From Kiritimatiellia bacterium (lineage in GTDB: Bacteria; Verrucomicrobiota; Kiritimatiellia; RFP12; UBA1067): a stretch of 64,000 bases of DNA. The stretch's first letter is position 1. The number at the start of each line of letters is the position of its first letter. The stretch spans positions 928,001 through 992,000 of the forward strand of contig JBMNFY010000017.1 of NCBI GenBank assembly GCA_050949565.1, written 5' to 3'. A model generated the notes under the pieces. That model did not search any database. It was given only the letters and a program-made list of their open reading frames with translations, and was not told the DNA's origin. The translations under genes and the position numbers were made by a program. Shown here one piece after another: positions 1 through 64,000 of this stretch.

Positions 1-41
1 GTCTTGCTACAGTGAGTACTACGAAAGGAAGGAAATCCATT

Positions 42-1037
42 ATGATTAAGCATGTTTTGTTTTTCGGTGCGCTCATTTCCGCATGCACGGTCTCGGCAGC
101 CGAAGTCATCAAGGTCGGTATCATCGGCCTCGACACCTCGCACAGCGTCGAGTTTACCAAACTCCTGAACGCCGACACCGTCGAGCCGCAATACGCAGGC
201 TGCCGCATCGTGGCGGCCTATCCGCAGGGCAGCCGCGACATCGCCTCCAGCACCAACCGCGTGCCGGGGTACATCGAGAAGGTCAAGCCGTTCGGCGTCG
301 AGATTGTCGACTCGATCGACACCCTGTTGAAAAAGGTCGATGTGGTGTTGCTGGAGAGCAACGACGGGCGTGTCCATCTGGAGCAGGCGCTACCGGTTTT
401 CAAGGCGGGCAAGCGCGTGTTTATCGACAAGCCGATCGCCGGCTCGCTGCCGCATGTGCTGGCGCTCTTTGAGGCGTCCAAGCGCTACAACGTGCCGATG
501 TTCTCCTGCTCGTCGCTACGCTACACGCCCAAGACCCAAGCCCTGCGCAACGGCCAGCACGGTGCAATCGTGGGAGTCGAAGCCTACAGTCCCTGTGCAC
601 TTGAAGCCACGCATCCCGATCTTTTCTGGTACGGTATCCATGGCGTGGAAACGCTCTTCACGCTGATGGGCACCGGCTGCGAGTCGGTCGTGCGCGTTTC
701 CTCGCCCGGCACAGATCTGGCGATCGGCACATGGCGCGAGGGACGTATCGGCACCTTCCGCGGCAACCGCGAATCGCGCAATGGCTACGGCGCGACGGTC
801 TTTCTGGCGAAGGGCCTGCAGCGCGTTGACGATTTCAAGGGATACGGCCCGATGCTGGCGGAGATCGTGACCTTCTTCAAGACCGGTGTCGCGCCGGTCA
901 AGCCGGAGGAGACGATCGAGCTGTTCACCTTCATGGAGGCCGCCGACGAGAGCAAGCGCCGCGGCGGTGTGCCGGTGCGCCTCGATGAGGTTCTGGCCAA
1001 GGCCAAAGCTGAAGCGGCGAAAATCCCGCTGGAATAA
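42..1037 (+). CDS. Gfo/Idh/MocA family NAD(P)-dependent oxidoreductase with signal peptide
   Basis: Rossmann-type KVGIIGLDTSH, VFIDKP motif and WYGIHGVE; ATG at 42 after AGGAAGGA. Confidence 0.85.
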   Translation: MIKHVLFFGALISACTVSAAEVIKVGIIGLDTSHSVEFTKLLNADTVEPQYAGCRIVAAYPQGSRDIASSTNRVPGYIEKVKPFGVEIVDSIDTLLKKVDVVLLESNDGRVHLEQALPVFKAGKRVFIDKPIAGSLPHVLALFEASKRYNVPMFSCSSLRYTPKTQALRNGQHGAIVGVEAYSPCALEATHPDLFWYGIHGVETLFTLMGTGCESVVRVSSPGTDLAIGTWREGRIGTFRGNRESRNGYGATVFLAKGLQRVDDFKGYGPMLAEIVTFFKTGVAPVKPEETIELFTFMEAADESKRRGGVPVRLDEVLAKAKAEAAKIPLE

Positions 1038-1047
1038 TGCCGTCCGT

Positions 1048-2160
1048 TCACTCCTCGACCGGGAAAGCGGGCGAGGTAAGCGAGGCACGTAACTCAGCCG
1101 CATGCGCGTAAATCGCGCGCTCCTCCTGCGGCGTGAAAAAGAGGTCGAGGTGGCCCACCGCCTCGGCCTCGTTGTCTGTTGAGTGCAGGGCGTTGTCTTT
1201 GTGGTAGAGCCGCCCCTCGCGCACAATCCGCTCGCGCAACTCAGGCTTGAAGAACTGGCGACTGTTGAGGACCAGCGGGTGCGCCTTGCTGCGTTCCTCA
1301 ACCGAGCGCCAGCACGGTTCCGGATCGAAGACCACCACCGCCACCACCGGCCAGCCGCCCCGCCGCCACTTGTTGCCGCGCATGTATTTCGCACGCGTCA
1401 GCCGCGTCAGCCAAGGGATGTCTTTGACGGCGAGCAATGTGTAGTGCTGGGCCAGTTCGTCGAGCATCATCTGCCGGAAACCTTTGCGCACCGCCTTGGC
1501 GCGCAACACGAACAGGTTGAGTTCGCCGGGGTGCTGCGCCGCCGTCAGCAGCGCGAAGAACCGGCTTTTGAAGAGGTGCTTGAACTGATTCTGCAGATAA
1601 CGCGCCGCTGTCTCAGCATCAATCGCGAAGCCCTGCTCTGCCAACAGGCGGTGCATGTCGAAGAGCGAGAGGTCGTACGGGCGTCCGAGCCGTTGCGCCA
1701 GTTCTTTCACGAAGCCGTAACGTTTGTACGCCCGGAAGGCGAGCGGATCTGTGGCGTCCGCACGGCAGGCCTCCGCCTTCTGGTAAGCGAGATGGTAGAG
1801 CAGCGAAACGTAGAGGTCGTCATCGCACGGCACGTAGAACGCATCCTGCCCGCGTACGCGGCGTTGCAGGATCGCATTAGCCAATGCGGCGGGAAAGTAA
1901 GCCCCGCCGACAAAGTCCGCGCCATGACCGGCCGTCACGCTGTAGAGATCGCACTTGATCCCCTGCCACTTCGGCACCCCGCGAAATGAGCGGGCAACCG
2001 CTTCGACCGCGCGGTCTTCAAGCAGGATGTCCATGTCATCCTTGCTGCCGCGCGCCGGACACTCGCCCATGTTGAGGTAGCCGCGTAACACCGCATAGGC
2101 GAAACCGTTCTCCTCAAGCCAACTGAAAAACTGCGCGGGATCTCGTAAATAGATTCTCAT
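1048..2160 (-). CDS. Hypothetical protein: N-terminal nucleotidyltransferase-like domain plus C-terminal NDP-kinase-like domain
   Basis: LRGY...DDMDILL (DxD motif); C-terminal half has LFVLRAKAVRKG, PVVAVVVF and NALHSTDNEAEA..LDLFF, resembling NDK segments. Confidence 0.55.
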   Translation of the reverse strand: MRIYLRDPAQFFSWLEENGFAYAVLRGYLNMGECPARGSKDDMDILLEDRAVEAVARSFRGVPKWQGIKCDLYSVTAGHGADFVGGAYFPAALANAILQRRVRGQDAFYVPCDDDLYVSLLYHLAYQKAEACRADATDPLAFRAYKRYGFVKELAQRLGRPYDLSLFDMHRLLAEQGFAIDAETAARYLQNQFKHLFKSRFFALLTAAQHPGELNLFVLRAKAVRKGFRQMMLDELAQHYTLLAVKDIPWLTRLTRAKYMRGNKWRRGGWPVVAVVVFDPEPCWRSVEERSKAHPLVLNSRQFFKPELRERIVREGRLYHKDNALHSTDNEAEAVGHLDLFFTPQEERAIYAHAAELRASLTSPAFPVEE

Positions 2161-2180
2161 GGATTCTCTCAACGTGCGAT

Positions 2181-5100
2181 TCAAGGTAACGCAATAACGG
2201 ATTCCGGCTGGCCGGGAAGGTGCGTGACGATACGTACGGCCGCACCCGGCGCGCTTACCGGATAGAAGCTCGCCTCATACGGGAAGCGCTCGCAGACGCG
2301 GGTTTGACCGTCGCAGGTAAAGACCACGCGCGCGCCGGAAATCGGGTCGGCGGTGAGCACGGCGTAGACGGCGTCTTTGCCCCACGGCGAGCGGATCGTG
2401 AAAGCGTGGGCCGCGCCGAACGCACCGGCGGCAGCCGTGCGGTGCGAGGTGGCGAGCGGCTGCGACGCGGGGAAGACCGTGCGCGTGGCGGCGGGATAAC
2501 CGACCGTGACCATCGAGAGCGGCGCGATCTCGACCGTGAAGGCGCCCTCCTGCAACGCCGGAGCGGGACGGGCAGTAGCCTCCCGAGCCGCTTGGAACGG
2601 ATCGGCATTACCCTCGAACAGAAGGCCGTCGCCGGCGGTGACGCCGCTCTTTGCGGTATCGAGCTGCACGCGCACCGTGCGCCGCGCGCGCGTCTGATTC
2701 ATCAGCATCACCCAGAAACGGTCAGGGCTACGCGCCGCCAACCAGTCGGTTTGCAGGTCGGTCGTCACCAAGCCACGTTCCAGCCAGAGCACGGCGTTGC
2801 GGTCGCTGTAAACCGTTCCCGGTTCGGCGGTATAGACACGGTTGTTGAACCAAGCGTAGTTCTTCTGCTTGACCCATGGGAAGACGACCTGACCACCGGA
2901 ACGCGCCTCAGCATCGGCCACGAGGTAGTCCATGGCAAAGGCATAGTGTACCGGGATGTGGTGGTAGTAGATGCTGGTGATATCGGGACCGGTATAGGGA
3001 TAGCGAGGATCGTGGACGAGGTCGGTGAAACAGGTCAGGTAATAGCCCGGATAGTTCGCGAAGCGGCCGATCACGCTGTTGCGCGCGAAGGTCCGGAAGA
3101 GCGTGCGGTTGGTATGGCGGTAGACGCGCAGCAGATGCGGCGCCCAGGTCGATTGCATGATGTTGTTCATCGCACCGTTGAAGGCGGTGTAGGTCGAGGG
3201 CTGTTCAAGGCCGAGCCCAACCGGCGAGACTTGCCACGCGGGAACGCGGCGGGTCGGCGTATCGTTGGGTTGTCGTGGCCAGCCCAAGCGAAAGAGTTGG
3301 TCGTTCTTGTGCCAGATCCGGTGATAGGTAACCTGCGAGCCGTCGGGATGCACTGTCACCTCGCCTGCGGGTGCGCGCGGGTGCGACCACTGGCCGGCAA
3401 CAGTGTGGTACGCGCCCTCGACCGCCGCCGCGAGGTAGTTCGTGTCGCCGGTTGCCTCGAAGAGATCAACCACATCCCACCAATACGGATAGAAGCTGAT
3501 GTTGTAAAAGGCGCTGAAATCAATCGGCTGCGTTTGGCGTCCGTAGACCGCCTGGGCCAGCCATTCATTGGCGTCGGCCATGACGGCATCGAGGCGCACC
3601 AGATCCGGCGCGAGACGGTGCGCGGCCAGCATCTCGGTCCAAGGGGCTGAACTGTTGTAGCTGCGCGCATGGCGGAATTTTCCCTCGGGCAACGCAAATT
3701 CGCGGAGCCACGGATTGAGTCCGCCGGTAAGGCGCAGTGCGCCTTCCCAGCAGGTGGTGCCATAGAAAGTACCGGGTATCGCGATCTGCTGTTTGACCGG
3801 ACGGCCGACGCGGTTGGTCCCGCTCTGAAGAATGTCCGATCCTCTGCGGCTCAGCAAGAACTCAAGCGTGGGCAACGCACGCGCCTGCCAGAAGGTTTCG
3901 CTGCGCGACAACAACGCGGCCGAGAGTAGCACCAACGGTGCGGCATGCTTGCCCATGGTGGCACTCTCGATGTCATAGAAGCCACGGAGGTGGCTGTTCC
4001 AGCCGCCGAACTCGTCGTTCATCATCAGGTCGGTCATGTTGAGCACCGCATCGGTGAGCGAGGCACCGAGCGGCTCGCGGTAATCGGTGACCTTCAGGAT
4101 ATTCAGGCAACAGGCTTCCAGCGTCTCTTTCCAATCGGCGGGACGGGTCATGACACGCCAGTTGATGAGGCGCGTTTCACCGGCGGCGAGGTATGAACAC
4201 GGGCTTCCCAACACAGGGCTGAAGAAAGCGGGCTGCACCTGCGCACGACTGTTGAGCAGCGAGAAGCCGCACACCGCGTTGGTGGCGTTCGGCCACTCGA
4301 ACGGCAGGTCGGCCGGCTCAGCCGCGACCACGACCGAGAGCGGCGCACCGTCCGCCAGCCACGGCACCTGCGCCAGTGCCAACGGATGGGGCGTCAGGGT
4401 GTTGCACAACAGATCCGCCGTCGCCGGCAACCGCTGGAACTGATAGAGCGGCGGAAGTTGCACAAACGCGACCTGTTCGCGCGCGGTCGGCACGAAGGCG
4501 GAGAAGCCGAGCGCATATGAGCCTCCGTCCTTGGCAGTGAGGCGCGCCTGAACGCGCAGCGTGTAAGGGTCGTCGGGGTCGATACTCCAGCGCACCGGCA
4601 GTGCCTCGCCGTCCGCTGATTCGTAGCGCAGTTCGACCGACGCGGCATCGGCCGACAGCAACACACGCGGTACGAAACGGCATGCCGGCGCGGCGGCGTA
4701 AGGGTCGGTGGTCTGGCTGCTGGTTTCGATCGTCACATCGTTGAGCGTCACGCGGATCGGCGTGCGCGAGCCCTTCCAGAGCGCGACGCGCCGCAAGTCG
4801 GCACGCGCATCGGCAGCATACTGCACAAAGAGCGTTTCGTCGCCTGCCGCATCCGGCAGGTCCACCCACGCACCGTTTCTGAGCAAGCGGGTACGGCGCA
4901 CGATCCAAGGCTTGCCTTGCGGATCGCGGCCAGCCGCGAAGGTGACGCGCAGGACGGGCGTCTCCAGTCGCACAAGCGTTTTAGCCTCCGTGCAATCCAC
5001 AGCCACCGTATTGAACGCCTCGGAACCGGCAAGCAGCACCGTTTTCGGACGGACGCGGAGGCGGCTCAGTTGGGCACCGGACAGGGTGCCGGGGTCTTTG

Positions 5101-5567
5101 TCCGTGCGGGTGATGAAGATCGCATCACAACGTCCATAGTTGCGCGCGGTGTCGTGCAAGGACAGCAGATGATCGCCCGTAGCGAGCGTGCGCTTGCCGA
5201 GGAGTTGCCACGCGAAGCCTTCGCGGCCATGCGTACCGGCCTCTTTCTCAAACGCGACATTGTTGACTCGGAGGGCGAAACGCCGCGTTTTCGGACGGTC
5301 ATGAGCGAAATCGCGCGAGCGCACCCAGAAGGCGTATTCAGCGTCAGCATCCAGCGTAATACGCGTGACGGCGTCAAACCGGCCGTCGCGTGCGTCTTGG
5401 GACACCAGCAGAAAGGCGCGGCCAGAGGCGGCGGTGTCACCGTTTTTCGTCCATGCGCCGTAAAACTGAAAATCCTCCGCCTCGATCAACATCGCATCTG
5501 CAGCGCGCAGTCCTTGGACCACCATCATTGTCACGGCCACAAGCAGGCCTCTCGCAAACGCATTCAT
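2181..5567 (-). CDS. Large secreted hypothetical protein (1128 aa), possibly carbohydrate-active
   Basis: Long ORF with signal peptide, IEAEDF CBM-like start and aromatic-rich C-terminal half; GGAGG RBS. Confidence 0.7.
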   Translation of the reverse strand: MNAFARGLLVAVTMMVVQGLRAADAMLIEAEDFQFYGAWTKNGDTAASGRAFLLVSQDARDGRFDAVTRITLDADAEYAFWVRSRDFAHDRPKTRRFALRVNNVAFEKEAGTHGREGFAWQLLGKRTLATGDHLLSLHDTARNYGRCDAIFITRTDKDPGTLSGAQLSRLRVRPKTVLLAGSEAFNTVAVDCTEAKTLVRLETPVLRVTFAAGRDPQGKPWIVRRTRLLRNGAWVDLPDAAGDETLFVQYAADARADLRRVALWKGSRTPIRVTLNDVTIETSSQTTDPYAAAPACRFVPRVLLSADAASVELRYESADGEALPVRWSIDPDDPYTLRVQARLTAKDGGSYALGFSAFVPTAREQVAFVQLPPLYQFQRLPATADLLCNTLTPHPLALAQVPWLADGAPLSVVVAAEPADLPFEWPNATNAVCGFSLLNSRAQVQPAFFSPVLGSPCSYLAAGETRLINWRVMTRPADWKETLEACCLNILKVTDYREPLGASLTDAVLNMTDLMMNDEFGGWNSHLRGFYDIESATMGKHAAPLVLLSAALLSRSETFWQARALPTLEFLLSRRGSDILQSGTNRVGRPVKQQIAIPGTFYGTTCWEGALRLTGGLNPWLREFALPEGKFRHARSYNSSAPWTEMLAAHRLAPDLVRLDAVMADANEWLAQAVYGRQTQPIDFSAFYNISFYPYWWDVVDLFEATGDTNYLAAAVEGAYHTVAGQWSHPRAPAGEVTVHPDGSQVTYHRIWHKNDQLFRLGWPRQPNDTPTRRVPAWQVSPVGLGLEQPSTYTAFNGAMNNIMQSTWAPHLLRVYRHTNRTLFRTFARNSVIGRFANYPGYYLTCFTDLVHDPRYPYTGPDITSIYYHHIPVHYAFAMDYLVADAEARSGGQVVFPWVKQKNYAWFNNRVYTAEPGTVYSDRNAVLWLERGLVTTDLQTDWLAARSPDRFWVMLMNQTRARRTVRVQLDTAKSGVTAGDGLLFEGNADPFQAAREATARPAPALQEGAFTVEIAPLSMVTVGYPAATRTVFPASQPLATSHRTAAAGAFGAAHAFTIRSPWGKDAVYAVLTADPISGARVVFTCDGQTRVCERFPYEASFYPVSAPGAAVRIVTHLPGQPESVIALP

Positions 5568-5672
5568 CTTTCATCCTCCACAAACCATCCGTCCGTCGCT
5601 CTCCTATCCGGCTGTAATCATGCCAGAAGCCCGCGCGATCAGCGAGACCAAAAGTCCGTGCCAGCGCCCCCA

Positions 5673-6275
5673 CTATTCGCTATCCGTACTTCCCGCCAGT
5701 TCACGGTGGCGGAAGCAATCGACCGTGTGATCATTCACCATGCCGACGGCCTGCATCAGCGAGTAGCAGATGGTTGAGCCGACAAAGGCAAAGCCAAGCC
5801 GTTTGAGATCGCGGCTCATCAGGTCTGACGTGTGCGTCCGCGCGGGGACCTCCTCCGGCCGCCGCCAGGCATTCTGCTGCGGCGTGCCATCCACGTAGCG
5901 CCAAAGAAAAGCGTCGAGCGAACCGTGCGTCTCCATAATGCCAAGCACGCCGCGCGCGTTGCGAATCGCGGCGGCGATCTTGAGTCGGTTACGCACGATA
6001 CCGGGGTCGGCCAACAGGCGTGCTGTGTCGGCCTCACCGTAACGGGCAACGCGCGCGACATCGAAATCGTGGAACGCCGCGCGGTAGTTCTCGCGTTTGC
6101 GCAGAATCGTCAGCCAACTCAATCCAGCCTGTGCGCCTTCGAGGATCAGGAATTCGAACAACCGCCGATCGTCGTGCAGCGGCACCCCCCACTCGCGGTC
6201 GTGATACGCCTGATACAACGGATCGTTCCCGCACCAAACGCAACGGACAATACGCACCCTATCGGCCTCGTTCAT
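5673..6275 (-). CDS. tag: DNA-3-methyladenine glycosylase I
   Basis: RCxW, YHDREWG, LEGAQAGLSW and GMVNDH motifs; ATGA overlap with the upstream gene. Confidence 0.95.
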   Translation of the reverse strand: MNEADRVRIVRCVWCGNDPLYQAYHDREWGVPLHDDRRLFEFLILEGAQAGLSWLTILRKRENYRAAFHDFDVARVARYGEADTARLLADPGIVRNRLKIAAAIRNARGVLGIMETHGSLDAFLWRYVDGTPQQNAWRRPEEVPARTHTSDLMSRDLKRLGFAFVGSTICYSLMQAVGMVNDHTVDCFRHRELAGSTDSE

Positions 6276-7855
6276 CGCGTCGCTTTGCGGTTGAGGTCGA
6301 ACCACTTCCGGATCACCTTCTGGCGCTCCGGCGGCATTGCGACCGGTTGTGTGTCGGCTTCGTTGTCGCTATGCTCTAGGCTCCAGCCGCTCCATTCACG
6401 GAAAGCGTGGTATGACCAGTCCCAGCCATACTCTTCAAAAATCTCGGTGACATCCTGTAGATAACGCGCGGCGCCCTGACCCCAGCGGATCGCGCTGAAT
6501 TCGCCGATGTAGATGGGCACGTTGTAGGCCAGTTGAAAGTCCCGTACCGGTTGCAGTTCGCGTCGCAGCGCCTCTTTATCGTAATGCCGTCCGTCGATCA
6601 TACCGGGATAAGCCCAACGTGCCTTGGCACCATGCACGCCCTGATGCGTGTAGGCATGAGGACGGTACATGTGCGCTTGGTATACGATGACGCCCGGCAC
6701 CTTCATCGGACGGACGAAGTTGAAGCCGCCGGGGTCGTCCCACTGATCCACCTCCACCGTGATGGCCGTGTCGGGATCAATCTCGCGGATCGCCCGCGCG
6801 GCGCGCTCCTGCAACGTCCAGTAGTTGTCACAGCCTTCGGGTGAAGGCCGGTTCTGGCACGGCTCGTTGATCAGGTCATACGCCCAGACCATCGGATGAC
6901 CGACGTAACGCCGCGCGATATGCCGCCATACCTCGACAAAAAAATCGGCGTACTCGGGCTCAAAGAACATGCGCATGCTCTTGTCCTCATACCGCCCGCC
7001 CGGCGGCGTATGCAGATCGATACACACCAAGATACCGAGCTTCTCACAGTCGACCAAGATCTTATCCAGCGTAGCGAGGCTGCTGTCGATCCACTGCATG
7101 AAATCCGCCTTGTCGCGGTTGACGTCGCCCACGGCATCCCAGTTGCGCGTCATCTGGTAGCGGATCAGATTCGCGTTCCATGCGGCGAGCGTTTTGAGAG
7201 CCTCCGGGTCATACGTCTGCCGGATCATGGCACCACGCAGGCGGTCGATCCCGTCGTGGCCGGCCGAGACCAGCGGCGGATCACGCATCGGCGGCGGATG
7301 CTTGATACGCTGCCGCGGATCAAGAGTAAGGGTCAAGTTGTCGACCCAGACCGTGCCCGTGCTGTCCTGCAAGCCGATGTTCAATAGCGCGTCGCCAATG
7401 TCTTCGGGCACCTCGAACCAGCCGGTGCGCCGGCTCCAGTCGCTGCTCCCCGTGGGACACGCGACTTGCGGCCAGTGCTTACCGGTCGCGGGCGTCTCGA
7501 AACTGAGCATGCACTTCACGCCGTTCCAGCGGTCTGGCGGAACGGAGACGTCTTCCTGCCGGATGTCGGCTTGCCAGATCACCCGTTTGCCGGCGTACGG
7601 CCTGAGATCGAACGGCGCGGTCACCGCAACCGTGCCGGGGGCACGGCCTGGCCGCTGCGGATTCACGACCTCCAGCACGTAGCCGCGCCCCTCCACCTGT
7701 ACCCAGCGCGCATGCGGCGGCAACTTGAAAGCCGCACGCGCGTCCTCAGCCTCAAACGTTTCGCGGTAACCCCCGCCCGGCAGGGTCTCGCCCGCCTGAA
7801 CGAGCAACGCGCACCCTGCGGCTGCCACCGCCATCCATACGCTTTGCCGCCGCAT
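6272..7855 (-). CDS. Secreted glycoside hydrolase family 5 (cellulase-like) with N-terminal CBM-like domain
   Basis: Signal peptide; IDLH, acid/base YDLINEP and nucleophile YIGEF. Confidence 0.85.
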
Positions 7856-7867
7856 CCGTCTTCTCGC

Positions 7868-10264
7868 TCAGTTGGCCACAAGGCCCAATGCGCGTTGGAC
7901 GATCGGCGCGAATTTGATGATCAACGGCGTGAAGACGATCGCCACCATGCTCATCAGCTTGATCAGGATGTTGAGCGAGGGGCCGCAGGTATCCTTGCAA
8001 GGATCGCCCACAGTATCGCCAATAACCGCCGCGCTATGCGCGGGATTCTTGCTGCCATCCTCCAGAAACTTACCGCCAAAGTTCCCTTTCTCGATATGCT
8101 TCTTGGCATTGTCCCAAGCGCCGCCGGCATTGTTCAGCATGCAGGCCAGCGCGAATCCAGTGGTGAGCCCGCCCGCCAGCAGTCCCATGACACCGGATAT
8201 GCCGAGCACCAGCCCCACAAAGACCGGCACGCAAATCGCCAACAGCGAAGGCAGCAACATCTCGCGCTGCGCACCCAGGGTCGAAATCGCCACACAACGC
8301 GCGTAGTCCGGCTTGTCGGTGCCATTCATGATGCCGGGCAGTGCTTTGAACTGGCGGCGCACCTCCTCCACCATCGCACCGGCGGCGCGGCCCACGGCCT
8401 TCATCGACATCGCGCAGAAGACGAACGCCATCATAGCGCCAATGAAGATGCCGCATAGCAGGAAGGGATTAAGGATACTGAGATCAAGCAGTTCGATAAA
8501 GAAGCGCAGTTTGTCGGGTGCCGCCGTGTAGGCCGCCAAATCGAAGGACACCGCACCCTTTGCGGCCAGTTTGCGCGTCCAGACGTCCACCTCCTGCACT
8601 TCGGCCGCGAGTAACGCCATGGCGGTCAGCGCAGCCGAGCCAATCGCAAAGCCCTTGCCCGTGGCGGCCGTGGTGTTGCCGAGCATGTCCAGCGCGTCGG
8701 TGCGCTCGCGCACCTGCGGCGGTAAGTGCGCCATCTCCGCGTTGCCGCCGGCATTGTCGGCGATCGGTCCGTAGGCGTCAGTCGCCAGCGTGATGCCCAA
8801 CGTAGCCAGCATGCCCACCGCCGCGAACGCAATGCCGTAGAGACCAGCCATCGTATCTTGGAAGCCACCAGCCAAGCCGAAGGCACAGATGATCGCGAAC
8901 ACCACGGTCACGACCGGCACCAGCGCCGACATCATGCCGACCGCCAAGCCATCGATGATCACCGTGGCCGGGCCCATCTTCGCCTGCCGCGCCACTCCCT
9001 GCGTGGGCTTATACTCGTCCGAGGTGTAGTACTCGGTTGAATAGCCGATGATCACGCCCGCGATCAGCCCCGCGATCACCGCGCCGAAAACGCCCCATGT
9101 GATAACACCGACCGCAGCCAGCACGGCTGCCGCCACCACGATCAACGCAGAACTCCCCCAAGTGCCCAGACGTAGCGCCTTGAGCAACCCCATCATGCTC
9201 GCCTTGTCGTTATTGCAGCGCACGGCGAAGATACCGGCCACCGAGAGCACAATGCCAATGCCCGCAATGACCATCGGCGCGATGACCGCGTCCACCCCCG
9301 TCAACGCACAAGTCGCAGGCAGGCACGCACCCAGCGCCGCCGTCGAGAGAAGCGTACCGCAATATGACTCATAGAGGTCGGCACCCATGCCCGCCACATC
9401 ACCCACGTTGTCGCCGACGTTGTCCGCGATGGTCGCGGGATTGCGCGGGTCATCCTCGGGGATACCGGACTCGACCTTACCGACGAGATCCGCGCCGACA
9501 TCCGCCGCCTTGGTGTAGATGCCGCCGCCCACGCGCGCAAACAGCGCCTGCGTGGAGGCGCCCATGCCGAAGGTCAGCATGGTCGTCGTAATTTCAGCCA
9601 GCCTGTCGGCCGGATTCATGCCCGGGTGCACCAGCCAGACATCGCGCCAAATGTTGCCGAAGCCGTTCTGCATGTGCTCGGTCGTGTAGACCAGACGATC
9701 GAGAATCCAGTACCACAGCGAGATGTCCAACAGGCCGAAGCCGACCACGACCAGCCCCATCACCGCACCCGAACGGAAGGCCACCTGCAGACCGCGGTTC
9801 AGGCTCTCGCTGGCGCCCTGCGCCGTGCGCGACGACGCATGCGTCGCGGTCTTCATGCCGAGGAAGCCGCAAAGGCCGGAGAAAAAGCCGCCGGTCAGAA
9901 ACGCCACCGGCACGAACGGATTCTGCACGCCCAGCAAGGCCAGCACAGCAAAGATCAAAAAGAGAATCACAAAAACCACACCGACGCGGCTGTACTGCTG
10001 ACGCAGATAAGCCATCGCGCCCTCACGCACATACCCTGCGATCTCCACCATGCGCTCGTTGCCGGAAGGGGCCCGCATCATCTGCTTGTAAAAGTACACG
10101 GCCATGACCAACGCCAACAGCGAACCCACAGGCGCGACCCACCAGATGAGCGGCGTGCCACCGGACGCCGTCGCGGCTGTCGCGACACCGGATGCTGCTT
10201 GAGCATGAGCGAAACCGGCCAGACTCAGGCCGGCACCGAGCAAAAAAACTTTACGAACTAACAT
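7868..10264 (-). CDS. hppA: Membrane K+-dependent ion-translocating pyrophosphatase (Na+- or Na+,H+-PPase)
   Basis: [34 protein letters not shown] (Ala indicates K+ dependence), GDTVGDP; many TM segments. Confidence 0.95.
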
Positions 10265-10373
10265 GTTGTTCTCCATCCTGTTCGCGTTTCTCTGACACCT
10301 CGCGCGTCGCGCGCGCCGTTTCAGAGCGATTCCAATGTTCACGCCATCATCATTTCTCTTTTCTGGCGCTTTG

Positions 10374-10790
10374 TCAATCGCGCATCCCATCGTCGGCACG
10401 TTCCAGATCCCAGAGCTGACGGGGGGTCAATATTCGAAGATGGCCGACCTGCTTCAACCCGAGGATTTCCTTGTCACCGGTAACGAGGACGTCCGCGCCG
10501 CCATTGAGAGCAGAGGACACAATAGCGATGTCAGCAGGATCACTGAGCGGCAACGCTGCGAGCGGAAACGCATTCGCCATGACCGTGTCCTGCCGCAAGA
10601 GCCAGACGAGGTCATCGATCAGACTCGGTGGGGCGCGAAATTTATCGCCAAGAATACGTCTGACCTCTTCAATAAGGTGATCGGAAACGATCAAATCATG
10701 GGAAGCGATTACGGTGCGAAAAAGATCCGCACAAAGTCCACGAGTGGCAGTAGCGCTCGCGATCACGTTGGTGTCGAGAAAAATTCTCAT
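10374..10790 (-). CDS. PIN-domain toxin of a type II toxin-antitoxin system
   Basis: FLDTNV start, DPAD, LVTGDKEIL; ATGA-coupled to the RHH gene. Confidence 0.9.
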   Translation of the reverse strand: MRIFLDTNVIASATATRGLCADLFRTVIASHDLIVSDHLIEEVRRILGDKFRAPPSLIDDLVWLLRQDTVMANAFPLAALPLSDPADIAIVSSALNGGADVLVTGDKEILGLKQVGHLRILTPRQLWDLERADDGMRD

Positions 10791-11008
10791 GATTGATCGG
10801 AGAAGACATCCTCGTCAGTCAGGAACCCTCTGGCCTCGGCAAAGGGCATCATCCGCCGTCGCACGGCCTCAAACTGAGTCAGACGAAGCTGGCGGCGCAA
10901 AGCGTCGCGTGCCACTTCGCTGCGACTGCGACCAATCTGGCGACTGACCTTGCCAAGAAGCTGGTCCAGATCAGCGTCTAAACGAATACTAAGCGTCGCT
11001 GTTTTCAT
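10787..11008 (-). CDS. Ribbon-helix-helix (CopG-like) antitoxin
   Basis: MKTATLSIRLD...GRSRSEVARDAL; 73 aa, directly upstream of the PIN gene. Confidence 0.85.
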   Translation of the reverse strand: MKTATLSIRLDADLDQLLGKVSRQIGRSRSEVARDALRRQLRLTQFEAVRRRMMPFAEARGFLTDEDVFSDQS

Positions 11009-11015
11009 GTTAGAC

Positions 11016-11044
11016 AATGTATTACAATCGACCCGTTTTGTCAA
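11016..11044 (-). promoter_or_regulatory. Sigma70 promoter of the TA operon, probably leaderless, with an overlapping palindrome
   Basis: TTGACA-17 nt-TACATT on the minus strand, 7 nt before the ATG; TGTA(A/T)TACA palindrome at 11018-11026. Confidence 0.7.
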
Positions 11045-11063
11045 GCGCACAAGCGCGGTTTTT

Positions 11064-11118
11064 GGGGGGGAGGACAAACGCCCCGGAATATGCAACAATG
11101 TTCCCGCTCGTTTGAGGC
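11064..11118 (+). repeat. Diverged 55-bp copy of IS-internal sequence 17490-17544
   Basis: G-run-GACAAACnCCCCGGAATnTGCnACAAT...TCGTTT; 43/55 identical by hand alignment. Confidence 0.7.
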
Positions 11119-11174
11119 ATAGGAAATGATGTGGAATGAGCTTTAGTAAAACGTAAACCGAAAGGAGACGGTCC

Positions 11175-14100
11175 ATGCTGAAAGTCACAAGATTTGATGG
11201 TTTATTGATGCCGATACTCAAGGGCGCTGCCGCGCTGGTGTTGGGTGTCGTGGGCACCGTACGGGCGCAGTCTATCTGGCCGACCGTGAACTACGGCGAC
11301 GCGATCGAGCTGACGAGCGCCGAAGAGCACACGGCCGATACCAACGTGACGATCCGCGGCAAGGTGACGGTCAAAAGCGGCAATCATTCGTAGAACGCCT
11401 CGGTGACCTCGATCCCGGTCACGTTCGGCTCGCCGTCCGGGGAGCCGAATCCCGCCGAGATCATCGTCGAGGGCGGAAAGTTCGGAGAGTCCAATACCAA
11501 CCTCAAAGGCGGGAACGAGGTCGCGCTCGGGGATGACGGCGGGCGCGGCAAGGTGACGGTGAAGGGCGGCGCCTTCCACTGCTCCAAGTTCTCGATCAGC
11601 GGCAACACTGCGCCGGAGTCGAACGGCTACATCGACTTCCTGCGGATCGAAGGCGGCGCCGCGTATCTGCGCCAGGCCTATAACTATTCGACCGCCACCG
11701 CGCGCGTCATGGTTGCGGGCGGCACCTATTATTCGGCGCATCAGTGGTACGGTGCGATGTTCCAGAAAGGGCCGTTCCTCTTCGAGGCGTGAACGGTGCG
11801 ACGATCACGATCAACCGCGAGAATACGGTGAAGACACTCGTCACAAACGACGCCTCGCTGCGCTTCACCGGCGCCTCGCCGGTCACGATCATGGGAAACG
11901 GCAAAGCGCAGAGCCCCTGCTGCGTTCTCGGCACGAACGTCTGGTTCGACAATGTCGGCAAGGTCAAGTTCTCCGGCAACGAAAAGGCCGAGCTGAGCGG
12001 GGCTCATTTCGGGCTGGAGGTGACCGAGATCCTGTTCGACAATTCCCCCCAGAGCGTGTTCTCTTCCGCCAATTCCACGACGGTGATTCCCTGTGATCTC
12101 ACTTTCACGAACAATGCCTACCTCTACGGCGCCGGCACGCTCGCGTTCAACACGACCTCCGGCGACCACGTCTTTTCGGGGCCGATCCACGGCACCGATC
12201 TTACTATGCGCAAACTCGGCGCGAACACGCTCACGGTCAGTTCGACCACCAACATCCCGCACCTCAAGATCGAGGAAGGCACACTGCTCCTGAAGAGCAC
12301 AATCGCCGCGAAGACGCTGTCCGTCGCTGCGGGCGCGACGGTGACGGTCACCGATTCGCTGAAAATCGAGAACGGCGCGACGGTCAATGCGATCAACGGC
12401 GGCAAGATCGTGCGTCTGAGCGATGTCGCGACCACGACCGATTTGCGCGGCGAGATGATCAGGTCCTGGGATCTCATTAAGACGGGCGCGGGCGAACTCC
12501 GGCTCTACGATCCGCAGCTCTCGGGGTTCGTCCGGGCTGCGGAGGGAACGCTCAAGTTCTCAAAACAGGGGCTGAGCGACCGCTACATCAAGCTGACGTT
12601 CAAGGAACTGCTCCAGTTCTGGTACGGTGGGAGCTACTCTTCGTTAAAAGGTCTGTGTACGAGGGTGGTCTTCTACGATACGAGTGCCGCTCTCTGCCTT
12701 GATTCGTCCAGCTATAACACGCGATTTGTCCTCGGCACCCATCCATCGGCGCTGACCAAAGGCGAAGTGACCGCGCCAGCCGATACCGTTTGGACACAGA
12801 CGAATAATGACTATGGGAACCCGTTCTTCATGTTTCGGTCGTCTGGCGGCGTTCCTCCCGTCTGGAAAACCGGAGCAATGACGAACGCCGAGGACAAGGT
12901 CAACTTCCAGATCCTCTACTATCGACTGCCGGATGTCATCCCCACAGCGCTCGACGGCGTCAACCTCTATTCGAGCTGGACCTATGGCAACCCGAAGAAG
13001 TGGACGCTGGAGACAAGCGCGACCGGCGAGGACGGCACCTGGCACGAAGTGCTCGCCGTGGACGAACGCACGCCCGGCATGTCGAATAACAACTGCGAAT
13101 GGTTGAACGGCAATTCCGCGAAACCCGCCTATCTGCTGAGCTACGACGAGCGCCTTGAGGCCGCGTCGCAGGTTGTCCTGCCGGACGTGCGGTTCAAGCG
13201 CGGCGACATCGCCTATCTCTACGGCTTTCTCAACGGCAAGGGCCTGCCGTGCTACACCGACGGCAACCATATCGATTATCTCAACTGGTTTGACGCGCTT
13301 GAGTTCTCGGGACTCCGTGCCGACGTCTTCGGCGAACGGAACTTCATTGAGAAAGTGAACCCGAAGGATTATCCGGTACTGGTCGTGCCGCACACGCGGA
13401 TGGTGCGCGGCGAAACGTTTGCGCATTTCAAGGACTACGTACGCCAGGGCGGCACCGCGATCATCACCGACGACGCGCTGACGATGACATTTGAGCGATA
13501 TGCGAAGACGGATATCGGCGAATTCGCCACGGATTGCGGCAAGGGCCGCGTCATCGTCGTCCGCGGCAAACCGCAGATGGAAGAATTGATGAAGGTACTG
13601 AAGCCCTATCTGCCGGAGGCGAAGGTGAAGGTGGAGGAGGTGGCGGGTACGACTGCACCGGCCGCGCGGACAGAACCTCCGCTCATCGAGCGCGTGCTCG
13701 CCGGCAATGACGACCGCAAGGTGCTCTATCTCGCCAACTGGGGCGGAATGAAACATACGGTCAAGGTGACGTTGCCTGAGGAAGTGCGAGGATGGCAGGC
13801 GACGCTGATCGAGGGAAATCCGTCCTCTGTCTCTTGCCTTTCGTCTGAGATCACGCTCACCGTGCCGTCGCAGGATCTCGTCGCATTCATGTTGGAGCGT
13901 CCGGGGGCGAAGGTGGCGCCGCTTGATCTGGAAGCCGATCCGAAGGTGGTCGCGACGCTGAAGCGAATCGCCGAACTCAACGAAGCGCGGCCCGCCCACA
14001 AGGGTCCCAAGGCGCTCTTCCCGAAGTGGAGCAAGTGCTACGGGCAGGCGATGGGCAAGGAACTCTATCCGTACGTGCTCGACAGGCTTGCGGCCCTCGG

Positions 14101-14812
14101 CTGCCATGCCGAAGAGGAGGACATTGAGATGTGGACGCCGGAACTGCTCGCGGAGTACGCAGTGGTCGTGCTGCCTGAAACGAACACCCAGAAACTGTTC
14201 CGCGACAAGGCGGCGATGGATGCGCTCGGGAAGAAACTTGATGCTTATGTCAGAAACGGCGGATCGCTTCTGGTGATGGCATACACCGGCTACACCCCGA
14301 ACATCTACGCATATTTGCTGACGTCATGGATAGGGTTCTCGCCGTACTTTGGTGTCGATCTTGGAACAGATGCGTACGACGTGAAGCGCGGCGCTCTCGG
14401 GGATCCGTGCCAGATTCTCAGCGATGCGATCGTGCCGGGGCCGCTCACGGAAGGGGTGGAGCGGGTGCAGCTTCATTATCTTCGGACGATCGATGCGCCG
14501 AAGGGGTGGAAGGTGCGCGCCGAGCCGGTAGTCAAGATTCCGGACGATTGCGAACGCGGCGGGGGACGGTCGGCGATGATGGCGCTCGAACTCGGCAGGG
14601 GGCGGGTCGTTCTGATCGCCGACCTCATGATGTTCCAGCCGTTCCGTATCGGTTTCGCGGACAATGCGGCACTGCTTGTCAATACGGCGGGCTGGCTTCT
14701 ACGGAAGCCGGTCACGCAGGAGATGCGCGATGACTTCAGAAAACGGGGACTCTTCATTGAACGAGTCGTGCCGTCGGCGGACAAGGCCGGAATCCCAGGA
14801 GATCGGAAATGA
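11175..14812 (+). pseudogene. Broken chimeric gene: autotransporter-associated beta-strand repeat protein fused to the C-terminal part of a beta-galactosidase-trimerisation/GATase-like protein
   Basis: AAGGAG RBS and signal peptide; in-frame TAG at 11391-11393; frameshift near 11786 (GAGGCGTG where GAG GGC GTG would restore the frame); RKLGANTL and IKTGAGEL repeats; abrupt composition change near 13140. Confidence 0.7.
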
Positions 14813-14828
14813 CCCGAGGATTTCCTTT

Positions 14829-15929
14829 TTATTTTGATGTCGCGAGGGCGATGCCGCGCACTTCTTTGCCGTCCTCGCCGCGTCCCACAGCGCAGTAGTA
14901 GTGATAGACCACGCCGTCGTGCTTGATCACCCACGGCTTGTGGGCGTGGATACAGTCGAAAGGCTCCGAAGGCCGTATGAGCGGCTCGCCCTCCCACTTG
15001 GTCCAGTGCTTGAGGTCGTGGGAACAGGCGAACGTATCGAATGCGCCGGACACGCCCGGCCGCCACCTGAACCCGAAATAGAACATCACCCACACGTCTC
15101 CGATGCGCCGCACCATCGGATCGCCGGAAATACCGGGCTTCGACGGGTCACCATTGTCGATCACCGGACCGTCGCCCACGCGCCGCCAATGGAGCATGTC
15201 GTCCGAAACGGCCATGCCGATCGCCTCGCGCCGCACGCCGCGCTGATTGGCGTTGTAAAAATTCACGAACCGTCCGCCACAGGAACGCGTCGGATCTTCC
15301 ACCGTGAAATGCTTGTAGATCGTCAGCGTCTCAAAAGCGCGGGCGTCCGGGTCACGCGGACTCAAGACGGGATTCCCCGGATAGCGCGTCCACTCCTTCA
15401 CGGCGGAGGGATCGTCCGTCCAGGCGACGCCCGTCGAGAGCGGATCCGTCTCGTACCCGTGGAGTTCGCCGCCGAGGTACATCATCCAGTACCGGCCATC
15501 GAATGTGTTCAGCGTATTCGGGCCGTCCCAACGGGGATCAAGGAGCGACGGCCATCCATCAGCCTGCGCCGAGTCCCAAGCACCCTCCGCGCCTCGCGAC
15601 AAGACACATCCGAGCGGCTGCCACGCGATGAGGTCGGACGATTTCGCAAGGTGCGTTTCGTACCCCTTCCCGTCGAAGCGGATGTGCATCATGTACCAGG
15701 CGTCTCCGTGGCGGAACACCATCGGATTGTCGAGCATCTCGCCTTTTGCCGGACGGAGCACCATGCCCCGCTTGTTCGGCGTTTTGACTTCTTCGTAGAT
15801 GGCGCGCATCTCTGCGTCCGAGACAGCTTGTTGCGACACAACGTTAAACATCGAAACTTTTGAATCTGCGGCAACTCGAACGCCGCACGAACACATCACA
15901 ACCAGCGCAAGGCACAACTTGGTTCGCAT
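14829..15929 (-). CDS. Secreted five-bladed beta-propeller glycoside hydrolase (GH32/43/130-like)
   Basis: Signal peptide; repeated blades LDNPMVF, GNPVLSP, GDPMVRR, HKPWVIK; GAAAGGAG RBS. Confidence 0.8.
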   Translation of the reverse strand: MRTKLCLALVVMCSCGVRVAADSKVSMFNVVSQQAVSDAEMRAIYEEVKTPNKRGMVLRPAKGEMLDNPMVFRHGDAWYMMHIRFDGKGYETHLAKSSDLIAWQPLGCVLSRGAEGAWDSAQADGWPSLLDPRWDGPNTLNTFDGRYWMMYLGGELHGYETDPLSTGVAWTDDPSAVKEWTRYPGNPVLSPRDPDARAFETLTIYKHFTVEDPTRSCGGRFVNFYNANQRGVRREAIGMAVSDDMLHWRRVGDGPVIDNGDPSKPGISGDPMVRRIGDVWVMFYFGFRWRPGVSGAFDTFACSHDLKHWTKWEGEPLIRPSEPFDCIHAHKPWVIKHDGVVYHYYCAVGRGEDGKEVRGIALATSK

Positions 15930-16036
15930 CTCTCGCACTCCTTTCGGTCAAAACCTCTGCATTCAGCACGCACCATACCACAAAATCCCGCGCTCGCGCG
16001 CTATCAAAGTTTTACACTTGGACGCGCTTTCATGCT

Positions 16037-16138
16037 GAGGCTCTTGCAAAACCCCCTCGTGACATGGGCGTCCCGCCCATGAAACACGGGCAGGATGCCC
16101 GTGCCACGCCTGCACGCAAGGGATTTTGCAGGATTTTC
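16037..16138 (+). mobile_element. 102-bp MITE (IS1182-type ends) enclosing a REP-like doublet
   Basis: Left IR intact, right IR decayed (GGGATTTTGCAGGATTTTC); collinear with 57093-57193; partial reverse copy at 35261-35316. Confidence 0.75.
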
Positions 16139-16278
16139 TGACGAAGAGGCGCAGCGGTTGCTGAAAAACGGACGCGACAGGGCGTTTTTCCCGTTTTTCG
16201 GATGTTTCCGGGCAGACCCCGGCGCCTCCGCCCGGTCGCGGGCGGGTTTTCAGGGAGGGCAGTCTGCCGCGGGGCCGG

Positions 16279-17394
16279 TCAGGGAAGCATTCTGAGCATC
16301 TGCTCGGCGGCGATGACCAGCAGCCCGAAGGCCAGATGCGCCGCCACCTTCGCCGGGCCGCGCACCCGGACGTTCCGTCCGCCGTGCTCTTCGTGCAGAT
16401 GGCTGTTGACGCGCTCGACGGCCGTGCGTTCGTGGTAGCGCCGGGCTTCCGCCGGGGAGAACTCGATCTTCTCGCCCCGGCGCGGGTTGTGGTCGATGAG
16501 CGCCACGTGCCCCAGCCGCGCCGACATCTCGCGGATCTCCTTGGCGTCGTAGGCGGCGTCGGCCAGATCATAGAGGTTGACGATCCGTCCGGCGGTCATC
16601 TGCGCCAGCGGGATGGCGGCCTGGCTGTCGTGCAGGCTGGCGGAAGTGAGTATGAAGCTGACCGGGATATCGCCGTCGATCACGTCCAGATGGGCCTTGT
16701 AGCCGCGCCAGCATTCTGTCTTGCCCTTGCTGTTCTTCTTGCAGCCCCAGTCGCAGGACGCGGGCAGGTCGGCCAGGTTTTCCTTCAAGCCGCGGTTGAG
16801 CTGCAGTTGCAGCCGTGTCGGATCCGGCGGCGGCGCCGGGGGCTCGCCCTTCCTGCGCCGGCCGCGTTTGCCGCGCTCGGGGGCGGGGGCCGTCTCCGGC
16901 TTGGCCGCGGCCTTCTCGCGGGCGCGGATCGCGGTGGCGTCGCGGCTGACGTGCCCGGCGAGCTTGTCGCCATAGCGGGCCTTGACCATCGCCTCGTGGA
17001 TTTCCTGCGGGCACCCGTTCCTGGCGAATTCGGCGAAGGCGCGCGAGAAGGTCGACGCCGAGGGCACTTCGCCGAGCGTCTCCCAGCCGCACAGCCGGCG
17101 CAGGGCCGGACGGTGGCGGATGGCGTCGATCAGGCCGCTCGTGGTGTCGAAGTTCCAGACGGTCTTGCCTATGAACGCCTTGCACATCGCCAGCCGGTCG
17201 CACGGCGGGCAGCCGTTGCCGCACCAGCGGTAGGCGCCCATGTGATCCTGCGGGGCGCACAGCTCGCAGACCGCGACGAACTGGCGGTGCTTCTCGTCGA
17301 GTTCCCCGATCTCGTCCTCCAGCATCGGGAAGAGCCATGACTGGATGCTGTTCCACAACTGGCCCAGAGGGGGTTGATGTCGCGTTTCCTTCAT
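16279..17394 (-). CDS. DDE transposase (IS1182/IS5-like)
   Basis: PSASTFSR, SRDAT, GYKAH, LADAAYD and RTAVERVNS motifs; AAGGAG RBS. Confidence 0.9.
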   Translation of the reverse strand: MKETRHQPPLGQLWNSIQSWLFPMLEDEIGELDEKHRQFVAVCELCAPQDHMGAYRWCGNGCPPCDRLAMCKAFIGKTVWNFDTTSGLIDAIRHRPALRRLCGWETLGEVPSASTFSRAFAEFARNGCPQEIHEAMVKARYGDKLAGHVSRDATAIRAREKAAAKPETAPAPERGKRGRRRKGEPPAPPPDPTRLQLQLNRGLKENLADLPASCDWGCKKNSKGKTECWRGYKAHLDVIDGDIPVSFILTSASLHDSQAAIPLAQMTAGRIVNLYDLADAAYDAKEIREMSARLGHVALIDHNPRRGEKIEFSPAEARRYHERTAVERVNSHLHEEHGGRNVRVRGPAKVAAHLAFGLLVIAAEQMLRMLP

Positions 17395-17751
17395 GCGTTT
17401 TTGTCTCCTTTCCGCGTTTGTTTTTCCGTCCTTACGGATGATGGAGGCATTGTAACATATTGCGCGGCAACAAGATACAACAAAAATCGGGGGGGGTAGA
17501 CAAACACCCCGGAATGTGCGACAATACCCCTGTTCGTTTTGGGCGCGGTATGGTGCCGTGCAGAAGGCGACGCGGCGTGGGGCGGAGCGTCATGCCCGGC
17601 CGCGCCGGGCGGTGGGATGGTTCGCTGACAAGACGTCCCGCCCGCAGGCCGTCAGGCGTTGCGGTGTGGGGGTTTTGCAAGAGCCTCATGCTGTGATACG
17701 ATTCTCCCATCGTGAAGAAAGTGGCAGTGGTTTTAATCAAGGAGACCGGTC

Positions 17752-20700
17752 ATGAAAAAAGTAGGCTTCGCGTGGGTAGTCGCGTTCTGTTCGGGTTTGT
17801 TCGCCGTGTGTGTGGGTGCACAGGAGATCATAAAGGCTAACAACTCCCTGCCACTCAATGACCCCGCCTCTTGGACGGGCGGGGTTGTACCCGGCGACGG
17901 CAACATCGCCGTGTGGGACAACACGGTCCTCGGCGCAAATACGGTCACGCTGGGCAGCGCGCTCACCTGGGACGGTCTCCGCCTCACCAATCCCGGCGGC
18001 ACGGTCACGTTGCAGGGCGCGAACCGCTTGACGCTCGACGGCGGCGCGGCCACCGACCTCGACCTGTCACTCGCGACGCAGGATCTCGTGCTCGACCTGC
18101 CGGTAACATTGGGCAGTAGCCAAACGGCCAACATCGCGGCTGACCGCAGTGTAACGGTAAACGGCGCGGCGTCGATCGATAATCTGACGAAAAAAGGCGA
18201 CGGGCTCCTGCATCTGACCGGCACCACAATCTGCAACGACGGCCGCTATGAGGCGGGCTTGACCGTGTACGACGGCACCACCTCGCTGCCCGGCACCCAC
18301 TCGCTGATGGGCGGTTCCGTGATCTTCCGCGGCGCTGTTACCATGATCCAGGGTTTAGGAGAGACGCTTGGCGTCTATAACGGCACGCTGGTGCTCGACG
18401 GCGCGGGCTTGACCATGACGGACGCTCTCGGCCGCTTCTTTGTCGGGCGCACCCACGCGACCAGCGACGGCCTCCTGATTGTCTCCAACGGCACCCACAC
18501 GATCCGCGGCAAGCAAAGCACCAACATGGCGAGCTTCATCGGCGTCTCTGGCGCCCGGCGCGGTCGTCTCTACCTGGAAAACGGGAGCCTCAGCGTGCCC
18601 TTCCTGCGGCTGGGAACCAATCAGAAAGGTTCTGATGATATTGATGAGTTGATCATCAACAACGGTCTGCTCTCGGTCACCGGTGTCACCGACAGCAGCC
18701 CGGTGAATAAAGCCTTCAAGATGGGTACGCGCTTCGACGAGGCTATGGTAGGAGCCACGCGCAGCGGCCTGATCGTAGTCAACGGCGGTCGCTTCGAAGT
18801 ACCGAACGGCACCGCGCAGATCGCCACTGACGTAGCCTCCTCCACCGGCTCGCAACAGATTTTCCTCAACGGCGGCACCTGGGCCGTCAAGAAGCTCGCG
18901 TTCGGCTCATCGCCCAATGTCACGCGCACCCTCACCTTTGACGGCGGCACGCTCGAAGGCACCAATGTGATCACCGGCTCCGACCTGATCGAAGGCGCGG
19001 CCTACGTGACCGCCGCCGTGCGCGCCGGCGGTGCGCGACTCGCAAGCGCTCCCGGCAACGACTTCAGCGTCACCCTGAATCTGATCGAGGACCCGAGTAG
19101 CCCCGGCGGCGGTCTCGTGAAGCTTGGCGATGGCCGCCTCTCCCTCGGCGGCGTCAACACCTACACAGGTCCGACGATCGTCTCCAACGGCACGCTGGCA
19201 CTCTCCGGCACGCTGGCCGTCACCAACCTCATCGTGGCACCCGGCGCAACCTTCTCGATGGCCGACGGCACGCTCTCCACCTTCGCGCCCCCCGCGTTGT
19301 GCTTCGGCGTGGGCGACGGCACGCCCGCCGTGCTCGAACTTGAGGTCGCGCCCGCCGGCAACGCCTGCGACACCCTGCATATCCCGAACGGTGCCTGGAT
19401 TCAAAGCATGAGCATCGCACTCGTGCAGCAAGGCACGCGACATCGCATTCAGCGCGAAGGCGACTTCCCGATCTTCACCTATTCCGGCACCGCCCCCGCG
19501 CTCTCCGGACTGAGTTGGGCGAACCCCATCGCCGGTTTCACCTGCACCTTCGCCCTCGATAACGCTGCGCGCACCGTCACAGCGCAGGTGCGCATCGACC
19601 CGACAAGCAGCCCCTCCGTGTGGATCAATCCGACCCACGGCGACTGGACCACCGCCGCCAACTGGAACGCGATGCCCGCCTCCGCTGCCGGTACTGCGGT
19701 GCTCTTCGACGCCGTGCCTACCGCTGCCACCACCGTCACGCTCGACACCCCTTTCACGCTGGGCAGCGTCGCCTTTGTCAACCCGTACAGCTACACGCTC
19801 TCTGGTGCAGGCTCGCTGACATTCGACAACGCCAGTGCGGACGCCGCGCTGACCGTCGACCAGGGCGCGCACACTGTCAACCTACCGCTGACCTCCTCGG
19901 CGCCGCTGACCGTCACGCCCGCCGCTGGCACCGCGCTCACGCTGGCTGCCCCCCTCTCTGGCAGCGGCAGTCTGAAAAAAGAGGGCGACGGCATACTCAA
20001 GGTGACTGCCGACAACAGCTACGCCGGCGGCACGCATCTCGCGCGCGGCGAACTGTGGCTCTCCGCAGATGCCTCGCTCGGCACGGGCCCCATCACGCAC
20101 GCACAGGCCAACGGCCGTCTGCGCAGCGTGGGCGCCGGTCCCGTCGTGATCACCAACGACCTGTTGATCGCCGCCAGCGGCGCCGCGCTGGCCGCCGATG
20201 GCTCCGATGATCTTTTCGGGACGCCTCGACTGGGTCGACGGCCAAAGAACGCTCCAGAAGTTCGGCCACGGAACGCTGATCTTCAAGGGGCAGGCCGAAA
20301 AGTCCGGCGGCTACAGGATCAACCTCCGCACCGCGAACTTCCGTGTGGCGGATGGTGCCCGCATCATGTTCAATAATGCGAACATCCGCGACACGATCTA
20401 TCTCGCGGACATCACCTCGGCCGGACGCACCTTCACGGTCGAGACCGGCGCGGTCGTGGTCGCCGGCGGCATCTACACCGGCGCGGGGCCATCGAACACC
20501 GTCCATGTGAACGGCGGCAGCCTGACCCTGACCGGTAGCGGCGACATCGGCGAGACCGGTCTGATCCGCACCGTCATCGACGTGAACGGCACCGACCGCA
20601 TCATCGTGGACGCCGGTGAACTGATCTTTTCCGACGATGACTGGTTCAGTCTGGGCGTGCGCGGCGGCGGCGCGGAAGTCATCATCAACGGCGGCACCGC

Positions 20701-23700
20701 CACCTTCGGTCGCCTCGCGCTGGGCGTGCGCGGCGACACTTCTTTCGCATCGGCCGGTCACCCCACCTACGCGAATGTCTTCGTAAACGGCGGCGTCATG
20801 ACGGTCGCCGGTGCCCTGAACTGGCTGGGCGACATCACCGCAGGCCGCACCAACCGCCTCTTCCTCAGCGGCGGTACGCTGCGCCTCCCCCCCACCTTCC
20901 AGTCGGCCGTTTCCCCGACAGCAGGCGGTAGCGTCTTCACCTTTGACGGCGGCACGCTGGAAGTACTGCCTCAAGCGAACTGGGGTAACAACTCGCTCGA
21001 TGATTACCTGAACGGCCTGACCGAGCTCTTCGTCGATCAAGGCGGCGGCGTAATTGACACCTGCGGCCACGACATCGTCATCAGACAGCAGGTGCAGCGT
21101 GTCGACACCGCCACTGGCGGCCTCACCAAACGCGGCCTCGGCTCCCTGACCCTCGCCGGTCCGTGCAACATCGGCGGGACCGCCACCGTCGAGTCCGGTG
21201 CCCTGCGCTTCACCGCGCCGGTTACGGTCGGTGGTCTGTCGCTCTCCGCCAACACCGCACTCAGCCTGCGCAACAACACATACGACACGCTGACGCCCGC
21301 CACCGTCCTCTTTGCGGACGGCACGCGCCTCGATCTCGATGTCTCCGCCGATACGACGGACTGCGACCAGATCGCGCTGCCGTCAGGCACCACGCTCGGC
21401 GATCTCGTGATCGGCCTCTACGTACTCGGCAGCGACACAACGGCCGCACGCGCCGTAACTTATCCGCTCTTCACCTATACCGGCACGCCGCCGGACATCT
21501 CCGGCCTCACGCTCGCGCCCGAATGCTTCGGAGTCACCTGTACCTTTGTGGTCAACACCGGCGCGCAGACCATCGACGCGCAACTCGCGTATACCAACAC
21601 GCAAGTCTCTTGGGCGAACGCCGGCGGCGGTGACTGGAGCCTCGCCGACAACTGGACGCCGATGGCCCCGGCTGCTGCGGGTGCCGTCACGCGCTTCGGT
21701 TCGGCGCTGACCGCCGATGCCACCGTGAACATCGACAGCCCGGTCTCGGTCGCAGGCATGCTCTTTGACCATACCCACCGCTACACGCTTGACGGCGCGA
21801 CGGCCACCTTCGCATCCGCCACCGGCGATGCCGCTGTCACCGTCGCGCGCGGTGCGCACACGTTGGCCGGACCGCTCGTGCTGAACGCTGACACACGCGC
21901 ATCGATCGCGCCGGATGCTGTCCTGACGGTTGCCAACCACGTCTCGGGCAGTGGTAGCCTGACCGTCGACGGCGGCGGCTTGCTGGCTCTCGATGGGACC
22001 AACACCACACCGCTGACCGTGCGCGGCGCTGCGACCGTTCAAGTGCCGACCGTCGCTTCGCTCGGCGCGGCTGACATGACGCTGGATGGTGGCGGTCTGC
22101 GGGTCTCCGTCTCTGATACCCTGAGCGGCACGGTGCTCCTCGGCGCGGCAGGCGGCGCCTTCAGCGCCGGAACCGGACAGACGCTGAACCTCGACGCCAC
22201 CGTGAGTGGCAGCGGCAGCCTGACCAAGAGCGGCCCCGGCACTGTCACGCTCGGCACCACAGCGTGCGGTTACACGGGTACGACCGTCGTGGATGGCGGC
22301 ACCCTAAGCCTCGACGCATTGCCTTCTGGCGCGTGGACACTCAATCGCGGCACGCTCGCCTATACCGGCGCGGCGGCCTCGTTCGCGCAGCCGGTCACGA
22401 TCGACTCCGGCACCAGAGCCGTAATCCTGCGTACCGAGAGCGACCTCACCCTCAGCGGTGGCGTCACGACGCAGTCGGGCGCGCTGCTCAAAACCGGTGC
22501 TGGCATCCTGACACTCGTCGGTCCGGCCTCCAACACGCTCGGTCTCGGGAGCGCCGCCAACCTGAACGGCATCGCGGCGGCGGGCGTGGACGGCGACGGC
22601 CCCACAGTCGGCTTCGGCGCCTTCAACGTCGCACAAGGATGCGTCAAGTTAGGCGACACCGATCAGCGCACCGTCATTGGCGGACCGCTCTTCGTGGGGT
22701 TGGCAACCACCGCCAACGCGAACAGCGAAACCGCAGGCGAGTTGGTGGTGACCGCCGGTGAGGTCGTCTGCACCGAATGGACCCACATCGGCCGCAACAA
22801 CGGCTCCACCGTGACCGCGCCGGACGGCCTGACTTCGCGTCTGCTGATTCAGGGCGGCGACTTTGTGACGCGCAATCTCGCACTCGGCACAACCGCAGAG
22901 TTCGACGGATACACAGGACGCCCGGTTCTTGAAATTCAGGACGGTACCTGCACGATAGAAAACGTCCTCTTCGTGGGCGAAGGTGCAGGCGGCGTCTCGA
23001 CCATCTGGGTCAACGGCGGTACCCTACGCAATCAGGTGCTGTTCTCCGAAACCTCCTGCCGCCTCGGCAACAGCGGCGGCGAAGGCATCCTGCGCGTGAC
23101 CGGCGGACGTGCCGAGTTCAGAAAGGACGTCATCTTGGCCATGAACGCCGGTTGCACGGGCACCGTCGAACTGGCGGGTGGCGTGCTCTCCTGCTACAAC
23201 CTGTATGCGTGGACTTCGCCCGCCACCGGCTACGCCCGCGTGCTCTTCAACGGCGGTGTGTTCCAGCCGACCGGCCCGATCATGAGTGACAACTTCGATG
23301 AGATAAAGATCGGCGCGGCACCCGCCATCTTCGATACCTCGTTCGCCGAAAATGAACGCTTCTCGCTGGAGGCCGTATTGACCGGCGCCGACACGAGCGA
23401 CGGCGGCTTGGTCAAGATCGGAACCGGTACACTCTCGGTAAGGTCGGCGCAAGCATATGCCGGACCGACCGTCGTTTCGTCCGGCGTACTGCGCGTGGAG
23501 GGCAGCCTGCCCGCAGCCTCGGCGCTGACGGTCGTGCCGGGCGCGACGCTGCAACTCAACCAGGCGGAAGCCCAGACCGTCACGGTCAGCGCGCTGGCGC
23601 TCGGCGACGCACTCGACACGACACCGGCGGAACTGGTGTTCGGCGTCAACGTATCCGCCGGCGTCAATGACCAGATCGCGGTCACCGGCGACGTGGTGGC

Positions 23701-26700
23701 GCACCACGCCGTCTTCCACCTCTTCTGGCAGAGTAGCACGGTAGACAACATCGTGCCCAACGGCCGCTATGCGCTGCTGCGCTGGAGCGGCAACGGCCCC
23801 ACTACCACCGACGCCTTCGGTGTGGCCAATCCCCAGCCGGGCAAAGCCTACGTCTTTTCGATCGACAACAACACGCTCTGGCTGGAGGTCGGCGGTGCCT
23901 CCAGCGGCGCACATGTCTGGACCGCATCGGGCGGCGGTACGTGGAGCGACGCCAGCAAGTGGGCACTCGCGCCCGGTGCCGGCGCATCCGGTGCAGCGGT
24001 GCGCTTCGATGAGTCGCTCGCAGCCGATGCCTCGGTACTGCTGGACCAGAGCGCGACGGTGGGCCAGCTCTTCTTCAATAGCACCAACGCCTACACGCTC
24101 GCTGGCGACGGTATGAACGCGCTGACGCTGGAAAACGGCGGCGCAACGCCCGGCGCGATTCAAGTCGAACAGGGTCGCCACACGCTCTCCACGCCGATCG
24201 CACTGCTCAGCGAGATCGACATCAAGCCGATCAGCGGAACAGCGCTCAGCCTGAATGCACCGATAGGCGGAGTCGGTAGCCTCGTCAAACGCAACGCGGG
24301 TGACCTGATCCTCGGCGCGGCCAATAGCTTCACTGGCGGCGTCCGTCTGACGAGCGGCACGCTAACGCTGACTAATGGTGCGAATGTCGGCACCGGACCG
24401 CTGGGTCTCGAACATGACTACGCCCCATTGTATGTCACGGGCACCGGTATCAGCGAGTTGAACGGTCCGCTTGCGGTGCGCACCGCACAACCGATAGTGG
24501 AGGTCGCTCCGCAGGCCAGCGCGGTGCTGGCGGACGGCTTGACCTATGAGCATCCCGGCTTCGCGACTCTGATCAAGCGGGGCGCGGGCGAGCTGGTGCT
24601 GGGCGGCGTGACAGATGCGGCGACAGACAATGCTAACCTTAGCGTAGAAGAGGGCCAGGTGCGTTTCGCCGCAGGCTCTGTCAGCCGCATCGGCAACGTG
24701 AACCGCGAAACTGTCCGCATGAACGCGAACAACAATCGTGCGCGTACGCTGGTCGTCGATGCCGGTGCGCAGACCACGCTCTCCGGCCTCTACATGGCTT
24801 ACGGTCCCAACACGGTGGTGGTGGATGGCCAGCTCGCTTTCAGCGGAAACCATGACGCGGTCTGCCTGAGCATCCAAGGCAATACCGTAGAGGATCGCTT
24901 CACCGTGCGCACAGGCGGCGTACTCTCCTGTCTGCCCGGCACGTGGTTCAATATCGGCGTGCGCGGACCAGCGACATTGAGTATTGAAGGCGGCATGGCG
25001 CAGCTCGGTTGCGTCGGTTTTGGCTACCGGCAACTGGCCGAACCTTACGGCGGCCGTTACGGCCGCGTGTTTATCTCCAACGGCGGCACGCTGGATGTAA
25101 CCGGACTCTGGAACTGGATGGGCGATGTCAACAACATCAGCCGCGTCAACAACGTGATCGTCGGTGACGGCTCGCCGGCCGGCGCGACCTTGCGCCTGCC
25201 GCCCACGACCCAGACAGATGCGGCAGGCTGGTCCGCGCTGGCGCTGAACGGCGGCACGCTGGTGACCACCGGGCAAGGAGCGATAACGCCGATCGACGGC
25301 AACTACCTCTATGGCCTGAAGCAGCTCTATGTCGGTCCGGCAGGCGGCACCTTCGACACCGCCGGACAGGCGATCACACTCGCCCTGCCGGTCGGCAGCG
25401 ACACGGCGGGCGGCGCATTCACCAAGACCGGCGCCGGCGCGCTCACGCTGACGGAGCCGCTGCGCTGGGACGGTCTGGTCGACGTTCGGGGCGGGACGCT
25501 GAACGCGGTGCTCGACCGCGCGTCGGTGCGTCCAGACCGAGGTCCCCGGCCTGCTGGCGCGCTACAGCATGGAGAGCGGCAGCGTGTACGACAGCTCGGG
25601 CAACGGCCGCCACGCCGTGCAGCGCGGCGCGCTGGACTACGTGTCCGGTACCAACGGCCTGACGGGAGCGCATTTCGTGACCGGTAACTCATCGGTCTGC
25701 ACGCCGCTTGATGCCGAATACCGCGGGCTCTCCTCATTCACGGTCGCTATGTGGCTGTGGGTCAACAACGTCACGTCGGATTCGAGCACAAGCACAACAT
25801 TCTTCACCACGCGCGCGGCCAATTACACAAACGGTCCATACGAACTCATGCTGCGCATGCATAGGGACAAAGTGCGCATGATGTCCACGGGTACCAGCAG
25901 CGGCAGCCCCTCGGTCTGGTCATCGTTTTATACCTCAACGACGGTTCCGGGGCCCAACCAATGGTTCCATGTGGCGTATGTGGTCACACCGGACGGTGTA
26001 ACAGCCTACATCAATGGTCAGCCTGCCGGTGAATCAACGGCAGCCGCCATGAAAAATACACTGCTCACGCCGCCGAACCGGCCTCTCGGCGATTTCGGCT
26101 TCGGTTTTGGGCACCACCATATGGCCACGCCGGAGACCGGGCAGTTCAAAGGCCGCATCGACGACGTGCGCATTTACGGGCGTGCGCTGTCGCAGGCCGA
26201 GCTCCAGCAGGTGATCGACACCGCGAGCGAGTTGCCCGACCTGCGCGTGGCCGGCGGCGCGACATTCGCGGCGCAAGACGAGACGAGCACCGTGGGCACG
26301 CTCTCCGGCGAAGGATACGTGAGCGGCGCGCTGACAGTGCGCGACCGGGTGTCGCCCGGCGACGCCGACACTCCGGCTGGCGCGACCCTGATGGCCGAGA
26401 AGTTGACGTTCGCGCCGGACGCGGCCTACGCTTGGACATGGTCGCCCACCGCTTATGACATGCTGCTGGCTGGCGACCTTACGTTCGAAGGCACCGGCAC
26501 GGTGGACTTGGGCAGAGCCGAAGGCGACCTGATCAACGGTTCGTTCCGCGCGGTGCTGATGACCTACGACACGGTCAGTGGTGCGGATCATCTCTCCGAC
26601 TGGACGCTTGTGAACGCGGGCGGCAAGGGTTACAATGCCACGATCAAAGCCGAGAATGGCGAAGTGGTGCTGGAATATGAATCGACGCGCGGCACCCTGA

Positions 26701-26714
26701 TTAAGCTGAGGTAG
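17752..26714 (+). pseudogene. Giant (~2980 aa) secreted autotransporter-associated beta-strand repeat protein with a LamG-like domain, split by two frameshifts
   Basis: Three collinear ORFs (17752-20376, 20198-25687, 25569-26714); +1 shifts near 20200 and 25530; many LxKxGxGxLxL repeats; FKGRIDDVRIYGRALS; ends RGTLIKLR. Confidence 0.85.
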
Positions 26715-26742
26715 CGTCCGGCAGGAGGAGAAGGCGAAACGT

Positions 26743-28071
26743 ATGGCGAATCGCTCTAGCTGGTGCAACGGGCTCGCGCTCATTGCGCTGTGCCTCTGTG
26801 TAGCGGCTCGCGCGGATGCGGGCGCGCTGGAAGCGTATGTGCGTCAAGCGGACTCCTCCTTCGCGTGGCGGTCGCGCGGCACGCAGATGTTTGATGTGCC
26901 CGGGATCGAGGTCACCACGCTGGAGTTGGTCTCGCAAACATGGCGCGGCGGCCGCTGGACGCACACGCTCTACATCGCGCGTCCCGGCACAGTGCGCCAC
27001 CCTGCGACCGTCTTCCTCGATATCACGCATGGCGCAAGCCACAAGCATCTGCCTGCGGTCAAGCGTCTGGCCGAAACCGGCGGTACGTTGGTCGCGGTGC
27101 TCACCGACGTACCGAACCAGCCGCTGTATGGCAACCGGTACGAGGACGACCTGATCGCCTACACCTTCGATCAGTATCTGCGCGGCGGTGACGACTCTTG
27201 GCCGTTGCTGCTGCCGACGACCAAAAGCGCCGTGCGCGCCATGGACGCCATTCAGGCCTGGGCGCGTGCCACGCACGGACAGCAGGTCGAGCGCTTCGTG
27301 GTGTCCGGTGCCTCCAAGCGCGGCTGGACCGCCTGGCTCACCGGCGCGGTGGACCCGCGTGTCTGTGCCATCGTGCCGACGGTGATCGACATGCTCAATC
27401 TGAAAGCGCAAACCCAGTGGTCACAGCGCGTGTACGGTCGCCAGAGCGAGAAGATTAGCGCCTACACCAATATCGGTCTGATAAAATGGTTGGACCGGCC
27501 GGAGGGCGCCCGCCTGCAGGAGATTGTGGACCCCTTCAGTTATCGCGCCGCACTCACCATGCCCAAACTGTTGCTGCTCGGAACAAACGATCCCTTCTGG
27601 ACTGTGGATTCCCTGCGCCATTACTGGGACGATCTGCCGGGGCCGAAAATAGTCTACCAAGCCCCGAACGCCGGTCACGGCGCGGGTAACACTGAAGGCG
27701 CCGCGCGTGTCCGCGCCGCCTTTCTGCAGATGATCGCGCAGGGCAAGACGCCGCCGCAGATGAGTTGGCGCCGGCAGAACGGCGCAACGGACACGCTGCA
27801 TGTCGAGGCCGACCGCCGAGCACGCGACGCGCGGCTCTGGCGAGCGCACGCGCCGACCCGTGATTTCCGCAAGGCCGTCTGGAAGAGTGCGCCGCTCGCG
27901 CTTGATGCGCAGGGGCTGCGCGCAACCCTTCCCCTGACTGCTGCGGCAAAAGGCTTCACCGCCTATATGGCCGAGTTCTCTTTTTCTGAAGGCGGATGTG
28001 ACTTCCAACTCTCCACGCAAGTCTACGTATCGCCCGATCTACCACCACCGCCCAAGGATCAAACACCATGA
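26743..28071 (+). CDS. PhoPQ-activated pathogenicity-related (PqaA-like) alpha/beta hydrolase
   Basis: VPNQPL..EDDLIAYT, SGASKRGWT, IVDPFSY, PNAGH; signal peptide. Confidence 0.85.
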   Translation: MANRSSWCNGLALIALCLCVAARADAGALEAYVRQADSSFAWRSRGTQMFDVPGIEVTTLELVSQTWRGGRWTHTLYIARPGTVRHPATVFLDITHGASHKHLPAVKRLAETGGTLVAVLTDVPNQPLYGNRYEDDLIAYTFDQYLRGGDDSWPLLLPTTKSAVRAMDAIQAWARATHGQQVERFVVSGASKRGWTAWLTGAVDPRVCAIVPTVIDMLNLKAQTQWSQRVYGRQSEKISAYTNIGLIKWLDRPEGARLQEIVDPFSYRAALTMPKLLLLGTNDPFWTVDSLRHYWDDLPGPKIVYQAPNAGHGAGNTEGAARVRAAFLQMIAQGKTPPQMSWRRQNGATDTLHVEADRRARDARLWRAHAPTRDFRKAVWKSAPLALDAQGLRATLPLTAAAKGFTAYMAEFSFSEGGCDFQLSTQVYVSPDLPPPPKDQTP

Positions 28072-29045
28072 AAAAAGTACTCACCGCCCTCTTCGGCCTG
28101 TGCGCTATGCTTGCCGCCGCGCAGACCGCGACGCTCACGACCGACGCAATCCGTGTGCGTGATCCCTTTATCTTCGCCGACGCATCCAGCAAGACCTACT
28201 ACCTCTATGCGCAGGCGGGGAACCGTGCCGGTAGTGGATATCGCGGTGTCGAGGTCTACACAAGCAAGGACCTCAAAACTTGGCAGACCCCCCGCCCCGT
28301 GCTCACCCTGCCCGAAGATAGCGGCGTAGCCATGGTCTGGGCACCGGAGATGCACGTCTACAAAGGCGCGTACTACCTCTTCGTGACGCTGACCTTCCGC
28401 GACATGTTGCCCATCGCCAAACCGGCAGACACCCCGAACTGGCCGCCCATGCACCGGCGCGGCACTTGGATTTACCGCGCCGATTCGCCGGCCGGTCCCT
28501 TCAAGCCGCTGAAGAACAGCTCGCACACACCCGCCGATTGGATGGCGTTGGACGGCACCCTGTACGTCGAGAATGGCAGGCCCTACATGATCTTCTGTCA
28601 CGAGTGGGTGCAGCTCATCGACGGCGCGATGGCGCTGGTTGAACTTACGCCCGATCTGAGCGACACGCAGGGCGAACCGGTCCGCCTCTTCAGCGCGTCA
28701 GTCGCGCCGGGCGCAAAGCGCGGCGAAAAAGAGAGCAAGGTCACTGACGGACCTTTCCTTTACAAGAGCCCCAAAAGCGGCGCGCTCTTCATGATCTGGT
28801 CGACCTTCATCCCAGGCAAAGGATATTGCGTGCTGCTGGCCCGCTCCACGTCCGGGCGCGTCGCCGGCCCTTGGACCGGCCACACGCCGATCTACACCAC
28901 GAACGGAGGGCACGGCATGATCTTCAAGACCTTTGATGGCCGGCTGCAACTGGCCCTGCACCAACCCAACACAAGCCCGCAAGAACGCATGCACCTTTTC
29001 AGCTTAGTCGACGACGGCACCGCGCTACGGCTAGAGGGCAAATAA
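28068..29045 (+). CDS. Glycoside hydrolase family 43
   Basis: IRVRDPFI, WAPE, LDGTLY, HEW, TDGPF and GGHGM motifs; signal peptide. Confidence 0.9.
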   Translation: MKKVLTALFGLCAMLAAAQTATLTTDAIRVRDPFIFADASSKTYYLYAQAGNRAGSGYRGVEVYTSKDLKTWQTPRPVLTLPEDSGVAMVWAPEMHVYKGAYYLFVTLTFRDMLPIAKPADTPNWPPMHRRGTWIYRADSPAGPFKPLKNSSHTPADWMALDGTLYVENGRPYMIFCHEWVQLIDGAMALVELTPDLSDTQGEPVRLFSASVAPGAKRGEKESKVTDGPFLYKSPKSGALFMIWSTFIPGKGYCVLLARSTSGRVAGPWTGHTPIYTTNGGHGMIFKTFDGRLQLALHQPNTSPQERMHLFSLVDDGTALRLEGK

Positions 29046-29081
29046 CGCCGTACGAACCGACGGCAAGCACAACAAACAACC

Positions 29082-30170
29082 ATGGAAATCTCACTGCCAG
29101 AGACCTGTTCTGCCGAAACGGTGGCCGAGTTGTGGCGCTCAGCGCTACCGGTGGTCGCGCGGCTAGGTGAGGGCGATAAGCTGGCATTGGATGCCGAGGC
29201 GGTCGTGACCTGCGACGGCGCGGGCGAGGCGCTGATCGTCGAACTGTACCGTCGGTCGGCGCGCCAGGGCTTCGCCATCGCGTGTCGCGACGGGCGCGGG
29301 GTGGTGGCGCGCACGCTGGAGTTTTTCGCAGTCGAGCGTTTCGCCGAAGATTCGGCCGCGGCCAATCCGGTACGCAAAACGTCGACCGCCGTACAGCTCG
29401 GCGAGGCCGTGGTGCATATCTGGCAGGTCGTCTGCGAACAGATGGCCTTTCTGGGCGAGGCGGCGACTGCGTTCGCCACCCTGCTCTTCCGTCCGGGGCG
29501 GCTGCGGCTACGCGACACCCTGCTGCACTTCGAGCGGGCCGGGATCGACGCGCTGCCCATCACCTTGCTGATCGGCTTCCTGTTCGGTCTGATCGTGGCG
29601 TTCATGGCGGCCGCCTCGATGAGCCGGTTCGGCGTCGAGGTCTATGTGGCGGATCTGCTGACTATCGGCCTGTTCCGCGAACTGGGAGCACTGATCACCG
29701 CGATCATCCTGGCGGGACGTTCAGGCTCTGCCTTCGCAGCCGAGATCGGCACCATGAAAGTCAACGAGGAGGTGGACGCGCTGGAAACCCTCGGATTGCC
29801 GCCGATGACTTTCCTAGCCCTGCCGCGCGTGTTCGCCTCCACGCTGGCCCTGCCACTGCTCTCGATCTTCGCCATTGCCGCCGGACTGTTCGGCGGCGCA
29901 ATGGTGATGACCGCGACCGGCCTGCCGTCCACCGTCTACTGGCAACGCGTGTTCAAGGCCGCCACACTCAGCAACGTCCTGCTGGGGCTTTTCAAGGCGG
30001 CAGTCTTCGGCCTGCTGGTGGGGCTCGTGGGGTGTTCGCAAGGCCTGCATACCGGACGCACGGCCGACGCCGTGGGACGCGCCGCCACCGCTGCGGTCGT
30101 CGGCAGCCTGACCTTGATTACGGTATTTGACGGCATTTTTGCCGTCCTGTTTTACGTGCTGGGAGTCTAA
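29082..30170 (+). CDS. mlaE: MlaE family ABC permease with N-terminal STAS-like domain
   Basis: RELGALITAIILAGRSGSAFAAEIGTMKVNEEVDAL. Confidence 0.92.
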   Translation: MEISLPETCSAETVAELWRSALPVVARLGEGDKLALDAEAVVTCDGAGEALIVELYRRSARQGFAIACRDGRGVVARTLEFFAVERFAEDSAAANPVRKTSTAVQLGEAVVHIWQVVCEQMAFLGEAATAFATLLFRPGRLRLRDTLLHFERAGIDALPITLLIGFLFGLIVAFMAAASMSRFGVEVYVADLLTIGLFRELGALITAIILAGRSGSAFAAEIGTMKVNEEVDALETLGLPPMTFLALPRVFASTLALPLLSIFAIAAGLFGGAMVMTATGLPSTVYWQRVFKAATLSNVLLGLFKAAVFGLLVGLVGCSQGLHTGRTADAVGRAATAAVVGSLTLITVFDGIFAVLFYVLGV

Positions 30171-30175
30171 CGCGC

Positions 30176-30919
30176 ATGAAGGATGCAGTCATCACAGTCA
30201 AGGATGTGGATGCCGGATACACAAGTCCGGTGGTCCGCGAGATTTCGTTCGACGTATACGCCGGCGAAATCTTCGTCATCCTGGGCGGTTCCGGCTGCGG
30301 CAAGAGCACGCTGCTCAAGCACATGATCGGCCTCAACCCGCCGCTGGCCGGCGAGATCCGGCTGATGGGCGACCGCCTCTTCGGCGTCTCGCAAGAGGAA
30401 CGGCTGCGCGCGTTGCGGCACTTCGGTGTGACCTATCAGAGCGGGGCGCTCTTCGGCTCGATGACGCTACTGGAGAATGTCTGCCTGCCGCTGGAGTCGT
30501 TCACCGACCTGCCGCGCGAGGCACGGTGTCTGGTAGCGGAGATGAAACTGGAACTGGTCGGGCTTAAAGAGTACGCCTGTTACTTCCCGTCGGACATCAG
30601 CGGCGGCATGAAGAAGCGCGCGGCGATCGCGCGCGCCATGGCGCTGGATCCCCGCATCCTCTTTCTTGATGAACCCTCGGCCGGACTCGATCCGGTAACC
30701 TCGGCCGGACTCGACCGCCTGATCCTGCACCTGCGCGATACGCAAGGTGTGACGGTCGTGATGGTGACGCACGAACTGGCCAGCATCTTTGCCGTCGCCG
30801 ACCGCTGCGTCATGCTGGACAAGCAGGAACAACGGCTGATCGCCACCGGCTCACCCGCCGAGCTGCGCGAGCATAGCGAGCACCCGGCCGTACGCGCTTT
30901 TTTCAACCGCGAAGGATAA
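30176..30919 (+). CDS. mlaF: MlaF family ABC ATP-binding protein
   Basis: Walker A GGSGCGKS, ISGGM signature, ILFLDEP, VTHE. Confidence 0.92.
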   Translation: MKDAVITVKDVDAGYTSPVVREISFDVYAGEIFVILGGSGCGKSTLLKHMIGLNPPLAGEIRLMGDRLFGVSQEERLRALRHFGVTYQSGALFGSMTLLENVCLPLESFTDLPREARCLVAEMKLELVGLKEYACYFPSDISGGMKKRAAIARAMALDPRILFLDEPSAGLDPVTSAGLDRLILHLRDTQGVTVVMVTHELASIFAVADRCVMLDKQEQRLIATGSPAELREHSEHPAVRAFFNREG

Positions 30920-30928
30920 GCAAACGTC

Positions 30929-32107
30929 ATGAATGAAAACAAGGCCAACTTTGCAAAAATCGGCTTCTTCGTCCTAGCCGGCGCAGCCCTGATCGTACTG
31001 GCGATCGGGATTGCCGGCGCACGCACCTTCAACAAAAAAGTGGTCGAAGCCGAAACCTACTTCGCCGAGTCTGTAACCGGTCTGGACTTGGGCTCGCCCG
31101 TCAAATATCGTGGCGTGCCGGTCGGCGAGGTCAAGCGCATCGGATTCGTCTACAGCGAATACGGCAAGCGTAAAAATGACCCGCTGACCCAAGCCGGGGC
31201 ACACCAAGTTCTCGTGGTGATGGCGCTGGATCCGGAGCGTTTCGGTCTGCTCGACGATCAGGCGGCAGACAAGGAGCTGCGTACGCTGGTGCAGCAGGGC
31301 CTACGCGTCAAGATCGCCTCTTCGGGCGTGACCGGGCTTTCGTTCCTCGAACTGGACTACTTCGCACAGCCCAGCGATGTCGCAAAGGATTATCCGTTGA
31401 CGTGGCAACCCGCGAATCCCTTTATTCCATCCACGCCAAGCACCATGAGCAACCTCAAAAGGGCGGTTGACGATGTCTTCGTCAAGCTGAGCGCCATCGA
31501 CCTGCGGGCGTTGGGCGACGAGATGCTCATCACGCTCTACCTGCTGCAAAACACCCTCAACAAAACGGATATCCCGGCGTTGAGCGCCGAGGCAACCAAA
31601 TTGCTGGGCGAACTACGCGAGACCAACCGCTCGGTCAAGAAGCTGCTCGACGCGCCCGAACTCGCGACACTCCCGGCCGATCTCGGCGCGACATTAGAGA
31701 GCGCGCACCGCATCACCACCGGGATCGAGACGAACATCTTACCGTTGGCCACTAACCTGCGCCAGATCGTCGGTCGCGCCGACGGTCTACTTGGAAACGC
31801 CAACGACCTGATCGACAACGCGGACAGTCTGATCGACAATGCAGATCGCTTCATCGGCAACGCCGACCGTCTGCTCACCACCAACAGCGCGGTAGTCGGT
31901 GAGATGGTCGGCGCCCTCAACCAGACCGCCCAGACACTGAACCGCACCACGCTCGCGCAACAGGGCGCGTTGGGCGAACTGATTCAGAGCCTGCGCACGG
32001 CCGCCGCAGACCTAGAGCGTCTGGTAAACGAAATGAGCGCGAACCCTTCCGTCCTGCTATTCGGCCAGCCGCCACTGCCATTGCCGGAGACACAGCCAGA
32101 TGAGTAA
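30929..32107 (+). CDS. mlaD: MlaD/MCE family protein with long helical tail
   Basis: N-terminal TM; ESVTGLDLGSPVKYRGVPVGEV; NPSVLLFG end. Confidence 0.88.
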   Translation: MNENKANFAKIGFFVLAGAALIVLAIGIAGARTFNKKVVEAETYFAESVTGLDLGSPVKYRGVPVGEVKRIGFVYSEYGKRKNDPLTQAGAHQVLVVMALDPERFGLLDDQAADKELRTLVQQGLRVKIASSGVTGLSFLELDYFAQPSDVAKDYPLTWQPANPFIPSTPSTMSNLKRAVDDVFVKLSAIDLRALGDEMLITLYLLQNTLNKTDIPALSAEATKLLGELRETNRSVKKLLDAPELATLPADLGATLESAHRITTGIETNILPLATNLRQIVGRADGLLGNANDLIDNADSLIDNADRFIGNADRLLTTNSAVVGEMVGALNQTAQTLNRTTLAQQGALGELIQSLRTAAADLERLVNEMSANPSVLLFGQPPLPLPETQPDE

Positions 32108-32540
32108 AAGTCGAACGTTGAAAGTGGCATGGGCGTCCCGCCCATGAGACACACGGGCAAGATGCCCGTGCCACACTTGCCAAAGAAAGTTGAAAGTTGA
32201 GAGTTACCAGAAGGAGTTTTGACATGATTAACATGATTTGGAGGGCGAGTGTCCCCACGAGCCGCCGGAACGAGCAATGGAGGGCGAGTGTCCTCACGAG
32301 CCGCCTTCCGCCATGCGGAAGGATAGTCTCAGGTTCCATTGCGGAGCGCCGGGAGGGGCAAGCGTCTGCTTGCCCGGCGGCGGTCACGCCGCCACACCAA
32401 AAATCTCTGCGTCTCCGCGTCTCTGTGTTAAAAAAACGCTCAACGCTCAACGTTCTGCGGGCGGGGACGCCCGCGCTCCCGACTGCGCACACACAAAACA
32501 CGCGCCCGACTCGCATAACCCTTGTCACTAATCGGTTACG
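32108..32540. repeat. Mosaic of REP-like hairpins and 7-9-mer short repeats inserted in the mla operon
   Basis: GTGGCATGGGCGTCCCGCCCATG..CACGGGCAAGATGCCCGTGCCAC; GAAAGTT repeats; two TGGAGGGCGAGTGTCC..ACGAGCCGCC; GGGAGGGGCAAGCGTCTGCTTG shared with ~35465-35508 and the 181-bp array. Confidence 0.85.
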
Positions 32541-33168
32541 TGTTTCCTTGGTATTGCTTGCGTCGAGCCTGCTGCTAGCGGGGTGCCTGAGCGGCAGTCG
32601 CCAGGCACAACGCGAGGCGCTGACGCAAAAGCGTACCTTTGTGCCGCTGGCAGGCCCCGCCAAGCCGCTCTCGTCCGCGTCGCGCGCGGCCGCCGTCAAG
32701 GTACGCGCCTTCCGCGCCCAGCCGCCGTTCGATGCACGACACTTCATCGTGCGGCGTCCCGGCGGTGAATTCGCCGCCGATTACTACAACGGCTGGCTGG
32801 CCGCGCCGCACGAACTGATCCGCGTGCAGGCCACGCGTTACATCGAAGCTTCCGGGGTGTTCGAGGCTGTCTATGACAGCGCCAGCGGCACGGTCGCGCC
32901 GTTGGGGTTGGAGGGACTGGTCACCGAACTCTATCTCGACCACACCGGCGACACGCCCACCGCAGTCGTGGCCTTGCGCCTGCTAGTGCTCGATGAGCGC
33001 GCCCCTTCCTTCACGGTATTGGCGACGCACGAGGCGCAGGCACGCGTCGCCTACACCCCCGGCACACCATCCGCCGCTTCCGAGGCCTTCGGCCAAGCCC
33101 TGACCCAAGTGCTTGAGGAGTTGACTACAGCCCTGTCGACCAGCAAGTTAAGCGTCGCTGAGCGTTGA
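32224..33168 (+). CDS. PqiC-like ABC-transport auxiliary lipoprotein (start uncertain; the 5' part runs through repeats)
   Basis: Lipobox LLLAGC near 32569-32586; DYYNGWLAAP; last gene of the mlaEFD operon. Confidence 0.75.
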   Translation: MINMIWRASVPTSRRNEQWRASVLTSRLPPCGRIVSGSIAERREGQASACPAAVTPPHQKSLRLRVSVLKKRSTLNVLRAGTPALPTAHTQNTRPTRITLVTNRLRVSLVLLASSLLLAGCLSGSRQAQREALTQKRTFVPLAGPAKPLSSASRAAAVKVRAFRAQPPFDARHFIVRRPGGEFAADYYNGWLAAPHELIRVQATRYIEASGVFEAVYDSASGTVAPLGLEGLVTELYLDHTGDTPTAVVALRLLVLDERAPSFTVLATHEAQARVAYTPGTPSAASEAFGQALTQVLEELTTALSTSKLSVAER

Positions 33169-33493
33169 CCACCGCAAGGATGGCGGCGCGGCTAGAAACA
33201 CGAAATGTCTAATGTCAAACTACGACCCCAAGAACCCCTAGTGCTCGATGAGCGCGCCCCTTCCTTCACGGTATTGGCGACGCACGAGGCGCAGGCACGC
33301 GTCGCCTACACCCCCGGCACACCATCCGCCGCTTCCGAGGCCTTCGGCCAAGCCCTGACCCAAGTGCTTGAGGAGTTGACTACAGCCCTGTCGACCAGCA
33401 AGTTAAGCGTCGCTGAGCGTTGACCACCGCAAGGATGGCGGCGCGGCTAGAAACACGAAATGTCTAATGTCAAACTACGAGCCCCAAGAACCC
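32983..33493 (+). repeat. Tandem duplication of 255/256 bp (3' end of the PqiC-like gene plus a 24-bp IR)
   Basis: 32983-33237 repeated at 33238-33493; the only difference I found is one extra G at 33481. Confidence 0.92.
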
Positions 33494-35201
33494 GACCAGT
33501 TCGCCGTCGTGTCGTCCGAAAAGATGAAGGGCATCAGCAGATATTCGGGAATCCATACGACGTTGCCCTTGCGCGCCGCCACAGCGAACCGCGTGCGCCC
33601 GTTGTCGAGTTCCGCGAGCGGCACGACGTCCGCGCCCGGTTTGAACGCATACGACGCATACGGCTTGCAGAAGCCGTCGATATTCGGATTGCGCCGCAGC
33701 GGAGTCCGCACGCCGTCCACGACCGCGACCATGTTCGACCAGACATCCTGGTTCTGGATGCCCCACTTCCGCGAAACAGGCACTTCGTCGTCCGCCCGCA
33801 TTTCCAGAAGATTCTTCATGCCGGAAATATCCGATGGATCCGAGCCGCCCACCACAAGAAGCCGTCCGCCCGCATCGCGGTAGCGTTTGAGCGCGTCGGC
33901 GCCGTCAGGAGCCAGGTGTCCGCTCTGCCCGAGGGAGATCATCACCGCCCCCATCTCCGTCGGCGGCGGCAGTCCCTTCGCAAGGTCGCGTGTCGCGATT
34001 CCCTTCACGGCGTAACCGTGGTCACGCAAGGTCCGTCCTGCGGACGCTGTGATCATGCGCCCCACATAGGAAAGCCCCGGACGCGCGAACATGCCGTAGG
34101 GTTCGCACACGAGCCCGACCACGCCCTTGGGCTGCGCGGGATTGAGCGTTTCATCGAAGATACCGTCAAAGACAGCCTGTTTCGCGGGATCAAGCTCGGA
34201 GAAGAGACGATCCATCTCTTTGCGGCAAGCCGCGTCAAACCCCGCATCCGGCAGGGGCGCGTCAACGGACTTGTGAGCCCAGCAGGTGGCCGTCATGTCC
34301 ACAAGGATGCGTACCTGCATCGCCACGAGTTCTGCCAGGGCATCTTCGGCCTCCGGACGCGGTGAAAAGGCGATCTTGCCCTCTTTTTCGGCCGCGTAGC
34401 CGGCCTGTCGCACAGCGTCCGTCACAAAGCCGAACACGGCTGCCTCAAATGATCCCTGCGGGACATGCGGCACATAGTTGCGCAATTTTTCGCGTACGCG
34501 CCGCACCACGGGGCCGTCCGACCGGAATCCGAACACATTCTTCGATCCCGGCTCCACCTTCTGCAACGCGTAGTCCACGCCGGGGAAACGCGAATACTGT
34601 ACAAACTGCAGAAGCGGCGGATGGTTGAGAGCGCTTTCATCCGAAACGGAATGTGACAGGACGGAAATATAGAACGCGGCCCGCGTATGCTCGCCCTTTG
34701 CGAACGCCCGCGCGAGGAGCCCCATCATCGTTGCACGCGCGCGCTCCCGATGCAGCCAACCCGAGTTCTTATATCCCTGCTGCGCCAGAATCGCCGCATC
34801 TTCTACGCCGACCCGCTCCTTGATCTCTTCCAGTGAATGATAGCCCCTTTTGCCATTCTCCCTCGGCCACTCCGTCATGTCCGGATAGTGGCAGAACGCA
34901 ATCAGCACGCCAAAATCGGAAAAGGTGAAGAATGATTGTATCTCGGCGGGCAAGGTCTCGCCCACAAGCATCGCCACCTCGTCATGCTCCACGTCCCAGC
35001 CCCACACAGGCAACAACGCTCCAGCCAAGACACATGTCAACGTCAACCGAAACCAAAACTGTCGTCTCATTCTCTTTCTCCCTCAGTTGACACCCATTAT
35101 GCGGGGAGGGGTAAAAGAGTCAACCCCGTAATTGGTTAGTGACAGGGGGTGCGAAGATCATGCGTTTCTGGGGGAACGGGGTCGTAGTTTGACATTAAAC
35201 A
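33461..35201. mobile_element. Single-gene cassette bracketed by 24-bp inverted repeats
   Basis: TGTCTAATGTCAAACTACGACCCC (33206-33229; +G variant 33461-33485) versus GGGGTCGTAGTTTGACATTAAACA (35178-35201), 23/24 match; no TSD seen. Confidence 0.65.
33475..35070 (-). CDS. Secreted protein: Zn-dependent phospholipase C/P1-nuclease-like N-terminal domain plus GATase-like domain, probably 3'-truncated
   Basis: Signal peptide followed by W-x-x-x-H (WDVEH), YPD, WLH and SHSVSD; stop codon lies inside the IR. Confidence 0.65.
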   Translation of the reverse strand: MRRQFWFRLTLTCVLAGALLPVWGWDVEHDEVAMLVGETLPAEIQSFFTFSDFGVLIAFCHYPDMTEWPRENGKRGYHSLEEIKERVGVEDAAILAQQGYKNSGWLHRERARATMMGLLARAFAKGEHTRAAFYISVLSHSVSDESALNHPPLLQFVQYSRFPGVDYALQKVEPGSKNVFGFRSDGPVVRRVREKLRNYVPHVPQGSFEAAVFGFVTDAVRQAGYAAEKEGKIAFSPRPEAEDALAELVAMQVRILVDMTATCWAHKSVDAPLPDAGFDAACRKEMDRLFSELDPAKQAVFDGIFDETLNPAQPKGVVGLVCEPYGMFARPGLSYVGRMITASAGRTLRDHGYAVKGIATRDLAKGLPPPTEMGAVMISLGQSGHLAPDGADALKRYRDAGGRLLVVGGSDPSDISGMKNLLEMRADDEVPVSRKWGIQNQDVWSNMVAVVDGVRTPLRRNPNIDGFCKPYASYAFKPGADVVPLAELDNGRTRFAVAARKGNVVWIPEYLLMPFIFSDDTTANWSGSWGS

Positions 35202-35840
35202 GCAGAAAGACGAAGGACAAGGAACAGCGAAATGATCGTTTCAAATTACCTGTCCCTTAGTTGCCCGTGTTTCATGGGCGGGACGCCCATGCCACGAGGG
35301 GTTTTGCAAGAACCTCAGACGAAAAAATTTGGAGTGCGGCGGCAAGCGGTATTCCGCGCGACGCCGCTTTTTGAGCAGTGTGTCTCCGCGCACAGCGCGG
35401 AGAGAAAGCGGTGCCGCGACCCGCGCACAGCGCGGCTCTTGTCATCGCAGATTTCGCCGCTGCAGGCGGCGTGACCGCCGCCGGTCAAGCAGACGCTTGC
35501 CCCTCCCAGTGCTCCGCGATGGAACCAAAGATCATCCTTCCGCACAGCGGAAGGCGGCTCGTGGAGACACTCGCCCTCCAACCTTCGCGTCTTCGCGTGA
35601 AATCACTGAGCGGTGCTCCCCAAAAACCTCTGTGTTCTCTGTGCTCTCTGTGGTTCCAAAAACCCGGGCAGTGCTTTTACTCTCGTCATTGCGAGCCACT
35701 GCGTGGTCGCAATAAGAGAGGTTGACTCGCGACTCGCGACTTGCGGTCGGCCCTGCCACCCCTAAAAACCTCTGTGCCCGACTGCGCACACACAAACCAC
35801 GCACTAAACTCGCAAGCCCCTGTCACTAACCGATTACCAC
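35202..35840. repeat. Mosaic of REP/MITE fragments and short tandem repeats
   Basis: MITE half at 35261-35316; GGAGTGCGGCGGCAAGCGGTATTCC module (reverse of ~50580-50630); reverse copy of ~32275-32395; CTCTGTG nonamers; GACTCGC heptamers; 35777-35837 similar to 32478-32539. Confidence 0.85.
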
Positions 35841-35857
35841 AAACCACACGAACGCGC

Positions 35858-35886
35858 TTGACGCCGTCATATAGCCGATTTAAACT
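35858..35886 (+). promoter_or_regulatory. Sigma70-type promoter
   Basis: TTGACG-17 nt-TAAACT upstream of a GGAGG RBS and the ATG at 35956. Confidence 0.6.
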
Positions 35887-35955
35887 ATATCTTGCTTAAA
35901 TCATTTGGCAGAGCTGTGCCGTACCTTTACAAGGTTATACACGGAGGGCGATGCG

Positions 35956-38900
35956 ATGAAGCGAACTGTCTCGTCTGTTTCGATGGCTCTTTTTGCGGCG
36001 CTCGTCACGGTGCCGCTGTCGGCCCGATCTGAGATTTACGACCCGGCCGAAACATTCTCGATCCAAAACGGCAATCCCAACGGCGTGTGGGCCTATGGCT
36101 GGATGGATACCGCCTTCGCGACATTCACGCTGTATGTGAACGCCGGCTTTTCCAGCGGCGTCAATCCGCACTGGTACGGGTGGGGCAGCAACTGGACGCC
36201 ATCGATCTGGCGGAATGACGCCAATCTGACCGGGATTTGCCAGCCCGGCTGGCTGCACCTGCATCCGGGAAACGGCAACCAGGGCAGCGTGCTGCGCTGG
36301 ACGGCTCCAAGGGCAGGGCATTGCCGGGCTGAGGGGCGGTTCCTTCCCAGAGATTACGGTACGATGCAGGTCGGCGTACGGCACAACACCGACTGGTTGT
36401 GGCAGGCGACGAATGCCGGTGCCTTCACCTGCGAGGTCGATGTCGTCAAGGGTGACGTTCTGGCTTTCACGGTTTACGGTGGATATAGCAGCGGAACAAC
36501 GCCGCTGAGTGTCCTGATCGACGGCCCGTCGGCACCGGCGACGCGGTATGTGAACGCGGCATCGGCCACGCCCGTATCGCCCTATCTGACGCCGGCGACA
36601 CCGGCCCCCGGATGCAGCACGGCTTCTCGGTCGCGCGCCTCGGCACCAACACGGTCGCGCTGCGTGTCACGGATCACGTCATGCAGACGCACGTCGATTC
36701 CTGCCGGGTGGTGCTGACCATGGGGCAGCCGCCGGTCGCCGAGATCGGTCCCGACCGTACGGTCGAGACCGGCTGGCCGTTGGATTTTGACGGGACGGGT
36801 TCTTCGGACGACGTCCGCGTGTCGCGCTATGTCTGGAATTTCGGCGACGGCACGACCGGTACCGGGCCGCGGCCGCGCCACATCTACCGCTCGGCGTCGC
36901 CGACAAACTACACCGCCGTGCTCACAGTGTATGACGCGGTCGAACAGGCCAGCGCACCCCGCACCGCCCAAGTCAGCGTGGTGACCGGCACGCTGCCGAG
37001 AGCGGAGACCGGCGGCCCGTACACGGCGGGCGCCGGCGGACCGCCCGCCTACTTCGATGGCAGCGCGTCGTCCGACGACCTTGATCCGGCGGTTGTGCAG
37101 GGCGTGGCGAAGTATGTCTGGGACATCGACACGACCGTGGACAGCGACGGTGACGGCATTCCGGACAACGATGTCGATCTCATCGGGCGGCGGGCGTTCC
37201 ACACCTACGCCGATCCCGGCACGTATCTCTGCAAGCTGACCGTGACCGACGCAGCCGGGCAATCGCACAGCGATACGACGACCGTGCAGGTCATGACCAA
37301 TCTGGCCCCGCATGTCATCTGCGTGCCGTTGCACGGCAACCCCGACGTACCGCATCTCGTGTACGCGGGCAAGGCCGTCACGCTCAAGGGCATCGCGCGC
37401 GATGCTGGTGCGCTCACGTATCAATGGGACTTCGGCGACGGCACGACTTCGGCGGTGGCGGCGGTGACGGATCAATATGTCATTCAGGCGACGCACACCT
37501 ACATCGGACCGCCGAACCGGTCTTTCACCGCACGTTTGACCGTGTGGGACGCGCAAGGGCTTTCCGGCAGCGACGAGTACCGGCTGGTGATGCGGCCCGA
37601 CACGGCGAGCACCCGCGCCGAAGTCGCAGTGGACGAGGCGCTCTGGTGGCTGCACAAGAATCAAAACCGCGAGGCCGGATATTGGAACAATCCGACCGAC
37701 AACAGGTCGGACTACCGTCCGGCCGCGGCGGCGGGCGCGGTGCAGGCGCTGCTGACGAACGGGCACCGTCCCGAAGGCGACCCGACGGAAGACCCCTATG
37801 TCGAAACGGTCAACCGCGGGTTCGACTACCTCTTCTCGACGCTCCAGACGCGCGCGATGACGTCTCAGCCCTACGGCGATCCGGACACCAACGGAAACGG
37901 CATCGGTCTGGAAGTTTACGCAAACCGGGGCTATCAACAGGGCATGGTCATCGATGCCATCGCCTCCACGCAGCACATGCTCGGCATGGCGCGCACCGGA
38001 GGATTGCCGGAGTTAAAGGTGCCTTCTACTTCGACATCGTGACCGACATGGTCGACGCGCTGATTTTCGGACAGAACGACAGCGCCGACCGCGGCGGCTG
38101 GCGGTATGACTGGAACTACGGCAGCTCCGACAACTCGGTCTCCCAATGGGGTGCGATCTCGCTACTGGCCGCGGACAATCACTTCTGCATCAAGACGCCG
38201 GCGTGGGTCATGGAAGAAAACAAGCGCTGGCTCGCCGCCAGCTTCATTGACGGCTACTACTGCTATAGGCCCACCGAACGGTACCCGTGGAGCGAAACCG
38301 TCTGGCACTCCACCCAGCCCTCGGCACTCATCCAGATGGCCGTCAATAACATCTACGTGACGAACGCCGTGTGGCACACGGCCGAAATGGCCATCGCCGA
38401 CAATTGGGACAGTGTCTACGGCAATGCCGCCAACCGCAATTATTACGCGCTTTACGCGGTGACCAAAGCCATGCGGCTGGCGCGCCCCCGCCCCGTGACC
38501 TACCTGGAGAAGACATTCATCGACTGGTACAACGACGATACCCGCGGCGTGCGGCAAAAGCTCCTGTCGCATCAGGCGGCGGACGGTTCATGGTCGGCCT
38601 GGTACAATGATCGTGGCTCGGCGCTCAACACTGACCTGTCGACCGCGTGGGCCGTTATGATGCTCACGCCGACGCTCTTCAGCCAGGCACCCGTACCGGT
38701 GATTACCGCGCCCTCGGTCTGGGGCTACGGCGAGCCCTTGACCGCGAGCGCCCAAAATTCGTTCCACATTGATTCTTCCCGACACCTTGTCTCCTACGAA
38801 TGGGATTTCGATGGCGACGGCACCTATGACTATCAGACCGCCGATCCCCTCGATCCGGCCGCGCAGTGGACTTACCCGGATCCGCATCCCGACGTTGACG

Positions 38901-39400
38901 GCGATCCGCCCACCACATTCACCATCCGCCTGCGGGTGACAGACGACAGCCTGCCACCCCAGACAGCGGTGAGCACGTTCACGCTGACGGTAGCGGAGCT
39001 GCAGTACGATGCGGACGGCGATGGCATCGCCGACGCATGGGAACGCACGTACTGGGGCGACCTGACCACGGCGACGGCATCCTCGGATTTCGACGGCGAC
39101 GGCTTCTCGGATCTCTCGGAGTTCCTGGCCGGCACGGACCCGACGGACGCGACCTCGCTGCTGATCATCGAGAATCTCGTTCCGTTCGCGGTCCAGGGAC
39201 AAGGCGCATTGATCACCTGGCGCAGCGTGCCGAACCGTTTCTACCGCCTGGATCGCTCAACCAATCTGTTGCTGGAGGGCGGCGGATTCATGCCGGTCAC
39301 CAGCGGCGTGCCCGGGCGGGCCGGCGCCAGCACTACGACGCTGACCGATCCCACGCCGCCGCCTCCGCCGGTCTTCTATCGCATCCACGCCGAACAATGA
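35956..39400 (+). pseudogene. Broken secreted PKD-domain protein with a prenyltransferase/squalene-cyclase-like alpha-barrel region
   Basis: Signal peptide; PKD motifs WNFGDG, WDFGDG, WDFDGDG; GGWRY..SDNS, QAADGSW; out-of-frame junction near 36590 and -1 frameshift near 38002; C-terminal DxDGDG..EFLAGTDP module. Confidence 0.8.
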
Positions 39401-39414
39401 AACCCGAAAACGCC

Positions 39415-39530
39415 TTATCAACTGAGGTTATCAACAGGTGATAATAACCCTGTTGATAATTCATAAGCTGTTGTTATGTAATAGGTTATAGGTGATAATA
39501 AGTTGTTGATATTTTCGCCCTTGTGGACAA
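39415..39530. promoter_or_regulatory. AT-rich cluster of DnaA-box-like nonamers (candidate oriC or DnaA-binding locus)
   Basis: TTATCAACT 39415, TTATCAACA 39428, TGTTGATAA 39451, TGTTGATAT 39504, TGTGGACAA 39522. Confidence 0.6.
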
Positions 39531-39590
39531 CCCCAGTTTTGCGGCATACTAAGGGGCGGTTGCTACAAACAGGATCTGTTCAACACCACA

Positions 39591-40145
39591 ATGGCCAATA
39601 TCTCCATAGCTTATTGCCGACAACTTGCGCAGGCACGGCGCGCCAAGGGTCTCACCCAGAGCGCGGTGGCTGAGGCGGTGGGCTGTAAGCAGTCGGCCCT
39701 CAGCATGCTTGAGGCGGGGCAGGCTTCCAAGCTCTCGCAGGAGACGGTTGAGAAAATCGCCGCGCTTCTTGAAGTCCCGCTGGAAACGGCGGCCACCGCA
39801 GCGCCGGCGTCGCCCGCCGCCGCTCCGGCAGCCGTGAACACCCGCGCTTACTGCCCGCATGCCGACTGCTTTTCCAACGTGCCGTATGTGGTGAACGGCG
39901 AACTGCTCTTCTGGCCGAAGCCTCAGGCGGACGGCCGGACGGGCGCCACGCACTGCGCGGTCTGCGGCGAACTGCTGGAGCGCCGCTGTCCGCACTGCGG
40001 AGCGGCGGTCACAACCGAAGGCGCCTGCTGCCCGACATGCGGCGGCGCGCGGGTTCTCAACACGCTGCCGCCCGAGACCGATTGCGAGGCCTGGGCGGCC
40101 CAACGCCGACGCGAGATCGCGGAGTGGCGTTCGTTGATCCTCTAA
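39591..40145 (+). CDS. XRE-family HTH protein with Cys-rich zinc-ribbon domain
   Basis: ARRAKGLTQSAVAEAVGCKQSALSMLEAG; CPHADC, CAVC, CPHC, CPTC. Confidence 0.85.
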   Translation: MANISIAYCRQLAQARRAKGLTQSAVAEAVGCKQSALSMLEAGQASKLSQETVEKIAALLEVPLETAATAAPASPAAAPAAVNTRAYCPHADCFSNVPYVVNGELLFWPKPQADGRTGATHCAVCGELLERRCPHCGAAVTTEGACCPTCGGARVLNTLPPETDCEAWAAQRRREIAEWRSLIL

Positions 40146-40157
40146 CCGGATGGCATC

Positions 40158-41099
40158 ATGGCAAAAAAACTGCTGATTGTTACAGATGGTAAGGCCGGAC
40201 ACGAAAACCAGTCCAAGGCCTTTTGCTCGGCGCTGGGATATGAATACGACTGCGTGCGCGCGGGCTACCCCACCCGCATCCACAAGGCGCTCTCTTATCT
40301 GGTCGACCGGATGGGCCTGATTCTCGACTTCCCCTTCACCATTGAAAAAACCGACGGCTACTATGCCGCCGTGGTCTGCACCGGATCGACCGCCTTCTAC
40401 CCCGGCAAGATCGCCGCGCGCCGCCGCGGCATCCCGGTCGCGGCGATCCTGTTTCCAAGCGGTTACAAAAAGCTGAACTTCGACTGCATCCTCGCGCCGG
40501 TCTTCGACCGCCCCCCCGCGTTTCCGAACATCATTCCGATCCCGGTCAACCTGACCTCCACCAACGACGCCTTTTACGAAACCGCCACCGCCGCGTTCCG
40601 CGAGCGCCACACGCCCGCCCGCCCGGCGGTCGGTGTGATCATCGGCGGTCCCAACGCCGCCGCCACGCTCACCCCCGACGCGCTCAAGCGCGACCTCGAC
40701 CGCCTCTTCGCGCTGACCGAAGGCCGCGAGCGCTGGGTGACCACCTCGCGCCGCACGCCGCCGGAAGTCGAAGCCCTGATCGCGGACTATCCCTTCGACT
40801 ACACCCTGCTTTTCAGTCGCGACACCTTCAACCCGATCCCCGCTTTCGTCACGCTCTGCGAACGGCTCTTCGTCACGGCCGACTCGACCGGTATGATCAG
40901 CGAGGCCGTCACGCACGGCACGGCATCCGTCGAGGTGCTGATGACCCTCAAGAACACCGCCTCCAAGTTCGGCCGCTTTCTCCACAATCTCGAAAAAGAG
41001 GGGGCGGTCCACTTCTTTGACGGCACGCTCGGAGACGCCGCCCGCAAGGTTGATCTGACACCGGCCTTCGAGCGCGCCCGCACGATGCTCAAATTGTGA
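40158..41099 (+). CDS. ELM1/GtrOC1 family putative glycosyltransferase
   Basis: DGKAGHENQS, IGGP, TTSRRTP, VTADSTGMISEA. Confidence 0.85.
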   Translation: MAKKLLIVTDGKAGHENQSKAFCSALGYEYDCVRAGYPTRIHKALSYLVDRMGLILDFPFTIEKTDGYYAAVVCTGSTAFYPGKIAARRRGIPVAAILFPSGYKKLNFDCILAPVFDRPPAFPNIIPIPVNLTSTNDAFYETATAAFRERHTPARPAVGVIIGGPNAAATLTPDALKRDLDRLFALTEGRERWVTTSRRTPPEVEALIADYPFDYTLLFSRDTFNPIPAFVTLCERLFVTADSTGMISEAVTHGTASVEVLMTLKNTASKFGRFLHNLEKEGAVHFFDGTLGDAARKVDLTPAFERARTMLKL

Positions 41100-41106
41100 C
41101 GCTGCC

Positions 41107-42582
41107 ATGCGCCAGATGTCCCTCCCAGATGTCCTGCGCGAGAAACTCGCCGCCCTCCCCGACAAACCGGGATGCTATCTGATGCGCGACCGCAGGGGCA
41201 CGATCATCTACGTCGGCAAGGCCATCTCGTTGCGCAAGCGCGTGCAGAGTTATTTCCGTCCCTCGACACTGCGTAACGCCCCGCCCAAACTGCGCAGCAT
41301 GGTCCACAGCGTGGCCGACCTCGAAACCATCACCGTGCGCAACGAGGCCGAAGCGCTGCTGATGGAAAGCAACCTGATCAAACAGTACCGTCCGCGCTTC
41401 AACATTGTCTTGCGTGACGACAAACGCTACCTCGCCCTGCGCGCCGATCCGCGCGACCCCGTGCCGCGCCTGACCACCTGCCGCATCCTGCGGGATGACG
41501 GCGCGCTCTATTTCGGGCCTTTTCCCTCTGCTGCAGTCGTCCGCACGGTTCTCGACTTCACCGAGAAGCGCTACGGCCTGCGCAAGTGTACGCCGATCCA
41601 ACCGGACGCCGAGACCTACCACCACTGCATCAACGACATCATCCGCTTCTGCTCCGCGCCCTGCATCGGCCGCATCTCCCCTGCCGAATACCGCAGCCGC
41701 TTCGACGAAGCGTGCGCCTTCCTGCGCGGCGAACGGCTCGACGTGATTGAAGAGGTTAAAGCGCGCATGCAGGAGGCGGCCGACGAACACGAATTTGAAA
41801 AAGCCGCCGCCCTGCGCGACACTTGGATCGCCCTGCGCGAGATGGTCAAGCAGCGCGTGCGTGTTGTCGCCACCCCCGAGATGCACGCGGCGGACGCACG
41901 CGCCGGTATCTGCGGCCTGCAAAAGCTGATCGGTCTCCCTGCGCTGCCCACCCTGATCGAGGGCTTCGACATCTCCAACCTTTTCGGCACCCAATCGGTG
42001 GCCAGCATGGTTGCCGCGGTCGACGGTCTGCCCGACCGCCGCCTCTACCGCCGCTTCCGCATCCGCACCGTCGAAGGCGCCGACGACCCGCGTTCCATCG
42101 CCGAGGTCATCGACCGCCGCTACACCCGTGTGCGCGACGAAGGCAAGCCGCTGCCCGGCTTGATCCTGATCGACGGCGGCATCACCCAACTCCGCGCCGC
42201 GCGCGAGGCACTCGCCCGCCTCGGCCTCAGCCAAGTGCCCGCCGTCGGCCTCGCCGAAGAGATGGAAGAGATCGTGCTTGATGACGGTCGCCCGCCGCTC
42301 CTGCTCCCCCGCGACTCAGACGCACTGCGCGTCCTCACCCGCCTGCGCGACGAAGCCCACCGCTTCGCGCTCAGCTACCACCGCCGTCTGCGCAACCGCC
42401 TCATCCGCGAATCCGTGCTCGACGATATCCCCGGCATCGGCCCCGCCAAAAAGGCGCTACTGCTCAAGCGCTTCGGCTCCGTCTACCGCCTTGCCCGCGC
42501 CACCGCCGAAGAGATCCAGACCGTCCCCGGTATCGACCGCGTCATGGCCGAAGCCGTCCTCAGAGCAGTGAAGCCAGGCTGA
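41107..42582 (+). CDS. uvrC: Excinuclease ABC subunit C
   Basis: GIY-YIG domain (GCYLM..IYVGKA), UVR domain, FDISN, LIDGG, RDEAHRFA, C-terminal HhH. Confidence 0.95.
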   Translation: MRQMSLPDVLREKLAALPDKPGCYLMRDRRGTIIYVGKAISLRKRVQSYFRPSTLRNAPPKLRSMVHSVADLETITVRNEAEALLMESNLIKQYRPRFNIVLRDDKRYLALRADPRDPVPRLTTCRILRDDGALYFGPFPSAAVVRTVLDFTEKRYGLRKCTPIQPDAETYHHCINDIIRFCSAPCIGRISPAEYRSRFDEACAFLRGERLDVIEEVKARMQEAADEHEFEKAAALRDTWIALREMVKQRVRVVATPEMHAADARAGICGLQKLIGLPALPTLIEGFDISNLFGTQSVASMVAAVDGLPDRRLYRRFRIRTVEGADDPRSIAEVIDRRYTRVRDEGKPLPGLILIDGGITQLRAAREALARLGLSQVPAVGLAEEMEEIVLDDGRPPLLLPRDSDALRVLTRLRDEAHRFALSYHRRLRNRLIRESVLDDIPGIGPAKKALLLKRFGSVYRLARATAEEIQTVPGIDRVMAEAVLRAVKPG

Positions 42583-42662
42583 GCGTTCTTGGTTTCAGGC
42601 TGCATGCAGTGCTCGGGATTTTTAACGCAGAGGCGCAGAGACGCAGAGATTTTTTTGGGGGA

Positions 42663-42757
42663 GCCGGCCTTGCGGGTACTGCGGGTGTGAGCGGCGTGGG
42701 ACGCCGCCGGGTGGAAGGCCGGTGCGGAGTGGCACCCGTAGTACCCGCAGAACCGGC
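42663..42757. other. Long branched stem-loop (structured element of unknown type)
   Basis: 42671-42687 pairs with 42733-42749 (16/17 Watson-Crick); inner hairpin 42691-42707. Confidence 0.5.
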
Positions 42758-42785
42758 AGGATCGGCAGTGCCGGGAAGCCTTTCT

Positions 42786-43084
42786 CCTAAAAACGGCAGT
42801 TGGGCGTACGGATTTTGAGCAAAGCCGCGTAAACATTGGCTTTCATCGCGATCCTCGCCGCACCTATTTGGTGCAGAACGCAATTTCTGATTGGAACCAC
42901 GGAACACACTAAACACACGGAAACAGAGCCATGCCTTTCCGTGTGTTCGGTGTGTTCCGTGGTTAAACAATCGATCCCGATAGCGATCCCGATCCCGATT
43001 TGGATGAAACCTTGAAACCATGAAACCTTGAAACCTTGAAACCAGAAACCAAAGAGAGTTGACGGTTCAACTGCTCTTTTTAGG
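42786..43084. mobile_element. 299-bp MITE with CC...GG ends (IS1380-like)
   Basis: IRs CCTAAAAACGGCAGTTG / CAACTGCTCTTTTTAGG (15/17); 5-bp TSD TTTCT at 42781-42785 and 43085-43089. Confidence 0.8.
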
Positions 43085-43119
43085 TTTCTATGTCACGCCC
43101 TTTCAGAAATACCTGTCCC

Positions 43120-45594
43120 TTAGTTGTCTCTCTCTTTCGCCAGCGCGTGCAGCGTGGCGCGATCCACGGCGTCGGCGGCTTCGCGCTTGGCCATAGCGCG
43201 GCGGTGCTTCTCCCACTCCTCTGGAGACCAGGCGGCGGCTTCGGTATAGTCCGCGCAGAAGGGCACGCCGAGATCGACCCAGAGCGCGAGGCGCGCGAGA
43301 TCGTCCGGCTTCAAGGTCTTGCAGTGTCCTTTGTCCAGCCTCTCGTTGAAGAGCTTGCTGGTGGCCGAGCCTGCCGAGCGCGGCGGCTGGATGGGCGGCG
43401 CCGATGCAGCCGAGACCCAGTTGAGTATCGCATGATCGGGGACGCCGCGCCAACGCGCGGGCGGCTCCTTCTGATCGGGCCGGGCGTGCGTCAGCGTGAG
43501 GTAGGCGCGCGTCCAATGACGCTTGGCAGCGGGATCGGTAACGACCGTCGCGGTCAAGTCAGGTCGATCGGGCCGACCGTCGTGACAGCCGGCACAATGG
43601 GTGTTGAGGATCGGCTGAATCTCTTTCAGGAAACTGAAACCGCGGCGCGGTCCAAAGATCGGCGCCAACTGACGGGGACCAGCGGCGAGCGCGCGTGTCG
43701 GACGCGCTGAGGCAAGCGGCACGCTGTTTTTGGATTCGTGACAGCCCACGCACGAGGCGTTCTCGCCCGGTTGCAACGAGGTCCAACTTCGCATCGTCTG
43801 CACCATGCGCCCTTTGTCGTCGAGCAGCATAAAGTAGAGCGGGGTACGCGCTTCAGTCGTGAAGAAAACCGAGCCGTCCGCATACACCGGAGCATCACCG
43901 ATCAAAATTTTGGGGTCCCAGGCGCCGTTGCCCACGGAGGGCGGTGTCGAGATCAACGCCCCGCCCCCCGGTCCGCCGTTGCCGTTGCTACCGATGCCCG
44001 CGGCACGGTAGTCGAGGCCGATGACACGCAATGTCCTGACCGTGCCGCGCGCCACGCCCTCCATGGCCGGGCCTGCATAAACATCCTGTACGTAGAAAGT
44101 GCCGGTCGGCCGGGCATAATCCACGAAGCTCGGGCGCGCTGGCGGGCGCGGACGTGGACGCAACGGTACCGAACGACCGCAGGCCAGTCCGCGACGCGAA
44201 ACCAGCAGCTCGCGCTGACCATCGATGTCCATCCAGTATATACCGAAGCCGGTCATGCGGTTCTCATGGCGCTTGCCATCGACCCGCGTCCAGCCGTCGG
44301 GATTGTAGGTCACCAGCAACGTACGTTCGTCGATCGGATAGGGATAGGCGAAGAGATCGGCCTCCTGTCCGTAAGCATCGATGACCACCGACTTCGTGGG
44401 GCGCACCGGCGCGACGCGCGTGACGCCCTCCGCCTCTTGACGCCCGCGCGTCGGGTCGATCAGGATCAACTCTCCAGGCTGGCGCGAGTGGTGGCCGGTG
44501 GCAATCGCAAAAATCTTGCTGCTGCCCGGAACACCGCGCGCATGGATAATGGTGGTCGGGAACCAAGAGTTTTCACCGTAGACCGCGCTCTGTTGCGTGC
44601 CGTCGAGCTGCATCTGAAAGAGTGGTTGGGGATACATCTGCGAGCGGTCGTTGTACTCCCAGCGCGTGTAGAGCACGCGGCCGTCCGAGGTGACCGAGGG
44701 ATAGTTCAGGTGGACTTGGTCAAAGGTCAGCCGCAGGATATTCTGGCCGTCGCGATCGCAACGGTAGAGGTTGCTGACCTCGGTCCACCAGCAGTCGACG
44801 ATCTGCATGCAGCGCGTGGAGTTGAAGAGAATGCGGCCGTCCGGCAGATAGCATCCTTCGTAATCGGCGATTCCGAGTCCTTCAGTCAGCGGACGGATCT
44901 CGCGCGTGGCGGCGTCCATCTCGTACAGGTGGTAATCATCGCCGCGGTCAGAGCGTTTGAGAGAAAAGAGAATGGCGCGACCGTCATAATCCACATCCGC
45001 ATCACGGATCACCCCCTCCTTCGTCTCGGTGAGCACCGTCTCATGCCAAAGGCCATCACGCCATTCTGCGAGGCAGAGCTGGCCGCCTGCCCGGAAATTG
45101 CGCTCCGCCTGAGCGTCGGAGAGCGCCTCGGTATAGGCATAGTGCGAACCGCCCATCACAAAATGGCGCGCATAGACCAGACGCGGGAACTCAGCCTTGA
45201 CGCGGGCCAAGCGACGGGCGCGGCGCTGCTTGCAAGCGGAGCGGTAGGCAGCGAGTGCAGCTCCGTAATCGGCCGACCCAACTTCCTCGGACGGCTTACC
45301 GGTGGCAGCAGCGACGGCCAACAAAAAACGTGTGCGCCCATCGACACTCTCCAAGAGTTTCGGCCCCGTGATCGTAAGGTCTTGACACAGCCAGTCGGCC
45401 AGCACCTCGTCGTGCGCTTCGACGGCGCGCCAGAGTGCCTGCGGGGTTTGGCGTTCAGCCTCCGTCGCGTCGCGGCCCATCAGGACTGCAGCCAGAGCCA
45501 GACCGTCCGGTGTAATCCCCGACTCACCCCACGCGAACAGCGCGGCCAATCCCCAAATGACAACGCATACGACTCCCCCGATGCGATACTGCAT
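43120..45594 (-). CDS. HzsA-related secreted beta-propeller protein with two CxxCH heme-binding motifs
   Basis: GGGAGG RBS, signal peptide, YTRWEY, VQTMRSW..LQPGE..SCVGCHE, HCAGCH. Confidence 0.85.
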   Translation of the reverse strand: MQYRIGGVVCVVIWGLAALFAWGESGITPDGLALAAVLMGRDATEAERQTPQALWRAVEAHDEVLADWLCQDLTITGPKLLESVDGRTRFLLAVAAATGKPSEEVGSADYGAALAAYRSACKQRRARRLARVKAEFPRLVYARHFVMGGSHYAYTEALSDAQAERNFRAGGQLCLAEWRDGLWHETVLTETKEGVIRDADVDYDGRAILFSLKRSDRGDDYHLYEMDAATREIRPLTEGLGIADYEGCYLPDGRILFNSTRCMQIVDCWWTEVSNLYRCDRDGQNILRLTFDQVHLNYPSVTSDGRVLYTRWEYNDRSQMYPQPLFQMQLDGTQQSAVYGENSWFPTTIIHARGVPGSSKIFAIATGHHSRQPGELILIDPTRGRQEAEGVTRVAPVRPTKSVVIDAYGQEADLFAYPYPIDERTLLVTYNPDGWTRVDGKRHENRMTGFGIYWMDIDGQRELLVSRRGLACGRSVPLRPRPRPPARPSFVDYARPTGTFYVQDVYAGPAMEGVARGTVRTLRVIGLDYRAAGIGSNGNGGPGGGALISTPPSVGNGAWDPKILIGDAPVYADGSVFFTTEARTPLYFMLLDDKGRMVQTMRSWTSLQPGENASCVGCHESKNSVPLASARPTRALAAGPRQLAPIFGPRRGFSFLKEIQPILNTHCAGCHDGRPDRPDLTATVVTDPAAKRHWTRAYLTLTHARPDQKEPPARWRGVPDHAILNWVSAASAPPIQPPRSAGSATSKLFNERLDKGHCKTLKPDDLARLALWVDLGVPFCADYTEAAAWSPEEWEKHRRAMAKREAADAVDRATLHALAKERDN

Positions 45595-45717
45595 GGCACT
45601 TCCTCCCCGTAGTGTGACCCACACCACCTCCACACCATAGCGAATAGCGGGCCGCGCCGCAAGTCGGGTTTCAATTTCCATTTGCGCATGGCACATGGGT
45701 TTCAGTATCATCCCTCC

Positions 45718-46029
45718 ATGAAAAACATCTTTATCTTGCTGGTGATGTTGTTCGGGCTCGCGGCGGGTTGCCGTGTGTCGGACGTTCGTGAGATGGAGGT
45801 CCGGGTACCGGCAATGGCTAGCGACGCGGATGTGCAAAAGATCCGCTCGGCCTTGTCGCATCTCGGCGGCATCAACATGGAGAAACTGGAGTTCGATACG
45901 GCCGGACGCACGATCAAGGTACGATATGAGTCCATGGTGGTTGCTCACAAAAATATCGAAATCGCGATCGCTGAAGCCGGGTACGACGCGAACGACATCA
46001 AAGCCATTCCGCCCGCGCCCGCACGGTAA
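45718..46029 (+). CDS. Small lipoprotein with HMA-like ferredoxin fold
   Basis: Lipobox LAAGC; VPAM...AIAEAGYDA; lacks the CxxC motif. Confidence 0.65.
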   Translation: MKNIFILLVMLFGLAAGCRVSDVREMEVRVPAMASDADVQKIRSALSHLGGINMEKLEFDTAGRTIKVRYESMVVAHKNIEIAIAEAGYDANDIKAIPPAPAR

Positions 46030-46040
46030 CGTGACACGGC

Positions 46041-46934
46041 ATGCGCGCGCAGGTCGAACAATTTCTGGATCACATCGCGTATGAGCGCGGACTCTCCGAA
46101 AACACGCGCGCGGCGTATGCCACGGACTTAGCATCCTTCATCGCGTTTCTGGAAAAGGGCGGAAAGGCAACCACATTCGCGGCGGTCACGCGCAGTCATG
46201 TGGCCGCTTTTCTAGACCAGCAACGGAAGCAAGGGTTTCGCGCGTCGACGCGCGCACGGCGTCTGGTCGCCATCAAAGTGCTGTTTGCCTTTCTTGCCGA
46301 TGAAGGTGTCATTCCAGCGGACATCGCGGCCTTGATGAACGCGCCACCGAAAGGACGTACGCTCCCGCGCACTCTGAGCGAAGAGGAAGTCGCGAGCCTG
46401 CTGGCCGCGATCGACGGCGACGCGCCGCTGACCGTGCGCGACCGTAGCATGCTCGAACTTTTTTATGCGTGCGGGTTGCGTGTGTCCGAAGTGGCGTCGC
46501 TGCGGCTCAGCGATGTGCGGCTCGATGATGCCGTGATCGCGTGTGTCGGTAAAGGCAACAAGCAGCGTTTGGTTCCTTTGGGCGCGGTGGCCGAAGCATG
46601 GCTGCGCCGTTATCTGGCCGAATCCCGCCCGCGATTGGCGCGGGGCAACACGACGCAAAGCACGTTGTATCTGACGGTGCGCGGTGCGCCATTCACGCGC
46701 CAGGGCATCTTCGCGATGCTACGTAAACGCGCGGGAGAAGCGGCGCTTGCGCGTTCCGTCTCGCCCCATGTTTTGCGCCACTGCTTTGCCAGTCATCTGC
46801 TTGCACACGGTGCGCAAATCCGCGCGATACAAGAGATGCTCGGCCATGCCGACATCGCCACCACGCAGGTCTACACGCATGTCGACGACGGTCAAGCACG
46901 TGCGACACACGCCCGATTCCACCCGCGCGCATAA
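46041..46934 (+). CDS. xerD: Tyrosine recombinase XerD
   Basis: ERGLSENT..AY, LFYACGLRVSE, GKGNKQRLVP, SPHVLRH, LGHADIATTQVYTHV. Confidence 0.88.
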   Translation: MRAQVEQFLDHIAYERGLSENTRAAYATDLASFIAFLEKGGKATTFAAVTRSHVAAFLDQQRKQGFRASTRARRLVAIKVLFAFLADEGVIPADIAALMNAPPKGRTLPRTLSEEEVASLLAAIDGDAPLTVRDRSMLELFYACGLRVSEVASLRLSDVRLDDAVIACVGKGNKQRLVPLGAVAEAWLRRYLAESRPRLARGNTTQSTLYLTVRGAPFTRQGIFAMLRKRAGEAALARSVSPHVLRHCFASHLLAHGAQIRAIQEMLGHADIATTQVYTHVDDGQARATHARFHPRA

Positions 46935-46941
46935 CTGGCAA

Positions 46942-47006
46942 GTAGGAGTTAAGATTTAGGATTTAGGAGTTCCGCTTATTACTTTTTACCCATTACTTAT
47001 TACTTT
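46942..47006. repeat. Heptamer short tandem repeats (GATTTAG-type and TTATTAC-type)
   Basis: GTAGGAGTTAAGATTTAGGATTTAGGAG; related to 59065-59103 and the array module. Confidence 0.7.
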
Positions 47007-47096
47007 CTTTGTTTTTGGGATTGATTATTCAGAAAAAAAGACTATGGTTTGTTGCGTTGTGGGGTTGGTTCCCCTGCGAAAACAAGGAGTAAACTT

Positions 47097-47396
47097 ATGG
47101 CTAAGAAGGCAACGCCGAGAACAAAAAGCGAAATCATGACCGCCCTCGCTGAGGCTGGTGAGATCACCAAGAAGCAGGCTAGCGCGATCTATGACACGCT
47201 GCTCTCAATCGCCTACGCTGGCGCGAAGGATCCGAAGGGCATCATGCTCCCGGGCCTGGGCAAGTTGATCAAGGTCAAGCGCCCCGCGCGCAAAGGCCGC
47301 AACCCCGCCACAGGGGAAGCGATTAAGATCCCGGCAAAGACGGTCGTCAAGTTCCGTCTGGCGAAAGCCGCCAAAGATGCTGTGCTCACCAAATAA
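47097..47396 (+). CDS. hup: HU family DNA-binding protein
   Basis: TKSE..., LPGLGKL, RPARKGRNPATGEAIKIPAK; AAGGAG RBS. Confidence 0.92.
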   Translation: MAKKATPRTKSEIMTALAEAGEITKKQASAIYDTLLSIAYAGAKDPKGIMLPGLGKLIKVKRPARKGRNPATGEAIKIPAKTVVKFRLAKAAKDAVLTK

Positions 47397-47420
47397 GTGA
47401 CGGATCAGCACTCTCATTTT

Positions 47421-47454
47421 AAAGGTGCCGTGCGCAAGCGCGGCACCTTTTTTT
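47421..47454 (+). terminator. Rho-independent terminator
   Basis: AAAGGTGCCGTGC-GCAA-GCGCGGCACCTTT followed by a T-run. Confidence 0.9.
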
Positions 47455-47581
47455 GTTTTTGCTTTGCGGCTTTATCCCGCGTCTCTAGGATGATATTATG
47501 GGAAGCGTTTTGAAGGGTGTCTTCGCCCCGCGTGTCGTTGGGGCGTAGTCTGGCACGATGCTATGATGCGGGGGATAAGTA

Positions 47582-48478
47582 ATGATGAAGCGACTTGAGG
47601 AACGAGCGGGTTCTGAATATTTGGTGGCGGACGGCGGGATGGGCACGGAGTTGCAGAGACGCGGACTGGCTCCCGGCGAATGTCCGGAACTCTGGTGTGT
47701 GGAACGGCCAGATCAGGTGCGCGCGGTGTATGCCGCGTACCGCGAGGCGGGCAGCCAGATCGTGGAGACCAACACATTCGGCGGCAGCCGCTATAAACTG
47801 TCGCACTACGGGCTGGCTGATCGGGCGGCAGAGATCAATCGCGCCGGTGTGGCACTGGCCCGCGAAGTGGCCGGCGACAGCCAGTACGTGATGGCGAGCA
47901 TGGGGCCGACTGGCCTTTTCATGGAGCCCTATGGCGACGAGACTGAAGAGAGTTTTTACGCGGCCTTTGCCGAGCAGGCGCGCGCCTTCGAAGAGGGCGG
48001 CGCAGACGCTGTGATCGTCGAGACCATGATGGCGATTGAGGAGTGTTGCGTCGCCGTGCGCGCCGTGCGCGAGACCACCGCGCTGACTTGTCTGGCCAGT
48101 TTTACCTTCGAGCCGCTGCCGGATGGTAGCTTCGCATCGATGATGGGCGTGACACCGGAACAATTCGCCGAGCAGGCGCTAGCCGCAGGTGCGCATATCA
48201 TCGGCGCCAACTGCGGTACCGGACCGGATGCGATGATATCGATCATCCAGCGGCTGCGCAGCGTCACGAGCGCGCCCCTGATCGCAATGCCGAATGCCGG
48301 CATGCCGACGCTCGTGAATGGCGAGACGGTCTTTCTCGAATCACCGGAAGAAATGGCATCGAAGGTCGGGGCACTGATCAAAGCCGGTGCGACAATCATC
48401 GGCGGCTGTTGCGGTACGACGCCTGCCCATATCGCGGCCATGGCGAGCGCGGTTCAAACCTTGCGCCAAGCGGAATAA
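47582..48478 (+). CDS. Homocysteine S-methyltransferase domain protein (split MetH N-terminal module)
   Basis: DGGMGTELQ, ETNTFG, GANC, PNAG, IIGGCCGTTPAHI. Confidence 0.92.
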   Translation: MMKRLEERAGSEYLVADGGMGTELQRRGLAPGECPELWCVERPDQVRAVYAAYREAGSQIVETNTFGGSRYKLSHYGLADRAAEINRAGVALAREVAGDSQYVMASMGPTGLFMEPYGDETEESFYAAFAEQARAFEEGGADAVIVETMMAIEECCVAVRAVRETTALTCLASFTFEPLPDGSFASMMGVTPEQFAEQALAAGAHIIGANCGTGPDAMISIIQRLRSVTSAPLIAMPNAGMPTLVNGETVFLESPEEMASKVGALIKAGATIIGGCCGTTPAHIAAMASAVQTLRQAE

Positions 48479-48488
48479 GGAGCGGACG

Positions 48489-49610
48489 ATGTTGTACTGG
48501 ATCGCACCCTATTTGACGAAAGTGTGGGGACCTTTCCGCCTGCTCTCATCGCATCTGATGTTGCTGGCGGCTGGCACCTTGATAGGCGGCCTCGTGGTCT
48601 GGAGTTTCCTGCCGCGGCTGTGGTACCTTTTGCCCACCGACCGTTGCAAGACTTTGGCCGGAGACGGCGGCAAGGCCTCGGCCGGCAAACCGACCGGAGC
48701 CGGCATGTTGATGTCACTGCTGCTGATACCGATCATCATACTTTTCGTGCCCTTCGGCCCTTGGGAGTTCGGCACCGTATTGTGTCTCTATCTCAGCATG
48801 TTGTTCGGTTACCTGGACGACCGCAGTGTCTTACCGTGGGGAGAGCTGAAAAAAGGCCTTCTCGACTTGGTGGTGGCGCTGGGCGCGGCCTACTGCCTCT
48901 ACATGGGGCATGGCTCTTACGTGTGGCTGCCCTTCGTCACACACGCAATTGACATACCGCTGCACTACTACGTGCCGGGCGCGGCGATTCTGCTTTGGCT
49001 TACGATGAACGCCACCAACTGCTCTGACGGCGTGGACGGGCTCGCGGGATCGCTAACGCTGCTCTCACTGTTCTCACTGGCAGGCCTGTTGTACGGCGTG
49101 GTCGGTTATCGGCCGATCGCCGACTACCTCCTGATTCCGCACAATCCGGATGGCGCGCGCTGGGCGATTCTGGTGGCGACGATGGCCGGCTCGCTCGCCG
49201 GTTATCTGTGGCACAATGCCGAGCCGAGCCGCGTGCTGATGGGCGATGCCGGCTCACGTCTGCTGGGCATGCTGGTCGGCGTGGCCGTTCTGGCGGCCGG
49301 TAACCCGTTCTTGATTGTGGTCGTCTCGCCCGTCGTTCTCGTGAATGGCGGCACCGGTCTCGTCAAGCTCGTCCTGCTGCGCATCTTCCGCCGTATCGGC
49401 TTCGACGTGCGTCCGCCGCACACCCTGCCACCCGAAGAAGCATCGCGCCAGAACAGGATGATCAAGGCGTTGCACAGCGTACGCTTCCCGTTGCACGACC
49501 ACTGCCGCAAGAACATGCACTGGAGCAACGCCCAAGTCCTGATGCGGTTCGTCTTGATTCAATCCTTCCTGACGCCGCTCCTCTTCGTCATTCTCATCAA
49601 GATCCGTTAA
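48489..49610 (+). CDS. mraY: Phospho-N-acetylmuramoyl-pentapeptide transferase
   Basis: GKPTGAG, GYLDD, NATNCSDGVDGLA, LMGDAGS, FPLHDH; multiple TMs. Confidence 0.88.
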   Translation: MLYWIAPYLTKVWGPFRLLSSHLMLLAAGTLIGGLVVWSFLPRLWYLLPTDRCKTLAGDGGKASAGKPTGAGMLMSLLLIPIIILFVPFGPWEFGTVLCLYLSMLFGYLDDRSVLPWGELKKGLLDLVVALGAAYCLYMGHGSYVWLPFVTHAIDIPLHYYVPGAAILLWLTMNATNCSDGVDGLAGSLTLLSLFSLAGLLYGVVGYRPIADYLLIPHNPDGARWAILVATMAGSLAGYLWHNAEPSRVLMGDAGSRLLGMLVGVAVLAAGNPFLIVVVSPVVLVNGGTGLVKLVLLRIFRRIGFDVRPPHTLPPEEASRQNRMIKALHSVRFPLHDHCRKNMHWSNAQVLMRFVLIQSFLTPLLFVILIKIR

Positions 49611-49645
49611 CCTCAGGCCGCCGGGCGCGGTTGGGAGGGAATTGT

Positions 49646-50350
49646 ATGCCAAGAGCCATTCTCGTCACACTGGGTGCGCGTGACCGCCTGCTGGCGGATG
49701 GTGTCGCCATGCTGGCAGCGCACTGCAACGTGTCCGCCGATGCGGTCATGCGCCTTGACAATCTGGCAGAACACGCGCTGCATCCTGATGATGGCGTGAT
49801 TGCCGCATGTTTTGCGAATGAGACCTCATTTGTGGTAGCCGCATCACGGCCGCGCACGGTACGGGCGCTGCTGACCTTCGTCGGCGTGGCCTGTGATGAT
49901 CTGGACATCGAGTGGCTCGCCCTGCCGTTTGATCGGGAAGCGCTCAAACGTGAGTATGGGGTACCGTGGTATCCGGTCATCGACCGTACCCGGTGCAGCG
50001 GCTGCGGCACCTGCCACGACTACTGCCTCTTCTCAGTCTATGCGCGGGAGCCTCGCGCAACCGCAGCGGAACGCGTGCGCGTTGCGGCACCGCTCAACTG
50101 CAAGACGGGCTGCCCGGCCTGTGCCCGGATCTGTCCGGAAGCCGCATTGATCTTCCCATTCTGCGCCGAAGCAGAATTGAACGGCGAGATCGAAGCCCCG
50201 CAGCGGCGATCGTCTGACGCCCTAGCGGACGTACTGGGCGATGATCCCATGCGTGTGCTGGCAGAGCGCCGCGCTAAAAGAAAACTGATCGACCAAGAAA
50301 AATTCGCCCAAGCCGAAGAAGATCGTATCCGCTACTCAGGTATCCTGTGA
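49646..50350 (+). CDS. 4Fe-4S dicluster ferredoxin-family protein
   Basis: WYPVID..CSGCGTCHDYC and CKTGCPACARICP. Confidence 0.88.
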   Translation: MPRAILVTLGARDRLLADGVAMLAAHCNVSADAVMRLDNLAEHALHPDDGVIAACFANETSFVVAASRPRTVRALLTFVGVACDDLDIEWLALPFDREALKREYGVPWYPVIDRTRCSGCGTCHDYCLFSVYAREPRATAAERVRVAAPLNCKTGCPACARICPEAALIFPFCAEAELNGEIEAPQRRSSDALADVLGDDPMRVLAERRAKRKLIDQEKFAQAEEDRIRYSGIL

Positions 50351-50375
50351 ACAACGCTTTTTGAATCCACAGATT

Positions 50376-50540
50376 ACACACTAAACACACGGAAACAGAG
50401 CCATGCCTTTCCGTGTGTTCGGTGTGTTCCGTGGTTAAACAATCGATCCCGATAGCGATCCCGATCCCGATTTGGATGAAACCATGAAACCTTGAAACCA
50501 GAAACCAAAGAGAGTTGAAGGTTCAACTGCTCTTTTTAGG
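50376..50540 (+). repeat. Partial direct copy of the 42786-43084 MITE (right part with IR)
   Basis: Near-identical to 42905-43084 with fewer TGAAACC(A/T) octamers; ends CAACTGCTCTTTTTAGG; no left IR seen. Confidence 0.85.
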
Positions 50541-50601
50541 TTTAACCTCGTCTTTTGTGCGCCGCCCTGCCGCCGTACTCCTGCTCAAAAAGCGGCGTCG
50601 C

Positions 50602-51893
50602 GCGGAATACCGCTTGCCGCCGCATTCCAAATTTTTCGCCAGACTTGCGAAGCGCCGGGAGGGGCAAGCGTCTGCTTGACCGGCGGCGGCCGCGCCGCCG
50701 CTTCTGAACGCAGAACGTCGAACGCAGAACGCCCAACGCAGAAGTTAAAAACTCCTAAATCCTCACTCCTAAACGTCAACTCCGCGCACGGTGCGGAATA
50801 CCGCATCCAAGTTTTTTCGCCAGACTTGCGAAGCGCCGGGAGGGGCAAGCGTCTGCTTGACCGGCGGCGGCCGCGCCGCCGCTTCTGAACGCAGAACGTC
50901 GAACGCAGAACGCCCAACGCAGAAGTTAAAAACTCCTAAATCCTCACTCCTAAATATCAACTCCGCGCATAGCGCGGAATACCGCATCCAAGTTTTTTCG
51001 CCAGACTTGCGAAGCGCCGGGAGGGGCAAGCGTCTGCTTGACCGGCGGCGGCCGCGCCGCCGCTTCTGAACGCAGAACGTCGAACGCAGAACGCCCAACG
51101 CAGAAGTGAAAAACTCCTAAATCCTCACTCCTAAACGTCAACTCCGCGCACGGTGCGGAATACCGCATCCAAATTCATTCGCCAGACTTGCGAAGCACCG
51201 GGAGGGGCAAGCGTCTGCTTGACCGGCGGCGGCCGCGCCGCCGCTTCTGAACGCAGAACGTCGAACGCAGAACGCCCAACGCAGAAGTGAAAAACTCCTA
51301 AATCCTCACTCCTAAATATCAACTCCGCGCACGGTGCGGAATACCGCATCCAAGTTTTTTCGCCAGACTTGCGAAGCACCGGGAGGGGCAAGCGTCTGCT
51401 TGACCGGCGGCGGCCGCGCCGCCGCTTCTGAACGCAGAACGTCGAACGCAGAACGCCCAACGCAGAAGTTAAAAACTCCTAAATCCTCACTCCTAAATAT
51501 CAACTCCGCGCATAGCGCGGAATACCGCTTGCCGCCGCATTCCAAATTCATTCGCCAGACTTGCGAAGCACCGGGAGGGGCAAGCGTCTGCTTGACCGGC
51601 GGCGGCCGCGCCGCCGCTTCTGAACGCAGAACGTCGAACGCAGAACGCCCAACGCAGAAGTTAAAAACTCCTAAATCCTCACTCCTAAACGTCAACTCCG
51701 CGCACGGTGCGGAATACCGCATCCAAGTTTTTTCGCCAGACTTGCGAAGCGCCGGGAGGGGCAAGCGTCTGCTTGACCGGCGGCGGCCGCGCCGCCGCTT
51801 CTGAACGCAGAACGTCGAACGCAGAACGCCCAACGCAGAAGTGAAAAACTCCTAAATCCTCACTCCTAAATGTCAACTCCGCGCGTAGCGCGG
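50602..51893. repeat. Tandem array of seven ~181-bp structured units
   Basis: Marker CGCCAGACTTGCGAAG at 50637, 50818, 50999, 51180, 51361, 51553 and 51734 (period 181, once 192). Confidence 0.95.
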
Positions 51894-52868
51894 TTAGAAC
51901 AGTTCGCGGTAGAAGGGAGCCCAGTAGGAGAGCAGGAGATCGGCACCGGCGCGTTCAATCGCGGCCAGTGATTCGCGGGCCATGTCGTGAAGATCGCCCC
52001 AACCGCGCGCGGCTGTCGCGTGGATCATGCTGTACTCGCCGCTGACGTTGTACGCGGCGACCGGCAGGTCCGTACGGCGGCGCACCTCGGCCAGTACATC
52101 CAGATAGAAAAGCGCAGGCTTGACCATCAGGATGTCGGCCCCCTCCTCTTCGTCGAACTCCGATTCGCGCAAGGCGGCGCGCGGGTTGCCCCAAGAAGCT
52201 TGATAACCCTTACGGTCGCCAGCCGACGGCGCTGAGTTTTCTGCGTCGCGGAATGGGCCGTAAAGCGACGAGGCGAACTTGGTGGAGTAGGCCATCAACA
52301 ACGTTTGTTCGAGGCCGTTCTCCGTCAACGCCTCGCGGATGCACCGCACTTGCCCATCCATCATGGCGCTCGGCGCCACCACATCCGCTCCGGCGACAGC
52401 GTGCGACACCGCCACGCGGGCGAGCAGTCCGTTGGCCGCATCGTTGTCCACCTGGCCATGCCGATCAAGCGGACCGCAATGGCCATGCTCGGTATAGGCG
52501 CACAGGCAGACGTCGGTCATCACCACCAGTTCGGGGAAGGCGCGTTTGATCGCCGGCACGGCACGCTGCACGACACCGCGATCATCAAAGGCGCCGCTGC
52601 CGCCCGCATCCTTGGCGCCTTCCGTCTGGCCAAACAGCAACACCCCGCCAATCCCCTGCTCGGCAACCGGTTCCAGTTCGCGCAACAGGACATCCACGCT
52701 CATCCGGTTTTGTCCCGGCATGGAATCGATTGGCTCGCAACGCCGTTCGCCCTCGACCACAAAGAGCGGCCAGACAAACTTGGCGGGCGATGGAGGCGGA
52801 GCGTCAAACAGACGCCGGATTGCAGGTGAGCGGCGCAGACGGCGCAGACGGACATCGGGGAAACGCAT
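51894..52868 (-). CDS. hemB: Porphobilinogen synthase (delta-aminolevulinate dehydratase), Zn-binding type
   Basis: RLRRLR, DVCLCAYTEHGHCG, APSAMMDG, YGPFRDA, MVKPA, AYNVSGEY; GAGGAG RBS. Confidence 0.95.
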   Translation of the reverse strand: MRFPDVRLRRLRRSPAIRRLFDAPPPSPAKFVWPLFVVEGERRCEPIDSMPGQNRMSVDVLLRELEPVAEQGIGGVLLFGQTEGAKDAGGSGAFDDRGVVQRAVPAIKRAFPELVVMTDVCLCAYTEHGHCGPLDRHGQVDNDAANGLLARVAVSHAVAGADVVAPSAMMDGQVRCIREALTENGLEQTLLMAYSTKFASSLYGPFRDAENSAPSAGDRKGYQASWGNPRAALRESEFDEEEGADILMVKPALFYLDVLAEVRRRTDLPVAAYNVSGEYSMIHATAARGWGDLHDMARESLAAIERAGADLLLSYWAPFYRELF

Positions 52869-52879
52869 GAACAAACTCC

Positions 52880-53500
52880 TCAATCCGGGATGAACAGCAC
52901 CTGCCCGACACGGATGTGCGAGGGATTACTGATTTTATTGGCCTTCATGATCGAGTCGATGCTCTTGCCATACCCGCGGGCAATCTCGGACAAGGTCTGT
53001 CCGCGCGTGACCGTATGCTCATAGCCCGAGCCGGAGCGGGCGGGTGTCGCCGCCGCCCCGCCGGACGGCGCTGCGGCGGCGCGCGCGGCGTTGATCTCGG
53101 CCTGCTGGCGGGCGGCGATGGACTCAATGCGCGTCGCCAAGTCACTCGTAATTTCATTGCGTAGCGAATCGCGTTCGGTACGCAGGGCCTGCATGTCACG
53201 CCGCAAGGCTGCGATCTCATCGGACGGCTGGGATGCAGCCGCACTCTGCGCCTCCAAGCGCGCCAGACGCGCCTCCAGCAACTCTTGGTTGCGGTTCAGC
53301 ACCATAAGCTGCTCCGAGAGTTGCCGGAACTCCATGCTCATCTGCTGGGTATCAACGGCGATACGCGCCACTTCCGGATCACGCCGCAGTTGCTGCTGGG
53401 GCGGAAAGATTCTTCCGTCCACCATCGGCCCGGTACATCCGGCCACCAAGAAGAGTACACCGCATCCGACAGCGCACGCCACCCATTGCCTCAATCTCAT
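52880..53500 (-). CDS. LysM-domain lipoprotein with coiled coil
   Basis: Lipobox VAGC; C-terminal HTVTRGQTLSEIA..IRVGQVLFIP. Confidence 0.88.
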   Translation of the reverse strand: MRLRQWVACAVGCGVLFLVAGCTGPMVDGRIFPPQQQLRRDPEVARIAVDTQQMSMEFRQLSEQLMVLNRNQELLEARLARLEAQSAAASQPSDEIAALRRDMQALRTERDSLRNEITSDLATRIESIAARQQAEINAARAAAAPSGGAAATPARSGSGYEHTVTRGQTLSEIARGYGKSIDSIMKANKISNPSHIRVGQVLFIPD

Positions 53501-53511
53501 CTCGCTCCTCC

Positions 53512-53844
53512 TCACGCGCTGGGTATCACGTAAAAAATCAGCCACACCAGCGCCATTACTCCGAGAAACATCAAAAACGAACGTTGCCGACGCTCCGCGA
53601 TATCGTCCGCCGTAGTACGCCGCAACTGCTTCAAACCGCCCGCTGAAATGTAGTGGAAGAGCTTCTTCCGACCGCCCACCTCACCGGAGCCGCCTCGTTT
53701 ACGGAACGTCTGCGCCCGGTCATCGTCCTCTACCTCGCGGACATCCAAACGCCAGCCGATCGCCGAGCGTTCCGCCCGGTGATCACTCACGAAGACATTG
53801 GAGGTTCCTGGCTTCAGGAGCGGCTTGCCCGATTTTACTGCCAT
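53512..53844 (-). CDS. Small hypothetical protein with C-terminal TM anchor
   Basis: GGAG RBS, in operon orientation, hydrophobic C-terminus. Confidence 0.6.
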   Translation of the reverse strand: MAVKSGKPLLKPGTSNVFVSDHRAERSAIGWRLDVREVEDDDRAQTFRKRGGSGEVGGRKKLFHYISAGGLKQLRRTTADDIAERRQRSFLMFLGVMALVWLIFYVIPSA

Positions 53845-53858
53845 GGGTCACTCCATCC

Positions 53859-55049
53859 TTACGGCACCACAATGATCTGTCCTGCGCGGATGCGTCCGTC
53901 CGGATCAATGCGGGTACGGTTCGCCTCACGGATCTTCTTCCACTGGGTCGCGTCCCCGTAAAACCTTTCGGCGACACGGAACAGGGAGTCTCCCGGCTGC
54001 ACCACATAGGTCCGCGGACTCTTCTCCGCACTGGCGGTCTTATTTTTCTTCTGGTCGCGTCCGAAGAGCGACAAGGCAGACGAAAGATCGGGAGTGTCTT
54101 CCTCTTCCTTAGCGACCCCGCCGCCCGCCTGTGCGGGCTTTACAGTCTGTGCGGGCTTCGTAGTCTTCGCGGGAGCACGTGCTTCGCGAGCCGCATCCCG
54201 CGCGCTGATGCGCGGCTCCTCGCGCGTCTGATTCCGGGCACCGGTGATCTGAGCCTCGACTTTTTTGAGCACCGACTCGGTCGACGGCATATCCGTCGGC
54301 GGCGGTCTGCGCACCGGTGGCGGCGGCTGACCGCCCTCGCGCGCCAGCGTTTCCGCCTCTTCGCGCAGTGTGCGCAACTGTTTGGCATCGCTGGAAGGGA
54401 CAGAGGTGCCGCTCTCTTGACGTGCGGTTGCCGCGACTTCGCGTGCGGACGGCGTCGCGGTCGTCCCGTCTGCTTCACTCACGCGCATCTTACGGAGCAG
54501 GTCGCGCAGCCGTTCGTTGTCAGCGCGCAGGTCGGTCAACTCTTTGTCGGACTTAGCCTTCTCTTCCAGCAGCACCGACTTCTCGCCCTGCAACGAGGTG
54601 ATGGCCAGATTCAGCCGCTCATTCTCCTTGAGCAGATGAGCCTGCGTCAAGCCTTGCACGGAGTCCCCCACCTTCTTCAGGATCTGCGGGGCGAGCCGCT
54701 GCTCGGCGATTCGGATGCGATCCTGCGCCAGTGTGCTTTTTTCCGACTCCGGGCGCAACGCCAAATACTGCTTGTAGTGGTAGATCGCGCCGAAATAATC
54801 CTCCACGTGATCCTGCAACAGTGTCGCAAGTTGAAAGTGCGCAGAGAAGGAGCGCGGTTCCTCGATCAATACTTTATTAAAAAGCCGTACGGCTTCATCA
54901 ATGTCGCCTGACTGTTCTGCTGCGATCGCCTTGCGGTAGAGCGCCGATCCGCGTTCATCCCGCTCAGTATCAGCGATTCCCGGGCCGCCGCAGCCAATCA
55001 GCAAGGCGCCAAAAACCATCATCAACATCGTGTGCCACATTCGACGCAT
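53859..55049 (-). CDS. TPR plus coiled-coil plus LysM lipoprotein
   Basis: Lipobox LIGC, TPR-like helices, YVVQPGDSLFRVAERFYG. Confidence 0.85.
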   Translation of the reverse strand: MRRMWHTMLMMVFGALLIGCGGPGIADTERDERGSALYRKAIAAEQSGDIDEAVRLFNKVLIEEPRSFSAHFQLATLLQDHVEDYFGAIYHYKQYLALRPESEKSTLAQDRIRIAEQRLAPQILKKVGDSVQGLTQAHLLKENERLNLAITSLQGEKSVLLEEKAKSDKELTDLRADNERLRDLLRKMRVSEADGTTATPSAREVAATARQESGTSVPSSDAKQLRTLREEAETLAREGGQPPPPVRRPPPTDMPSTESVLKKVEAQITGARNQTREEPRISARDAAREARAPAKTTKPAQTVKPAQAGGGVAKEEEDTPDLSSALSLFGRDQKKNKTASAEKSPRTYVVQPGDSLFRVAERFYGDATQWKKIREANRTRIDPDGRIRAGQIIVVP

Positions 55050-55214
55050 CGGCCCTGCTCCATGAAAGATAGAAAATGGTTACCTCATTTTTCGTTTGGT
55101 TTACACGCCCGGCTCGCCTATCATGTGGCCTGTTCTGGAAACGAGGCCGGCTTCAGCCAAGCTGAAAAACAATCGAAAAAAAGTGAACTCCTTATTGTAC
55201 CTAACTCGCCGAGA

Positions 55215-57026
55215 ATGACCACCCAAAACACGAAAAATCTTTGGTCTGCCGCACAAGCCTGTCTGGGCGCCACCGGCTCGCTGAGCGTGATCATGCCCGC
55301 CTACGGGCTGGAGACGGTCATCGAACGCAATATCGAAACCGTCTGCCGCCTTCTTGAGGGGAACATACCCTTCGAGGTGCTGCCCGTTGATGACGGTAGC
55401 CGCGATGGCACCGCAGCGGCTATACGCCGCGCCGCAGCCCGCGACCCAGACCACGTCCATCCGGTCTTCGTGCAGGTCAACGCCGGCAAGGGCAACGCGC
55501 TGAAATGTGGTTTCGCGGCGGCACGCGGTTCGCACATCCTGCTGCTGGACGCTGATCTTGACCTTGATCCGGTTCGCATCACCACTTTCTTCGACATCAT
55601 GGCTGAAAAGCAGGCCGCCATCGTCATCGGTTCGAAACGCCACCCGGATTCGGTGATCGACTACCCCTGGCACCGCCGCCTCTCTAGTGTGATCTACTAC
55701 ACAATCGTGCGCCTGTTGATCGGTCTGCCGATCTCCGATACCCAGACCGGCATGAAACTCTTCACGCGCGAAGCGCTCGCCTGGTCCTTCGAACGCATGC
55801 TCGTCAAAACGTTCGCCTTCGACCTCGAGGTGCTCTCCATCGCCCACGCCCAAGGATACACCGTAGCCGAGGCTCCCATCGAGATGCATTTCGGCGAAAA
55901 AATCGGGTGCCTCTCCTGGACCAACGTCAAGCAGGTCATGATCGACACGCTCGCCATCTTCTACCGCCTACGTATCCTGCGCTACTACGACAGCGTCGAG
56001 ATCGCGCCCCCGCCCGAAAAGCCCCTGTTCGTCTCGGTCGTGATCGCCTGTCCCGGCCCCAGCCCCTACCTCACCGAGTGCCTCGATGCCCTCGCGCTCC
56101 AGACCTATCCCCATTTTGAAGTCCTCGTTCTGCCTGACGCCCCTTGCGACCTCGGCCCAGTGCCTTTCACGTTGCACGTCATCCCCACCGGCAAAATCCG
56201 GCCAGCCGAAAAGCGTAACATCGGCATCCAGCAAGCGCGCGGCGAGGTGGTCGCCTTCCTCGATGACGACGCCTATCCGGTTCCGGCTTGGATCGAGCAG
56301 GCGATCAAGTACTTCACGATGCCGGATGTCGGCGGCGTCGGCGGCCCAGGCGTCACGCCGCCCGGCGACCCCTTCCTCGGCCAAGCCAGCGGACGCGTCT
56401 ACGCCAACCCGCTGGTCTCCGGCAACTACCGCTATCGCTATCTCGGCGACCGCGTACGCGCCAGCATCGACGACTTCCCGAGCTGCAACCTGTTTGTGCG
56501 CACCGATGTGCTGCGCGCCATCGGCGGATACCGCACCGATTTCTGGCCGGGCGAGGACACCATCCTTTGCGCCGACATCGCGATCGGGCAGAAACGGCGC
56601 ATCATCTACGATCCCTGGGTGCAGGTCTTCCACCACCGCCGACCGCTCTTCGGCCCGCATCTGCGCCAGATCGGCCGCTACGCCCTGCACCGGGGCTACT
56701 TCGCCAAGCGCTTTCCGGCCACCTCGCTGCGCATCAGCTACCTGATCCCCACCTTCTTCGTGTTGGGTCTCGTGGTCGGTGCCGTGCTGGCCTGCCTCCA
56801 TCCCTGGTTGCGCATCGCCTACTTTGCCGTGCTGGCTTTCTATCTATTGATCACCTTTATCTCCTCGGTTTCTCTTTCGCCCGCACTCTGGTTGGTGACT
56901 TGGCTCGGCGTCATAGCCACACACGTGGTTTACGGTGTACGCTTCGCCCAAGGGCTGCTCGCACGCCGTATGCCCTGCGAAGTCGCTGCCTTCGACCACC
57001 CCTCCGAAACCACGGCAAACGATTAG
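55215..57026 (+). CDS. Tandem double GT2 glycosyltransferase with C-terminal TMs
   Basis: Domain 1: MPAY, VDDGSRDGT, LDADL, DTQTG; domain 2: AFLDDDAYP, GED. Confidence 0.88.
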   Translation: MTTQNTKNLWSAAQACLGATGSLSVIMPAYGLETVIERNIETVCRLLEGNIPFEVLPVDDGSRDGTAAAIRRAAARDPDHVHPVFVQVNAGKGNALKCGFAAARGSHILLLDADLDLDPVRITTFFDIMAEKQAAIVIGSKRHPDSVIDYPWHRRLSSVIYYTIVRLLIGLPISDTQTGMKLFTREALAWSFERMLVKTFAFDLEVLSIAHAQGYTVAEAPIEMHFGEKIGCLSWTNVKQVMIDTLAIFYRLRILRYYDSVEIAPPPEKPLFVSVVIACPGPSPYLTECLDALALQTYPHFEVLVLPDAPCDLGPVPFTLHVIPTGKIRPAEKRNIGIQQARGEVVAFLDDDAYPVPAWIEQAIKYFTMPDVGGVGGPGVTPPGDPFLGQASGRVYANPLVSGNYRYRYLGDRVRASIDDFPSCNLFVRTDVLRAIGGYRTDFWPGEDTILCADIAIGQKRRIIYDPWVQVFHHRRPLFGPHLRQIGRYALHRGYFAKRFPATSLRISYLIPTFFVLGLVVGAVLACLHPWLRIAYFAVLAFYLLITFISSVSLSPALWLVTWLGVIATHVVYGVRFAQGLLARRMPCEVAAFDHPSETTAND

Positions 57027-57079
57027 TCATGCGGATTACCCATTCGGCGTCCAACGCCGATTTATCACAAGGAGCCATC

Positions 57080-59041
57080 ATGATTGTTATCAGACACGCT
57101 TGCAAAACCCCTCGTGACATGGGCGTCCCGCCCGTGAAACACGGGCGAGATGCCCGTGCCACACCCGCGAGCAGGTGGTTTGGCAAGAGCCGCATCAGTC
57201 TCATCCTCCTCATCACCTGCGCCGTCAGCCCGCTGTTCGCACAACGCGCGACCGAACCGACACTTGATGCCGTCGCCGCTGCGCTGCGTCAAGCACCGCC
57301 CGCCCATCCGCGCCTGTTCGCGGATGCCGCCGGTTTCGCCGCGCTGAAAGAAAACGCTGCCGCCGATCCCCTCACGCGTGCCGCACTCGATCGCCTGTTG
57401 CACGACGCCGACCTGATGCTCAAGCAACCGCCCAACACGCGCGAGATGGAAGGGCGTCGTCTGCTCGGTGTTTCGCGCAGTGTCCTCTACCGCGTCTCCA
57501 CCCTCGCCATGGCCTACCGTCTCAAAGGCACCCCCGCATACCGCGACCGCTGCGCTGCCGAACTGCTGGCCGCAGCCGCCTTCACCGACTGGAATCCCTC
57601 GCACTTCCTCGACGTGGCCGAAATGTCCCTCGCGCTGGCCGTCGGCTACGATTGGCTGTATCACGATCTCGACCCCGCGACACGCGACACGCTGGCCGCC
57701 GCTCTCATGGAAAAGGGATTACGCACCTCGCTCAAACACACCGGCTGGGTCAGAGCCAGCAACAACTGGGGACAAGTTTGCCACGCCGGCATGCTCGCCG
57801 CCGCGCTGGCCCTGCAAGAGCGCGATGCCGCGCTCGCCGCCGAAATCACACACCGCGCCATCGTGAACCTGCCGCGCTCCATGCGCGCCTTCGCACCCAA
57901 AGGCTGCTATCCCGAAGGCCCGGGATACTGGTCGTACGGCACCGACTTCAACGTGCTGGCCATCGCGCTGCTCGAAGGTGTGCTCGGCTCCGATTTCGGT
58001 CTGACCGCCCTCCCCGGCTTCACCGCCACCGCCGACTATCTCGACCTCGTGACCGGTCCCTCCGACATGACCTTCAACTACGCAGATGGCGGCATGCGGC
58101 GCAGTACCGACTGCGCCACCTGGTGGTTCGCCAAGCGGTTCGACCGCCCCGACCTGCTCGCCTACTTTGAAAAGGAAGCCTTCCTGCGCTACTGCGCGGC
58201 ACGTCCCACCACGTCGGGCCGAAGCGCCGACCGCCTCTTCGCCTTCTCGCTGTTCTGGCTGCGCCCCGTTCCGGAAGGCATCACACCGCGCGCGCCGCTC
58301 ACCTGGCACTCGGAAGGCCCCGTCCCGATCACCATCCAGCGTACCACCTGGGACAACCGGACCGCGCTGTTCGTCGGACTGAAGGCCGGTTCGCCCTCCG
58401 GGCCCCACGGCCACATGGACGCCGGTTCGTTTGTGCTCGACGCCGAAGGGGTCCGCTGGGCCTACGATCTCGGTGCCGAAGGTTACCACGGCATCGAGTC
58501 ACGCGGCATGAAGCTCTGGAGCAGCGCACAGGATGCCGACCGCTGGCGCATCTTCCGTCTGAACAACCTCAGCCACAACACGCTGGTGATCGACGGCCAA
58601 CTCCAACTCGCCAAAGGTAAGGCGCTGGTCCGCTCATTCCGAGAAGGGCCTGAATCCGAAGCCGTGCTCGACCTCACACCGGTCTACACGAACGCATCAA
58701 AAGTGATACGTACCGGCACGCTGCTTGCGAACGGCACATACCGGCTGACCGATACAATCGAAGGACTGCGGCCCGGCGTAACCGTACGCTGGGGCATGGT
58801 GACCCGCGCCACGCCCGGTCCCGAACGCACCGGCACGCTGACACTTAGCGAAAGCAAAAAGCGTCTCCGTCTCAGCGCACTGCACGATCCCGCAACCGTC
58901 TGGAAAACCTACGAGACCGCCCGTCCGCCCAACGAATGGGATTCGCCCAACCGCGGCACCGTGATGGTCGGCTTCGAGGCGGTTGCTCCCGCCTCCGGCG
59001 CGCTCTCCTTCGCGGTTCTCTTCACGCCCGGCTCCCGTTGA
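57080..59041 (+). CDS. Heparinase II/III-family polysaccharide lyase-like protein
   Basis: AAGGAG RBS; HPRL, WNPSHFLDVAE, NNW, PEGPGYWSYG, HGHMDAGSF, HNTL. Confidence 0.88.
   Translation: MIVIRHACKTPRDMGVPPVKHGRDARATPASRWFGKSRISLILLITCAVSPLFAQRATEPTLDAVAAALRQAPPAHPRLFADAAGFAALKENAAADPLTRAALDRLLHDADLMLKQPPNTREMEGRRLLGVSRSVLYRVSTLAMAYRLKGTPAYRDRCAAELLAAAAFTDWNPSHFLDVAEMSLALAVGYDWLYHDLDPATRDTLAAALMEKGLRTSLKHTGWVRASNNWGQVCHAGMLAAALALQERDAALAAEITHRAIVNLPRSMRAFAPKGCYPEGPGYWSYGTDFNVLAIALLEGVLGSDFGLTALPGFTATADYLDLVTGPSDMTFNYADGGMRRSTDCATWWFAKRFDRPDLLAYFEKEAFLRYCAARPTTSGRSADRLFAFSLFWLRPVPEGITPRAPLTWHSEGPVPITIQRTTWDNRTALFVGLKAGSPSGPHGHMDAGSFVLDAEGVRWAYDLGAEGYHGIESRGMKLWSSAQDADRWRIFRLNNLSHNTLVIDGQLQLAKGKALVRSFREGPESEAVLDLTPVYTNASKVIRTGTLLANGTYRLTDTIEGLRPGVTVRWGMVTRATPGPERTGTLTLSESKKRLRLSALHDPATVWKTYETARPPNEWDSPNRGTVMVGFEAVAPASGALSFAVLFTPGSR
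57093..57193 (+). mobile_element. 101-bp MITE inserted in frame in a signal-peptide region
   Basis: Decayed IRs GACACGCTTGCAAAACC / GGTTTGGCAAGAGCCGC; ATCA direct repeat at 57089-57092 and 57194-57197; collinear with 16037-16138. Confidence 0.8.
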
Positions 59042-59050
59042 CTTCCGCGC

Positions 59051-59103
59051 CCGCGCTGCGCGCGGATTTAGAAGTTAAGATTTAGGATTTAGGATTTAGG
59101 ATT
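59051..59103 (+). repeat. REP-like hairpin plus GATTTAG heptamers between convergent genes
   Basis: CCGCGC-TGC-GCGCGG followed by (GATTTAG)n; reverse-complement relative of the array unit junction. Confidence 0.7.
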
Positions 59104-59117
59104 CGTGGTAGAATCAA

Positions 59118-62100
59118 TCACTCGATGGTAAAGACGCGTGTCGCGTGCTCAGCGAAGTCTGTCTCGAACTCCGCTACGTCTTGTGCCACGTATTCGCCGC
59201 TGTAAAGATCGCGCACACATCCGGCGCGCGGTAGGCGCACTTTCCTACGACCGCCTTCCTTGACGCTCACCGCAACCATCTGCCGGTTGGCCCATACCAC
59301 ATCATCGGTTTCGATGTAGGTGTGTACGCCAGCCCCCTCGACGATGGCGCGCATCAGACGCGCCGGCAACAGCGGCGCGGTGGAGAAGACCGAGGTCCAC
59401 CCCTCGCCAGCTTTGACGACCAACCCCGGACGCCCGTCTGACAACGTGCCCAACACCTGCGCACCGGCATCGTCTGCGTAGCAGATCGGCGCATTGGACA
59501 CGCCGGAGCCGTATGTGGTTCCGGCCAGATCTTTCGTCCACCGGTGGCCGCCCGTCACGTTCACGGTGTACGGTGCCGCCGCGCGATCCAGCCGCAACCG
59601 GATGCCAGTCAACGCCTCCATGCCCGACTCATCAAGCCGTCCCTCGCGGTAGAGGCCCGGTACCGCCACGAAAACCAACACGCGGCCATCCCGCTTCAAC
59701 GCATCGATCGCGCGCCGGTCCTGCTCGGTCGGTGCGAAACTGGTCATGATGAAAAGCACCTTGTGGTCGCGCAGTCGCGGCAAATCGGACGCGAGGTAAT
59801 GCCCGACCGGCGCACCGATCCGCGACAGCGCAGGAAGCTGGCCGACCAATAACGGCGCACCCAGCGCTTTGTCGCCGACACGCATCCAACAGAGACTGCG
59901 CTCGTCCACAATCATCGCCACCTCATCCGCCGGTGTACGGTCGAGCGCCTGAATCTCCGAGGCGTTGCGCACCAGTCGCGCGATACGGTCCATCAGCATC
60001 GGATCACCGTACACGTTACTGCCGACATCGAACCACCATTGCGCCGTGCCGTTGACCATCACGTTCGCCAGCTCTTTCTCCTGCTGCACGATGTCGCCCG
60101 CCACGTCAGCCGCCTTGCCCCACGTTCCCGGTGCACCGGGTGCCAGCGAGGTACGGATGTCATTTTCGTCGAACCAGAGTTTGCCGCTCAATGTGACACT
60201 ACCGAGCAACGACATGAAATGGCTGGTCCCCTCACCGCCAAACTGTCGGAAAGCGTAACTGGTTGGACTGGTCAGGAAATCAATGTCGCGAGACGCCAGC
60301 ACTTTCGCCAGCGCCAAGTGTCCGGCATTCTGCTGCCGCTGCTCGCCGCAGAGTTGCAAGAGATACCCGTAGAAAGCCCCGACAACTTTCTTGCGGTGGG
60401 TGAAGCCTTTCACCGCACGCGCAAAGGTGCAGATGGTGTCCGCCACAAGATCGGAGTTGTACAGATAGAAGTCGATCACCGCCTGCTCTTTGGCCGGATC
60501 TCTGAACGAACCGATTTCAGCGTGCTCCCGTTGTGCGCGGGGCGGGATGACAGCGGTGTCGAACGAGACCGCAGGGTCTTGCCACGCTTCGCGTAAGGCG
60601 GTGTCCTTCCGATACTTCGCGCGCAGCCAGTCGCGGAAACGACGGGTATTCACCGGCGAGAAATCCACCCAGTGTCTTTCGTTGCTGCCCCACATCATCC
60701 ACTCTTCGGTCGTGCCCGATGCGAGATGATATCCGATCACGCGGTCGGCATACGGCGAGGCTTCGACATGTTTGATCAGACGACGCAGACCCTCGATGGT
60801 GTCGCGACGCCACTGTTCAGAGGCCCAGCTTGGTGCGAACTTGCCGCCCGAATGGATGAACGGCACGTAGCGTCCGTCGCCGGGATCCATCAGCACGATG
60901 TCGTCAGGATGTCGTTCGCTCCACCACCGCGGCGCGTGCAGGTAGAGACGCGGAAAGAAATAGGCATCGGGGTTTTCGGCCAGCAACATCATGGCGCGCT
61001 CATCAAGTTGTGAGAAGTCATAGGTGTCGGGCGCAGTCCACGCGGTACGCGCAAGCCCGTAGCCGGACTCAGTCGGCGTGGCCGAGAAGGTGTAGAGCGT
61101 GATGCCCGCGCGGGTGAAATCGCGGAACACAGCCGAGGACGGATGATAAGTCGCCCACGCCATACCGTTGTGCGGTTTGCCGTTGATGAAGAGCGTGGGC
61201 ACGCCGTTGTGCGGCTTAACCCGCGCGTTACAGCGTCCCGGTCGACGCGGCACCACCGTTACGGCGGCGACCGCATCATCGGCCGCGCTCCCATCCAAAC
61301 AAATCCGGGCATCGCCCAGGTGCAGCGCCACGACCTGCTCACCGCCCACCGCGTATAGCGGCGTGCTGACCGTCGTCGCCACCCGCACCGCTTCGCCGAC
61401 ACCGACCTGCTTGAGCGTGCGCGGCAACGCAAGCGGTGCGCGGCCCACCTCTTGCCTGCCGCGACGGAAGACCAGGCACGCCTCTTCTTCGGACACCGGT
61501 CGATCAAGCGTAAAGGCAAACGCCACATCGAACGGCTCTCCAGCCTTGATCTTTGCCGGCACCTGAAAATCGGACACACGGGCAGTCGGACGATTGGCGC
61601 TGACCGTTTCAATCGCCGCGACCCGCAGCGCGTAGGTCTGCCCCGTCTTGACATTAAAGGCAATCAGCGCCAGCGAGGTGATTGGAAGATCAAACACCCC
61701 GTCAGCGTCTTTCGACCACGGCGCGACCCGCCATTCGGGCCAAGGGAACTCGACCCATTGCCACTCGCCCGCCGCCGCGAGAGGCACCCGCTGCGCGGTC
61801 CATTCGGAGTTGCGGGCGTCGCGCGCTTTCATAGCCAGTTCGAAGGATGCCCCTTCGTTCTTGACGTACACACGCAGCGCATCGAAGCGCCGAGCGATTC
61901 TGCACGTCAGAAAAATATCATTGAACGCCGTCCCAGGGTTCGGCTCGAACCGCCAGCGCAAGGCCGTGGGCGTGTCCGTCTGCGTCAACTCGCTGACAGC
62001 GAACTCCCGAGTCAGCCGCGCCGCGTCACGCGCAGTCGACCAGACATTTGTCGGCCCACCATCAAAAAGCAGCTCGGACTCCAGCGCTATCGCCGCACCT

Positions 62101-62171
62101 GCCGTCGCAACCACCAGCACCGCGACCGCGCACCGCATGATGACGCGCATTGCTCCCTTACTTTTTTTCAT
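59118..62171 (-). CDS. Secreted GH42-like/beta-galactosidase-type protein with N-terminal CBM-like domain
   Basis: Signal peptide; NGVPTLFING, SWAS..W, GTTEEW, SPTSY, ENDIRT, WWFD; C-terminal trimerisation-like domain. Confidence 0.7.
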   Translation of the reverse strand: MKKSKGAMRVIMRCAVAVLVVATAGAAIALESELLFDGGPTNVWSTARDAARLTREFAVSELTQTDTPTALRWRFEPNPGTAFNDIFLTCRIARRFDALRVYVKNEGASFELAMKARDARNSEWTAQRVPLAAAGEWQWVEFPWPEWRVAPWSKDADGVFDLPITSLALIAFNVKTGQTYALRVAAIETVSANRPTARVSDFQVPAKIKAGEPFDVAFAFTLDRPVSEEEACLVFRRGRQEVGRAPLALPRTLKQVGVGEAVRVATTVSTPLYAVGGEQVVALHLGDARICLDGSAADDAVAAVTVVPRRPGRCNARVKPHNGVPTLFINGKPHNGMAWATYHPSSAVFRDFTRAGITLYTFSATPTESGYGLARTAWTAPDTYDFSQLDERAMMLLAENPDAYFFPRLYLHAPRWWSERHPDDIVLMDPGDGRYVPFIHSGGKFAPSWASEQWRRDTIEGLRRLIKHVEASPYADRVIGYHLASGTTEEWMMWGSNERHWVDFSPVNTRRFRDWLRAKYRKDTALREAWQDPAVSFDTAVIPPRAQREHAEIGSFRDPAKEQAVIDFYLYNSDLVADTICTFARAVKGFTHRKKVVGAFYGYLLQLCGEQRQQNAGHLALAKVLASRDIDFLTSPTSYAFRQFGGEGTSHFMSLLGSVTLSGKLWFDENDIRTSLAPGAPGTWGKAADVAGDIVQQEKELANVMVNGTAQWWFDVGSNVYGDPMLMDRIARLVRNASEIQALDRTPADEVAMIVDERSLCWMRVGDKALGAPLLVGQLPALSRIGAPVGHYLASDLPRLRDHKVLFIMTSFAPTEQDRRAIDALKRDGRVLVFVAVPGLYREGRLDESGMEALTGIRLRLDRAAAPYTVNVTGGHRWTKDLAGTTYGSGVSNAPICYADDAGAQVLGTLSDGRPGLVVKAGEGWTSVFSTAPLLPARLMRAIVEGAGVHTYIETDDVVWANRQMVAVSVKEGGRRKVRLPRAGCVRDLYSGEYVAQDVAEFETDFAEHATRVFTIE

Positions 62172-62180
62172 GTCCGCCCC

Positions 62181-63344
62181 CTATTGTACACTACCGTAAA
62201 ACGCAGCTTTTTGAAAATCACCGCGCAGATCCGAATTGTCCGAGTTCGGGAAGTTGACCCGCTGCACCATGAGAATGTACGCCACGCCTTTGACCGGGTC
62301 GATCCACCCCTGCGTGCCGTAGGCACCGCCGTGACCGAACGATCCCGGCGACAGCACGGCGGTCACGCCCTGCGGTTCACGCACCATGCCGCACCCCAAT
62401 CCCCAAGCGCAACCGGGCGTGAAGCCGGTCTTCAGGTCGCCGCTCTGAATCGTGGACATCGCCGTAACAGAGGTCGCCGACAGGATGCGGCGACCGCGGA
62501 AGATGCCGCGATTGAGTAACATCTGGCAGAAGCGCGCGTAATCCGGCGCGGTCGAGTAGAGCCCGCCGTTCGGTGCCGGGAACCGCGCATCGCCGCGCGC
62601 ACAGTCGTAGACCGGCGGCAGTGCAGCACGCTCCAGCCTGTCACCGTTCCGCTTGTACGAAACGGCGAGTCGTGCACGCTGGTTTGCGTCCGGATAAAAC
62701 GTTGTGTCCTGCATGCCGAGCGGCTTGAACAGGCGTTCTGCCAGAAAGCGTTCGAACGGCATACCCGAGAGCACCTCCACCACGCGACCCAAGGCATTCA
62801 TGCCGGACTGACTATACTGCCAACGGGTGCCAGGCGTGAACAACGCCGGTTTGGCGGCAATATGCGGCATCAGTTCTGCCAGCGTCCGCGACGCGAGTTG
62901 CTCCGCCTGCGTCGCCTCCGCCATGCCTGAGGTGTGCGTGAGCATCTGGCGCAACGTCGGAACCGCCGACCGGCCATCGGCGGTCTTCAGTCCAGAGAAC
63001 TCTGGGAGATATGTGGAGACCGGCGCATCCAGTTCAAGCTTGCCCTCATCCAGCAGCATCATCACGGCGCATGCCGTGACAGGCTTGGTCATTGAGGCGA
63101 TCCAGAACAGCGTGTCTGTACGCATCGGACGTTCGGCTTCGCGGTCCGCGAAACCGAAGGCCACCGTTTGACGCACACGCTCGCCGTCCACCACGCAAGC
63201 CACCGCGCCGGCGACCTCGTCCGCATCGATATACGGCTGAATCGCCTGCTTCAGGGTCGCCTTGGAGGGCGTACGTCCGATCATGCATCCCGCCAACATA
63301 CAGCATCCCGCCACACTGCCCCATACTTGTACTCTACTCATCAT
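62181..63344 (-). CDS. Serine hydrolase of the beta-lactamase class C/EstA fold (lipoprotein)
   Basis: LAGC; FWIASMTK (SxxK), LTHTSG, WQYS, FGHGG. Confidence 0.88.
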   Translation of the reverse strand: MMSRVQVWGSVAGCCMLAGCMIGRTPSKATLKQAIQPYIDADEVAGAVACVVDGERVRQTVAFGFADREAERPMRTDTLFWIASMTKPVTACAVMMLLDEGKLELDAPVSTYLPEFSGLKTADGRSAVPTLRQMLTHTSGMAEATQAEQLASRTLAELMPHIAAKPALFTPGTRWQYSQSGMNALGRVVEVLSGMPFERFLAERLFKPLGMQDTTFYPDANQRARLAVSYKRNGDRLERAALPPVYDCARGDARFPAPNGGLYSTAPDYARFCQMLLNRGIFRGRRILSATSVTAMSTIQSGDLKTGFTPGCAWGLGCGMVREPQGVTAVLSPGSFGHGGAYGTQGWIDPVKGVAYILMVQRVNFPNSDNSDLRGDFQKAAFYGSVQ

Positions 63345-63383
63345 CTCACACCTCCCGATTGATTGCATTCTCAACCTGACTCC

Positions 63384-64000
63384 CTACACGACTTCTGTCC
63401 GCAAGGCCGGATCGAGGAGATCGCGCAGTTCGTCCGCCACATGGTTAAAAGCGAGAACCAACGCGAAGATCGCCAGCGTGACAAAGGTCATCTCCCACCA
63501 CACGCCCTGCCAGAGCCGCAGACGCGCGTTGTTGATCATGATGCCCCACGACGGTTCGCCCTGCACACCGATACCCAGAAAGCTGATAAAGACCTCTGTC
63601 GCCACCGACGCAGGGAACCGCACCGAGAATGCGATCAGGATGATGTGCGTCACATTCGGCAGGATGTGGCGGAACATGATACGCGCATGACCGTACCCCA
63701 ACACTTCGGCGGCCTGCACGTAAGCGCGGTGGCGGTGCTTGATGACCTCGCCGCGTACATTGCGGCAGACGCTCACCCAAGTTGTCAGGCCGATCCCGAG
63801 ATAGACGCCGGCCAACCCCTGCCCCACCACCATCGCAATCGCGAGAATAAAGAGTAAGCCCGGCATCGAAGCGACCGTTGCGCACAGCCAGACCACGATG
63901 CTGTCCACGCGCCCGCCGAAGTAGCCGCCCAAGCAACCTAGCAGCACACCCAAGGGAATCGCGATCAACGAAGTGATGATGCCGACGTGAAACGCGATGC
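63384..64000 (-). CDS. Peptide/oligosaccharide ABC permease (OppC/DppC family), 5' end outside the window
   Basis: GYFGGRVD, YVQAAEVLG..RIMFRHILPN, ISFLGIG, PSWG, LRDLLDP. Confidence 0.9.
   Translation of the reverse strand, partial: IAFHVGIITSLIAIPLGVLLGCLGGYFGGRVDSIVVWLCATVASMPGLLFILAIAMVVGQGLAGVYLGIGLTTWVSVCRNVRGEVIKHRHRAYVQAAEVLGYGHARIMFRHILPNVTHIILIAFSVRFPASVATEVFISFLGIGVQGEPSWGIMINNARLRLWQGVWWEMTFVTLAIFALVLAFNHVADELRDLLDPALRTEVV

Follow-up and report, generated by a model that had tools for sequence, protein, structure and literature searches.

The inverted repeats around a truncated gene in a Kiritimatiellia genome are probably dispersed copies of the TIR of a TIRtron, and the gene between them is probably a resident one that lost its tail in a local duplication and deletion anchored at the tip of a repeat. 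The locus lies in a 64,000-nucleotide stretch of contig JBMNFY010000017.1 (positions 928,001 to 992,000), here called the window. Below we establish the repeat family (K1), its link to a Y1 transposase gene, the ancestral arrangement of the locus and the positions of the joints.

Repeat arms and tandem unit at the locus

The first-pass annotation had described a single gene, opposite in orientation to its neighbours, between 24-bp inverted repeats matching at 23 of 24 positions, with no target-site duplication and no enzyme inside. Each arm (33206-33229 and 35178-35201) is 24 nt long and the two are 23/24 (96%) complementary. The pair is real, as the 19-mer GGGGTCGTAGTTTGACATT occurs three times in the window against 0.01 expected, and three copies were reached in none of 100 shuffles. 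The gene between the arms, hereafter the cargo, is a minus-strand ORF at 33475-35070 with plus-strand neighbours at 32197-33168 and 35905-36717. The flanks of the window repeats carry no direct duplication, and a Pfam search found no recombinase domain in the ORF between the arms. The features of the locus are as follows.

32197..33168, plus strand: geneU, the upstream gene, last of an MlaE/MlaF/MlaD-type ABC operon (Pfam on the three preceding genes)
32983..33237, no strand: tandem unit copy 1 (255 nt), made up of the geneU 3' end, a 38-nt relic of a transposase 3' end, a K1 core and a tip (repeat search)
33168..33205, minus strand: 'Class A' flank, a relic like the 3' end of the K1 transposase gene, ending ..RNV-stop (blastn)
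33206..33229, minus strand: K1 core of left copy 1, the left arm cited earlier; the minus strand reads GGGGTCGTAGTTTGACATTAGACA
33230..33237, minus strand: tip of left copy 1, AAGAACCC, a recurrent breakpoint (several divergences at the same point)
33238..33493, no strand: tandem unit copy 2 (256 nt, inserted G at 33481; repeat search and comparison with L045)
33461..33485, minus strand: K1 core of left copy 2, GGGCTCGTAG.., which gives the cargo its TAG stop at 33475-33477
33475..35070, minus strand: cargo, gene for an exported two-domain protein, 531 aa, C-terminally truncated (ORF and homologue alignment)
35071..35127, minus strand: cargo promoter and ribosome-binding region, TTGACT-16 nt-CATAAT (by eye), conserved with the gene in L041/L044
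35125..35181, no strand: unrelated intergenic repeat of about 54 copies, overlapping the right K1 tip (repeat matches)
35169..35201, plus strand: right K1, tip 35169-35177 and core 35178-35201 (nhmmer, repeat search)
35202..35239, plus strand: 'Class C' flank, common to other K1 copies (blastn to C8:40852-40919 and C15:5-69, 87-88%)

There are two left copies of the repeat, the segment 32983-33237 being duplicated in tandem as 33238-33493, and copy 2 is copy 1 with one inserted G and no other difference. The repeat ends had been said to abut the passenger DNA, but the cited left arm adjoins the duplicated 3' end of the upstream gene; nor does the unit end at GACCCC/GGGGTC, since a further 8-10 nt, which we call the tip, belong to it. 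The cargo stop codon does come from a repeat, as had been read (TAG at 33475-33477, within the motif GTCGTAG), but its source is the second left copy (core 33461-33485) and not the cited arm. In the right core, TTAAACA stands for the consensus TTAGACA. The Class A flank matches C7:153107-153172 at 91% and the transposase 3' end at C8:243561-243598 at 95% over 38 nt.

The three genes preceding geneU match Pfam MlaE, ABC_tran and MlaD, while geneU itself matches the NCBIfam LBF_0736-family ABC auxiliary lipoprotein weakly (48.7 bits against a cut-off of 250). The genuine part of its ORF corresponds to about residues 106-323. The first ~110 codons cross high-copy intergenic repeats, which cover 32120-32540; this N-terminal part matches more than 90 places in the genome under study (G000), and the orthologues in G001, G003, G004 and G006 align only from residue ~106-135 on. 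A search of 32000-36500 against Rfam (E<=0.1) returned no known RNA family.

The truncated gene

That the gene looked truncated was borne out. Residues 1-526 of the cargo are native and its tail, GSWGS-stop, is read from the repeat; P0001 (547 aa, 99% identical to the cargo) and 11 other homologues extend past the repeat into a conserved ..MRLDSFA.. helix. We found 112 homologues of the cargo, and none of the matches listed was an identical 531-aa protein. A tblastn search with the last 60 residues of P0001 gave only chance-level matches to the lost 3' end elsewhere in the genome.

The cargo belongs to no Pfam or NCBIfam family, and its profile gave only a chance-level match (E 0.29) against the sequences of known structures. 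The model of full-length P0001 has a pLDDT of 90.9, with the helix that is lost in the window form at residues 532-543, and in VIA-align it matched 1olp_A (Z 12.8), 1ah7_A (Z 11.2) and 1t0b_A (Z 11.3). The N-terminal domain is predicted to have a zinc phospholipase C/P1-nuclease-type fold and the C-terminal domain to be ThuA/GATase1-like.

A Y1 transposase gene bracketed by the same repeat

The pair of arms is not private to this locus. A genome search for the motif, proposed in the first-pass annotation, placed the arms within a module of about 35 nt, K1, that has about 39 strong copies distributed over 16 places in the genome. With nhmmer we obtained 49 matches at E<=1, of which 39 scored at least 30 bits, in 16 clusters, and a 16-mer of K1 gave 27 exact matches and 47 with up to two mismatches (reversed control, 9). 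The three window copies score 41.7, 35.4 and 35.8 bits, and the copies flanking the transposase gene described below 41.1 and 39.4. The K1 inventory of the genome comprises a single full unit (C8:242.45-243.60 kb) and one decayed unit, together with doublets that lack a gene, tandem arrays and solo ends.

In the full unit, which lies on another contig, C8, than the window, the inverted 24-nt motif, with K1 copies at C8:242450(+) and 243600(-), brackets a 351-aa ORF (G000:C8:242526-243581) that matches Pfam Y1_Tnp at 45.5 bits against a cut-off of 23 and whose stop codon falls inside the TIR. This is the kind of adjoining RAYT/TnpA gene that the first-pass annotation had proposed to look for. 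On their sequence, the two arms in the window are members of the TIR family of this gene, and the left copies also carry the relic of its 3' end, which supports their place in it. Full units sharing the K1 TIR occur in two other genomes, with transposases of 81% (L061) and 96% (L072) amino acid identity; the gene was not found in the 78% complete assembly of G004. No target-site duplication was seen at K1 units.

The residues H60-Y61-H62 and Y120 are invariant in 35/35 aligned homologues of the transposase. Foldseek matched its model to IS608/IS200/ISDra2 TnpA and to 4er8 at E 1e-3 to 8e-3, and residues ~260-348 (pLDDT ~90) superpose on DnaA domain IV (3pvp_B, TMt 0.85, rmsd 1.9; 1j1v_A, TMt 0.86, rmsd 1.7). 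As modelled, the 351-aa protein is an IS200-like core with a DnaA-domain-IV-like tail. By sequence, phmmer found no match to the protein among PDB sequences, and the tail alone gave only noise in Pfam, with Bac_DnaA_C absent at E<=5.

The repeat ends had also been likened to those of REP-associated HUH (Y1) transposases. The association with a Y1_Tnp gene stands, but the repeats are no REPs. The K1 module forms no hairpin, as six of six folds (DNA, both strands) gave z values of -1.6 to +1.5 with the core unpaired, and a hairpin or REP reading of K1 is ruled out with no significant fold in any of the six segments.

Exact 23-nt copies of K1 occur in MAGs assigned to different phyla. This distribution suggests that inheritance has not been purely vertical and that the module has spread horizontally. 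Conservation of the tips is loose, with two units of 96% identity differing at the right tip. Among the ORFs next to K1 we found no common gene families except two tandem paralogues and repeat-derived ORF ends. The G+C content of K1 flanks is 0.565 against 0.604 in random windows (0 of 20,000 resampled means as low), a result to which we give little weight since the null is mostly coding DNA and K1 is intergenic.

Relation to known elements

The unit of K1 and Y1 gene is the architecture published as TIRYT/TIRtron, the TIR-associated tyrosine transposase of Di Nocera, De Gregorio and Rocco 2013 (PMC3733652), which is the TnpA-Y1 subclass 2.1 of Quentin et al. 2018 (PMC6006769). In the parts of these papers drawn on here, TIRtrons share with K1 a RAYT-like HUH/Y1 gene between long non-hairpin inverted repeats, a 3' TIR that overlaps the end of the gene, a TIR that starts with GGGG, and TIRs that are moderately abundant and dispersed as singles, dimers and clusters (PMC3733652), and subclass 2.1 proteins share with the K1 protein a C-terminal DnaA_C/HTH-type domain (PMC6006769). 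The K1 TIR head GGGGTCGT agrees with the published GGGGWSAS at 6/8 positions, where GGGGWSAS is a majority-type head shared by only some TIRs (PMC3733652). Tip-anchored tandem duplications and deletions and the truncation of neighbouring genes are K1 features that the same parts of PMC3733652 and PMC6006769 do not describe.

REP/REPIN-RAYT systems, in the sections of Bertels and Rainey 2011 (PMC3116915) and PMC5581495 used here, resemble K1 in having a single-copy Y1 gene flanked by an inverted short repeat that occurs throughout intergenic DNA, in many cases as doublets or arrays. Unlike REPs, K1 is non-palindromic and without a hairpin, and unlike the protein of a REPtron, the K1 protein scores 53.7 bits for NCBIfam REP_Tyr_transpos, short of the cut-off of 80, and has an extra C-terminal DNA-binding domain. 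With IS200/IS605 elements (IS608, ISDra2) K1 shares the fold of the HUH/Y1 catalytic core and units without a visible target-site duplication. IS608 cleaves at a fixed short distance from the end element that it recognises. Unlike these elements, K1 has neither subterminal hairpins nor tnpB, its ends are inverted and unstructured, and its protein is of 351 aa with an added domain.

In classical IS-mediated adjacent deletions and in IS91/ISCR one-ended transposition, one breakpoint lies at the element end and the other is variable, and one-ended transposon events result in deletions, duplications and truncated neighbour genes. K1 differs from these in its enzyme class and in the lack of an intact element at the window locus, where the mechanism is only inferred. 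Integron cassettes are superficially like the window in that a gene lies between repeated sites and the enzyme is encoded elsewhere. Unlike them, the window has no attC-type hairpin, the cargo has its own promoter, unrelated DNA lies between gene and repeat in the related contig L045, and near-identical strains lack variable cargo at the site.

The locus in related strains and genomes

In the metagenome contig L045, 648 nt of the cargo match the window at 99.7% identity, and 3.2 kb spanning geneU and the Mla genes match at 99%. Gene order and orientation are unchanged there, the cargo is full length, the unit that is tandem in the window is present once, and ~227 nt of unrelated DNA lie between the cargo and its single left repeat. 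The unit 32983-33237 is likewise present in single copy in G004. In the window, copy 2 stands in place of ~227 nt of L045, the last 21 codons of the cargo included. Across the right repeat, identity to the window is 99.7-100% in the metagenome contigs L042 and L043, which have the right K1 at the same place. Variable cargo had been envisaged at this site, but L042, L043 and L045 all have the same gene in the same place.

Farther away, the closest foreign copy of the cargo (L041/L044, 91% nt) lies among genes only 72-79% identical to those of G000, with homology in L044 beginning 57 nt upstream of the cargo ATG, and no K1 motif was found within 4 kb of it. None of six other species of the genus (completeness 56-89%) has an orthologue beyond a weak paralogue match. 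Given this absence and the setting of the L041/L044 copy, the cargo gene may have moved by some route.

The first-pass annotation had proposed that a trans-acting enzyme inserts arbitrary DNA at such sites in the manner of an integron without attC; the DNA between inward-facing K1 tips would then be a cassette moved by a trans-acting Y1 enzyme. Of the five segments bounded within 6 kb by inward-facing K1 copies, four do have a low G+C content (0.42-0.51 against 0.60 for the genome) and small orphan ORFs, and an ORF just beyond the C7 segment matches the integron-cassette protein family Hfx_Cass5 (E 7e-9). Cargo and promoter recur together at 91% identity in foreign surroundings, and searches of the six genus relatives did not turn up the cargo. 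In addition, a contig of public run X1 (depth 15.8) links 33236 straight to 35175, tip to tip, skipping 1938 nt. The shorter side of that joint is 23 letters, wholly within the repeat, and such joints often come from repeats or other organisms; an exact search found it in neither G000, the fetched loci nor genome_contigs (0 matches).

We consider capture of this kind very unlikely. The cargo repeats face the opposite way to the transposase repeats, and inward tips arise automatically for any segment between two direct doublets or elements, as at C8 220-245 kb. The window cargo has an ordinary G+C content (0.61, genome 0.60), in near-identical L045 the full-length gene is parted from the left tip, and the foreign copies lack the motif. 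The same cargo was never found at two K1-flanked sites, and a search of genome_contigs with one orphan cargo gave no relatives. The truncation is accounted for by local duplication and deletion anchored at the repeat tip.

Inverted 24-nt sites around a gene opposite to its neighbours could also be inversion sites that turn the gene on and off by phase variation. Global invertases share the same site among many loci, as K1 does. Yet the segment has a single orientation in L042, L043, L045 and the window. Among the joints listed for the four public runs, whose contigs drop rare forms, none changes strand, and the associated enzyme is a Y1 HUH protein and not an invertase. The promoter lies inside the segment with the gene, and a flip would therefore not switch expression. 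This reading is exceedingly improbable.

G004 belongs to the same genus and its Mla genes are 97-99% identical (nt). Its homology with the window ends exactly at the tip at 33237, beyond which comes DNA lying 435 kb away in G000, where it begins within a 986-aa ORF. In G004 the right-hand region is replaced in its entirety, with the join inside another gene. The 5' part of the 986-aa ORF and the cargo/o270/PKD region were not found in G004; at 78% completeness this does not establish that they are absent. At two other K1 loci G004 is too fragmented for an empty-site comparison, and at C8:220 kb homology ends before K1.

Joints anchored at the repeat tip

Both joints in the window lie 8-9 nt outside GGGG. 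In 13/14 same-orientation pairs of neighbouring K1 copies in G000 (periods 39-662 nt), the shared sequence ends 8-11 nt outside GGGG, and the same stop was seen in 3/4 close pairs of other genomes. The tip of left copy 1 is the common point of divergence of L045, G004, the duplication joint and the deletion joint, and across closely related genomes this one tip is joined to at least four different sequences.

Contigs from four public runs bear on whether the joints are genuine. The duplication joint (33237/33238) was found in two of the four, X1 and X4, in a 60-nt contig with 0 differences and at about half the depth of the flanks. The truncating joint (33493/33494) was found in this assembly alone: no piece covers it in the four runs (contigs only), and the cargo contigs of all four leave the window at 33494 and continue with 105-198 unlike letters. 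The interval 33337-33427 has no contig cover in X1, X4 and X6, which is uninformative by itself. An assembler might therefore have made the duplication, the truncating joint or both, the true genome being like L045. The odd 1-nt insertion in copy 2 points the same way, as does contig C15 of the same assembly, which begins within a K1 array. We nevertheless think an artefact unlikely, as the duplication joint appears independently in X1 and X4, the sequence at the joints is unique and not part of the repeat core, and they fall at the same 8-9-nt tip position as 13 other arrays and three in other genomes, which a random misjoin would not give.

Composite transposons and ISCR-type read-through carry intervening DNA as passenger, and direct K1 elements might do likewise with the DNA between them. 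Four same-orientation K1 units lie within 25 kb on C8, where the full transposase unit directly precedes a 1.0-kb low-G+C gene and then a doublet, and in the window a right-end-type copy stands left of the cargo and a left-end-type copy right of it. These are inner ends only, however, and the outer partner is absent from the whole 64-kb window. We did not find any passenger at a second site. On C8, the 320-aa orphan gene that lies between K1 units has no relatives in genome_contigs, and the 96%-identical unit of another genome, L072, lacks a passenger of this sort alongside. Mobilisation of this kind is highly improbable.

Proposed course of events

A TIRtron is a mobile unit with one TIRYT gene between two inverted cores of about 24 nt, each with an 8-10-nt tip outward. 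In the duplication and deletion reading that we favour, the cargo would be a resident chromosomal gene with its own promoter, flanked on one side, immediately past geneU, by a solo right-end copy and on the other, upstream of the promoter, by a solo left-end-type copy. With a right-end copy on its left and a left-end-type copy on its right, the tips point at the cargo, the reverse of a transposon. In this strain, the tip of the left copy would be where DNA broke and was rejoined. One joint would connect this tip with sequence 255 nt behind, which makes the tandem duplication, and the other would connect it with sequence ~227 nt ahead, in the cargo, deleting the last 21 codons, so that the frame enters the repeat and stops at the repeat's TAG.

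We infer that cutting by the TIRYT enzyme occurs about 8-11 nt outside the core, with the one-ended joints as by-products of its action. Joints of the same appearance would be expected from replication slippage or from repair at a nick-prone site.

Implications

Binding and cleavage assays are proposed as future work in the passages of Di Nocera et al. (PMC3733652) drawn on here, and those of Quentin et al. (PMC6006769) discuss only potential functions for these elements. The locus is a natural experiment on TIRYT/TIRtron activity, with one tip and at least four partner sequences in close genomes, and more than 12 tandem arrays with a breakpoint 8-11 nt outside the core yield a concrete, testable prediction of the cut site of the enzyme. 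For annotation, ORF starts and ends such as MSNVKLRP.., MSNYDP.. and ..GSWGS-stop are repeat artefacts.

For the genome that carries them, K1 repeats are able to damage neighbouring genes. A further-reaching proposal, which we regard as distinctly unlikely, is that TIRYT ends are live one-ended recombination sites, cut about 8-11 nt outside the core and with the tip joined to near or far DNA, giving arrays, deletions, truncations and larger rearrangements; in its boldest form, segments between inward-facing tips would be removed or inserted as a unit. Such exchange is hinted at by the tip-to-tip joint of run X1 and by the orphan genes of low G+C content between inward tips elsewhere in the genome. 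If the boldest form were true, TIRtron ends would be a gene-shuffling device.

Arms of the inverted repeat and a tandem duplication

The 24-nt inverted pair noticed by the first-pass annotation is genuine: in the window, which spans C17:928001-992000 of a source genome of 4.66 Mb (21 contigs, 60% G+C), the arms are 96% complementary, and their central 19-mer has three occurrences versus 0.01 expected. The features concerned are the following.

32197-33168, plus strand: geneU, upstream of the arms and last gene of an MlaE/F/D-type ABC operon
32983-33237, copied as 33238-33493: tandem duplication, copies differing by one inserted G only
33206-33229 and 35178-35201: the two arms
33461-33485: core of the second left repeat copy
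33475-35070, minus strand: 531-aa ORF (the cargo), the sole long ORF between the arms, with neighbours on the plus strand

No Pfam family was found in the 531-aa ORF and, as annotated, no target duplication was seen in the repeat flanks. Because 32983-33237 is tandemly duplicated, there are two left repeat copies; the TAG stop of the ORF does lie inside the repeat, as had been claimed, but it is supplied by the second left copy, which the annotation had missed. The repeated unit, again unlike in the annotation, reaches 8-10 nt past GGGG/CCCC, a stretch that we call the tip, and core and tip together form a ~35-nt module, K1. Plus-strand ORFs at 33205-33423 and 33460-34365 begin at an ATG within K1 (MSNVKLRP..) and are artefacts of K1 and of the duplicated geneU end.

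Short repeats of several other families, each present in 50 to >260 genome copies, form an intergenic mosaic at 32120-32540 and 35260-35840, and ORFs across it are repeat-derived; the opening ~110 codons of 32197-33168 are one example. Another repeat, ~55 nt long (CCCCTGTCACTAACCRATTAC.., ~54 genome copies), was found at 35125-35181, 32519-32539 and 35817-35837; one copy immediately precedes the cargo promoter, and in L044, a locus from another public contig, that promoter likewise has a related piece in front of it.

K1 is a dispersed family that brackets a Y1 transposase gene

A genome search revealed that K1 (core GGGGTCGTAGTTTGACATTAGACA) is spread genome-wide. A 16-mer from it has 27 exact matches, and 47 with up to two mismatches versus 9 for the reversed control, while an nhmmer profile gave 49 hits at E<=1, of which 39 reached 30 bits or more, in 16 clusters. 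The copies at C8:242450(+) and 243600(-) face outward with their GGGG and surround a 351-aa ORF whose stop codon falls within the repeat. This ORF exceeds the Pfam Y1_Tnp cut-off (45.5 bits; cut-off 23), which bears out the suspected resemblance to ends beside HUH (Y1) transposases. Residues H60-Y61-H62 and Y120 are invariant in all 35 aligned homologues, and its matches comprise more than 4700 proteins of ~350 aa, some of which their sources call 'REP element-mobilizing transposase RayT'. The AlphaFold model of the ORF (mean pLDDT 62; tail residues 260-348 near 90) showed similarity to the transposases of IS608/IS200/ISDra2 and to 4er8, a REP transposase of E. coli (E 1e-3 to 8e-3), and, separately, to DnaA domain IV (3pvp_B, TMt 0.85; 1j1v_A, TMt 0.86). 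K1 itself showed no folding in six segments on both strands (z -1.6 to +1.5) and is therefore not a REP. The ORF scored only 53.7 bits against NCBIfam REP_Tyr_transpos, under the cut-off of 80.

This architecture is exactly the one that Di Nocera et al. 2013 (PMC3733652) and Quentin et al. 2018 (PMC6006769) give for TIRtrons, in which RAYT-like Y1 genes (TIRYTs) with HTH/DnaA_C-like tails have non-hairpin terminal inverted repeats (TIRs) on both sides, and TIR families are moderately abundant as singles, dimers and clusters. According to these papers, TIRs often begin GGGGWSAS; K1 begins GGGGTCGT.

An exact 23-mer search located K1 in 17 loci from genomes of other species (titled as Kiritimatiellia, Lentisphaeraceae, Hydrogenedentota and Verrucomicrobia MAGs), two of them full units whose transposases share 81% and 96% identity with the source-genome copy. 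With seven Y1_Tnp matches in total in the source genome, several Y1 genes may have a dedicated repeat family each. One 396-aa ORF whose Y1_Tnp match is weak and below the cut-off (19.7 bits) has a diverged K1-like copy immediately upstream (C9:27887-29189).

We sorted the K1 copies into four classes by the sequence past the TGTC end of the core. In the window, the left copies are class A, that is, right ends, and the right copy belongs to class C and has a tip of the left-end type.

Classes and forms of K1 in the source genome
Class A: remnant of the 3' end of the transposase gene
Class B: transposase promoter/5' region
Class C: flank shared with other K1 copies
Class D: K1 directly adjoining a different repeat family
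Full unit: one
Decayed unit: one, on C4, with a 160-aa fragment
Gene-less doublets: tips outward, cores 96-433 nt apart
Tandem arrays
Solo ends

Four units share one orientation within 25 kb at C8:220577-244879 (three gene-less, one with the transposase), and of the three intervening segments, two have low G+C (0.47-0.51) and orphan ORFs. Contig C15 starts within a K1 array (C15:1-545); K1 clusters therefore break assembly. ORFs beside K1 elsewhere match Hfx_Cass5, an integron-cassette protein family (C7:153581-154252, E 7e-9), the DUF6036 nucleotidyltransferase family (C4:30248-30907, E 9e-9) and NucS_C (C17:608599-609720, E 2e-8).

The cargo is a resident gene that lacks its 3' end in this assembly

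The metagenome contig L045 is 99% identical to the window over 3.2 kb of geneU and MlaD/F/E and 99.7% over the last 648 nt of the cargo present in the window. Its cargo continues for 21 further codons (..AMRLDSFAFRFFFHALRGRDR*), followed by ~160 nt of other repeats and a single K1 unit. About 227 nt of L045 are absent from the window, where the 256-nt second unit occupies their place, and the lost 3' end was not found elsewhere in the source genome. P0001, an NCBI protein of 547 aa (99% identical), and 11 further homologues share the conserved tail; the gene is thus truncated, as its appearance had suggested, and homologues do extend past the junction. Gene order and orientation are the same in L045, and no variable cargo was seen at this site in near-identical strains. 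The cargo is a resident gene.

The full-length protein model is confident (pLDDT 90.9), and the lost part is its final helix (532-543); all of 41 sequences share L530 and D531. VIA-align showed structural similarity of residues 25-270 to zinc phospholipases C and P1-type nucleases (1olp_A, Z 12.8; 1ah7_A, Z 11.2; 8qjl_A, Z 10.0), values that are only moderately convincing because the fold is helical; for residues ~293-547 the similarity is to ThuA/GATase1-like domains (Z about 11).

New joints lie at the K1 tip

Both new joints in the window involve the K1 tip: the duplication joins it to a point 255 nt behind (..AAGAACCC(C)|TAGTGC..), and the deletion joins it to a point within the cargo (..AAGAACCC|GACCAG..). 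Among same-orientation neighbour pairs of the source genome (periods 39-662 nt), identity ends 8-11 nt outside GGGG in 13 of 14, and the boundary at the other side varies; the fourteenth is the window's own, shifted by the inserted G (8-9 nt by eye). Three of four close pairs in other genomes follow this tip rule. In the same-genus genome G004, whose Mla genes are 97-99% identical in nucleotides, homology to the window stops exactly at 33237 and gives way to 4.5 kb that in the source genome lies 435 kb away, beginning within a 986-aa ORF. In G004 (L084, 4798 onward; G004:C1), what comes after the tip is the 3'-terminal 184 codons of that gene (C17:523164-526124 in the source genome); its 5' part was not found in G004, which is 78% complete. 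The L045 form, the two window joints and G004 differ past the tip, and thus one tip has had at least four partners.

Y1 enzymes of the IS608 type cleave at a fixed, short distance from the end element, and an HUH nick leaves a 3'-OH able to prime synthesis or be rejoined elsewhere. In the model that we propose, the TIRYT would nick ~8-11 nt outside the core, and the tip joints would be one-ended by-products of this nicking.

The stretch occurs in 19 public runs, which come from 14 studies of anaerobic digesters, sludge, landfill and bioreactors, and we compared the contigs of four. The duplication joint was present in runs X1 and X4 (60-nt contig, 33208-33267, no differences, roughly half the depth of the flanks), which marks the duplication as a real polymorphism. 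The truncating joint was seen in none of the four sets of contigs, and in all four the cargo-covering contig departs from the window at 33494 into 105-198 letters unlike it, as would be expected if the truncation were an assembly artefact. To date, the truncation is known from this assembly alone, but we consider an artefact improbable because its joint follows the tip rule.

Evidence for and against gene capture between K1 tips

The first-pass annotation proposed integron-like capture of the gene between the repeats. Consistent with this, low G+C and orphan ORFs mark four of five segments between inward-facing tips, the cargo was not found in six genus relatives (56-89% complete), and a contig of X1 links 33236 to 35175 tip to tip (depth 15.8), skipping 1938 nt, with only 23 letters on its shorter side. 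However, inward-pointing tips are automatic for any segment between two doublets or two direct-orientation units (C8, 220-245 kb), unrelated DNA separates repeat and gene in L045, and the segment was not seen in inverted orientation in the metagenome contigs L042, L043 and L045 or the contigs of the four runs. A tip-to-tip K1 pair was found in neither the source genome nor the loci compared, and an exact search of public genome contigs for the X1 joint gave no match.

The public loci L044 (3944-5661) and L041 (828-2545) cut both ways. Their copy of cargo and promoter is 91.4% identical in nucleotides to window 35127-33496, while the genes beside it are only 72-79% identical to the source genome and map to other parts of it; yet this copy has no K1, which, together with L045, speaks against integron-like capture. 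The promoter-like sequence carried by the gene stays with it in both loci, and from these sequence comparisons the cargo alone may have been laterally transferred or relocated.

The repeats of the window are dispersed TIRs of a TIRtron, an already-known kind of element, and the site additionally keeps a tidy natural record of tip-anchored rearrangements.
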